Source of the DNA: an uncultured Mycoplasmatota bacterium
Lineage (GTDB): Bacteria > Bacillota_I > Bacilli_A > RF39 > UBA660
Reading direction: 5' to 3'
Length of the DNA stretch: 38,691 bases
Assembly: GCA_945948625.1 (NCBI GenBank)
Contig: CAMFBT010000002.1
Span: 1-38,691, forward strand
Shown here: piece after piece, positions 1 to 38,691 of the stretch
Layout of the letters: each line of letters opens with the position of its first letter
Position numbering within the stretch: the first letter of the stretch is position 1
Translations under genes and position numbers: made by a program
Notes under the pieces: generated by a model
What the model was told of the DNA's origin: nothing
Seen by the model: only the letters and a program-made list of their open reading frames with translations
Database searches by the model: none

Positions 1-598
1 TACTATCAGGAAAATCATCTATACCAGAAAAATTCTTTTTTTCCATATCAATATTGCTAAATGATTTAATTAATATTAACTTATCATTTTTAGTTATAAT
101 CTTACCACTATATGTACTATCATTAAGTAATAAATTAAGTATACTATCAGGAAGCTTATTTAAATAATTAATAGAATTCTCTTTATCATTAGAAATATTC
201 TCTAAAGTACTATTAAATAACTTTTTATCTTCTTCACTTATATTAGAACTATTAATTTTATAAATAATATCATTATCTATTTTAATATCAAGAATATCAC
301 TAATAGAAGAAATATTACCAGTCAAATCTTCCTCAAGAGATTTCATATTATCAGTATTAATAGTAATACCTTTAGAAATTTCATCAGTCAAATCAGACAA
401 TTTATTAGGAGAAATTAAAGATAATATTGAAGATAAAGCCGCTAATATAATTGCAATAAATATAAGTACTCTAAAATCTTTCAAACTATATATCAATTTT
501 TTAATAGAACCAATAAAATCCTTAGGTTTTTCTACACCTTTCATAGGACCATGATTCTTCGGAGAACTAGATACATTTTTCTGATTATTACTAGACAT
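1..598 (-). CDS. ABC exporter permease/ATPase subunit, N-terminal fragment (gene runs off the left edge)
   Basis: Absent from the ORF track because the window truncates it. My reverse-strand translation from ATG 598-596 stays open to base 1: MSSNNQKNVSSSPKNHGPMKGVEKPKDFIGSIKKLIYSLKDFRVLIFIAIILAALSSILSLISPNKLSDLTDEISKG... The ATG overlaps the TAG of the upstream ABC gene (ATGTCTAG), the usual layout of two-gene heterodimeric exporters. After TM1 comes a long Asn/Ser/Asp/Ile-rich segment instead of a short loop. Confidence 0.7.
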   Translation of the reverse strand, partial: MSSNNQKNVSSSPKNHGPMKGVEKPKDFIGSIKKLIYSLKDFRVLIFIAIILAALSSILSLISPNKLSDLTDEISKGITINTDNMKSLEEDLTGNISSISDILDIKIDNDIIYKINSSNISEEDKKLFNSTLENISNDKENSINYLNKLPDSILNLLLNDSTYSGKIITKNDKLILIKSFSNIDMEKKNFSGIDDFPDS

Positions 599-2354
599 TT
601 TCTAACTCCTCCTTTGATAATTGTGATAACGCAATTTCTTTATAAACCTTACATTTCTTCATTAATTCTTTATGAGTACCCATACCAACACACTTACCAT
701 TATCTAAAACTATTATCTTATCAGCATTAAGTATTGTTCCTATTCTTTGAGCAACTATTAAAATTGTAGAATCACCTGTATATTCTTTTAACTCTTTTCT
801 TAATGTACTATCAGTTTTATAATCCAAAGCACTAAATGAATCATCAAATATATATATTTCTGGATCCCTAGCAATAGTTCTAGCTATTGATAATCTTTGC
901 TTTTGACCACCACTTACATTAGTACCACCTTGAGCCATATGTGATTTTTCTTTATTTTCTAATTTTGATATAAATTCATATGACTGTGATACCTTAATAG
1001 CATCTTTTACTCTTTCTTTAGATGGCTTACCATGTTTATTTTTACCCAAAGTTATATTTGATAATATAGTACCAGAAAACATAACAGCCTTCTGTGGTAC
1101 ATAACCTATTATATTATTTAAATATTCAAAACTATAATCCTTAACATTAATACCATTTATTAAAATTTCACCATCAGTAGCATCATAAAATCTAGGTATT
1201 AAATTAATTAAAGTAGATTTACCACTACCAGTAGAACCAATAAATGCAATAGTCTCTCCTTCTTTAGCAGAAAAAGAAATATCTTTAAGCAAATATTCAT
1301 CAGCATCCGGATACTTAAATGAAACATTTTTAAATTCAATAGTCCCTTTCAATCCATTATTATTTTTAGTAACAAATCCAGATTTTACAGTTACTCTAGT
1401 ATCCAATACCTCATTAATTCTTTTAGCGGACACACTAGCCCTAGGTAACATCATAAATATCATAGCAAGCATCAAAAATGACATAATAACTTGCATAGCA
1501 TAAGATGAAAAAACAATCATATTACCAAATAAAACAATCTTATCACCCATATTTGCTTCATTAATTAAAATAGCACCTATAAAATATATTCCAAGTGTTA
1601 AAAAATACATAACAATATTCATAACAGGATTCAAAAAATTAAATACAGTCTGATTAAAAGTTTGTTGATTAGTTAATTTAGTATTAACTTTTTCAAACTT
1701 ATCTTCTTGATATTGTTCAGCATTAAATGCTCTAACTACTCTTATACCTGATAGATTTTCTCTAATAACCATGTTTACTTTATCAATTAACTCTTGTACA
1801 ATTTTAAACTTAGGCATAACAATAAACATAATTGTAAAAATAGTAATTAACAAAATAAGAACAGCTGCTCCCGTTAATATACTCCACTCTACACTTTTAT
1901 CTAATATTTTAGTAATAGCCCATACTGCAGTAACAGGAGCCTTAATAATTAGAGTAAGACCCATAGCTATAAGAAATTCAATTTGAGTTATGTCATTAGT
2001 AGTCCTAGTAATTAAACTACTAGGAGAAAATTTCTTTACTTCTTCAGTACTTATTTCCTCTACTTTTTTAAATATTTTTCTTCTTGTACGATAAGAAAAA
2101 GAAGATGCAATAGTAGAAGTAAAGTATCCTACTATAAAAGCAGATATTAAACTACCAAAAGCACAAAGAAGCATATAAGAACCCTCTCTTAATATATCCT
2201 TAATAGCAGCTCCTTTAGTCTGAACAAGCTGTGTAACATTTGACATATAGTCAGGTATCCTAAGTTCTAACCAAACCTGAAACACTATTAAAATAGCACT
2301 TATTAAAACATAAAACCAATCTCTCTTATTCAAATTTTTTAATAATTTTAGCAT
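591..2354 (-). CDS. ABC exporter permease/ATP-binding subunit (degenerate-site half of a heterodimeric pair)
   Basis: The track start (2366) is a GTG inside the SD (gtggaggtttatATG), so I place the start at ATG 2354. A transmembrane exporter domain is followed by an NBD with Walker A GSTGSGKST and signature VSGGQKQRLSIAR. Walker B is IYIFDD, with Asp replacing the catalytic Glu, as in the non-canonical half of LmrCD/BmrCD/TM287-288-type exporters. Confidence 0.9.
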   Translation of the reverse strand: MLKLLKNLNKRDWFYVLISAILIVFQVWLELRIPDYMSNVTQLVQTKGAAIKDILREGSYMLLCAFGSLISAFIVGYFTSTIASSFSYRTRRKIFKKVEEISTEEVKKFSPSSLITRTTNDITQIEFLIAMGLTLIIKAPVTAVWAITKILDKSVEWSILTGAAVLILLITIFTIMFIVMPKFKIVQELIDKVNMVIRENLSGIRVVRAFNAEQYQEDKFEKVNTKLTNQQTFNQTVFNFLNPVMNIVMYFLTLGIYFIGAILINEANMGDKIVLFGNMIVFSSYAMQVIMSFLMLAMIFMMLPRASVSAKRINEVLDTRVTVKSGFVTKNNNGLKGTIEFKNVSFKYPDADEYLLKDISFSAKEGETIAFIGSTGSGKSTLINLIPRFYDATDGEILINGINVKDYSFEYLNNIIGYVPQKAVMFSGTILSNITLGKNKHGKPSKERVKDAIKVSQSYEFISKLENKEKSHMAQGGTNVSGGQKQRLSIARTIARDPEIYIFDDSFSALDYKTDSTLRKELKEYTGDSTILIVAQRIGTILNADKIIVLDNGKCVGMGTHKELMKKCKVYKEIALSQLSKEELENV

Positions 2355-2406
2355 ATAAACCTCCACAAAACTATTTTATGCACTTCTTTTATTTATTACG
2401 TCTTAA

Positions 2407-2435
2407 ATTATAACATTTCAAAATATTAATGTCAA
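2407..2435 (-). promoter_or_regulatory. sigma-A-type promoter of the ABC exporter operon
   Basis: The minus strand reads TTGACA, a 17-nt spacer, then TGtTATAAT (extended -10). It lies about 50 nt upstream of the SD/ATG at 2354. Confidence 0.6.
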
Positions 2436-2476
2436 TTATATAACATAATTTCCCATAAGTACTAAAAGAAGAATAG

Positions 2477-3742
2477 TTATACTACTCTTCCATAAACATT
2501 TAACCCATCAACTTTTTCTATTTTAACATTTACAATACTATTATTTTCCACTTTATCATAAATAATTACCGGTATAAAATTAGAAGTATGTACTAATATA
2601 GTACCATTACTATGTATTTCAACTACACCATCATATATTTTACCTATCTTACTAACATAAAAATCATGTTCATAATTATTAGATAAATCTAATATAGTAT
2701 GTACCCTTTTCTTCTTAACTTGAGAATCAACTTGTCCTTGCATTGAAGCAGCTACTGTACCCTTTCTTTTAGAATAAGGAAAAGTATGTATCTTTGTAAA
2801 TCCTATTTCTTTTAATGTTGAAATAGTCTCCTCAAATTCCATATTCTCTTCATTAGGAAAACCAATAATCAAATCAGTAGTAAGAGATATATCATCTATT
2901 TCCTTTAATTCATCTACCATAGATAAAAATTCACTTTTCGTATATCTTCTATTCATAAGTTTAAGTATTTTATCACTACCAGATTGAATAGGTATATGTA
3001 AATGTTTAGCCATTACTTTATTATCTTTTAATAGTTTTTTTATTCCAGGAGTTATTTCATTTATCTCAATTGAAGATAACCTTATTCTATAAATATTAGG
3101 TATTTCTACTAATCTATATAATAATTTCTCAAGACTAGTATTAATATCAACTCCATATCTACCAGTATGAATACCAGTAAGTACTATTTCCTTATATCCC
3201 TTTTCTACTAAAGATGTAACTTCATTTACAACATCATCAAATGCCTTACTTCTTACTCTTCCCCTTACATAAGGTATAATACAATATGAACAAAAAGCAT
3301 TACATCCATCTTCTATTTTAACAAAAGCTCTAGTATGATTTTCAAACTTACTAATTTCCATTTTTTCAAAAGTAACATTAGTTAAATCATAAATAATCTT
3401 TTTCTTTTTTCTTTCTTTAATATAATTTTCAATAATTTCTACTATCTTAGACTTATCCTTATTACCAATAACAATATCAGCTTCTATTTCATCAGCATTA
3501 ACCTGGCTGTAGCAGCCCATTACCACTATAATTGCATTGTTATTATTATTCCTTGCTCTATTTATCATCTTTCTAGACTTTTTATCACTCTCATTAGTAA
3601 CAGAACAAGTATTAATTATATAAATATCAGCTTTATCTTCAAAATCAACTATTTCATAATTATTATCTTTAAGTAAATTAGTAACAAATTCAGATTCATA
3701 AATATTAACTTTACACCCTAAAGAACATATTCCTACTTTCAT
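2477..3742 (-). CDS. mtaB: tRNA N6-threonylcarbamoyladenosine methylthiotransferase (MiaB-family radical SAM, MtaB/YqeV type)
   Basis: The N-terminus LGCKVNIYESE matches the UPF0004 domain. The radical-SAM cluster motif CNAFCSYCIIP is present. LTGIHTGRYG, HLHIPIQSGS and FPYSKRKGTVAA..QVD follow as in B. subtilis YqeV, with a C-terminal TRAM-like end. SD agaggga precedes the ATG. Confidence 0.88.
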   Translation of the reverse strand: MKVGICSLGCKVNIYESEFVTNLLKDNNYEIVDFEDKADIYIINTCSVTNESDKKSRKMINRARNNNNNAIIVVMGCYSQVNADEIEADIVIGNKDKSKIVEIIENYIKERKKKKIIYDLTNVTFEKMEISKFENHTRAFVKIEDGCNAFCSYCIIPYVRGRVRSKAFDDVVNEVTSLVEKGYKEIVLTGIHTGRYGVDINTSLEKLLYRLVEIPNIYRIRLSSIEINEITPGIKKLLKDNKVMAKHLHIPIQSGSDKILKLMNRRYTKSEFLSMVDELKEIDDISLTTDLIIGFPNEENMEFEETISTLKEIGFTKIHTFPYSKRKGTVAASMQGQVDSQVKKKRVHTILDLSNNYEHDFYVSKIGKIYDGVVEIHSNGTILVHTSNFIPVIIYDKVENNSIVNVKIEKVDGLNVYGRVV

Positions 3743-3844
3743 ACTACTTCCCTCTTTCTTCTCTAGTATTTTACCATAAACAAAAGAATAAAGAAAGATA
3801 TTTTTTTAATATAAAAAGTAAAAGTAACAGTTACCTGCTACTCT

Positions 3845-5653
3845 TTATCTTTTAACAAAATACTCATCATACCACTTTAAAAAACTATACACAGCCCATA
3901 TCTTTCTATAATTATCTTTTTTTCTATCTTTATGTTCATCTAATATCTTTAATAAATATTCATTATTAAATAATTCTTTAGATATATCAGTATTAAAAGT
4001 ATTCTTAATTTCTTTATAGAAGTCATCTTCCCTTATCCATTCTCTAATAGGAACAGGAAAACCTAACTTTTTCTTTTTATAAGCATCATTTGGAATTACC
4101 CTTTTAGCAGCATTTCTTAAAGCAACTTTAGTAACACCATCAGATACCTTATATTTTCTAGGTAATAATGAAGACACTTTAAAAACATCTATATCAGTAA
4201 ATGGTACTCTAGATTCAATAGAATGTGCCATAGTCATCTTATCAACAATATTTAAAATATTATTACTAAGCCAATATCTAATATCAATAGCAAGCATTTT
4301 ATTTAATTTATCATATTCACTATATTCATTATAAACATCCTTAACAATATCTTTATTATTAATATAATCATTACTATTTAATACATCAGAAAGTTCATCA
4401 TCATAATATGTTCTATTAATACTAACATAAGATTCTTCAAGTGACTTTCCCCTTCTTATAATATATCTAGTAATCTTATTCTTAGGAAGAATATTACATA
4501 TACTAGCCATAGCCTTTCTTATAAATAAAGGAAGTTTAGTATAAAAATTATCATCATAACTATTGTACCCACCAAAGAACTCATCAGCACCTTCACCAGA
4601 TAAAACAACCTTTACATCCTTACTAGCAAGTCTTGACAAAAAATATACCGCAATAGCACAACCGTCAGCAGTAGGCTCATCCATATGATAATAAACATCA
4701 GGTATTGCTTTCATATACTCTTCTTTAGATATCTTTTCACTAATATTCTTTATATTTAATTTATCTGTTAAATCTTTGGCATAATCTATCTCGCTATATT
4801 TAGCCAAATCAAAACCTATTGTATAAGTTTTATCTGGCTTTGCCAAACTTACCAAATAAGAAGAATCAACACCACTAGAAAGAAAAGAACCAACTTCTAC
4901 ATCACTTATTAAATGATGTTTAACAGACTCATCCATTACCCTTGATATTTCATCAACCATAGTATCAAAACTTTCATTAGTAGTACCAAATTCTACTTTA
5001 TAATATCTCTCTATATTAATTTTCTTATTTTTAACATCAATAGTCATAGAATGTCCACCAGGTAAACGATAAACATTCTTAAAGAAAGTTTCATCAGTAG
5101 GAGTAAAACTAAAAGTTAAATATGGACCTAATAGTTTTTTATTCAATTCTTTAACAAACTTAGGATGAACTAAAAAACTCTTAATTTCAGAACCAAATAA
5201 TATAACATCATCATTTTGATAATAATATAAAGGTTTTATTCCAAAATGATCTCTTGATATAAATATTTCATTTTTATTTTTATCATAAATAGCATAGGCA
5301 AACATACCCCTTAATTTCTTAGGAAGATCATGTCCCCACTTTTCATATCCATGTAAAATTACTTCAGTATCAGATTCAGTTTGAAACTCATACTCTGATA
5401 ATTCTTTTTTTAATTCTTTATAATTATATACTTCTCCATTATATATAATAAGTATACTTTTATCCTTATTATATATAGGTTGATTACCACCAGCTAAATC
5501 AATTATAGATAATCTTCTTTGTCCTAAAGCAACATCTTTATCCACATATATACCTTCAGCATCTGGACCACGATGAATAATTTTATCATTCATATCTCTA
5601 ATTAATTTTTCTTTATTTTTATCTTTACTTACTATTCCATTTATTCCGCACAT
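3845..5653 (-). CDS. asnB: asparagine synthase (glutamine-hydrolysing)
   Basis: The MCGI N-terminus supplies the Ntn amidotransferase Cys2. The PP-loop-like motif SSGVDSS is present. The 602-aa length and overall pattern match AsnB/AsnO. SD aggtga precedes the ATG. Confidence 0.92.
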   Translation of the reverse strand: MCGINGIVSKDKNKEKLIRDMNDKIIHRGPDAEGIYVDKDVALGQRRLSIIDLAGGNQPIYNKDKSILIIYNGEVYNYKELKKELSEYEFQTESDTEVILHGYEKWGHDLPKKLRGMFAYAIYDKNKNEIFISRDHFGIKPLYYYQNDDVILFGSEIKSFLVHPKFVKELNKKLLGPYLTFSFTPTDETFFKNVYRLPGGHSMTIDVKNKKINIERYYKVEFGTTNESFDTMVDEISRVMDESVKHHLISDVEVGSFLSSGVDSSYLVSLAKPDKTYTIGFDLAKYSEIDYAKDLTDKLNIKNISEKISKEEYMKAIPDVYYHMDEPTADGCAIAVYFLSRLASKDVKVVLSGEGADEFFGGYNSYDDNFYTKLPLFIRKAMASICNILPKNKITRYIIRRGKSLEESYVSINRTYYDDELSDVLNSNDYINNKDIVKDVYNEYSEYDKLNKMLAIDIRYWLSNNILNIVDKMTMAHSIESRVPFTDIDVFKVSSLLPRKYKVSDGVTKVALRNAAKRVIPNDAYKKKKLGFPVPIREWIREDDFYKEIKNTFNTDISKELFNNEYLLKILDEHKDRKKDNYRKIWAVYSFLKWYDEYFVKR

Positions 5654-5741
5654 ATATTTACATCACCTATATTTAGTATAGCACAAAAAAAGAAAAGTAA
5701 AAATGTTTTTACTCTTCCTTTACACATTTAACTAGCAATAT

Positions 5742-6377
5742 TTACTTACTTCTATAATACTTACATATATCTTTTAACTCACAACAATCACATTCTGGAT
5801 TTCTACTTTTACACTTATATCTACCAAATAAAACTAGTTGATGATGAATCTTATTTAACCTATCTTTTGGAAATATCTTTATAAGTTTCTTTTCCACCTC
5901 AAGAACATCATCTTTTTCTTTAGCAAGACCTAATCTTTTACTTACTCTATTTACATGAGTATCAACCGCTAATAAAGGTTCATTATAAATAACCGACAGA
6001 AAAACATTAACTGTTTTTCTTCCAACCCCAGGTAAACTACTTAAATATTCCCTATCATTAGGTATAATATTTATATTGTCATTAAGTAATTTAGTAGCTA
6101 TTTCCTTTATAAAAATACTCTTCTTTTTATAAGTACCAATAGGCTTAATAATTCTTTCAATATCATTAACATCAGCATTACTAATTTTATCTAAAGAATC
6201 ATATTTTTTAAATAACTCCTTATTTACCATATTAACTCTTTTATCAGTAGTTTGAGCACTCATAACAATAGCTAAAAGAAGCTCATAATCTTTACTATAA
6301 TTAAGTTCACACTTAGGATAAGGATATAAATAATCCAAATAATCTATAATCTTATTAATCATCATTAAGCCAATCAT
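5742..6377 (-). CDS. nth: endonuclease III (DNA glycosylase/AP lyase)
   Basis: The helix-hairpin-helix motif LPGVGRKTVNV is present. A C-terminal 4Fe-4S cluster loop reads CKSRNPECDCCELKDIC. It sits directly after dnaD, as in Bacillus. The start is uncertain (Met1, Met5 or Met6), and the gene overlaps the dnaD 3' end. Confidence 0.9.
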   Translation of the reverse strand: MIGLMMINKIIDYLDYLYPYPKCELNYSKDYELLLAIVMSAQTTDKRVNMVNKELFKKYDSLDKISNADVNDIERIIKPIGTYKKKSIFIKEIATKLLNDNINIIPNDREYLSSLPGVGRKTVNVFLSVIYNEPLLAVDTHVNRVSKRLGLAKEKDDVLEVEKKLIKIFPKDRLNKIHHQLVLFGRYKCKSRNPECDCCELKDICKYYRSK

Positions 6378-7005
6378 AGTAAAAAACTTCTTTTTCTTCT
6401 TTCTTACTTTCTCTCATTCTATCTTTTGAAGCAATTATATCTTGTTTCGTTTTATATCCTTTTTTCCTCCATGTATATAATACAGTTTCAATATATCTCA
6501 AACTAGTAGCACCATTATAAATAGCCTCTTTCAAAGCTTCCAAAATAAGTTCATGAGAAAAATTATCATCTACCCATCCCTTTATAACTTGACATTCCAT
6601 TGGAGATATAGTTCTACCAAATTCACTTTCAAATACTGAAAATAAATCACTATTATCAAGATTTTTATTTTCATTCTTCTTATCCACAATCAAACCCATT
6701 ATTTTACTATATAACAAATCTAAAGAAATAAATTCAGCACTCTTACCATCACTATTTTTTTCCACAGTAATAGATATAATCTTTTTTTCATTTAAACTAT
6801 TAAGTAACTCCATTACCTTATATTTATCCATACCCAAACTATTAGATATAGATTCTGGATCATATACCACTTTATCACCTTCATCAATAACAAATATTAG
6901 TATAATAAGTTCTTCAGCAGTAATACCAAGTCTTAAATAATAATTAAATAAAAATCTAGGTAATACAATTGGTTTCATTCTAAGTACATTTTCTAGTCCT
7001 TCCAT
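6355..7005 (-). CDS. dnaD: replication initiation/primosome protein DnaD
   Basis: The C-terminal DnaD/DnaB_2 motif reads FESEFGRTISPMECQVIKGWVDD...LRYIETVLYTWRKKGYKT, after an N-terminal winged-helix-like region. The track start is TTG; I use the ATG at 7005 preceded by gggaggt. It overlaps the TGA of the upstream gene (TGATG). The dnaD-nth order is conserved. Confidence 0.88.
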   Translation of the reverse strand: MEGLENVLRMKPIVLPRFLFNYYLRLGITAEELIILIFVIDEGDKVVYDPESISNSLGMDKYKVMELLNSLNEKKIISITVEKNSDGKSAEFISLDLLYSKIMGLIVDKKNENKNLDNSDLFSVFESEFGRTISPMECQVIKGWVDDNFSHELILEALKEAIYNGATSLRYIETVLYTWRKKGYKTKQDIIASKDRMRESKKEEKEVFYYDWLNDD

Positions 7006-7406
7006 CAAATACCTCCCACAGTAATATCAAAGACAAATTCTCCATTATTAATATTATAATACTTATAAATTAATTTATCTTTATCATTTATTTTTTCTTC
7101 ATAATAAATATTTCCTCTTCTATATACAATATCCAAATCACTATCATATATATCTGAAATATTAACACTATTTATTTTATCATAATTCAAATCCATTACA
7201 ACAATTTCTTTATCATTCTTAACTATATAATAATTATTACTTTTATTAACATAATTAATATTTTTAATATTACTATTATTATAAACATCATCAAATAATT
7301 TTTTATTATAATCCTCATTTCTCATTACCGGATAAATTATACTAATGAATACTAAGATCAAAATAAATAATATTATACCAACTAAATATAATATTTTCCT
7401 TTTCAT
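7005..7406 (-). CDS. hypothetical N-terminally membrane-anchored protein
   Basis: The track start is a GTG inside the SD (gtgaggtgtttaagATG), so I use ATG 7406. MKRKILYLVGIILFILILVFISIIY forms a single TM helix, followed by an Asn/Tyr/Asp-rich ectodomain. I recognise no motif. It is coupled to dnaD. Confidence 0.6.
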   Translation of the reverse strand: MKRKILYLVGIILFILILVFISIIYPVMRNEDYNKKLFDDVYNNSNIKNINYVNKSNNYYIVKNDKEIVVMDLNYDKINSVNISDIYDSDLDIVYRRGNIYYEEKINDKDKLIYKYYNINNGEFVFDITVGGI

Positions 7407-7442
7407 CTTAAACACCTCACTCTTATAATTTATTTAATTATA

Positions 7443-8036
7443 CTATGTTTTTTCCTTTTTGTGAATAGTTTTTCCCCTTATTTTATATGATGACACTTCA
7501 TAATCATTATCTTTTAAAGTAAGAGTAGTATAACTATATTCATCAATAGTATAAGAATCAATCCATACATTAGATAACATATACATAAATCTATAATTAA
7601 AACTAGAATAAGCATCATAAAACAATACACTAATATTATTATTTAAAGTAATATAAAAATCATCATCTATTTTATATAAATAAATAAAATCACAATCACT
7701 ATAATTATCCCTATCTAATTCTTTTTTATAAATACAAAACTTTTTATCATCAAATAATATTTCAATTTTATCATTGACATTAAAAATAATATTATTAATA
7801 TTTATACTAGAAATACTATTCATATCAATTAAATAATCATAATAAATATCACTGTTTTTATTATCTAATATAATCAAATAAAAAACATCATCTTTATTTA
7901 TAAGTAATTCAGTATCATTACCAATTTTAATAAACCTAATAGAATTATTATCTAAATAATTATAATCTTCTATCTCTTTCCTATATTCACAAGATACTAA
8001 AAATAATAAACTCATCATCAAATAAACATATTTCAT
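7443..8036 (-). CDS. putative lipoprotein, unknown function
   Basis: Internal Met13 yields MKYVYLMMSLLFLVSC, a canonical lipoprotein signal with lipobox L-V-S-C. The longer track start (8072) adds an uncharged leader. Neither start has a clear SD. Confidence 0.55.
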   Translation of the reverse strand: MKYVYLMMSLLFLVSCEYRKEIEDYNYLDNNSIRFIKIGNDTELLINKDDVFYLIILDNKNSDIYYDYLIDMNSISSININNIIFNVNDKIEILFDDKKFCIYKKELDRDNYSDCDFIYLYKIDDDFYITLNNNISVLFYDAYSSFNYRFMYMLSNVWIDSYTIDEYSYTTLTLKDNDYEVSSYKIRGKTIHKKEKT

Positions 8037-8077
8037 ACTAACTAATATGTAATACAAAAAGAAAAAAGACATAAGTC

Positions 8078-9172
8078 TTAATTCATATAATTATTTAATA
8101 TATAATTCTTTATCTCATCATATTCATTATTTATTTTATTATCCAATATTTTTTTCTCAACATCATCAATAATATCTTTAATATAATTATCAGGTTTTCT
8201 ATTTAATATTTTAATAATATCATTACCATTTACAACAATATCACTTCTGTTAATAATAGGAAGCTTACTATACATTTTATTTAATTTTCTCTTAGATAAT
8301 CCTTTAATATCACAATATACAGTACATAAATACAAACCATATTTATATAAAAGATAATTATCTATTTTATCATATTCCAATAATTTCCTTAATTTTTTCA
8401 TTTGTTCCTTTTCAATCTTAGTAAAAGGATAAATATCATCAACCTCTAACTGCGTCCATATACCTATTAAATCAGTACATAAAATAATATTATTTAATTT
8501 ACTTATTTCTAATATATTAGTTAAATTAAGATCAATAATTAGTTTTTTACCCCTTTCCTTATTTTTTGAAGAAAAAATTTTATCTAACTCTTCCTTTTTT
8601 CTTTCAAAAGAAAGATTTTTAAGCAAATAACCATATTTATACAAATAATGATAAGTTTTACTTTCAATATCAAAATCAAGTATTGTAGCAAATCTAATAC
8701 ATCTAAGTATTCTAAGTGAATCTTCTTTAATTCTATATCTAGGATTTCCTACAGTTCTAAGTATTCTATTATCAAGATCACTTCTTACTCCCAATATATC
8801 TAGTACTTCCCCACTTCTATCAATACAAAAAGTATTAATAGTAAAATCCCTTCTAAGTAAATCTTTTTTTATATCTTTAATATATTTAATCTTTACTGGT
8901 TTACGATTATCCTCATATTTTATTTCTTTTCTAAAAGTAGTAACATCAAATTTATATCCTTTATATAAAATTACAACACTACCATACTGCATATCAGAAA
9001 CACAAACATTATCAAATAAATTTAATATATCTTTAGGTGTAGCACTAGTACATATATCAATATCATTACTCTTTTTACCAAGTAATACATCCCTAGTATA
9101 ACCACCAACAATATAAGCCATATAACCATTATCATTAAATATTTTTAATATTTCCTTTGCTTTATCTTCCAT
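8078..9172 (-). CDS. cca: CCA-adding tRNA nucleotidyltransferase / poly(A) polymerase-family protein
   Basis: The head-domain motif GGYTRDVLLGKKSNDIDI is present, followed by RRDFTIN and a probable tRNA-binding C-terminal region. SD gaggt precedes the ATG. Confidence 0.85.
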   Translation of the reverse strand: MEDKAKEILKIFNDNGYMAYIVGGYTRDVLLGKKSNDIDICTSATPKDILNLFDNVCVSDMQYGSVVILYKGYKFDVTTFRKEIKYEDNRKPVKIKYIKDIKKDLLRRDFTINTFCIDRSGEVLDILGVRSDLDNRILRTVGNPRYRIKEDSLRILRCIRFATILDFDIESKTYHYLYKYGYLLKNLSFERKKEELDKIFSSKNKERGKKLIIDLNLTNILEISKLNNIILCTDLIGIWTQLEVDDIYPFTKIEKEQMKKLRKLLEYDKIDNYLLYKYGLYLCTVYCDIKGLSKRKLNKMYSKLPIINRSDIVVNGNDIIKILNRKPDNYIKDIIDDVEKKILDNKINNEYDEIKNYILNNYMN

Positions 9173-9247
9173 AATACCTCTCTATAAATATTATAGCAAA
9201 AGAACAAAAAAATGCAAAGTAACTAACAATTACTTTACACTTTATTA

Positions 9248-10012
9248 TTATTTAACAATAAAATTAATAATACTACTTATATCAACTTTTGAAATATGTA
9301 TAAGTATCGCTGCCATAGCTAAAAAAGGTCCGAATGGAATCAAACTATCTTTTCTACTAAAAAGTAGATATATAGCAACAGGAAAAGCTATAAAAGTAGC
9401 TAAAAATATATCACATATTGATAAAGGAAATCCTATAACAATTCCAAAGAGAAACATCAGTTTAATATCTCCTCCACCCATACTTTCCTTTTTAAACATT
9501 TTATCACCAATCATCTTAATACCATACATAGTAATAAAAGCAAGTATTCCAGACAATATTTTATTTACAGTAAATTCAAGTCCAAAAAACACAAGTTCAA
9601 ATAAAATAATCAATATACAAGCTACCGCTATTACTTCATCTAAAATTATCATATATTCAATATCACTAACAATTATAGTTATAAGTGATGAAATAAATAT
9701 TAAACTAATAACAAGTTCATAACTAAATCCAAAAGAATGATATGCAGTACAATATAAAGCACCAGTAACAATTTCCACAATCAAATAACTAATAGGTATT
9801 CTAGTATTACAACAATTACTTTTACCTTTCTGTATAATATAAGATAATATTGGTATTAATTCATACCACTTTAACTTATGCTGACAATTATGACAATGAC
9901 TACTTGGATATATTATAGATTCATTATTTGATAAACGAACTGCTAACACATTTAAAAAACTCCCCATAATACTACCAAATATGAAAATTATTACATAAAT
10001 ATATATTTCCAT
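9248..10012 (-). CDS. pilD: prepilin peptidase (A24 family, PilD/ComC type)
   Basis: It is a polytopic membrane protein. An N-terminal Cys cluster reads CHNCQHKL...SNCCNTRI. The catalytic-Asp motif GGGDIKLM is present. SD aggtg precedes the ATG. It directly follows pilC. Confidence 0.88.
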   Translation of the reverse strand: MEIYIYVIIFIFGSIMGSFLNVLAVRLSNNESIIYPSSHCHNCQHKLKWYELIPILSYIIQKGKSNCCNTRIPISYLIVEIVTGALYCTAYHSFGFSYELVISLIFISSLITIIVSDIEYMIILDEVIAVACILIILFELVFFGLEFTVNKILSGILAFITMYGIKMIGDKMFKKESMGGGDIKLMFLFGIVIGFPLSICDIFLATFIAFPVAIYLLFSRKDSLIPFGPFLAMAAILIHISKVDISSIINFIVK

Positions 10013-10020
10013 ATAAGCAC

Positions 10021-11349
10021 CTACAATATATTATTATAAATACTAAACATAGGTATAAATATAGACATAAGTATTACACCAACAATAATAGCAAGAATAA
10101 TAATCATAACTGGTTCTATTAAGCTTTTTAATCTCTGTACTAAATTCTTCTGTTCATCTTCATAATAATTAGCAACATTTTCCATCATAGGTCCAAGTCT
10201 ACCAGTTTTTTCACCAGTTAGAAGCATTTCATAGGCAATTCTAGGAAAAGCCCATTTATTTTCAAATGCTTTAGAAAGACCTACTCCAGTACTTAAATTA
10301 GTAACTGCTTCTTTAATAATATCCTTATATATTTCATTATTAGTAATTTTTCCAAGCATCTCAATACTATCAGTAATAAATACATCATGTTTAATTAAAG
10401 AAGAAAATGTTTTAGTAAACATAATAACTTCATTATAAATTATTACATCTTTTATTACAGGAATATGCATAACCAAATATTGAACAATGTATCTAAACTT
10501 TTTAATATTTTTATACATAGCAATTATTATAATAATAATAGCAGCTAAAGCTAAAACCATTTTAATAATATGCTTCCTTACAAAATTACTTAAATTAATT
10601 AAGAAAACAGTTATACCAGGTAATTTAGCACCCAATTGATCAAAAATATCTACAAACTGAGGAACTACAAATAAAAGCAAAAAAGTAAGAACAATAATTG
10701 AAATAACTAATACAACACTAGGATAAGTAAGCGCAGATATTATTTGTTTTCTATTAGAATCAGCAGTCTTATAATAAGCAGCCATATCATCTAATGTCTC
10801 AGTTAAATTACCAGTAAGTTCTGAAGCCTTTAACATATTAATTAACAATTTAGGAAAAACATTTCCCTGTCTAGCTAATGCTTCACTAAAATTTGCTCCT
10901 GTATTAAGTTCATAATTAATTCTATTAAATAAATCCTTTTTCTTTTTACTCTTAGTTTGATTCTCCAATATTACTATTGAATCCGCTAAAGGAATACCAG
11001 ACTTAATATATGTAGAAAGCTGTGTTAAAAGAAAATTTAAATCCTTATAACTCATTTCATTAGAAAAAGTTAAAGCACTACCAAATTTACTTATTTTAGT
11101 AGGTTTAATTTCTGCTATTTTATATCCTTGAGCATTTAAAAAAGATTCAACATCTACTTTTCTAAATGCATCAAAGTATCCTTTAATTTGTTTACCATTT
11201 TTATCAAACACAATGTATTTATATCTAATTTTCTCTTTAGTGACTACTGCTGATGCAGAAACAGATTGACTAGATACAAATGTTGTCCCACTAGGATTCT
11301 TATTTGTTCCCATATTAACATTTCCATTATTCACAGAATTATTATTCAT
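10021..11349 (-). CDS. pilC: type IV pilus/type II secretion platform protein (GspF/PilC/ComGB family)
   Basis: The protein contains two T2SS-F-type repeats with three TM segments, and the size matches PilC. The track start is a GTG within the SD (aagtgaggtatattATG), so I use ATG 11349. Confidence 0.88.
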   Translation of the reverse strand: MNNNSVNNGNVNMGTNKNPSGTTFVSSQSVSASAVVTKEKIRYKYIVFDKNGKQIKGYFDAFRKVDVESFLNAQGYKIAEIKPTKISKFGSALTFSNEMSYKDLNFLLTQLSTYIKSGIPLADSIVILENQTKSKKKKDLFNRINYELNTGANFSEALARQGNVFPKLLINMLKASELTGNLTETLDDMAAYYKTADSNRKQIISALTYPSVVLVISIIVLTFLLLFVVPQFVDIFDQLGAKLPGITVFLINLSNFVRKHIIKMVLALAAIIIIIIAMYKNIKKFRYIVQYLVMHIPVIKDVIIYNEVIMFTKTFSSLIKHDVFITDSIEMLGKITNNEIYKDIIKEAVTNLSTGVGLSKAFENKWAFPRIAYEMLLTGEKTGRLGPMMENVANYYEDEQKNLVQRLKSLIEPVMIIILAIIVGVILMSIFIPMFSIYNNIL

Positions 11350-11458
11350 AATATACCTCACTTACTCTATTATCATAAATATTATATCATAACTTTAATA
11401 GTTTTTTAACATTTTTTTAATAATTTCATATATTATTTTAGAAAGGAGTATTATTTAT

Positions 11459-11926
11459 ATGTATGGTAACTATCTAAATGGTCCACTTATGATGCCAAAT
11501 ATGTCATATGGTCCAATTATGAATAATGGAATGAGAATGGCATCAAGTATCCCTTATATGGCAAGACAATCTTCACTAGGAAATGGACTACGTTCACTAC
11601 TAGGAATAGGAGGATCTAGTACTGGAGCAGCTCGTGGTATACTAGGAGCAACTCGTGGTATAAACTGGTCAACACTTCTTGGAAATGCATCAAAAACATT
11701 AGGAGTAGTTAACCAAGCAATACCAATAGTAAAAGAAGTAAGACCAATGATAAACAATATGAAATCAATGCTAAAAGTAGCATCTATTTTCAAAGATGAA
11801 ACCGATACAAATACTAATACAAATAGTAACACAAAAAATACCACTACTAGTAGTAGTGATACAATTGAAAATAATAACTATAAAAATGATACTTATAACC
11901 ATAATGAACCAAATTTCTTTATATAA
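11459..11926 (+). CDS. Gly/Met/Asn-rich hypothetical protein, tentatively YqfQ/VrrA-like
   Basis: SD aaaggag lies upstream of the ATG. The central segment GINWSTLLGNASKTLGVVNQAIPIVKEVRPMINNMKSMLKV resembles the conserved core I remember from Bacillus YqfQ. The tail is low-complexity Thr/Asn/Ser. The family assignment is from memory only. Confidence 0.55.
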   Translation: MYGNYLNGPLMMPNMSYGPIMNNGMRMASSIPYMARQSSLGNGLRSLLGIGGSSTGAARGILGATRGINWSTLLGNASKTLGVVNQAIPIVKEVRPMINNMKSMLKVASIFKDETDTNTNTNSNTKNTTTSSSDTIENNNYKNDTYNHNEPNFFI

Positions 11927-11935
11927 GAAATTTTT

Positions 11936-12442
11936 TTATTTAATTACTTTTATATTAAATTTATTATAAATTAGTTTTATTATAAAGTAACTTACACTTG
12001 TATATAAAACTGTCATAATCAAACTATGAGTAAGAATATCACCTAATAATACAAAACCATATATACTTCCAGAAGCAATATTAAGAATTAAAAAAGTTAA
12101 AACATGATATACAATAATACAACTAAAACTTAAAACATTAGCCATAAAAATATTATTAGGTAAAAAATTATTTAAAAACTTAATAAACAAAGCAATAACA
12201 AAAAACAAAACTAAATTAATAAGAAAAGTAGAAGTATATAGCACATCAAATAATATTCCAAATATTATTATTAATATAAAATATTTTTTATCATTAGAAA
12301 AATAAGGATATATAACAACAAAAGAAATAATTATATATATTGTACTAAAATAACTAACATAACCAAAAGTACTAGAAAAAACATTTGACATAAAATTATC
12401 TAGCAAAAAAGAAATAATCAAATAAATAATACTTATTATCAT
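11936..12442 (-). CDS. mreD: rod shape-determining protein MreD
   Basis: It is a 168-aa protein of about five TM segments. Its ATG overlaps the mreC stop (ATGA). Position and topology are typical of MreD; it has no strong sequence motif. Confidence 0.7.
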   Translation of the reverse strand: MIISIIYLIISFLLDNFMSNVFSSTFGYVSYFSTIYIIISFVVIYPYFSNDKKYFILIIIFGILFDVLYTSTFLINLVLFFVIALFIKFLNNFLPNNIFMANVLSFSCIIVYHVLTFLILNIASGSIYGFVLLGDILTHSLIMTVLYTSVSYFIIKLIYNKFNIKVIK

Positions 12443-13299
12443 TTATTATCACTCTTTCTTTTTAAAATACTAACATAATTAATATCACTAAAATCCGCAG
12501 ATGGCTTAACCTTTATAACTTTAGCTAAATCATAAGAATCTGTCGTAATTTCGCTTACAGTACCTATTAAAATTCCTGATGGAAATATACCACCTAAACC
12601 AGAAGTATATACTTTATCACCAATATTTACATCTTTAGTATTACTTATACCTTCTAATTCCAAAACATTATCATTATAATTATATCCATTAATTAAACCA
12701 TATAAATTAGTATCACCATTACTAATATGTACAGATATCTTATTATTAGTATCACTAGTAGTTATTAATTTTACATCAGATGTAAATGTTGTAGTATTAA
12801 TTACCCTACCAATTAATCCTTTTGAAGTAATAACAACCATATCCTTTTCAACACCATTATAACTTCCCTTATCAATAGTAATTTTATTATACCAATAACC
12901 AACATTTCTACTTATAACAGAGGCATTTAAATACTCATAATCAGTTAAAGAATAATCAATATTAAGTTCATCTTTAAGAGCCTCAAGTTGTCTTCTTAAT
13001 TCAATATTCTCTGTCTCAATAGATAAAATTCTATCCATTGAAGTTTCTAATATATCATTATCTTTTTTTACATTCTTTAACTCATTATAATCACTTATTT
13101 TATTTTTAACATAATCAAATGGATAAACAACTATTTTTTCCACATATATTAAAGTATCCTTAAAGAAAGATTCAACTTTATTTAATTCTCTTTCTTTTTT
13201 TAATGATACCGAAAAAATGACAAATAAAACAATTATCAATACTATCACAATTAATAATACATACTTTTTAGGAATACCTTTTTTCTTTTGTCCAAACAT
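12439..13299 (-). CDS. mreC: rod shape-determining protein MreC
   Basis: An N-terminal TM anchor is followed by a coiled-coil (ENIELRRQLEALKDEL). Beta-barrel domains carry VVITSKGLIGRV and GDKVYTSGLGGIFPSGILIGTV. Confidence 0.88.
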   Translation of the reverse strand: MFGQKKKGIPKKYVLLIVIVLIIVLFVIFSVSLKKERELNKVESFFKDTLIYVEKIVVYPFDYVKNKISDYNELKNVKKDNDILETSMDRILSIETENIELRRQLEALKDELNIDYSLTDYEYLNASVISRNVGYWYNKITIDKGSYNGVEKDMVVITSKGLIGRVINTTTFTSDVKLITTSDTNNKISVHISNGDTNLYGLINGYNYNDNVLELEGISNTKDVNIGDKVYTSGLGGIFPSGILIGTVSEITTDSYDLAKVIKVKPSADFSDINYVSILKRKSDNK

Positions 13300-13370
13300 A
13301 TTATATCACTTTCCTATCACTCTTATTATATAATATTTTTTAATAAATTAAAAGAACTTATTAAATTTTA

Positions 13371-14048
13371 TCATAAATTATTATCTTCAAAAAAACTATA
13401 ATAATTATCATTTCCTATTATAATATGATCCATTAAAATAATACCATGAAGATTTCCTAACTGCTCTATTTTTTTTGTTAAATCAATATCATTTTTACTA
13501 GGAGTTGAATTACCTGAAGGATGATTATGAATACATACAATATAACTAGCAGATAATAAATATGCTGTTTTAAATATTTCTCTTGGATGAACTAATGAAT
13601 AATTAACAGTCCCCAAAAATAATAATTTTTTATCTATATATTTTTTTTGATTATCTAAATATACAACATAAAACATTTCTTGTGTAACATTCTTATATAA
13701 AGTATGAAAATAATCAACAATTGCCATAGGACTAGTTAAATAAACCAAATTTTTATATTTATTATCCTCGTAAACCCTTCTACCAAGTTCAATTGCTGCA
13801 ACAATCTCAATAGCTTTAATTTTACTCATTCCTTCTATTTTCATTAATGTATTTATTTCTATATTTGAAAGTTCATTAATATTATTAACAGATGATAATA
13901 TATTATAAGAAATTTCTTTTATTCCCATCTTCTTAGTACCAGATTTTAGTATTATTTCAATTAATTCATTATTAGAAATATTTTCTTTTCCATATTTAAT
14001 TAATCTCTCTCTTGGCTTTTCATCTTCAGGTAATTTTTTTAAATTCAT
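13371..14048 (-). CDS. radC: RadC-family JAB/MPN domain protein (UPF0758)
   Basis: An N-terminal HhH-like region (PRERLIKYG) is present. The C-terminal JAMM motif reads HNHPSGNSTPSKNDI. SD ggaggtg precedes the ATG. Confidence 0.88.
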   Translation of the reverse strand: MNLKKLPEDEKPRERLIKYGKENISNNELIEIILKSGTKKMGIKEISYNILSSVNNINELSNIEINTLMKIEGMSKIKAIEIVAAIELGRRVYEDNKYKNLVYLTSPMAIVDYFHTLYKNVTQEMFYVVYLDNQKKYIDKKLLFLGTVNYSLVHPREIFKTAYLLSASYIVCIHNHPSGNSTPSKNDIDLTKKIEQLGNLHGIILMDHIIIGNDNYYSFFEDNNL

Positions 14049-14132
14049 ATATAACCCACCTCCACATCAAAAGAAAAAAGACATAAAATAATATCTTCTA
14101 TATAATAATTCAAATATATTTTAAATTTTTCC

Positions 14133-14172
14133 CAAAAAAAAGAAAAAAGATATACATTTTAATATATATCTT
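14133..14172 (-). terminator. rho-independent terminator after alaS
   Basis: On the minus strand the stem is aagatata/tatatctt (14147-14154 and 14165-14172) with a 10-nt loop. It begins right after the alaS stop and is followed by a long T-run (ttttttcttttttttggg). Confidence 0.55.
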
Positions 14173-16866
14173 TTATAAACTTCTAATAGTATCTTTAACA
14201 TTAGAAAGAATTTTACTAACAATAGTACCATCAGTACCACCGCCTTGAGCAAATGATCTATTTCCTCCTCCATTACCAGAAGATCTAACAGCTAAATCCT
14301 TAACAATAGCACCACAATCAATTCTATTTGAATTAGACTTAGCAACATAATTAACAGAATTGTCATCATTCAAATTAGCAAGTAAGATAAAATTATTATC
14401 AATCTGATTACTAAGAGCAGATACAATCTGTTTCAAAGTATTAATATCATAACCATTAGTAATACTAATAATAGTACTAATACCATTAATATCTTCCATA
14501 ATATCTAAAAAACTAGATAAATCACTAACAGATTTTTCACTCTTTTTAGAATTAAAATCTTTCTCTAATTTTTTTAATCTTTCTCTCAAATCATCAAGTT
14601 CATTCTTATTGATAACAACATCTCTATAACTACATGGATCATTATTATCAATATCAAAATTAAATTCTAAATCAATATTAAGTTCCTTAGCTTCATTTAC
14701 AATTTTTTTAGCTTTATCAAGAAGTTTAATCATTTCTTCATTATACTTAGATATCTCTTCTTTAAGAACTTCTGTAATATTATTATCAGTACATCCAGTA
14801 ATTCTATAAGTATCAGTTCCTTTATTCTCTACTGAAGCAATAGCAAATCTAACAATATTCTTAGTATTATCAATATGAGTTCCAGCACATAGTTCAATAG
14901 AATCACCCATAGTAACTACCCTAACAATATCACCATATTTATCAGAAAATAATGCCATAGCACCTTTCTTAATAGCTTCCTTAATTGGCAAATATTCAAT
15001 TTTAGTAACATATCCAGCCTTAATTTTTTCATTAACCATATCTTCTAATCTAACTATAAGTTCATCAGATAACTTTCCTTGATAATTAAAATCAAATCTA
15101 AGTATTTTCTCATCAACCTTTGAACCAGCTTGATGAACATTATTACCAAGAAGTTCTTGTAAAGATTTTTGAAGTAAATGAACAGAAGAATGATTCTTCA
15201 TAATAGCAAGTCTTTTATCTTTAAGAATATGAGTAAGAATCTTATCACCTTTATTAACAGTACCTTCTAAAACCTTAACATAAAGAAGATGCTGTCCATT
15301 AGGAGCTTTAATAACATCCATAACTTCTAACTTACATTTATCATTTTTCAAATAACCAGAGTCAGATACTTGACCACCACTTTCAGCATAAAAAGGATTT
15401 TCCTTCAAGAAAATATAGCAATCTTCAGAAGACGAATCTACAAACATATTATCTTTCATAATATCCATAACTTCAGTTTCAAGTCCCAATTTATCATATC
15501 CAACAAAAGAACTAGTTTCTTTATAATTAATAAGTAAATCATTTTGAAGATTCATACTACTAATAGCTTTTCTATTTTTTCTAGCAAGTTCCTTTTGAGC
15601 AGTCATATAACCTTTAAAAGAATCAATATCAACAGTAAATCCTTTTTCCTCAGCAGCTTCAATAGTAAGTTCAATAGGATAACCATATGTATCATATAAT
15701 TTAAAAGCATCTCTACCACTTATAATCTTACTATCGCTATTAAATAAATCCTCTAGTTTCTTTTCTCCAGATAATAAAGTTTTTTGAAATAATTTTTCTT
15801 CCTTTGAAATAAGCATTTTAACATTGCTTTTAGTACCAACCAAATCAGGATAAGTATCTTTATAATTGTCTACAACAACATCTACAATTGAAGATAAAAA
15901 TTCTCTATTAATATTAAGTTTTTTACCCATCCTTGAAGCTCTACGAAGTAATCTTCTAAGAACATAACCTCTACCAATATTTTCAAAAACAGCACCATCA
16001 GATAAAGCAAAAGTAAGAGTTCTAATATGATCTGCTATAACCTTAAATTCCATTTGACCAACATAAGGAATACCAGCAATTTCTTCAATTTTTTTCATAA
16101 TAGGCATAAACAAATCAGTTTCATAATTAGTTTCAGTCTCTTGAAGAATACAAGCCATTCTTTCAACACCCATACCAGTATCAATATTTTTACTAGGAAG
16201 TTCAGGATATTCTTCTCTCTTTAAACCTTCAGTAGCATTAAATTGACTAAGAACATTATTCCAAATCTCAATATAACGATCATTTTCTATTTCATCTTGA
16301 AGTAATTTAATACCTTTACCTTCTTTATCATATTTTTCACCACGATCATAAAAAATTTCCGTATCAGGGCCTGAAGGTCCTGGACCTATTTCCCAAAAAT
16401 TACTATCTAACTTAATTAAATGTGAAGGCTTAACACCTAAACTAATCCATTTATCATAAGACTCATTATCATTCGTATAAACAGTAATATATAACCTATC
16501 TTTATCAATATCAAAATATTTAGGACTAGTAAGCAATTCATAAGCCCAAGTAAGAGCTTCATCCCTAAAATAATCACCAATACTAAAATTACCTAACATT
16601 TGAAAAAAAGTATGATGTCTAGCCGTTTTACCAACTTCTTCAATATCACCAGTTCTAATACACTTTTGACAACTAGTAAGTCTCTTATTTTTTGGAACCA
16701 CAGTCCCATCAAAATATTTCTTAAGTGGTGTAACCCCAGCATTAATCCATAATACAGTAGGATCATTTATTGGTATTAAAGGAGCAGACTCTACTTCAGT
16801 ATGTCCCCTCTCACAAAAAAAATCTAAATACATTCTAATAATTTGATTTCCAGTTAATTTTCTCAT
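14173..16866 (-). CDS. alaS: alanine--tRNA ligase
   Basis: The 897-aa protein has a class II core (FFQMLGNFSIGDYF, WEIGPGPSGPDTEI) and an editing-domain HxxxH (HSSVHLL...CAGTH). A C-terminal DHHA1-like region ends in GGGNRSFAQGGG. Its ATG overlaps the upstream stop (ATGA). Confidence 0.97.
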   Translation of the reverse strand: MRKLTGNQIIRMYLDFFCERGHTEVESAPLIPINDPTVLWINAGVTPLKKYFDGTVVPKNKRLTSCQKCIRTGDIEEVGKTARHHTFFQMLGNFSIGDYFRDEALTWAYELLTSPKYFDIDKDRLYITVYTNDNESYDKWISLGVKPSHLIKLDSNFWEIGPGPSGPDTEIFYDRGEKYDKEGKGIKLLQDEIENDRYIEIWNNVLSQFNATEGLKREEYPELPSKNIDTGMGVERMACILQETETNYETDLFMPIMKKIEEIAGIPYVGQMEFKVIADHIRTLTFALSDGAVFENIGRGYVLRRLLRRASRMGKKLNINREFLSSIVDVVVDNYKDTYPDLVGTKSNVKMLISKEEKLFQKTLLSGEKKLEDLFNSDSKIISGRDAFKLYDTYGYPIELTIEAAEEKGFTVDIDSFKGYMTAQKELARKNRKAISSMNLQNDLLINYKETSSFVGYDKLGLETEVMDIMKDNMFVDSSSEDCYIFLKENPFYAESGGQVSDSGYLKNDKCKLEVMDVIKAPNGQHLLYVKVLEGTVNKGDKILTHILKDKRLAIMKNHSSVHLLQKSLQELLGNNVHQAGSKVDEKILRFDFNYQGKLSDELIVRLEDMVNEKIKAGYVTKIEYLPIKEAIKKGAMALFSDKYGDIVRVVTMGDSIELCAGTHIDNTKNIVRFAIASVENKGTDTYRITGCTDNNITEVLKEEISKYNEEMIKLLDKAKKIVNEAKELNIDLEFNFDIDNNDPCSYRDVVINKNELDDLRERLKKLEKDFNSKKSEKSVSDLSSFLDIMEDINGISTIISITNGYDINTLKQIVSALSNQIDNNFILLANLNDDNSVNYVAKSNSNRIDCGAIVKDLAVRSSGNGGGNRSFAQGGGTDGTIVSKILSNVKDTIRSL

Positions 16867-17420
16867 AATCTCGTCTCCTCATATATCTTATATATATCTT
16901 TTTCTAACTCTTCTAATGTATCATTAGTAACAATATAATCAATATCATCATAATTATCCATTGCAACCTCAGTAACATGTGCTTTTTCATTAGCATTTAA
17001 ACTAGATTCAAAGTTAATTCTATTTACTTTAATAACAAATACATTATCAAATTTTTCCCTAACACTATCAATTTCTCTAGGAAGTCTAATATCTGGTACA
17101 ATAATCACATCATAAAAATAAGAATATATTTCAATGTCATCAAGTTGTCTTTGAATAAACATTTCAGCCTTATTAAGTTTATTCCTAATAACATCTGTAC
17201 CAAGTTCTTGAAGTAACTTCCTAGGTTTAGTATCTTCACTACCATCCCAATCAGTCATTTCCATTGCATAAAATTTAATATATTTACCCGCTCGTGAAAA
17301 AATAACTTTTTTACCATCACTCTCATAAAATTTTTTTAAATAACCTGCTATAGTATCTTTACCATGTCTAGCTCTACCACAAAGTAAATATATTTTAGGA
17401 TGTTTATTCTCAATTTCCAT
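16863..17420 (-). CDS. P-loop kinase resembling deoxynucleoside monophosphate kinases (phage T4 gp1-like family)
   Basis: The P-loop reads LLCGRARHGKDT. It is followed by LLQELGTDVIRN and PDIRLPREID, which match the G-x-x-GKDT / LQ-x-GT / D-x-R-x-x-E pattern of the dNMP kinase family as I remember it. A strong SD (gaggagg) is present. It is translationally coupled to alaS. Confidence 0.6.
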   Translation of the reverse strand: MEIENKHPKIYLLCGRARHGKDTIAGYLKKFYESDGKKVIFSRAGKYIKFYAMEMTDWDGSEDTKPRKLLQELGTDVIRNKLNKAEMFIQRQLDDIEIYSYFYDVIIVPDIRLPREIDSVREKFDNVFVIKVNRINFESSLNANEKAHVTEVAMDNYDDIDYIVTNDTLEELEKDIYKIYEETRL

Positions 17421-17539
17421 AATTAGTCCTCCTCATATTCCTTTTAATTATACCAAATAATAAATAATAAGTAAATTACTTTTAAATATTTTATTTACTT
17501 TACAAAATACAATATAATATGTAATAATAATTATTTTTC

Positions 17540-17569
17540 TTGATAAAGTTCTAACTAAAATGATATAAT
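17540..17569 (+). promoter_or_regulatory. sigma-A-type promoter of the transglutaminase-like gene
   Basis: The sequence reads TTGATA, an 18-nt spacer, then TGaTATAAT (extended -10), followed by SD agaggtga and ATG 17588. Confidence 0.55.
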
Positions 17570-17587
17570 TTAAATAGAGGTGACAAA

Positions 17588-18523
17588 ATGAAAAAAAAGA
17601 ATAAAGGTGGAAAATTAATTATAGTAATAGGAGTAATATCAATAGTATTAGTAACAATATGTGCTTTCAATAAAGAAAATATAAAATATAAATATTATGA
17701 ATATACAATGAGTAAAAAATATTCATCACAAGTAGCAAATGAATATTATATTGAAGATAACTTTAATTATGTAGAAAACTATACAGATATAGGAATAAAA
17801 AACAAAGAAGAACTAATAAACTTTATCTATTACACTCTAAATAGTGGTATTCCTCATACTGAAAGATATATTAAAAAAGAGTATACAAATTATCAAAATG
17901 ATATAAATATACTTTCTTCAAATAATGGAAAAGATTTCAAAGAAATAATTTCACTTCTAAATAATTTTGTTCACCCATATAATAGTTCTAACAATATCAA
18001 CATAAATTATGGTGGAAAATATAAAATAGGAATAACTATAAACAAAGCCTATACAAATGAAGAAATTAATCAAATAAATGAAGTTGTAGATAAAGTAATA
18101 AAAGAAAAAATAACAAATAATATGCCACCAAAAGAAAAAATAAAAATAATACATAACTACATTATAGACAATACACAATATGATAAATTAAAATATGAAG
18201 ATAAAAATGACAAAACTTACAAATCAAACACTGCCTATGGAGTATTAATAGAAGGATATGGTACTTGTAACGGATATGCTGATGCTATGGCTATCTTCTT
18301 AGATAAATTAAACATTATAAATTATAAAATAAGCAATGAAAAACATATTTGGAACTTAGTATATTTAGATGGTTCATGGTATCACTTAGATTTAACATGG
18401 GATGACCCAATAAGTGATATTAATATAAATAGAGATATATATTTTCTAATAACAACAGAAAAATTAGAAGAATTAAATGATGGAACACACAACTTTGATA
18501 AAACAATATATACAGAAGCATAA
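17588..18523 (+). CDS. membrane-anchored transglutaminase-like cysteine protease-fold protein
   Basis: An N-terminal TM helix is present. The transglutaminase-core Cys-His-Asp pattern reads GTCNGYADAMAIFL ... HIWNLVYLDGSWYHLDLTWDD. Confidence 0.8.
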   Translation: MKKKNKGGKLIIVIGVISIVLVTICAFNKENIKYKYYEYTMSKKYSSQVANEYYIEDNFNYVENYTDIGIKNKEELINFIYYTLNSGIPHTERYIKKEYTNYQNDINILSSNNGKDFKEIISLLNNFVHPYNSSNNININYGGKYKIGITINKAYTNEEINQINEVVDKVIKEKITNNMPPKEKIKIIHNYIIDNTQYDKLKYEDKNDKTYKSNTAYGVLIEGYGTCNGYADAMAIFLDKLNIINYKISNEKHIWNLVYLDGSWYHLDLTWDDPISDININRDIYFLITTEKLEELNDGTHNFDKTIYTEA

Positions 18524-18547
18524 AGACTAACAAACTAGTCTTTTTTT
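18522..18547 (+). terminator. rho-independent terminator after the transglutaminase-like gene
   Basis: The stem is aaagacta/tagtcttt with a 6-nt loop, followed by a T-run (18541-18547). It overlaps the last codons of the convergent minus-strand gene. Confidence 0.5.
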
Positions 18548-19183
18548 AAATATAATAATAAATATACCACTTCCAACAAGTGCACATACCATATCACTAA
18601 TTGTATCATATAAACCAATATCTATATAACCACCATATTTAGAATAAAAAGAAATACCATCTACAATAACATCATTAACCTTCAATTTAACTGGAGTATC
18701 CCCACTAGTAGAAAAATAAGTTGAAGTAATTTCATTAATAATAGTATCCTTCTGCATATCTTGATTAAAAACCCTATCAATACAAAATTCACTAATCTCC
18801 CAAACAGATTCTATCATCATAGCAAAAGAAAAAATAAAAAGAAGTAAAAGCATCTTATTAATATCACCAAAAAACCTTAATAAATAGTAACTTAAATAAG
18901 AAATAATAAATGAAGAAAAAGTATGCATGATAATATCAAAATACCAAACTCTAGTATAAAAATGATATATTTGTCCTAATATTTCAGTAGATAAAACAAA
19001 AACATAACATAAAAACTTACATAAATCACTATAACCAATCTTTTTCTGCAATAATTCAATACAAAAAATAAGCAATAAAGATACTATACATGCAAAAATA
19101 GTGGTCATATCTAATCTAATAATACCAATAATCAGATAAAATACAACCACCATTATCATATAAAAAAATATATTTTTTTTCAT
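18527..19183 (-). CDS. polytopic membrane protein, possibly DUF2238/YjdF-like
   Basis: It has about six hydrophobic helices. The motifs FDIIMHTFSSF, WEISEF and YDTISDMVCALVGSG recall the DUF2238 pattern; this is from memory and tentative. SD aggtgag precedes the ATG. Confidence 0.6.
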   Translation of the reverse strand: MKKNIFFYMIMVVVFYLIIGIIRLDMTTIFACIVSLLLIFCIELLQKKIGYSDLCKFLCYVFVLSTEILGQIYHFYTRVWYFDIIMHTFSSFIISYLSYYLLRFFGDINKMLLLLFIFSFAMMIESVWEISEFCIDRVFNQDMQKDTIINEITSTYFSTSGDTPVKLKVNDVIVDGISFYSKYGGYIDIGLYDTISDMVCALVGSGIFIIIFKKRLVC

Positions 19184-19207
19184 ATACTCACCTAATTAAG
19201 TATATGA

Positions 19208-19936
19208 TTATTTCTCATCTATATCATTAATTTTCTTTAAAGTACTAAAATCTCCACCTAATAAAGTAAAATCATCCTTAAAAATAACCTTATCAGTAGT
19301 AACATCAATAGTCATATAATCATTTTTAACATATACTCTCTCGCTATCAAGATCAATCATCTCATAAGTATCAGTTTCTCGATCATAATATTCAAGCATA
19401 TTTAAATAAGAACAACTAATATAAGACATTGGACTAAGTTTAATTTCTCTATCATTAATAACAATAGTAACAGCATCAATAAAGAAATATAAATCTCTAC
19501 CATCATACAAAAACATATGATCAAAAGGTTTATCAAGCCTCTTCATTCTTAAATAACATAAATCATTTTTAATATAGAGTTCAGACAAAGCATCAACCTG
19601 ATAACTAATATCCTTAAGTGGAAAAAATATAGCCATTTCCTTAGGAAAAATAACATCTACATATTTATCATTATTAACATAAACAGGAGTACTATCTAAA
19701 CTAACTGCAAAATCCTTAGGCTCAAAATTAAGAACAACATCCTTTCTATTTCTACCAATTTTAGCAATATAATCCATTTTATGACCAGAAAAATATTGAT
19801 AAACAGAAATATCTTTATTTTCAGCATATCTATTATTCTTATATTCCCTAACATATAAAATAACTGCAATTAAAATAACAAGAATTAGAAAAACTGGGAT
19901 CAAAATATTATAATTTTTTTTAATAAATTCTTTCAT
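19208..19936 (-). CDS. N-terminally membrane-anchored protein, third gene of the giant-protein operon
   Basis: SD aggagg is present, and a single TM helix reads NILIPVFLILVILIAVILYV. Its ectodomain shares a recognisable module with the two upstream proteins (FLYDGRDLYFFIDAVTIVI versus FYKLADRKYLVVDKEIKSL). Confidence 0.7.
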   Translation of the reverse strand: MKEFIKKNYNILIPVFLILVILIAVILYVREYKNNRYAENKDISVYQYFSGHKMDYIAKIGRNRKDVVLNFEPKDFAVSLDSTPVYVNNDKYVDVIFPKEMAIFFPLKDISYQVDALSELYIKNDLCYLRMKRLDKPFDHMFLYDGRDLYFFIDAVTIVINDREIKLSPMSYISCSYLNMLEYYDRETDTYEMIDLDSERVYVKNDYMTIDVTTDKVIFKDDFTLLGGDFSTLKKINDIDEK

Positions 19937-19948
19937 ATAAGTTTCCTC

Positions 19949-21355
19949 CTAATACTTAAACTTATAACTAGATTTAACATCTTTAATTACTTTACCATTA
20001 GATTTAACATCAGTAAGAAGTAACTCTACATTATCATCTAAAACAGTATTAACATAAATATCATTAACAGTATTACCATTAATAGAAATAGTAGTACTAC
20101 TAACCTCTTCATTATTAACAAACACTTTTAAAGTAGCAGAATCAATATCATAACTATTATCCGAAGTAATTAAATATTTAATATTTCCAAAAGAAACACT
20201 AGTAACTTTAATAGAAATTTTAGGTTTCTTAGTAGTAACATTAATATTATCAAAAGTATCAGTACTAACTTCATTATTTTCATCAAGATATGAATATTTA
20301 AAAGTAAGATTATAAGTAGTATTTGGAAAAAGATTACTAATCACATATCCAGTATCATTACTATTTAAATAAATAGTATCAATTTTATTAGTCCCAATCT
20401 CATGTACTTCCATATAAACAGAAGTATATTCTTTCTTAGGATCATAAATAACATAATTAACATTTATTTTATCAGTAGTACTATAAGTAGATATAACTGA
20501 TGTCCTCTTTGTAGCCTTTTTAACTTCCTGAATAACAGTATTAGAATTTCCACTACCAAGATTACTTCCATCACCCGAATTATTACCACCACTTGAATTA
20601 TTTCCACCACCAGTAGAAGCATTACTATTATCAGTAATATTAGTAACACCATTATTAATACTATTATCATTACTTTCCGAAGGAACTAAATCCTCTTTAG
20701 TATATTTATTTGAAGAACCAATAATCTTTTTCAAATCAATCTTATTACTACCATAAGTAAGAATTTCATTAGCAATATCAAAAGTATAATTAGAAGTAAC
20801 AATAGTAGTAGGAGAAAAAGTTTTTAAACTAACCTTATGATTAGTAAGTGTAGCATTACCAACTTTATCTAAATCAACCATTAAAAATTCACTAGTAGAA
20901 AGAAGACCATCTAACGATTTAATTTCTTTATCAACAACCAAATATTTACGATCAGCTAGTTTATAAAACTTTGTTAAAGCCGAATTCTTAATAACAGTTT
21001 CCCCATCAGTAATATCAATAGAATCACCAGCACCAATTTCATAATACTTTCCATATAAAATAATTTCTCCAGTATCCTCATTATAAGAAATAGCACTATC
21101 ACCTAATAAAATATTTTTATCATCATAAATAAGATAATAATCATTATTCCATTTTTTCTTAATTATACCATTTTCTTTAATTTTAACAATAGACTTATCC
21201 TTGTCAAAAACCAAACTACCAGTATATACAGTATATTCTTTTTTATCAAAAGATAAAAATAACTTAATAATTAGAGAAAACATGATTATAATTAGAACAG
21301 AAATTCCAATAATTATTCCTATGTTTCTCTTATTTTTTATATCATATTTTCTCAT
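19949..21355 (-). CDS. N-terminally membrane-anchored surface protein with Gly/Asn/Ser linker and FN3-like C-terminal domains
   Basis: A TM helix (IGIIIGISVLIIIMFSLIIKLFL) is followed by a juxtamembrane module homologous to that of the giant protein. A low-complexity linker (NASTGGGNNSSGGNNSGDGSNLGSGNSN) comes next. The beta-rich domains carry an FN3-like signature (LFPNTTYNLTFKYSY). Confidence 0.75.
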   Translation of the reverse strand: MRKYDIKNKRNIGIIIGISVLIIIMFSLIIKLFLSFDKKEYTVYTGSLVFDKDKSIVKIKENGIIKKKWNNDYYLIYDDKNILLGDSAISYNEDTGEIILYGKYYEIGAGDSIDITDGETVIKNSALTKFYKLADRKYLVVDKEIKSLDGLLSTSEFLMVDLDKVGNATLTNHKVSLKTFSPTTIVTSNYTFDIANEILTYGSNKIDLKKIIGSSNKYTKEDLVPSESNDNSINNGVTNITDNSNASTGGGNNSSGGNNSGDGSNLGSGNSNTVIQEVKKATKRTSVISTYSTTDKINVNYVIYDPKKEYTSVYMEVHEIGTNKIDTIYLNSNDTGYVISNLFPNTTYNLTFKYSYLDENNEVSTDTFDNINVTTKKPKISIKVTSVSFGNIKYLITSDNSYDIDSATLKVFVNNEEVSSTTISINGNTVNDIYVNTVLDDNVELLLTDVKSNGKVIKDVKSSYKFKY

Positions 21356-21360
21356 ATTAT

Positions 21361-24300
21361 TTACGACCTTTCCTGTTTATTTTCAATTTTTAATTGAATA
21401 TCAAACACAGTACTATCACCAAGTTTAAGAAGAGTTAAATTACCATCTTTATCAACATAATAATAACTAATATTAATAGTATTATTAACACCAAGTTCTT
21501 TTCCATCAGGAATATCAATAGTAAGATATGGAAAATTATCACTATCTAATGTAAAAACTATATTATCTGGATCAGTATCATTAACTTTACCAATAACACC
21601 AGAAGCAATTCTTTCTCCACCCTGAACAGTAATACTATATTCAATACCTTTTAAAGAACTAGTAAGATTAGAAGCTCCAACAAAAGTAAGTAAAATTTTA
21701 TTGTTAGATACAGCTGTTGGAGTAACAGCTCCTAATGAAAATCCTAAATCACTTTTTGTATATTGATCTTTTCTAACATAAACTCTAGAACTTTTTTCAC
21801 TCTCACTTAAGGATACATTATTACGATAAGTATCAGCATAAGCATAAATAACATATTTAGTATCAGCATTCAAATTATCAAAAGTAATTTCTATTACTTG
21901 TCCACTATTAGTATTACTTAAAACAGTACATGTCTTACCATTTTTAAAATTACAAGTATTATTCTTAATGTCAACCTCTACTAAACAATCATTAACATTA
22001 GAACAAGCATTTTGATAAGAAGAATTTTGAAGTTCAACCATATACTTACCATCATTAATAACCCTATGGCTATCATTTACACTAATTTTATATTTAATAC
22101 TATGTTTATAACCACTAGAAGAACTTTCAATAATAGCCTCTTGATTATCAACCTTAATGTCAGGATTTTTAAGTTCAGGAAAATCAATATAAACCGAACT
22201 AGTAGCAGACTGTTTAATTTTATCATTAAATAATTCAAGTTTCTTATTTAAATCTGTAGTAACAGCATAAACTTTTAAAGTATAATAATTAGAACCAAAA
22301 ACAAAATCATTTCCAGAAATATCTTCTCCATATGAAGCAGTAATAGTTCCCTTAGAATTAATATTAAAATCATTATTTAAAATAGTTCTCTGATATTTCA
22401 TTTCATCATTAATATCATATATTTCATACAAAATATCAAAATTAACATTAGTTTTTAAAACATACTTTAAATTTAAAATTCTCTTACTATAAACATCTTC
22501 ACCAATACTAGAAGTAACATCAATACTAAGTTCCTTAAGAACACCATCCTTATTAAGAGTTTTAAAACTATCCTTATATTCAACATAACCATTAACATTA
22601 TAATCAAACAAAGGAGTTTTAACCTTAGTACCATTCTTATTCATATCAGCAGATATCTTATAATAATATTCACTATCAGGATCAAGACCTATAACTGTAA
22701 CTTCATTCAAATTATCATAATCAGTCTCTTCAGTTTTAACAAGAACTTCCTCTGAAACACAATCAGAATCTTCTATATCACAATAAGTTTTTTTATAAAT
22801 ATCAATATAGAATTTATATTTACCATCAGTTTTAACAAAATCAGAATTTAAAGTATCTTCATCTACAGATAAATTAATATTAAATACAGCACCATTAATA
22901 AGTGAAGTTGCCTTAGAACTAACCTTAGGAGTAATACTAGTAAATTTAAAATTATTATCACTAGTTTGAATATCAACCATATCTAACACCTTAAGATTAA
23001 TATATTTAACATTAGCTTCATAAATCCCACTAAGAATAGGAGTAAAATTATCAGTAACTTTGTTAATATCTCCAAAAGAAACAAACTTTTGCTTATCAAT
23101 ATCAATCATATTATTAGTAGTAAGTTTCCACATAGTACTAGATTTATCAAAAGAAGAACTCAAAATGCCCATTGGTTTAGTACTATTATAAAATACAATA
23201 TTACTACCATTATCTTTAATATAAATATAACTTCCAGGTTCACTAATACTATTAGCCTGATATACAAAACCAACTTTTCCAGCATCCTTTGCACTAACTA
23301 ACCCTAATTGTTCAAAATAACTACCAATTTTAGATTTCTGACTAAATCCAATATATCCAGTATCATAAAAAGCCTTTAAATTAACTTTAACATCCTTACC
23401 CTTAAAATTAGCAATATCCTTATAATCAATAATAAAACATTTTCTATCCCCACAACTTTGAATATCACTATCAGTAAATGAAGAAATAACTTTTTCATAT
23501 TTTTCACTACCAGCACTTAAAGTAAGTAAATAAGCAGAAACCCTATCCAAAAATTCATTATCATCAATAATAATCTTAAGCCTATTATCAAAATTACCAT
23601 ATTCAAGTTCATAACCCATATTAGCAGTTTTACCATCATGATATCCATCAAAATAAAATTTATTCAAAGTAACATTACTAACTTCAGAATCTTTTAAATT
23701 AGCTCTACTATAACTAATAGTATAAATATCAGAAGCACTTAAATTACCAAAAGTAACATCCTTAAATTCATCAGTTTTCTCAATAACACTAGAAAAGACA
23801 TTGTCATTAATAGAATAATATAGTAAATATTTATCACTATCACTATCTTTTACCAATGCATTATCAATATCAGTAACAGAATATTTATAAGTAATAGAAT
23901 CACTAGTACTATTATCAACATACATTTTAAATACAGGATCCCTTTTAACAGCATTAAACAAATTACTAATAGGCCTATTAGAAGGATAAACACTATCAGC
24001 CTTACCATCATTATCAGTATCAAGATTAATCTCAAAACCAAACTTATAAGAATTACCTCTTCTCATATCAGTATCTTCTATTGATATATCTGTACCATAA
24101 TCCAAAAAGAAATAAGTTTCATTAACATCAGTACCTACATAAGATACATCCTTAGTATCAATTATCTTACCAGATTTATCATAAGCATAAAATTTAATAG
24201 ACCTAATAGGATTATCAACTAATTTAAGAACATTATTAATCTTATCCTTATCAAATACAGCAGTAACCTTATAGCCTCTAATAGTATTCTTATCAAGTTT

Positions 24301-26949
24301 ATTATCATAAGAAACACTATATTCTCCAGATTCAGTCATAGTATTAGTAATTTCATCAACAAGTATCTGTGGAGAACTAACCTCATCCTCTAATAAAAGA
24401 ATAGATGGAGTTTCAAAAACATACATATTATCAAGAATTACAAACTGATTAGTCATAGTTGCATCAAAAGCATCAGTAACTTCAATTGTATAATATTTAC
24501 TTAACTTACCACCAGATAACTCTCTTAACATATCAAGATTTTCAATTCCAAACATATTAGAAGTCAAAGTAAATTCCTTATTATAGTAAAGTTCCTTAAT
24601 ATTACCAGTAGTAGTAAAAGTACCAATAGGTTCAGTAATAATACTATTTTTAACATTTCCATTATATAAATTAAATGTAATAGAAGCAATTTCATTAACA
24701 GAATCATCATCAGGATCAGTACTAATCATTTCAGTGCTAACAGAAATAGGAGTTTCAAAACTATAATTATTACTCTTCCAATTCTGCATTTTCAAAGCCT
24801 TAGTACCTTTAGTACTAGCACTAAAACTACCAATATACATACCACTTTCAAGACCTAGCCCTGTTTGCATATCAACATCAGCATAAACTTCAAATGTATA
24901 CATAGTATCTTCAGCAAGACCACCTAATTTTAAATTATAACTCATATTAGTAGAATCAAAACTAACACCACTAACACTTTTCTTAATCTTATCAGGTCCA
25001 TAATATTTAATAATAATTTCATTTTCCTGATCAAAACAACTTCTACCACTATTTGGAACAGTACAGCCCTCATCATTTATAATTACAGTACCACTAATTT
25101 GATTAAAAGATGTTTCTTCTTCATTAATAGTAAATGAAACAGTAGGTTTACCAAGTACTTGAAAATAATTACTAAAACCAGTATCAATTTGATTATATTT
25201 ATAATTATCATAATAATCTACAATAACCTTAAAACGATAATCAACATTACTTACAATACCATTCTCACCAAGTTTTAATTTTTGCTGTTTAAGTTCATTA
25301 TCACTAAAACTATAAACAGGATCAGCACTAGCAATATTATCTTCAGTAATATCAATAGCTTTATATATTTCATAAGTATACCTAACTATACTTTTATCAG
25401 AATCTTCAGGCTCATCCATTAATAAAGAAAACTCTTTTCCATCATCACTTACTTTAACAGAAATATCCCCAAGTTTAGGTTTTTCTTTCAATGTAATGTC
25501 ACTAGTACTAATAGTATAAACATCAGCATTATTAAGATTATTAAATACAACCGAATCAACTTTAACATTATATGTAGTATTTTTTTCTAAACCTTCAAAA
25601 AGTATAACATCATTGTTATCATTAAGAATAGTTTTCGTATTTCCAATCTGTTTACCATCTTCACCATACAAACTAATATTAGCAGACTTAACTAAACTAG
25701 TCCCAAAATCCAAATAATATGATAAAGAATCAGTAGTAACATATTCTCTAACCAAACTCAAATCTAAACTATCAGTTTTAAATATCTTTTTAAAATATTG
25801 AACACTTGAAACATTATTTTCTCCACTAATAGTCATGACATAATTAGCATCAGGAGTCAAAGAACTAATATTAACACTTTGAATATCAGAAGAATTAACA
25901 AGTGTTTTTTCATAAACTGTCTTTCCAGTATCAGAATTAACTAATGTAAGAAGTAAATTACCTTTGATGTAATCAGCAGTATCAATAACTTGAAAACTTG
26001 CTTCAATAGTACTAATACCAACTTTAGCAGTAATTAAATCAACAGATACTTCTTTTTTTATAACAGACTGTGTAGTCTCCTCTTGATCACCATTTCCATT
26101 TGTAATATTACCTTCATTACCAGTACCAGTACTACTACCATCAGAAGGATTATTATCACTAGAATTTCCATCACTATTCTTATCGTCACCCTTAACTTTA
26201 CCATTATCAGGAGTAATATCAATATTTTCATTACCATCAATAGTCATTTCAGAAAGAGATAATTTCACTTCTTCCCCTTTAATAACATTTTTATCTCCAA
26301 GGTCAATTTTCACATCATTTCCAACATAAATAGTGGTTCCATCACTAACAGTCTGATAACTACCTTCTTGATTTTCAATTCTAACAACACCATCTTCTAT
26401 AAATAAAATTTCAAAATAATTACCACTTACTGTTTCATTACTACCTGCTAACTTAATTTTAATATCTTTACCAACAATAATATATTTATTATCAGTAATT
26501 CTTCCCAAAAAATTACCAAAAATCAAGGTTTTATCAGAAGATTCAATATAATATCCCCCATTATTATATTTAATAATAGACTCATCAGTAATATTATAAT
26601 AAGGTACCAAAGTAGTATTAATATTATCCAAATCTAATATAACCCCATTCTTCATAAAAGATAAAGAATTATCTAAATAATGAATAAAATTATTTTTATT
26701 AGTACTAACTTCTTTATTATCTACATCTTTAAAAACATATTCATCAAATACATTTTCCTTATATACAGTATTATCATCAAAATATAATTTATTACTTTCA
26801 GTAGCAGTACTATTAATAATATAACCAGCACTATAAAATTCCTTACTAGACTTTCTAGTAAGAAATAAAGTACCTACTGCTAAAACAATCAAAGCAATAA
26901 TACTAATAACTAAAATAATCCAAAAACTTTTACCACCAATTTTCTTCAT
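21361..26949 (-). CDS. giant (1862 aa) N-terminally anchored multi-domain surface protein, FN3/Ig-like repeats
   Basis: This is a single uninterrupted ORF with TM helix FWIILVISIIALIVLAVGTLFL. An Asp/Asn/Ser/Gly linker follows the juxtamembrane module. At least six domains carry the FN3-type L-x-x-(D/N)-(T/S)-x-Y signature: LTPDANYVMTISG, LEKNTTYNVKVDS, LAEDTMYTFEVYA, LDPDSEYYYKISA, LNADTKYVIYAYA, LSASDIYTISYS. There is no LPXTG motif or choline/SLH anchor. Confidence 0.85.
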   Translation of the reverse strand: MKKIGGKSFWIILVISIIALIVLAVGTLFLTRKSSKEFYSAGYIINSTATESNKLYFDDNTVYKENVFDEYVFKDVDNKEVSTNKNNFIHYLDNSLSFMKNGVILDLDNINTTLVPYYNITDESIIKYNNGGYYIESSDKTLIFGNFLGRITDNKYIIVGKDIKIKLAGSNETVSGNYFEILFIEDGVVRIENQEGSYQTVSDGTTIYVGNDVKIDLGDKNVIKGEEVKLSLSEMTIDGNENIDITPDNGKVKGDDKNSDGNSSDNNPSDGSSTGTGNEGNITNGNGDQEETTQSVIKKEVSVDLITAKVGISTIEASFQVIDTADYIKGNLLLTLVNSDTGKTVYEKTLVNSSDIQSVNISSLTPDANYVMTISGENNVSSVQYFKKIFKTDSLDLSLVREYVTTDSLSYYLDFGTSLVKSANISLYGEDGKQIGNTKTILNDNNDVILFEGLEKNTTYNVKVDSVVFNNLNNADVYTISTSDITLKEKPKLGDISVKVSDDGKEFSLLMDEPEDSDKSIVRYTYEIYKAIDITEDNIASADPVYSFSDNELKQQKLKLGENGIVSNVDYRFKVIVDYYDNYKYNQIDTGFSNYFQVLGKPTVSFTINEEETSFNQISGTVIINDEGCTVPNSGRSCFDQENEIIIKYYGPDKIKKSVSGVSFDSTNMSYNLKLGGLAEDTMYTFEVYADVDMQTGLGLESGMYIGSFSASTKGTKALKMQNWKSNNYSFETPISVSTEMISTDPDDDSVNEIASITFNLYNGNVKNSIITEPIGTFTTTGNIKELYYNKEFTLTSNMFGIENLDMLRELSGGKLSKYYTIEVTDAFDATMTNQFVILDNMYVFETPSILLLEDEVSSPQILVDEITNTMTESGEYSVSYDNKLDKNTIRGYKVTAVFDKDKINNVLKLVDNPIRSIKFYAYDKSGKIIDTKDVSYVGTDVNETYFFLDYGTDISIEDTDMRRGNSYKFGFEINLDTDNDGKADSVYPSNRPISNLFNAVKRDPVFKMYVDNSTSDSITYKYSVTDIDNALVKDSDSDKYLLYYSINDNVFSSVIEKTDEFKDVTFGNLSASDIYTISYSRANLKDSEVSNVTLNKFYFDGYHDGKTANMGYELEYGNFDNRLKIIIDDNEFLDRVSAYLLTLSAGSEKYEKVISSFTDSDIQSCGDRKCFIIDYKDIANFKGKDVKVNLKAFYDTGYIGFSQKSKIGSYFEQLGLVSAKDAGKVGFVYQANSISEPGSYIYIKDNGSNIVFYNSTKPMGILSSSFDKSSTMWKLTTNNMIDIDKQKFVSFGDINKVTDNFTPILSGIYEANVKYINLKVLDMVDIQTSDNNFKFTSITPKVSSKATSLINGAVFNINLSVDEDTLNSDFVKTDGKYKFYIDIYKKTYCDIEDSDCVSEEVLVKTEETDYDNLNEVTVIGLDPDSEYYYKISADMNKNGTKVKTPLFDYNVNGYVEYKDSFKTLNKDGVLKELSIDVTSSIGEDVYSKRILNLKYVLKTNVNFDILYEIYDINDEMKYQRTILNNDFNINSKGTITASYGEDISGNDFVFGSNYYTLKVYAVTTDLNKKLELFNDKIKQSATSSVYIDFPELKNPDIKVDNQEAIIESSSSGYKHSIKYKISVNDSHRVINDGKYMVELQNSSYQNACSNVNDCLVEVDIKNNTCNFKNGKTCTVLSNTNSGQVIEITFDNLNADTKYVIYAYADTYRNNVSLSESEKSSRVYVRKDQYTKSDLGFSLGAVTPTAVSNNKILLTFVGASNLTSSLKGIEYSITVQGGERIASGVIGKVNDTDPDNIVFTLDSDNFPYLTIDIPDGKELGVNNTINISYYYVDKDGNLTLLKLGDSTVFDIQLKIENKQERS

Positions 26950-26976
26950 TTTATCACCGACACCTATTCTTAATAA

Positions 26977-27005
26977 ATTATAACAAAATACACTATAAAA
27001 GTCAA
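26977..27005 (-). promoter_or_regulatory. sigma-A-type promoter of the giant-protein operon
   Basis: The minus strand reads TTGACT, a 17-nt spacer, then TGtTATAAT (extended -10), about 25 nt upstream of ATG 26949. Confidence 0.6.
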
Positions 27006-27049
27006 TTGTTCACAAATAGAAAAAAAATAAACTTTTTTTGATTTAATAG

Positions 27050-27078
27050 TTTACAAACAAAAAAAAATATAATATAAT
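27050..27078 (+). promoter_or_regulatory. sigma-A-type promoter of tRNA-Lys
   Basis: The sequence reads TTTACA, a 17-nt spacer, then TATAAT, about 20 nt upstream of the tRNA 5' end. Confidence 0.5.
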
Positions 27079-27098
27079 ATTAAATGTATTTAAGAGAT

Positions 27099-27174
27099 GT
27101 CTCCTTAGCTCAGTTGGTAGAGCAACTGACTCTTAATCAGTGGGTCTAGGGTTCGAATCCCTAAGGGGACACCA
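27099..27174 (+). tRNA. tRNA-Lys (anticodon CTT)
   Basis: I folded the cloverleaf by hand. The acceptor is gtctcct/aggggac, the D arm gctc..gagc, and the anticodon stem actga/tcagt with loop ctCTTaa. The T arm is taggg-ttcgaat-cccta. CCA is encoded. Confidence 0.93.
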
Positions 27175-27198
27175 TTTTTTATATTTTAAAAAAAATAC

Positions 27199-27227
27199 TT
27201 GAAAGTTCATTATATATATGATATAAT
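27199..27227 (+). promoter_or_regulatory. internal sigma-A-type promoter ahead of tRNA-Ile/tRNA-Glu
   Basis: The sequence reads TTGAAA, a 17-nt spacer, then TGaTATAAT (extended -10), in the 72-nt gap after tRNA-Lys. Confidence 0.5.
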
Positions 27228-27246
27228 GTAGAAGCAACGGAAAAAT

Positions 27247-27323
<77 letters not shown>

Positions 27324-27330
27324 TTTTTTT

Positions 27331-27407
27331 GGCCAGTTGGTGAAGTGGCTTAACACACTGCCCTTTCACGGCAGCATTCATGGATTCGAATTCCATACTG
27401 GTCACCA
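27331..27407 (+). tRNA. tRNA-Glu (anticodon TTC)
   Basis: The acceptor is ggccagt/actggtc. The anticodon stem is ctgcc/ggcag with loop ctTTCac. The T arm is atgga-ttcgaat-tccat. CCA is encoded. Confidence 0.92.
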
Positions 27408-27417
27408 ATTTAAAATT

Positions 27418-27445
27418 AAAAAGCCTTACGGCTTTTTTATTTTTC
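27418..27445. terminator. bidirectional rho-independent terminator (tRNA cluster / DUF368 gene)
   Basis: The sequence aaaaagcc-ttac-ggcttttttatttt has an A-run before the GC-cored stem and a T-run after it, so it can terminate both convergent units. It overlaps the stop codon at 27437-27439. Confidence 0.75.
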
Positions 27446-28240
27446 CTTAAAAAGATTAGAAATAACAATACCCAATATCATAAAAATAATACCAAGAAAT
27501 AAATTAAAAAAATAAACTCTTACTTTAAATACTTGAAAAACAAGAAGAAATATACTAGAAATCAAAATACCAAGAATAAAAGAATATACACTATCACTAT
27601 ATTTTCTAAATAAATAATCAACTAATTTAACAAACAAAATAATACCAATAATAGTTCCCATAACAAAAGGAACTATTATTTTTAAATTAGCTAAAAAATA
27701 AGAAATATTAGTAATATTACCCAAAGAAGAAATAATAATATTATATGTTCCTAAAATCATAAGAAGAGCAGTTCCACTTACACCTGGAACAATAGTCCCA
27801 ATAGCCTCTAATATACCAGAAATAAAAAACATAATTAAATCAGTAAAATTATTCTTAATAATATAACTATTATCACATCCCCAAATTGAAATAAAAAAGA
27901 AAAAAAGAAAACTAATAAAAGCAATATAATAATCATTTCTTTTAACTTTTGATATAATAGTTGGAACACCACCTATAATAAGTCCAATAAAGAAAAGCAT
28001 TGTAATAACATAATATTCAGATAAACAATAACTAATAATTTTACTAAAAAGAATAATAGAAACAATAATACCAATTCCAAGAGAAACTAAATATTTACTT
28101 CCTTCATATACATTACTTTTAAAATTACAAATATAATAAATAGCTTTATCATACACACCCATAATAATAGCCAGAACAGCACCACTTACACCAGGAATAA
28201 TTTTACCAATACCAATAACAAAACCTTTAAGAAAATTCAT
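27437..28240 (-). CDS. DUF368-family membrane protein (family implicated in undecaprenyl-phosphate recycling/translocation)
   Basis: It is polytopic with the duplicated family motif IIPGVSGAVLAIIMGVYD and IVPGVSGTALLMILGTYN. The track start (28261) is TTG. I use ATG 28240, which lies 2 nt after the cwlJ stop. Confidence 0.8.
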   Translation of the reverse strand: MNFLKGFVIGIGKIIPGVSGAVLAIIMGVYDKAIYYICNFKSNVYEGSKYLVSLGIGIIVSIILFSKIISYCLSEYYVITMLFFIGLIIGGVPTIISKVKRNDYYIAFISFLFFFFISIWGCDNSYIIKNNFTDLIMFFISGILEAIGTIVPGVSGTALLMILGTYNIIISSLGNITNISYFLANLKIIVPFVMGTIIGIILFVKLVDYLFRKYSDSVYSFILGILISSIFLLVFQVFKVRVYFFNLFLGIIFMILGIVISNLFKEK

Positions 28241-28242
28241 AA

Positions 28243-28668
28243 TTAATGCACTTCTTTGCAAACACCAGAAGCAGGCTCATAAAAACAATGATTTTTATAT
28301 CTGCCAGCAAAATCTTGATCCCACCAAGTACTATTACAACTAGTACCAGTTTTAGGAGCATAAAACCATAAAGCATTAGTAGCAGGATAATAATATTCTC
28401 CTCTTATAACCCTATCAGCAAGTTCACTTTCTTTAGCCGTAGGATTACCATAAAATAAAGAACTACTAGTACCAGAAAAACCACCCGGAGACTGAAATAC
28501 CATTTCAGAAATAGTTCTAATATCTTTAAAAGTAAGACAATCCGCAATTACCCTATTTATTCCAACATTGCCAACCATAAGCATACCAAGATCCCCTTCA
28601 CCAACAGCTTCAGCTCTCATAAGTCTAGCAAGTAATTCTTTTTCCTTAGTAGTATATTTAACAATCAT
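28243..28668 (-). CDS. cwlJ: cell wall hydrolase, CwlJ/SleB catalytic-domain family
   Basis: The 141-aa protein has no signal peptide. It aligns by eye along its length with B. subtilis CwlJ: LLARLMRAEAVGEGDLGMLMVGNVGINRV ... WYFAP ... YKNHCFYEP. SD ggtga precedes the ATG. Confidence 0.78.
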   Translation of the reverse strand: MIVKYTTKEKELLARLMRAEAVGEGDLGMLMVGNVGINRVIADCLTFKDIRTISEMVFQSPGGFSGTSSSLFYGNPTAKESELADRVIRGEYYYPATNALWFYAPKTGTSCNSTWWDQDFAGRYKNHCFYEPASGVCKEVH

Positions 28669-28782
28669 AACATCACCACTAAAGTATATGAAAAATTAAA
28701 GAATATAATACACTATTAATAAAATTATAATATTATTATTTTACACTTTTAATAAAAATATTTAATAAAGCATATAATAAAA

Positions 28783-28811
28783 TTGACAATATTTATAACA
28801 TTTGCTATACT
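28783..28811 (+). promoter_or_regulatory. near-consensus sigma-A promoter driving a small non-coding transcript
   Basis: TTGACA (28783-28788), an exactly 17-nt spacer, then TATACT (28806-28811). No ORF with an SD follows. Confidence 0.6.
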
Positions 28812-28817
28812 ATTGTC

Positions 28818-28917
28818 GTATAACTTACCTGTGAAGGGTTATAGCTGGGTTCTCGAATGAGAGTAGATATACATTTGTATATTTAGAATCCTTTGCTCCT
28901 GGGGTAAGTTTTTTTAT
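28818..28917 (+). ncRNA. candidate ~100-nt small RNA (rod-like hairpin ending in an intrinsic terminator), convergent with the HEPN gene
   Basis: The unit runs from promoter to terminator. The outer stem acttacc (28823-28829) pairs with ggtaagt (28903-28909), followed by T7. Inner stems are gggttct/agaatcc (28847-53 / 28885-91) and atatac/gtatat (28867-72 / 28877-82), with an 11-nt bulge cgaatgagagt. It is more GC-rich than its flanks. The only ORFs are 9-11 codons without an SD. I recognise no family. Confidence 0.45.
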
Positions 28918-28923
28918 ACTGTA

Positions 28924-29877
28924 TTATTTTTTTAATTCACGTTTTAATTCATCAATAATATTTTCATTTTTTAATAATAAATCAGTTAAAAAATCAACAA
29001 GTTGTTGTGAACATCCCCAACTTTTAGTTAAAATATGTTGATAAAAATATTTTTCATCATATTTTAAATTGAATTTATCACATATTAATTTTAAATCATA
29101 TTGAGATATTTTTTTATTTATTCCCTTTCTTCTTAAATTATCAGATACAATTTCTCTTACCCTTTTTTGATTATAACAATGTGTTAAATTGGTATCCTTC
29201 AATTCCTTAATAATTTTCACTGCCTCTTCTCCTTCTTTTGCAATTCTAAATGTAGTTTTTGCTTCAGAAATATCTTTAACTATCTTCACATTTAAATCTA
29301 CTTGTATAGCCAATTTCTCATTTGAATTACTAGAAATCAATTGTGAAGACTCGTGCTTAATTTTACTATACCTAGAAAAAATATTATCTCCATATCTACT
29401 AAGAATTTCTTCATCTGACATTTCTTCATTATTTATAACTAGGCTCATAAATGAGCTATCTATTTTTTTAGTTATATCTCTATTAAAGAAATCAAACATT
29501 TTTTGAGAATAATTTAAAACATTAGCTTGCATAAAAGGTAAATAAATAGAATCCATTTCTTTAATTACAAAATGTGTAGATGTGTTTCTTAATCCTATAA
29601 TAATTTCTAGGTTTTTTCTCACTGGATCTTTATCATTAGTAAAAACTTTTGAAACACAATCAGATAATGAAATAGTCCTATCAACTTTATTAGGATAATA
29701 AATACTGCTACCTTCTTTCAACATTTTTGCTTTAAGTAATAATTCCCAAGCATTACATATAAAAAATGAAAATCCTTCTAATCTATATTTTATTGTTGGT
29801 TTATTATAGATTTCAATAGCCATTAAAAATGCTTCTTCACTCTTATCCAAAAAATTATTTATTAAATTTTCTGTCAT
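28924..29877 (-). CDS. DUF3644-like protein with HEPN-type R-x4-H motif (putative RNase/abortive-infection-type effector)
   Basis: The N-terminal helices AFLMAIEIYNKPTIKYRLEGFSFFICNAWELLLKA and the motif GLRNTSTHF (R-x4-H) match the DUF3644/HEPN pattern as I remember it. The C-terminal ~150 aa are unassigned. It has its own SD (ggaga), an extended -10 (tgttataat), and is monocistronic. Confidence 0.6.
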   Translation of the reverse strand: MTENLINNFLDKSEEAFLMAIEIYNKPTIKYRLEGFSFFICNAWELLLKAKMLKEGSSIYYPNKVDRTISLSDCVSKVFTNDKDPVRKNLEIIIGLRNTSTHFVIKEMDSIYLPFMQANVLNYSQKMFDFFNRDITKKIDSSFMSLVINNEEMSDEEILSRYGDNIFSRYSKIKHESSQLISSNSNEKLAIQVDLNVKIVKDISEAKTTFRIAKEGEEAVKIIKELKDTNLTHCYNQKRVREIVSDNLRRKGINKKISQYDLKLICDKFNLKYDEKYFYQHILTKSWGCSQQLVDFLTDLLLKNENIIDELKRELKK

Positions 29878-29970
29878 AATCTCATCTCCATTCTTTAGTA
29901 ATATATTATAACAACTTTTTAGTCAAAAAATCTACCCCAAAATTATAAAAAAAATAAAAATTAATACTTC

Positions 29971-30016
29971 AAAAAAAATAGATTAATCTCAATATACATA
30001 TATCAAGACTAATCTA
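29971..30016 (-). terminator. rho-independent terminator after ctpA
   Basis: On the minus strand tagattagtc pairs with gattaatcta (9 of 10 bp) across an 18-nt loop, followed by T8. Confidence 0.5.
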
Positions 30017-30083
30017 CTATCAATTTAGAATTATTAATTATAAAATCAAATATTAAAATTAATTTTTAAAAAATCTAACTTTT

Positions 30084-31379
30084 CTATTGGGCAATCAAAT
30101 TAACAGCTTCCCATAGTTGATTATCATTTTCCATTTTAGGATCATCTAAATAACTATCATCAATTTCAACCTCTTTAGTAGGAGTAACTCCAACCTCATT
30201 AATAAAATTCCCATTAGGAGTAAGCCACTTTTGAGTAGTATACTTAATCATACTACCATCAAGTAATTTTTTAGTCTGCTGTACAGTACCCTTACCAAAA
30301 CTATTAGTACCAACAACATCCCCATCATAACTTTCTTTAATAGAGGAAGCAAGAATCTCACTAGCAGAAGCACTTCCCTTATTAATCAAAACAACTATTT
30401 TATAATCTCTCTTTTCCTTAGTAGTATCTTTCTTTTTAACTTTACCATTAGAATCTTCTAATTGATAAATAACTTTCCCTTTTTCCAAAAATAAATTACA
30501 AATATCCGTAACCGAAGTTAAATAACCTCCACTATTATCTCTAACATCAATAACAAGACCTGATATTTTTTCTTTTTCCAATTCTTCTAATTTATTTTTA
30601 AATTGCTTATAAGAATTACTTGAAAATAAAGAAATACCAATATAACCAATCTTTTTATCATCCTTTTCTATTATTTTACTATTAACATAAGGAATTTCCA
30701 CTTTACTTAAATTAACAGTAATATCTTTCTCTTCACCATCTCTAACAACAGTAAGAACTACTTTAGATTTACCACTATTCTTAACATAATTAGAAATATC
30801 CGTACTACTTTTACCTTCATAACTTTCCCCATCTACTTTAGTAATAACATCTCCTACTTTAAGACCAGCCTTATAAGAAGGAGAATCTTCAAACACTTCT
30901 ACTACAACAATGCTATTATTATCACTCAAATTAGCAACAGAACATCCAATTCCTTCATAACTACCAGTAATAGTTTCATTAAATGAAATAGCACTATCAG
31001 TATCACTATAACTAGTAAAAGTATCACCAACAGAAGAAATCATTCCTTCAACAGCACCATCCACTAAAGCATCCTTATCAAGTTCACCATAATAATTATC
31101 AACAATAGCATAATAAGTATCTACAACTTTCTTCAAATCCTTAGTAACAGATAAATAATTCTTACCAGTTATCAAACTAACACATCCAAAACACATAAGA
31201 AAACCAAGTCCAATAGAAAAAATCATTACAGCAACTACTTCTTTAGTAGAATAAAGTTCTTTATCCTTATTCTTTTCTTTCTCTTTATTATTTTTTCTTT
31301 TACCAGTTTCTTTCTTATTCTTATTAACCAATTTACTTTTTTTATCTATATCTTCAACAATATTCTTTTTAATAGTCAA
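30084..31379 (-). CDS. ctpA: S41-family carboxy-terminal processing protease
   Basis: It has a Lys-rich N-terminus and a TM anchor. The PDZ domain reads SPSYKAGLKVGDVITKVDG. The catalytic Ser motif is KGSASASEILASS, and the Lys motif is FGKGTVQ. The start is TTG with SD ggaga 10 nt upstream; there is no in-frame ATG before the TM segment. Confidence 0.88.
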   Translation of the reverse strand: MTIKKNIVEDIDKKSKLVNKNKKETGKRKNNKEKEKNKDKELYSTKEVVAVMIFSIGLGFLMCFGCVSLITGKNYLSVTKDLKKVVDTYYAIVDNYYGELDKDALVDGAVEGMISSVGDTFTSYSDTDSAISFNETITGSYEGIGCSVANLSDNNSIVVVEVFEDSPSYKAGLKVGDVITKVDGESYEGKSSTDISNYVKNSGKSKVVLTVVRDGEEKDITVNLSKVEIPYVNSKIIEKDDKKIGYIGISLFSSNSYKQFKNKLEELEKEKISGLVIDVRDNSGGYLTSVTDICNLFLEKGKVIYQLEDSNGKVKKKDTTKEKRDYKIVVLINKGSASASEILASSIKESYDGDVVGTNSFGKGTVQQTKKLLDGSMIKYTTQKWLTPNGNFINEVGVTPTKEVEIDDSYLDDPKMENDNQLWEAVNLIAQ

Positions 31380-31444
31380 AGTATCATCATCTCCATATTA
31401 ATTTTAACACATAACCAAAAAAAAAGATATAATTAAATAACTAA

Positions 31445-31735
31445 TTATATACTTTTTTTCATAAGAAAATAACCAATATAACTAATAATACCACAAACAT
31501 AAAATATAATACTAATAATAACAAATTCTCTAAAAATAATATTAATAACACCACTAATATTAATAGAATTAACACTAAAACTAATAAATAACTTAAATAA
31601 CAAACCAAAGATAAAAATAAAACTACCAGATATAATAAAAGTAATAAATAACTTCTTTAAAACATTAATCTTATCCTTCTCAAATAAAAATAAAAGTATA
31701 ATAATAACAACAACAAGTATAAATAAAAATAACAT
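31445..31735 (-). CDS. small three-TM membrane protein
   Basis: The 96-aa protein is almost entirely hydrophobic. Its ATG overlaps the upstream TAA (TAATG). Confidence 0.55.
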   Translation of the reverse strand: MLFLFILVVVIIILLFLFEKDKINVLKKLFITFIISGSFIFIFGLLFKLFISFSVNSINISGVINIIFREFVIISIIFYVCGIISYIGYFLMKKSI

Positions 31736-32211
31736 TAACTACCATTAATAAGATTAACATCTATATCATACACATAATCACTAATATCATCTCTATAAAT
31801 ACTACCCTTATCAATAACTTTATTCTTAAGTTCATCATAAATACTATCATCACTATTAACATCATTAACAATCATATCATAAATATAATCATTACTAAGT
31901 TTATTACCTCCTCTTAACTTATAACTAACAACATTATCAAGTACTATTTTTAAACTATCATTCAAATAACTAGAATTCATAAGTATATCCATATCATCAT
32001 CACTAACATTAAGTTCATTTTTAACATCATAATATGTATTATTATAATTCCCATTATCATCACTAAGTAAATCACGAATAGTAATAGTATTAACAATCCT
32101 ATCAACACCATTCTCACTAACAACATTAATAATAACAGCATAAGTTCCCATAATAGTACTAATACATATAAGTAATATTAATAATATACTAATAACAATA
32201 TTCTTCTTCAT
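31735..32211 (-). CDS. N-terminally anchored/secreted Asp/Asn-rich protein
   Basis: The track start is TTG. I use ATG 32211 (MKKNIVISILLILLICIST...), preceded by SD ggtga. It has one TM/signal helix and an acidic ectodomain. Confidence 0.55.
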   Translation of the reverse strand: MKKNIVISILLILLICISTIMGTYAVIINVVSENGVDRIVNTITIRDLLSDDNGNYNNTYYDVKNELNVSDDDMDILMNSSYLNDSLKIVLDNVVSYKLRGGNKLSNDYIYDMIVNDVNSDDSIYDELKNKVIDKGSIYRDDISDYVYDIDVNLINGS

Positions 32212-32269
32212 ACAATTCACCATTATTAATATTACCAATCAAACACAAAAAATACATAAAAGAAATCTT

Positions 32270-33187
32270 TTATGTATTAATTAATTCAGATAGAATATCA
32301 TCCCATGTTTTATTTTCTATATTAGGAGAAACAGAAACCAACTTATCAACTTCTTTTATAAGTTCTGCATTTTTAAATTCAAACTCACTAATAAGTTCAT
32401 CTAATTTAATTTTATTTTTTACTTCCCTAATTTTTTCTTTATCATCTAAATCTTCAGCAATTTTTAAAGCTTTATATTTTTTAACATCATCAACATTAAA
32501 CATATCATTTTTTATATAATTATCAAAATTCTCATTTATTATTAATGAAAAATCCTTTTCTGGTATAGGAAAATCATAACACAATTGGCCCTCCATTCTT
32601 TGATTAACAAAAGGAAAAGAATTAGTAAAAAATGATAAATCTTTAATATCATATTTTTCATTAACTAAATCAACCATTATAATCATACTATATATATCAG
32701 TAAATCCCATAGTCTTTTGTAACTGTTTCACATTTCCAATTTTAACAGAATATATTTCTTTAGCAGCTGTTTTTAATTCTAAATAAACTTTTTTACCACT
32801 ACTTGTAGTTATTAAAAAATCCGGTGTAGTATCCTTAATACCAGCTATAGTTACTTTTTTATTTTCATGATCATATTTCAAATCATGTTCAGCATCTTTA
32901 CCAGTAAACTTAACATCTGATACATTAGGATTTCGCTTAATAAGTAAAAAAAACAACTCTTCAATATACCATCCATATAATATATTCTTTAAATAATTAA
33001 ACTTTCTTCCCATACCACTAGGAGCATCATATCCATTTTTTTCTGCTTCCTTCATTTCATTATATTTAAATAAATACTTATTATAAACATTATCTAATAT
33101 ATCTTGAGAAATCAAATTATTAAACATTGGATCATATAATTCTTTTACATCTTTAATAGTCATATCATCTAATCTAATATTTTTCAT
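32270..33187 (-). CDS. putative type II restriction endonuclease (PD-(D/E)xK fold)
   Basis: It lies immediately downstream of the cytosine methyltransferase. The candidate catalytic motif is TTPDFLITTSSGKKVYLELKT (PD ... E-x-K). The start is either ATG 33187, with gaggt 8 nt upstream, or ATGATG 33205, which overlaps the methylase 3' end. Confidence 0.6.
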   Translation of the reverse strand: MKNIRLDDMTIKDVKELYDPMFNNLISQDILDNVYNKYLFKYNEMKEAEKNGYDAPSGMGRKFNYLKNILYGWYIEELFFLLIKRNPNVSDVKFTGKDAEHDLKYDHENKKVTIAGIKDTTPDFLITTSSGKKVYLELKTAAKEIYSVKIGNVKQLQKTMGFTDIYSMIIMVDLVNEKYDIKDLSFFTNSFPFVNQRMEGQLCYDFPIPEKDFSLIINENFDNYIKNDMFNVDDVKKYKALKIAEDLDDKEKIREVKNKIKLDELISEFEFKNAELIKEVDKLVSVSPNIENKTWDDILSELINT

Positions 33188-33191
33188 ATTA

Positions 33192-34244
33192 CTAAACCTC
33201 ATCATTTCTAGGCATATTTTTTATAATTGCCTCAATTAATTTTGGAGGTACACCCTCACCAATAACCTTTCTTACTAGATTTTCACTTGCCCATTCAGGA
33301 ATCTCCCAATCATCAGGTAAACCAGTCAAAATCATTAATTCCTTCAAAGATAATACTCTAGCATCACTATAAGTACCATCTTTCAAAAGTCTTCCAGGAT
33401 GAACATTATTTTGAGATGAAATACCACCATTACACATAGTAATAGTAGGAGCAGGTTTATCCCAAGACATCCTCTTGTATGTAGTAGAAAATCCTTTAAT
33501 CCTAGTACCATCTTCCTTTTGAGGAAAATATATTTTATTATCAAAAGCAGATTTTCCAGTAGGAGTATGCTTCATCCACAATATATGCCTTTCATTATGT
33601 CTTGGTGCAAAATGATATTTAATATCACTTTTTTGACCAGATTCTAAACTTGGTAACCATCCAATAGCATCCCTAACAGTAATCTGTCTTTGCTTTTCAG
33701 GTAATTTCCAATCCCCTAACTTACTCATTAAAACAATAGTTCTATTTCTAGTTTGAGGAGTACCATAATCCGCAGCATTTAATATATTAAAACTAATTTT
33801 ATAATCATTTCCTAATTCACTATTAATATAATCAACAATCTTAATCTTTTCATCATTAATTAAAATAGAAGTCTTTAACATAGTAGGAACATTTTCAATA
33901 ATAACATTTTTAGGCTTTACTTCCTTAATAAAATCAACAACTTTAATTATCAAAGAATTTCTAGGATCATGTTCATCCATTTTTCCAGCAACACTCATTC
34001 CTTGACACGGAGGAGTAGCAAGTAAAAATTCTACACCACACTCTTTAGATTTTTTAACAACCAAATTAAATATTTCATCATCAGTAATATCACCAGTTAC
34101 TACATCAGTATCAGGATAACAAAACTTATAAAACTTAGCTCTATCTTCTAATAACTCATTAGCAACTACAATATCAATATCATATTTCTTCAAATATGTC
34201 TCAGCAATACCAACATTACAAAATAAAGAAGTCCCCTTTATCAT
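33192..34244 (-). CDS. DNA (cytosine-5)-methyltransferase
   Basis: The canonical m5C motifs are present: I-like SLFCNVG, IV PPCQGMS, VI ENV, VIII QTRNR and X GEGVPP. A strong SD (ggaggtg) precedes the ATG. Confidence 0.92.
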   Translation of the reverse strand: MIKGTSLFCNVGIAETYLKKYDIDIVVANELLEDRAKFYKFCYPDTDVVTGDITDDEIFNLVVKKSKECGVEFLLATPPCQGMSVAGKMDEHDPRNSLIIKVVDFIKEVKPKNVIIENVPTMLKTSILINDEKIKIVDYINSELGNDYKISFNILNAADYGTPQTRNRTIVLMSKLGDWKLPEKQRQITVRDAIGWLPSLESGQKSDIKYHFAPRHNERHILWMKHTPTGKSAFDNKIYFPQKEDGTRIKGFSTTYKRMSWDKPAPTITMCNGGISSQNNVHPGRLLKDGTYSDARVLSLKELMILTGLPDDWEIPEWASENLVRKVIGEGVPPKLIEAIIKNMPRNDEV

Positions 34245-34270
34245 ACTACACCTCCAATACCTCTAATAAA

Positions 34271-34300
34271 ATTATACCATCTTTTCATACTATATATCAA
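34271..34300 (-). promoter_or_regulatory. sigma-A-type promoter of the restriction-modification operon
   Basis: The minus strand reads TTGATA, an 18-nt spacer, then TGgTATAAT (extended -10), about 25 nt upstream of ATG 34244. Confidence 0.55.
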
Positions 34301-34392
34301 TCAAAAAATACATTCATATAACAAAAAGAGGATAACATTGACATAAACTGTTATCTCTCTATTTTAACATTTATAAAAAATACCAATTTTTA

Positions 34393-34527
34393 ATTTTTTA
34401 ATTTTCCGCCTAAAGGCGGATTACCAGAGTGCCAATCGCCTTTGGCTTACCGCACTAGTCCCTATCAGACTTCGCCTGATTGAGGGACATTTTTGACAAG
34501 TACTTCCTACCGCTTTACGGTTATCTG
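34393..34527. other. GC-rich, multiply hairpinned non-coding element downstream of the TasA-like gene (3' UTR structure or independent small RNA)
   Basis: G+C rises sharply against AT-rich flanks. The hairpins are ccgcc-taaa-ggcgg (34406-19), gccaa-tcgcct-ttggc (34431-46) and gtccct+atcag-acttcgc-ctgat+agggac (34458-88). On the plus strand the last one is followed by attttt, which is terminator-like. The taccgc element is repeated. There is no ORF. The transcribed strand is unresolved. Confidence 0.4.
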
Positions 34528-34544
34528 TTATGAAACAGATAACC
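34519..34544. repeat. perfect 11-bp inverted repeat with 4-nt spacer straddling the stop codon of the TasA-like gene
   Basis: The arms are ggttatctgtt (34519-29) and aacagataacc (34534-44), separated by atga. The TAA stop occupies 34528-30. Confidence 0.9.
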
Positions 34545-36039
34545 TATATGGATCTGAACTAGTTCCTGTTCCCGACTCTATTTCTTGTTCAGAACCTAGA
34601 TAAAGGACTGGCGCGACCCCGAGCGCAACAAAGGTGCCGTCGTTGTAGCTGACAAAACCGGGCGGATACACATACCACGCATTGTAGGAACGGCCCGAGA
34701 CAGGGGTTAATAACCATCCATAATTATTACCATTGTTGGTAACAATATTCTTCATCCAGTTTGCACTTGTACAGGTTGAATCATCATAATAAAGTAAGTT
34801 TTGATTACAACTTCCTAAGTCGGCTGCATAACCATAATCTGATGGATAAGGTAATGCTATCTTTCCTGTCCATGTTGTTGGTCTTCCAGAATATACTGTA
34901 GTTCCTCTTTCATATCCATATATTTGATCTGAATATATTTCAGAAGTATTCCATCCTCCTAGATAGTATAGTGTATCTGATATTAGATTTCTTGTTGTAT
35001 CATTTTTTATTCCAGTACTTGTAAAATCACATGTTGTTGTGGCATTATTTTGTCCACTATAACATGAACCACTTCCAGAATTATAGTATAGACTTCCTCC
35101 AGTTCCACTATATCCTGGATTTAATAATTTCATTAATCTTGCATCTGTCCAATCATTTTTACCATTTGCTGATTCTGCTCCTGTACTAGTGTTTTTATTA
35201 TCCCATGAATATGATCCTATGATACTATTTCTCATTATTTTAACTTTACCATCAAATACTCCTATTATTCTCCATGTTTCACATGTAGAATCTGACTGAT
35301 TATCATAATCAGAACAATTAAAATATACATAATTACTAGGACTTGCTCCATAATATCTTATATTACCGCCAATATCTTGCATTAGATTATGATTAGTATC
35401 ATAACTATATGTAATATTGTTATTTGTTACAGTAGTATTTGGAGTAAATAAACCATTAATAAATGCTGCACCAGTTACTTCATTATTTGTACTAGTATAT
35501 ACAGCTTGACCATCAGTAACTATTTTAGAATTAAATACCTTTCCTATTTGACCATTTGGAGTATCAATACTAAGCCATACCCTAATAGAAATATCTATAC
35601 TTTCACCTGCAACAAGTGTAATATCACTCTTAATAATACTATTAGTTAAAGATGATAATGTAGTAACACCTCCATCATCAATCTTAATTTTAATATATTG
35701 AGGATCAACAGTAGCAATACTAGAAGTAGATAATAACTTAACATTAAACTTATAATCTAAATTACCTATATTTTTAATAGTAAAAGTATAAGGAGTAGTA
35801 TTAATACCATCAGTATCAGATATAGGTAAAGTATTATTTAAAGAAATAGTCTCCCCTTTAGAACTAGCTACAATAGAAAGTAATCCAGTACTATAACTTT
35901 CATTATTAGAAGCCGTCTCTTCATGATAGAATAAAGAATAAGTAGAATTAACTAAAGAAAAGCCAATTAAAGCTACAGCAAGAATTACAATACTTATAAT
36001 AATTTTCTTTTTATTCTTAACAAAAAATTCTTTATCCAT
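34528..36039 (-). CDS. secreted TasA/camelysin-like protein with C-terminal lectin-like (DUF1566/DUF6273-like) domain; SipW-type signal peptide
   Basis: The track start is GTG; I use ATG 36039 with SD aaggtaggtg. The signal reads KKKIIISIVILAVALIGFSLVNSTYSLFYHEE, which resembles the SipW-cognate TasA-type leader (...TYAYF.D). The N-terminal beta-sandwich contains TFTIKNIGNLDYKF...GESIDISIRVWLS. The Gly/Ser/Tyr-rich C-terminal half has three Cys pairs. It ends in KIALPYPSDY...GWLLTPVSG...GVAPVLYL, the W-L-x-(S/T)-P ... G-V-R-P-like signature of lectin-fold domains. Confidence 0.75.
   Translation of the reverse strand: MDKEFFVKNKKKIIISIVILAVALIGFSLVNSTYSLFYHEETASNNESYSTGLLSIVASSKGETISLNNTLPISDTDGINTTPYTFTIKNIGNLDYKFNVKLLSTSSIATVDPQYIKIKIDDGGVTTLSSLTNSIIKSDITLVAGESIDISIRVWLSIDTPNGQIGKVFNSKIVTDGQAVYTSTNNEVTGAAFINGLFTPNTTVTNNNITYSYDTNHNLMQDIGGNIRYYGASPSNYVYFNCSDYDNQSDSTCETWRIIGVFDGKVKIMRNSIIGSYSWDNKNTSTGAESANGKNDWTDARLMKLLNPGYSGTGGSLYYNSGSGSCYSGQNNATTTCDFTSTGIKNDTTRNLISDTLYYLGGWNTSEIYSDQIYGYERGTTVYSGRPTTWTGKIALPYPSDYGYAADLGSCNQNLLYYDDSTCTSANWMKNIVTNNGNNYGWLLTPVSGRSYNAWYVYPPGFVSYNDGTFVALGVAPVLYLGSEQEIESGTGTSSDPYRLSVS
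34595..34710 (-). other. candidate DGR variable region (VR-like patch) with G/C-run at its 3' end
   Basis: This covers the 35 codons for TPVSGRSYNAWYVYPPGFVSYNDGTFVALGVAPVL. By my count 16 end in C and 8 in G, including the run gtc agc tac aac gac ggc acc. The coding strand has 13 A in 105 nt. The neighbouring codons are host-like and A/T-ending. The patch ends in gcgctcggggtcgcgcc (34610-26). No template repeat or RT is present in the window. Confidence 0.45.
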
Positions 36040-36080
36040 AGTTAACACCTACCTTATCCTTCTACATTGTATCATATTTT

Positions 36081-37409
36081 TTATTTAGATTCAATATATA
36101 CTTTCATAGTACCAATAAATGCACTATTCATATATTCATTAGTAATATTTTCATAACTAATCCACATACCTATCTTTATAGATAATTCACTTAATTTTTC
36201 AATTTCACCTTCATATATCAAATAATTATTATTCTTATTAGTAATACCACTAGTATTATCTAATTTATTATTAAGAACTTTATCTTTTACAATATTACCA
36301 TTAACATAAACATTATAATTAATATATTCAGTAGATAATCTTCTAGTAATATTATGTTTTTTATAATCATTAGTTTCTTCTAATACTATCATATAATTAG
36401 CTTTAGAAGTATTCTTATTTTCTAGTCTAATACCTTTAATATCCATAATATCTTTAATATTGATAATATTATTGCTATTATTACTATCAATAATTTCAAA
36501 AACATTATCATCATAATTAATATGTTCACTTTTTTCTACAATAATACTTGTATTATTATATATAACTTCTGCATATCCATTATCATAATAAATAACTTTA
36601 ATATTATTATGAACTTTCTTTTCATCAATCTTAAGATATTTAATATTATTCACTAATATATAATCTTTTTCTTTAATAGTTCCATTTGAATAATAAATCT
36701 TATTATTATCATTTTTTATAGGAACACTCACTCCACTTAAATTAGTAAAGAAAGAAATATCATTACTAGTAATATCACTATTCCTAACAAAGAAATTAAC
36801 ATTATCTTTATCAATAATAACACTACCATCAGATAAATAGATAATATCAATACCTAATTTATCATTTCTCTTATTTACACAAGTTAAATCTTTATAAATA
36901 GTATTAGCATTAATCTCATTATTTTCATTAATTCTATAATTACCATTTATAGGAAAAATTCTTTTATAAGTACCATCATTATACTTAATAATAATAGTTT
37001 TATCAGAATAAAACATAATAATTCCATTTTTAATATTTTTTTCTCCTATTTTAATAACTACACCTTTAAAATAATTATTATCAACAAGATTACTATCAAA
37101 AACCTTATTAGCATATTCACTAGTAATAGGAGTACCATTAATAATACTATTATCATCACCATCAAAAGTAACAACTACACCATTAGATTCATAATAAACA
37201 ATTGAAGAGTCTTTGATATTACTAAAAATTAAAGTAACAGCAATAATTAGTACAGTGACTGTTAAAAGAAGAGAAATAGTAAAAATAAGTTTTCCATTAT
37301 CAATTAGAAAAAGGATAAAAGGATTACGATATTTTCTTTCTTCTTCAATAGTAATCTTACTTTTATCTTCATCATATTTCTTAATATGAAATTTATTAGT
37401 TTTACCCAC
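36081..37409 (-). CDS. membrane-anchored protein whose C-terminal domain is paralogous to the TasA-like beta-sandwich (possible anchor/nucleator)
   Basis: It starts at GTG with SD gaaggtga, and there is no in-frame ATG nearby. The TM helix is LIFTISLLLTVTVLIIAVTLIF. Y-x-(S/D/N)-(D/N)-G hairpin-like motifs recur: FYSDKT..KYNDGTY, IYLSDGSV, IYYSNGTI, IYYDNGYA. The C-terminal segment IRLENKNTSKANYMIVL...STEYINYNVYVNG...GEIEKLSELSIKIGMWIS...FIGTMKV aligns by eye with FTIKNIGNLDYKFNVKL...DPQYIKIKIDDGG...GESIDISIRVWLS...FNSKIV of the downstream protein. Confidence 0.7.
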   Translation of the reverse strand: MGKTNKFHIKKYDEDKSKITIEEERKYRNPFILFLIDNGKLIFTISLLLTVTVLIIAVTLIFSNIKDSSIVYYESNGVVVTFDGDDNSIINGTPITSEYANKVFDSNLVDNNYFKGVVIKIGEKNIKNGIIMFYSDKTIIIKYNDGTYKRIFPINGNYRINENNEINANTIYKDLTCVNKRNDKLGIDIIYLSDGSVIIDKDNVNFFVRNSDITSNDISFFTNLSGVSVPIKNDNNKIYYSNGTIKEKDYILVNNIKYLKIDEKKVHNNIKVIYYDNGYAEVIYNNTSIIVEKSEHINYDDNVFEIIDSNNSNNIINIKDIMDIKGIRLENKNTSKANYMIVLEETNDYKKHNITRRLSTEYINYNVYVNGNIVKDKVLNNKLDNTSGITNKNNNYLIYEGEIEKLSELSIKIGMWISYENITNEYMNSAFIGTMKVYIESK

Positions 37410-37413
37410 AGTA

Positions 37414-38085
37414 TCACCTTCTTACAACAACAACATCACTTTTTTTCTTACTAACTTTTTTCTTAACCTTTTTACCTAGTTTAACAATATCATATGAAAG
37501 TACCGCTAAACAAGGAATTAATACTACAATAATAAGTCCACCTTTAGTAGCTAATAAACTTTGTATATAACCAAGTTTAGGAACCTTAAAAATAACTTCA
37601 CCTATAATATTAGTATCCTCTGCTAAAGTAAAATCTGGTGTATTATTTGCATCTCCTTGAGTTTGAAAAGTATATTTACCAGTAGTAGAATCATAATATT
37701 TTGCTTTAATTCTATGTGTAACAATTATATTAGAAATTCTAGCATCTGAAGATAAAAATGTAATAATATCTCCAACCTCTAAATCTTTAGCATCTCTTTT
37801 CTTAGTAATAACAATATCTTTAGGCATAATTTCTGGTACCATTGAACCAGTAAGTACAACATAAGCATTATATGCCGGAGGAGAATTATCCCCTTTATAA
37901 GCCCTAATCTTAATATCCGCTACATAAACAAGCAAAGTAAGACCAACTAATAAAAGCCATATAAATAAAGCATAAGAAATAACACTAGTAATAAATTTAA
38001 GCGGTTTAATCTTTTCCTTAGTAACATGAACTTTAAAATGTCTTACACCAAAATAATTATTATATTCACTTAAGTTAGAATCCAT
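37414..38085 (-). CDS. sipW: signal peptidase I, SipW (archaeal/ER S26B) type
   Basis: An N-terminal TM helix is present. The catalytic Ser motif is LTGSMVPEI and the His motif is VTHRI. A second C-terminal TM helix is followed by a Lys-rich tail. It is the first gene of the operon, with SD aggagtg. Confidence 0.85.
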   Translation of the reverse strand: MDSNLSEYNNYFGVRHFKVHVTKEKIKPLKFITSVISYALFIWLLLVGLTLLVYVADIKIRAYKGDNSPPAYNAYVVLTGSMVPEIMPKDIVITKKRDAKDLEVGDIITFLSSDARISNIIVTHRIKAKYYDSTTGKYTFQTQGDANNTPDFTLAEDTNIIGEVIFKVPKLGYIQSLLATKGGLIIVVLIPCLAVLSYDIVKLGKKVKKKVSKKKSDVVVVRR

Positions 38086-38113
38086 ATTCTCACTCCTATT
38101 TTACTCTAAAGTA

Positions 38114-38142
38114 ATTATACAGTAATTTTATAAATAATACAA
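38114..38142 (-). promoter_or_regulatory. sigma-A-type promoter of the sipW operon
   Basis: The minus strand reads TTGTAT, a 17-nt spacer, then TATAAT, about 25 nt upstream of ATG 38085. It is divergent from the tmRNA promoter. Confidence 0.55.
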
Positions 38143-38160
38143 TAATTTTCTCTAAAAAAA

Positions 38161-38189
38161 TTGACAAAAGAACATCTGTTTGTTATAAT
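38161..38189 (+). promoter_or_regulatory. consensus sigma-A promoter of ssrA
   Basis: TTGACA (38161-66), a 17-nt spacer, then TGtTATAAT (38181-89). The mature tmRNA 5' end lies 12 nt downstream. Confidence 0.75.
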
Positions 38190-38200
38190 TACTATGTAAT

Positions 38201-38557
38201 GGGGCTGCTTATGGCTTCGACGAAAATATAAGTATTTAATTAGCAAGACGTGCTCTTCGCGTAAAGAAGAAAATTAAACATAACTGGAAACAGCTATAAA
38301 AATGCTGTTGCTTATGCCTAGTTTTTTAAGGTAGCAACAGGTTCTACTAATTCTTTGTCTGTGAGAATTAGCAAGGACTTATAAAGCAGACTATATTATG
38401 ATTTAAGTTTAGACTTCATAACGAATAAATATAAACTAGCAAGTAATTATGATTGTGAGTTGTCTATTTACTTAGCGAATCCAATAACTCAATAATCTTG
38501 TAGAAGGTTAAATAACTTTATTTGCGGACAGGGGTTCGAATCCCCTCAGCTCCACCA
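38201..38557 (+). ncRNA. ssrA: transfer-messenger RNA (tmRNA)
   Basis: The 5' ggggctg pairs with the 3' cagctcc, including the G3:U alanine identity pair. The T arm is ggggttcgaatcccc and the RNA ends in CCA. The internal tag frame 38286-38321 (gga aac agc tat aaa aat gct gtt gct tat gcc tag) gives (A)GNSYKNAVAYA*. Confidence 0.95.
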
Positions 38558-38600
38558 GATTGATAGAAAACTCGAACTTGTATTTTGAGATTAAAATATA

Positions 38601-38634
38601 AAAGATATCAGAAATTAAAATCTGATATCTTTTG
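38601..38634 (+). terminator. rho-independent terminator after ssrA
   Basis: The stem is agatatcaga/tctgatatct (10 bp) with an 8-nt loop, followed by ttttgtcattt. Confidence 0.75.
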
Positions 38635-38691
38635 TCATTTTAGAAACACACTTACAAATATATGATTAATATACTTGTAACCCAAAAAAAT

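Follow-up and report, generated by a model that had tools for sequence, protein, structure and literature searches.

The window analysed here, that is, the whole stretch of 38,691 nt, carries a gene for a protein that consists of three parts, namely a putative SipW-type signal/anchor at the N-terminus, a middle part rich in beta structure and, at the C-terminus, a lectin-like domain, which bears a putative variable region (VR) of a DGR. The features of the locus are listed in Table 1. The protein has about 8000 homologues, and its C-terminal domain is matched by 3032 cluster representatives (50% identity). Two genes upstream, a SipW-type signal peptidase I is encoded on the same strand, and this synteny is kept in the related loci L053-L063. 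The companion ORF, which is present between the peptidase and target genes in all the same-locus relatives, has no family match in Pfam and other profile searches. The target gene lies in a housekeeping neighbourhood, and no phage genes are found nearby.

Table 1. Features identified at the locus, with positions in the window.
Feature	Position	Strand	Basis
SipW-type signal peptidase I	37414..38085	(-)	TIGR02228, 90.4 bits (cutoff 51.85)
Companion ORF, 442 aa	36081..37409	(-)	between peptidase and target in all same-locus relatives
Putative DGR target gene, 506 aa	34528..36048	(-)	ORF call; homologues
Putative SipW-type signal peptide (basic stretch, hydrophobic stretch, STYSLFYHEETASN motif)	35914..36048	(-)	TIGR04088 match of paralogue P0009
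DUF6273-like, C-type-lectin-like domain, 310 aa (predicted)	34531..35460	(-)	AlphaFold2; Foldseek; Pfam in relatives
Putative VR, ACCCCT...GCGCCAG	34608..34707	(-)	GC3 anomaly; homologue variation; same segment matches relatives' TRs
IMH-like GC-rich run GGGGTCGCGCCAG at the 3' end of the VR	34608..34620	(-)	VR/TR divergence directly after CCAG
Conserved structured 3'UTR (predicted)	34400..34544	(-)	RNAalifold
Stop-codon hairpin of the 3'UTR	34519-34544
H1 of the 3'UTR	34509-34521
H2 of the 3'UTR	34458-34488
H3 of the 3'UTR	34429-34455
Terminator of the 3'UTR	34400-34419
ATTGGTATT, possible last remnant of the pre-TR element	34379..34387	(-)	weak 9-nt match

The original prediction, which was made from the sequence alone, described the protein as SipW-dependent and TasA-like. 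The first half of this description is plausible. A TIGR04088 search of the window protein gave no match, whereas the paralogue P0009 (GSTYAMFTASAE) scores 21.4 bits, above the TIGR04088 cognate_SipW cutoff of 19, and the peptidase scores 85.5 bits against the SipW equivalog NF046067, under the cutoff of 190. The target would be a secreted or surface protein, and probably a substrate of the SipW-type enzyme encoded two genes upstream. The second half, namely membership in the TasA/camelysin family (Peptidase_M73), could not be established, since Peptidase_M73 was matched neither by the window protein in the Pfam search nor by any of the 60 diverse relatives at E <=0.01, and sub-threshold similarity (E about 0.012) was seen in 4 of 19 relatives. 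PDB sequence and profile searches with the target protein returned nothing useful, and the full-length AlphaFold2 (AF2) model, built from 19 close relatives, was unusable (pLDDT 32). A metagenome scan yielded one locus only, with a shorter homologue that has no lectin domain.

The situation is clearer for the C-terminal part, where a lectin fold had been proposed and a structure prediction suggested. The AlphaFold2 model of the last 310 aa has a mean pLDDT of 93.8 and a pTM of 0.93. Its Foldseek matches are the N-terminal CTLD (C-type-lectin-like domain) of the Thomasclavelia ramosa IgA peptidase (PDB 9qa6, E 3e-10) and phage DUF6273 proteins (E 7e-7 to 1e-4), while other C-type-lectin folds appear only at sub-significant levels (E above 1) and Mtd is absent among the matches. 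Pfam DUF6273 (PF19789) gave nothing at E <=0.1 for the window protein; it matches 5 of the 19 close relatives (best E 0.011) and 10 of the 60 diverse relatives (best E 7e-7), and precomputed PF19789 annotation exists on some database homologues and TR-ORFs. The structural similarity to DUF6273 proteins is clear, and 'divergent relative of DUF6273' is therefore the most fitting description of the domain. The VR corresponds to domain residues 252-285, on the last beta-strands of the predicted fold, so that it would sit on a C-type-lectin-type scaffold near the C-terminus. Lectin domains of the DUF6273 type that carry a C-terminal VR are known as a DGR scaffold from earlier work (PMC10743442; PMC11792537).

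The segment in question stands out by its composition. Codons 448-482 of the target gene (34603-34707), encoding TPVSGRSYNAWYVYPPGFVSYNDGTFVALGVAPVL, comprise 24 G/C-ending codons out of 35, C being the last base in 16 and G in 8 of them, with seven NNC codons in a row (GTC AGC TAC AAC GAC GGC ACC), and adenine accounts for 13 of the 105 bases; our recount agrees exactly with the anomaly reported in the original prediction. The codons directly 5' of the patch are host-like. For comparison, the 31 window ORFs together have a GC3 of 0.118, the number of G/C-ending codons per 35-codon sliding window is 3.9 on average (sd 2.2; 10,607 windows), and the highest count outside the target gene is 13. 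The binomial probability of such an excess is about 6e-15. The GC content, taken in 200-nt windows, is about 0.25 and climbs to 0.45-0.49 at 34400-34800, and the GC content of the patch is foreign to a genome of 25% GC. The G/C run and the inverted repeats noted to follow it are also found (Table 1).

In the relatives, a cassette is located directly downstream of one target paralogue, with the order 3'UTR hairpins, template repeat (TR), spacer, two small ORFs, Avd and reverse transcriptase (RT). Downstream of the window target, a restriction-modification pair takes the place of this cassette. In L074-L079, for example, the target VR lies at 8309-8408 and the TR at 8647-8746; the TR and VR of L074 are identical at 87 positions and mismatched at 13, and all 13 mismatches fall at TR adenines (P about 1.7e-8). 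The Avd of L074-L079 matches NF033474 (E 4e-10) and the Pfam family bAvd. The RT of L074-L079 shows the motifs IGNMTSQ and YMDD, and its best PDB match is 8ub7 (E 8.5e-19), a 328-aa RT with IGSLTSQ and YMDD, which we take to be the Bordetella phage bRT. The same layout is seen in UMGS1739 (L067; Avd E 3.6e-11), where the TR and the adjacent VR show 6 non-adenine differences and one codon indel. TRs were also found on L072 and L073, and the TR flanks are conserved, with TGTTTAATATAGGG upstream and CCAGCCCTTTA[AT][AG]TAG[CT]GGG(C)TTCTACTAGG downstream. In the contig of P0133 the RT is located at the contig edge and no TR is present. These TR-Avd-RT cassettes beside paralogous targets, together with the adenine-only mismatches in L074, speak for the DGR VR that had been proposed from codon usage.

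The TRs of the relatives cover exactly the segment equivalent to 34608-34707. Past CCAG, the VRs read TCCTTTATCTAGG..., while the TRs of L067, L073 and L074 read CCCTTTAAGTAGCGGGCTTCTACTAGG. The G/C run flagged as IMH-like is the point where the TR/VR homology of the relatives stops, and it may represent an IMH-like 3' boundary. The polymorphisms CAA/CTA, GAA/GGA and GAG/GGG just 3' of the boundary were considered as part of the VR and rejected, because the TR homology ends at CCAG. Among 11 homologous VRs, from both strains and paralogues, three or four different bases occur at 17 of the 32 first and 13 of the 32 second codon positions, and at only 3 of the 32 third positions. The variation falls in NNC/NNT codons, while the GC-rich framework is fixed, and the codons flanking the VR show no skew towards positions 1-2 in the 11 homologues. 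The hypervariability among homologues is therefore confined to adenine-templated positions on an invariant framework, just where it was expected for a DGR, and the domain presents about 15 diversified residues.

Based on these observations, the following mechanism may be proposed. A DGR RT together with Avd would have copied an adenine-rich TR, in which AAC/AAT codons are set in a GC-rich framework, making errors at its adenines, and the mutagenized cDNA would have replaced the VR up to its GC-rich end (mutagenic retrohoming). Such retrohoming would account for the NNC/NNT codons, the scarcity of A and the foreign GC content. Paralogues with a common framework would be served in trans by the cassette beside one of them. 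The diversification would belong to the past, the VR having since been frozen and whole VR alleles having been moved between paralogues by gene conversion. We estimate at roughly 85% the probability that the patch is the VR of a DGR target gene, most likely as a frozen product of past activity, with gene conversion between paralogues moving the VR alleles. The VR of the window would derive from the TR of its own genome and, by extrapolation from the relatives, it is presumably inactive now.

No TR-like repeat and no RT motif were found within the 38.7-kb window, nor was there any RT or Avd match in Pfam for its ORFs of at least 100 aa, which agrees with the absence stated in the original prediction. 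The four TRs recovered from relatives have 11-23 non-adenine mismatches each to the window VR, and none is cognate. In 185,579 species-representative genomes, a guessed TR-only pattern, which could miss a real TR, had 0 matches, and a pattern for the framework common to VR and TR had 4 matches, all of which are VRs, with no TR of the window framework; it missed the TR of UMGS1739 because this TR has GCC where all the VRs have TCC. On viral contigs, five framework- or TR-based patterns revealed no cognate TR. A further pattern, for the TR alone, hit only an unrelated phage TR there (L070, 61% GC), whose design, TCC AAC AAT GCG TGG AAT GTC, also occurs in this family, and a fully degenerate pattern ({VR base or A}) was discarded since it matched just poly-A runs. 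A BLAST search with the VR and the C-terminal peptide against annotated phages returned nothing.

Could the VR of the window still be rewritten? An intact DGR elsewhere in the genome, beside a paralogous target or in a prophage, may act on 34608-34707 in trans, and the cassettes of this kind are often missing from MAGs. In line with this, the paralogues L064/L067 and L066 of UMGS1739 have one VR framework in common, as expected for trans targets, and the window VR is still GC-rich, unlike the AT-rich version of the segment in L053. Furthermore, the RT of L074 is intact apart from a 1-nt frameshift, and therefore its loss there must be recent. However, the RT is disrupted in every clade member examined, and the genes have been broken independently in at least four ways; in L080, for example, 13 nt are duplicated and a deletion of 114 nt removes the KIDISKYF...DH motif. 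Among 5.8e9 clustered proteins, all the 15 homologues of the RT N-terminus are <=151 aa, and there is no intact clade RT. The VRs also do not vary within 90% clusters or between samples: in five 90% protein clusters, the VR does not exceed the remaining protein in variability, one VR is common to the window protein and to P0002, which comes from another sample, and six contigs, which represent at least five samples, carry the identical L074 VR. Considering also that the searches described above (genome scans and four recovered TRs) gave no cognate TR, we regard an active remote target as unlikely.

Only one pair of otherwise identical strains, L055 and L056, has different VRs. Gene conversion from a paralogue accounts for this difference, and fresh DGR mutagenesis was rejected as its cause, since L056 is identical to L066 over the VR and the ~100-nt upstream flank and the differences between L055 and L056 include indels and synonymous changes upstream of the VR. 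Such conversion does move the region, and the AT-rich ~100 nt upstream of the VR show shared alleles, indels and synonymous differences, as a horizontally acquired or recombining mosaic that was never touched by a DGR and became diverse through ordinary recombination and diversifying selection would; but this account is hardly credible, for it is already contradicted by the L074 TR/VR pair and leaves unexplained the four-state variation limited to positions 1-2 on an invariant framework, the relatives' TRs with A at exactly the variable positions beside Avd and RT, and the design common to the unrelated phage TR.

A possible trace of the cassette lies in the 3' flank (Table 1). The structured 3'UTR is present after every target gene and ahead of the TR in L067, L072, L073 and L074; RNAalifold on 9 sequences predicted 29 pairs, compensatory changes being seen in 12, and the core of H2 is CAGGC-GAA-GTCTG. 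No Rfam family was matched by this element. According to the alignment with L063, L067, L073 and L074, the pre-TR element of the relatives is TTGGTATTAACA...TGTTTAATATAGGG. In L063, which represents the same locus, the full pre-TR element and the first ~15 nt of a TR remain as a cassette scar. Because the RTs of the clade are broken, the VRs are constant within 90% clusters and L063 carries this scar, the window VR is most likely a fossil, or else a rarely rewritten remote target. Of the two fates originally envisaged, remote target or relic, the relic fits better with the broken RTs and lineage-stable VRs. The cognate TR and RT of the window genome were not found.

The probably frozen VR of the window leaves the accepted view of how DGRs work unchanged. 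With it, the known cellular DGR targets are extended to an uncultured, AT-rich gut lineage of Bacilli/'Tenericutes' and to a family of SipW-type secreted proteins. It also illustrates what the decay of a DGR leaves behind, namely an NNC-rich island of foreign composition within a lectin domain, paralogues with different frozen specificities, a cassette scar and broken RTs. Orphan VRs can be recognised by composition and codon pattern alone, and can be confirmed via relatives even when the contig or MAG has no cassette. If an intact DGR elsewhere did still rewrite the VR, this lineage, which is a reduced one, would have a surface or fibre protein that is SipW-processed and whose lectin tip is programmable, the recurrent and independent RT lesions of the relatives would act as a switch that locks useful specificities, and gene conversion between paralogues would redistribute them; this scenario is speculative and unlikely.

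Finally, the locus may be compared with known systems. The best solved-structure match, with 313 aligned columns, is the T. ramosa IgA peptidase's N-terminal domain (9qa6), a part of a gut Bacillota surface protein that has been described as a C-type-lectin-like core (PMC12237041). However, this domain is no DGR target and is joined to a metallopeptidase, and the sequence identity is 17%. DGR targets with a DUF6273 C-type-lectin domain have been documented in gut phages and prophages, such as the tentaclins and the Faecalibacterium prophage targets (PMC10743442; PMC11792537). The window target resembles them in fold class (Foldseek E 7e-7 to 1e-4), in the position of the VR at the C-terminal end of the domain, in the AAC/AAT-coded diversification and in the possibility of more than one target per element. 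Those targets are tail or capsid-decoration proteins, whereas the window target is chromosomal, with housekeeping surroundings and a putative SipW-type signal, its copy has no cassette and no phage genes nearby, and its Pfam similarity to DUF6273 is marginal.

The system of BPP-1 (Mtd, Avd, TR, bRT) is similar with regard to the adenine-specific TR-to-VR differences in the relatives, the presence of Avd, the divergence of VR and TR after a GC-rich 3' VR end (IMH versus IMH*), and the clade RT with I-G-x-x-T-S-Q and YMDD, for which 8ub7 is the best PDB match. The gene order differs, being here target, TR, two ORFs, Avd and RT, and a spacing of about 64 nt separates the VR end from the first downstream hairpin, which is part of a larger conserved 3'UTR structure instead of abutting the IMH as in BPP-1.

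Chromosomal bacterial DGRs with surface-protein targets, some of them remote, include those of TvpA in Treponema denticola and LdtA in Legionella. In these proteins the signal is of the lipoprotein or TAT type, in contrast to the putative SipW-type signal of the window target; moreover, the RT is degraded in all the sampled relatives here and the window copy is orphaned. What is shared with TvpA (cited in PMC10743442) and LdtA is a cellular DGR that diversifies a secreted or surface protein of C-type-lectin fold, with several paralogous targets for one TR.

The GC-rich patch lies in the final 15% of a 506-aa ORF, in a window whose GC content is 25% and whose 31 ORFs have a GC3 of 0.118. A recount from the codon table gave exactly the figures of the original prediction: 16 of its codons end in C and 8 in G, seven NNC codons are consecutive, and A accounts for 13 of 105 bases. 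The patch holds 24 G/C-ending codons, while no 35-codon window outside the gene exceeds 13 (10,607 sliding windows; binomial P ~6e-15 for the excess). Could such a patch be the variable region (VR) of a diversity-generating retroelement (DGR), as had been proposed? This reading is borne out by codon-position variation among homologues, by cassettes of template repeat (TR), accessory protein (Avd) and reverse transcriptase (RT) in relatives, and by TR/VR mismatches restricted to adenines in one of them. Our conclusion is that this patch is a true DGR variable region, carried on a DUF6273-like lectin domain in a secreted protein of a SipW locus; the region is orphaned in the window and most likely frozen.

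Thousands of homologues of the target protein exist, and its close relatives differ mainly inside WLLTP.S..S..AW.V..SG.V....GVAPVLYL. The DNA of ten same-locus or paralogous genes was aligned by codon and read from ACC CCT to GCG CCA G. Columns with three or four different bases comprise 17/32 first, 13/32 second and 3/32 third codon positions, the third positions being nearly always fixed C or T. The framework codons TCG, TCC, GCG TGG, GT., GGC and GGG GTC GCG CCA are invariant, though the flanking codons have diverged between species, and the positional skew is not seen in the flanking coding sequence of this alignment. Such a pattern is what AAC/AAT-templated adenine mutagenesis leaves behind. 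The lineage of L053 and P0007 has an AT-rich, host-like form of the segment, which shows its state without DGR input. Strains also differ in an AT-rich stretch of ~100 nt lying upstream of the VR (around C-xx-x-L..Y...TC). Shared alleles, indels and synonymous changes there point to recombination or gene conversion between paralogues, not to DGR mutagenesis.

The C-terminal 310 aa were predicted to fold with a mean pLDDT of 93.8 (alignment of 92 family sequences). The best match in the PDB is the T. ramosa IgA peptidase's N-terminal domain (9qa6, E 3e-10), whose authors describe a C-type-lectin-like core resembling Legionella Lcl-CTD (PMC12237041), and the top named matches among viral models are DUF6273 proteins (E 7e-7 to 1e-4). 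The window protein itself has no match to Pfam DUF6273, and 10 of 60 diverse relatives do. DUF6273 is a C-type-lectin fold with DGR VRs already known at its C-terminus (PMC10743442, PMC11792537). The lectin-like domain originally proposed is recovered in the predicted fold; the label "TasA-like" found no support in the tests available.

Initial pattern scans, whose design predated knowledge of the true TR flanks, recovered no TR. In the species-representative genome scan, the VR framework was carried by "uncultured Tenericutes bacterium UMGS1739" (three contigs) and "MAG: Bacilli bacterium LOHA07_bin.021". An Asn-rich peptide from a TR reconstruction was searched against the protein collection, which gave two short ORFs, ...TPNSGNSNNAWNVNSDGNVNNNNNAYNANG.VP.LY..., on the AT-rich contigs L072 and L073. 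In L073, the ORF that lies downstream of the TR has a homologue on the UMGS1739 contig L067. There the VR-bearing 3' end of the target is followed by the structured 3'UTR hairpins and terminator, the conserved pre-TR element, the TR itself, a spacer that is also conserved, two small ORFs, Avd and the RT N-terminus. With this RT fragment as query, complete cassettes were found beside hrcA-grpE-dnaK in a relative of 26% GC (L074-L079). In L074, TR and VR share 87 identical positions, and all 13 mismatches fall at TR adenines (P ~1.7e-8). The clade RT carries IGNMTSQ and YMDD, and its best solved-structure match is 8ub7 (E 8.5e-19), the reverse transcriptase bRT of the Bordetella phage DGR, which is 328 aa long and bears IGSLTSQ and YMDD. 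VR and TR part immediately past ...GCGCCAG; therefore the G/C run in the window, predicted to resemble an IMH, coincides with the end of VR/TR homology in relatives.

Two further arrangements were observed. In L074 the DGR RT is directly followed by another RT, 421 aa long and of retron type (NCBIfam retron St85 family, E 4e-28). This second RT is flanked by an apparent direct repeat of roughly 75 nt (matching six-frame translations) and may represent the insertion of a retron or defence RT beside the decaying DGR. Contig L072 (521 nt), which carries neither Avd nor RT, bears a TR-like adenine-rich copy after the pre-TR element. Next come a full VR-type tail, made up of CCAGTC..., the C-terminal codons of the gene and another 3'UTR copy, and then the 311-aa gene that in L065 lies downstream of the target. 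The copy represents a standalone TR or a pseudo-target, or else the contig is an assembly chimera.

A conserved, GC-richer structured 3'UTR of ~145 nt follows every target gene, which in loci with a cassette places it ahead of the TR. Its parts are a stop-codon hairpin, three more hairpins (core CAGGC-NNN-GTCTG) and a terminator; 12 of 29 predicted pairs show compensatory changes, and Rfam holds no family for it. Possible roles are in mRNA stability or termination, or in target recognition by the DGR.

Coordinates of the features in the window and in contigs of relatives
Feature	Location	Strand	Remarks
GC-rich patch, codons 448-482	ORF 34528-36048	-	product TPVSGRSYNAWYVYPPGFVSYNDGTFVALGVAPVL
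IMH-like G/C run	34608-34620		
Polymorphic stretch upstream of VR	34710-34830	-	
Structured 3'UTR	34400-34544	-	also L053-L067, L072-L074
C5 cytosine DNA methyltransferase and overlapping 311-aa ORF	32270-34244	-	Pfam E 2.5e-52 (methyltransferase)
SipW/archaeal-type signal peptidase I	two genes upstream of target	same as target	TIGR02228 90.4 bits, above cutoff
Conserved 442-aa ORF	between signal peptidase and target		no family match
DUF3644 + EC042_2821 restriction-endonuclease-like protein	28924-29877	-	
1862-aa protein	21361-26949	-	
tmRNA (tag GNSYKNAVAYA) and tRNA-Lys/Ile/Glu cluster	38201-38557, 27099-27407	+	ordinary chromosomal features
Avd	L067		NCBIfam DivGenRetAVD E 3.6e-11; Pfam bAvd E 2.4e-7
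TR; VR	L074 8647-8746; 8309-8408		
Second RT	L074 11170-13600		
RT lesions	L074 10300-10340; L080 560-640; L067 about 2180	L067: reverse	
TR-like copy with VR-type tail	L072 1-521		

The window is bacterial chromosome, with tmRNA, tRNAs, alaS, mreC, radC, dnaD, asnB and genes for type IV pili or competence. As predicted, it lacks DGR machinery: no ORF of at least 100 aa matches RVT_1 or Avd, the six-frame translation has no RT motif, and no TR-like repeat of the patch lies within it. The methyltransferase and the 311-aa ORF, a putative restriction enzyme with no family match, stand between the target 3'UTR and a downstream 167-aa gene. Since same-locus relatives lack both, the pair is a strain-specific insertion, located where the relative L063 has a DGR cassette scar. 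The restriction-endonuclease-like gene is another such insertion, because the CtpB-like protease and cell-wall hydrolase genes on either side of it are neighbours in L053 and L063. The 1862-aa protein, conserved downstream of the locus in relatives, has only faint fn3 and purple-acid-phosphatase N-terminal matches and is probably a large surface protein.

Is the system still active? The same-locus contigs L055 and L056 are identical across 15.7 kb save 56 differences at the gene 3' end. Fresh diversification was rejected as the cause, for the L056 VR and ~100 nt of upstream flank are identical to the paralogue L066, and indels and synonymous changes occur upstream of the TR-homologous part; the difference is consequently attributed to gene conversion. 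In five 90%-identity protein clusters, VR variability does not exceed that of the remaining protein (0, 6, 0, 2 and 0 variable VR columns), and the window protein differs from P0002, from another sample, by one residue outside an unchanged VR. Across six contigs read, representing at least five samples, the L074 VR does not differ.

The sampled RT genes of this clade are broken. None of the 15 database homologues of the RT N-terminus exceeds 151 aa, including those on contigs as long as 50-79 kb. A 1-nt deletion (GGGTTATG to GGGTATG) affects the L074 RT and is present in 19 contigs; in the relative L080 the RT gene combines a 13-nt duplication with a 114-nt deletion, by which the KIDISKYF...DH motif is lost, and in UMGS1739 the RT ends after IINHY. 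At least four of the sampled DGR RT genes carry a disruption, and its site differs in every case (1-nt deletion; duplication plus deletion; premature stop; further truncated ORFs), which suggests repeated independent inactivation and not one ancestral loss. L063 bears a deletion scar downstream of its target: the pre-TR element survives there, as do the initial ~15 nt of a TR, and the start of the 3'UTR occurs a second time. In the window, ATTGGTATT may be the sole cassette remnant, after which comes the methyltransferase gene with its putative restriction partner. The broken RTs, the stable VRs and the L063 scar argue for a fossil. The cognate TR was found neither in the 38.7-kb window nor in the collection scans, whose patterns predated the TR flanks, and the window yielded no cognate RT, so the status of this strain is judged from its relatives. 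The four recovered TRs each show at least 11 non-adenine mismatches to the window VR.

The TR of an unrelated phage, L070, with 61% GC, has the same design as the clade TR (TCC AAC AAT GCG TGG AAT GTC AAC). This likeness fits a GC-rich framework that would be a property of the TR/VR class rather than of the host.
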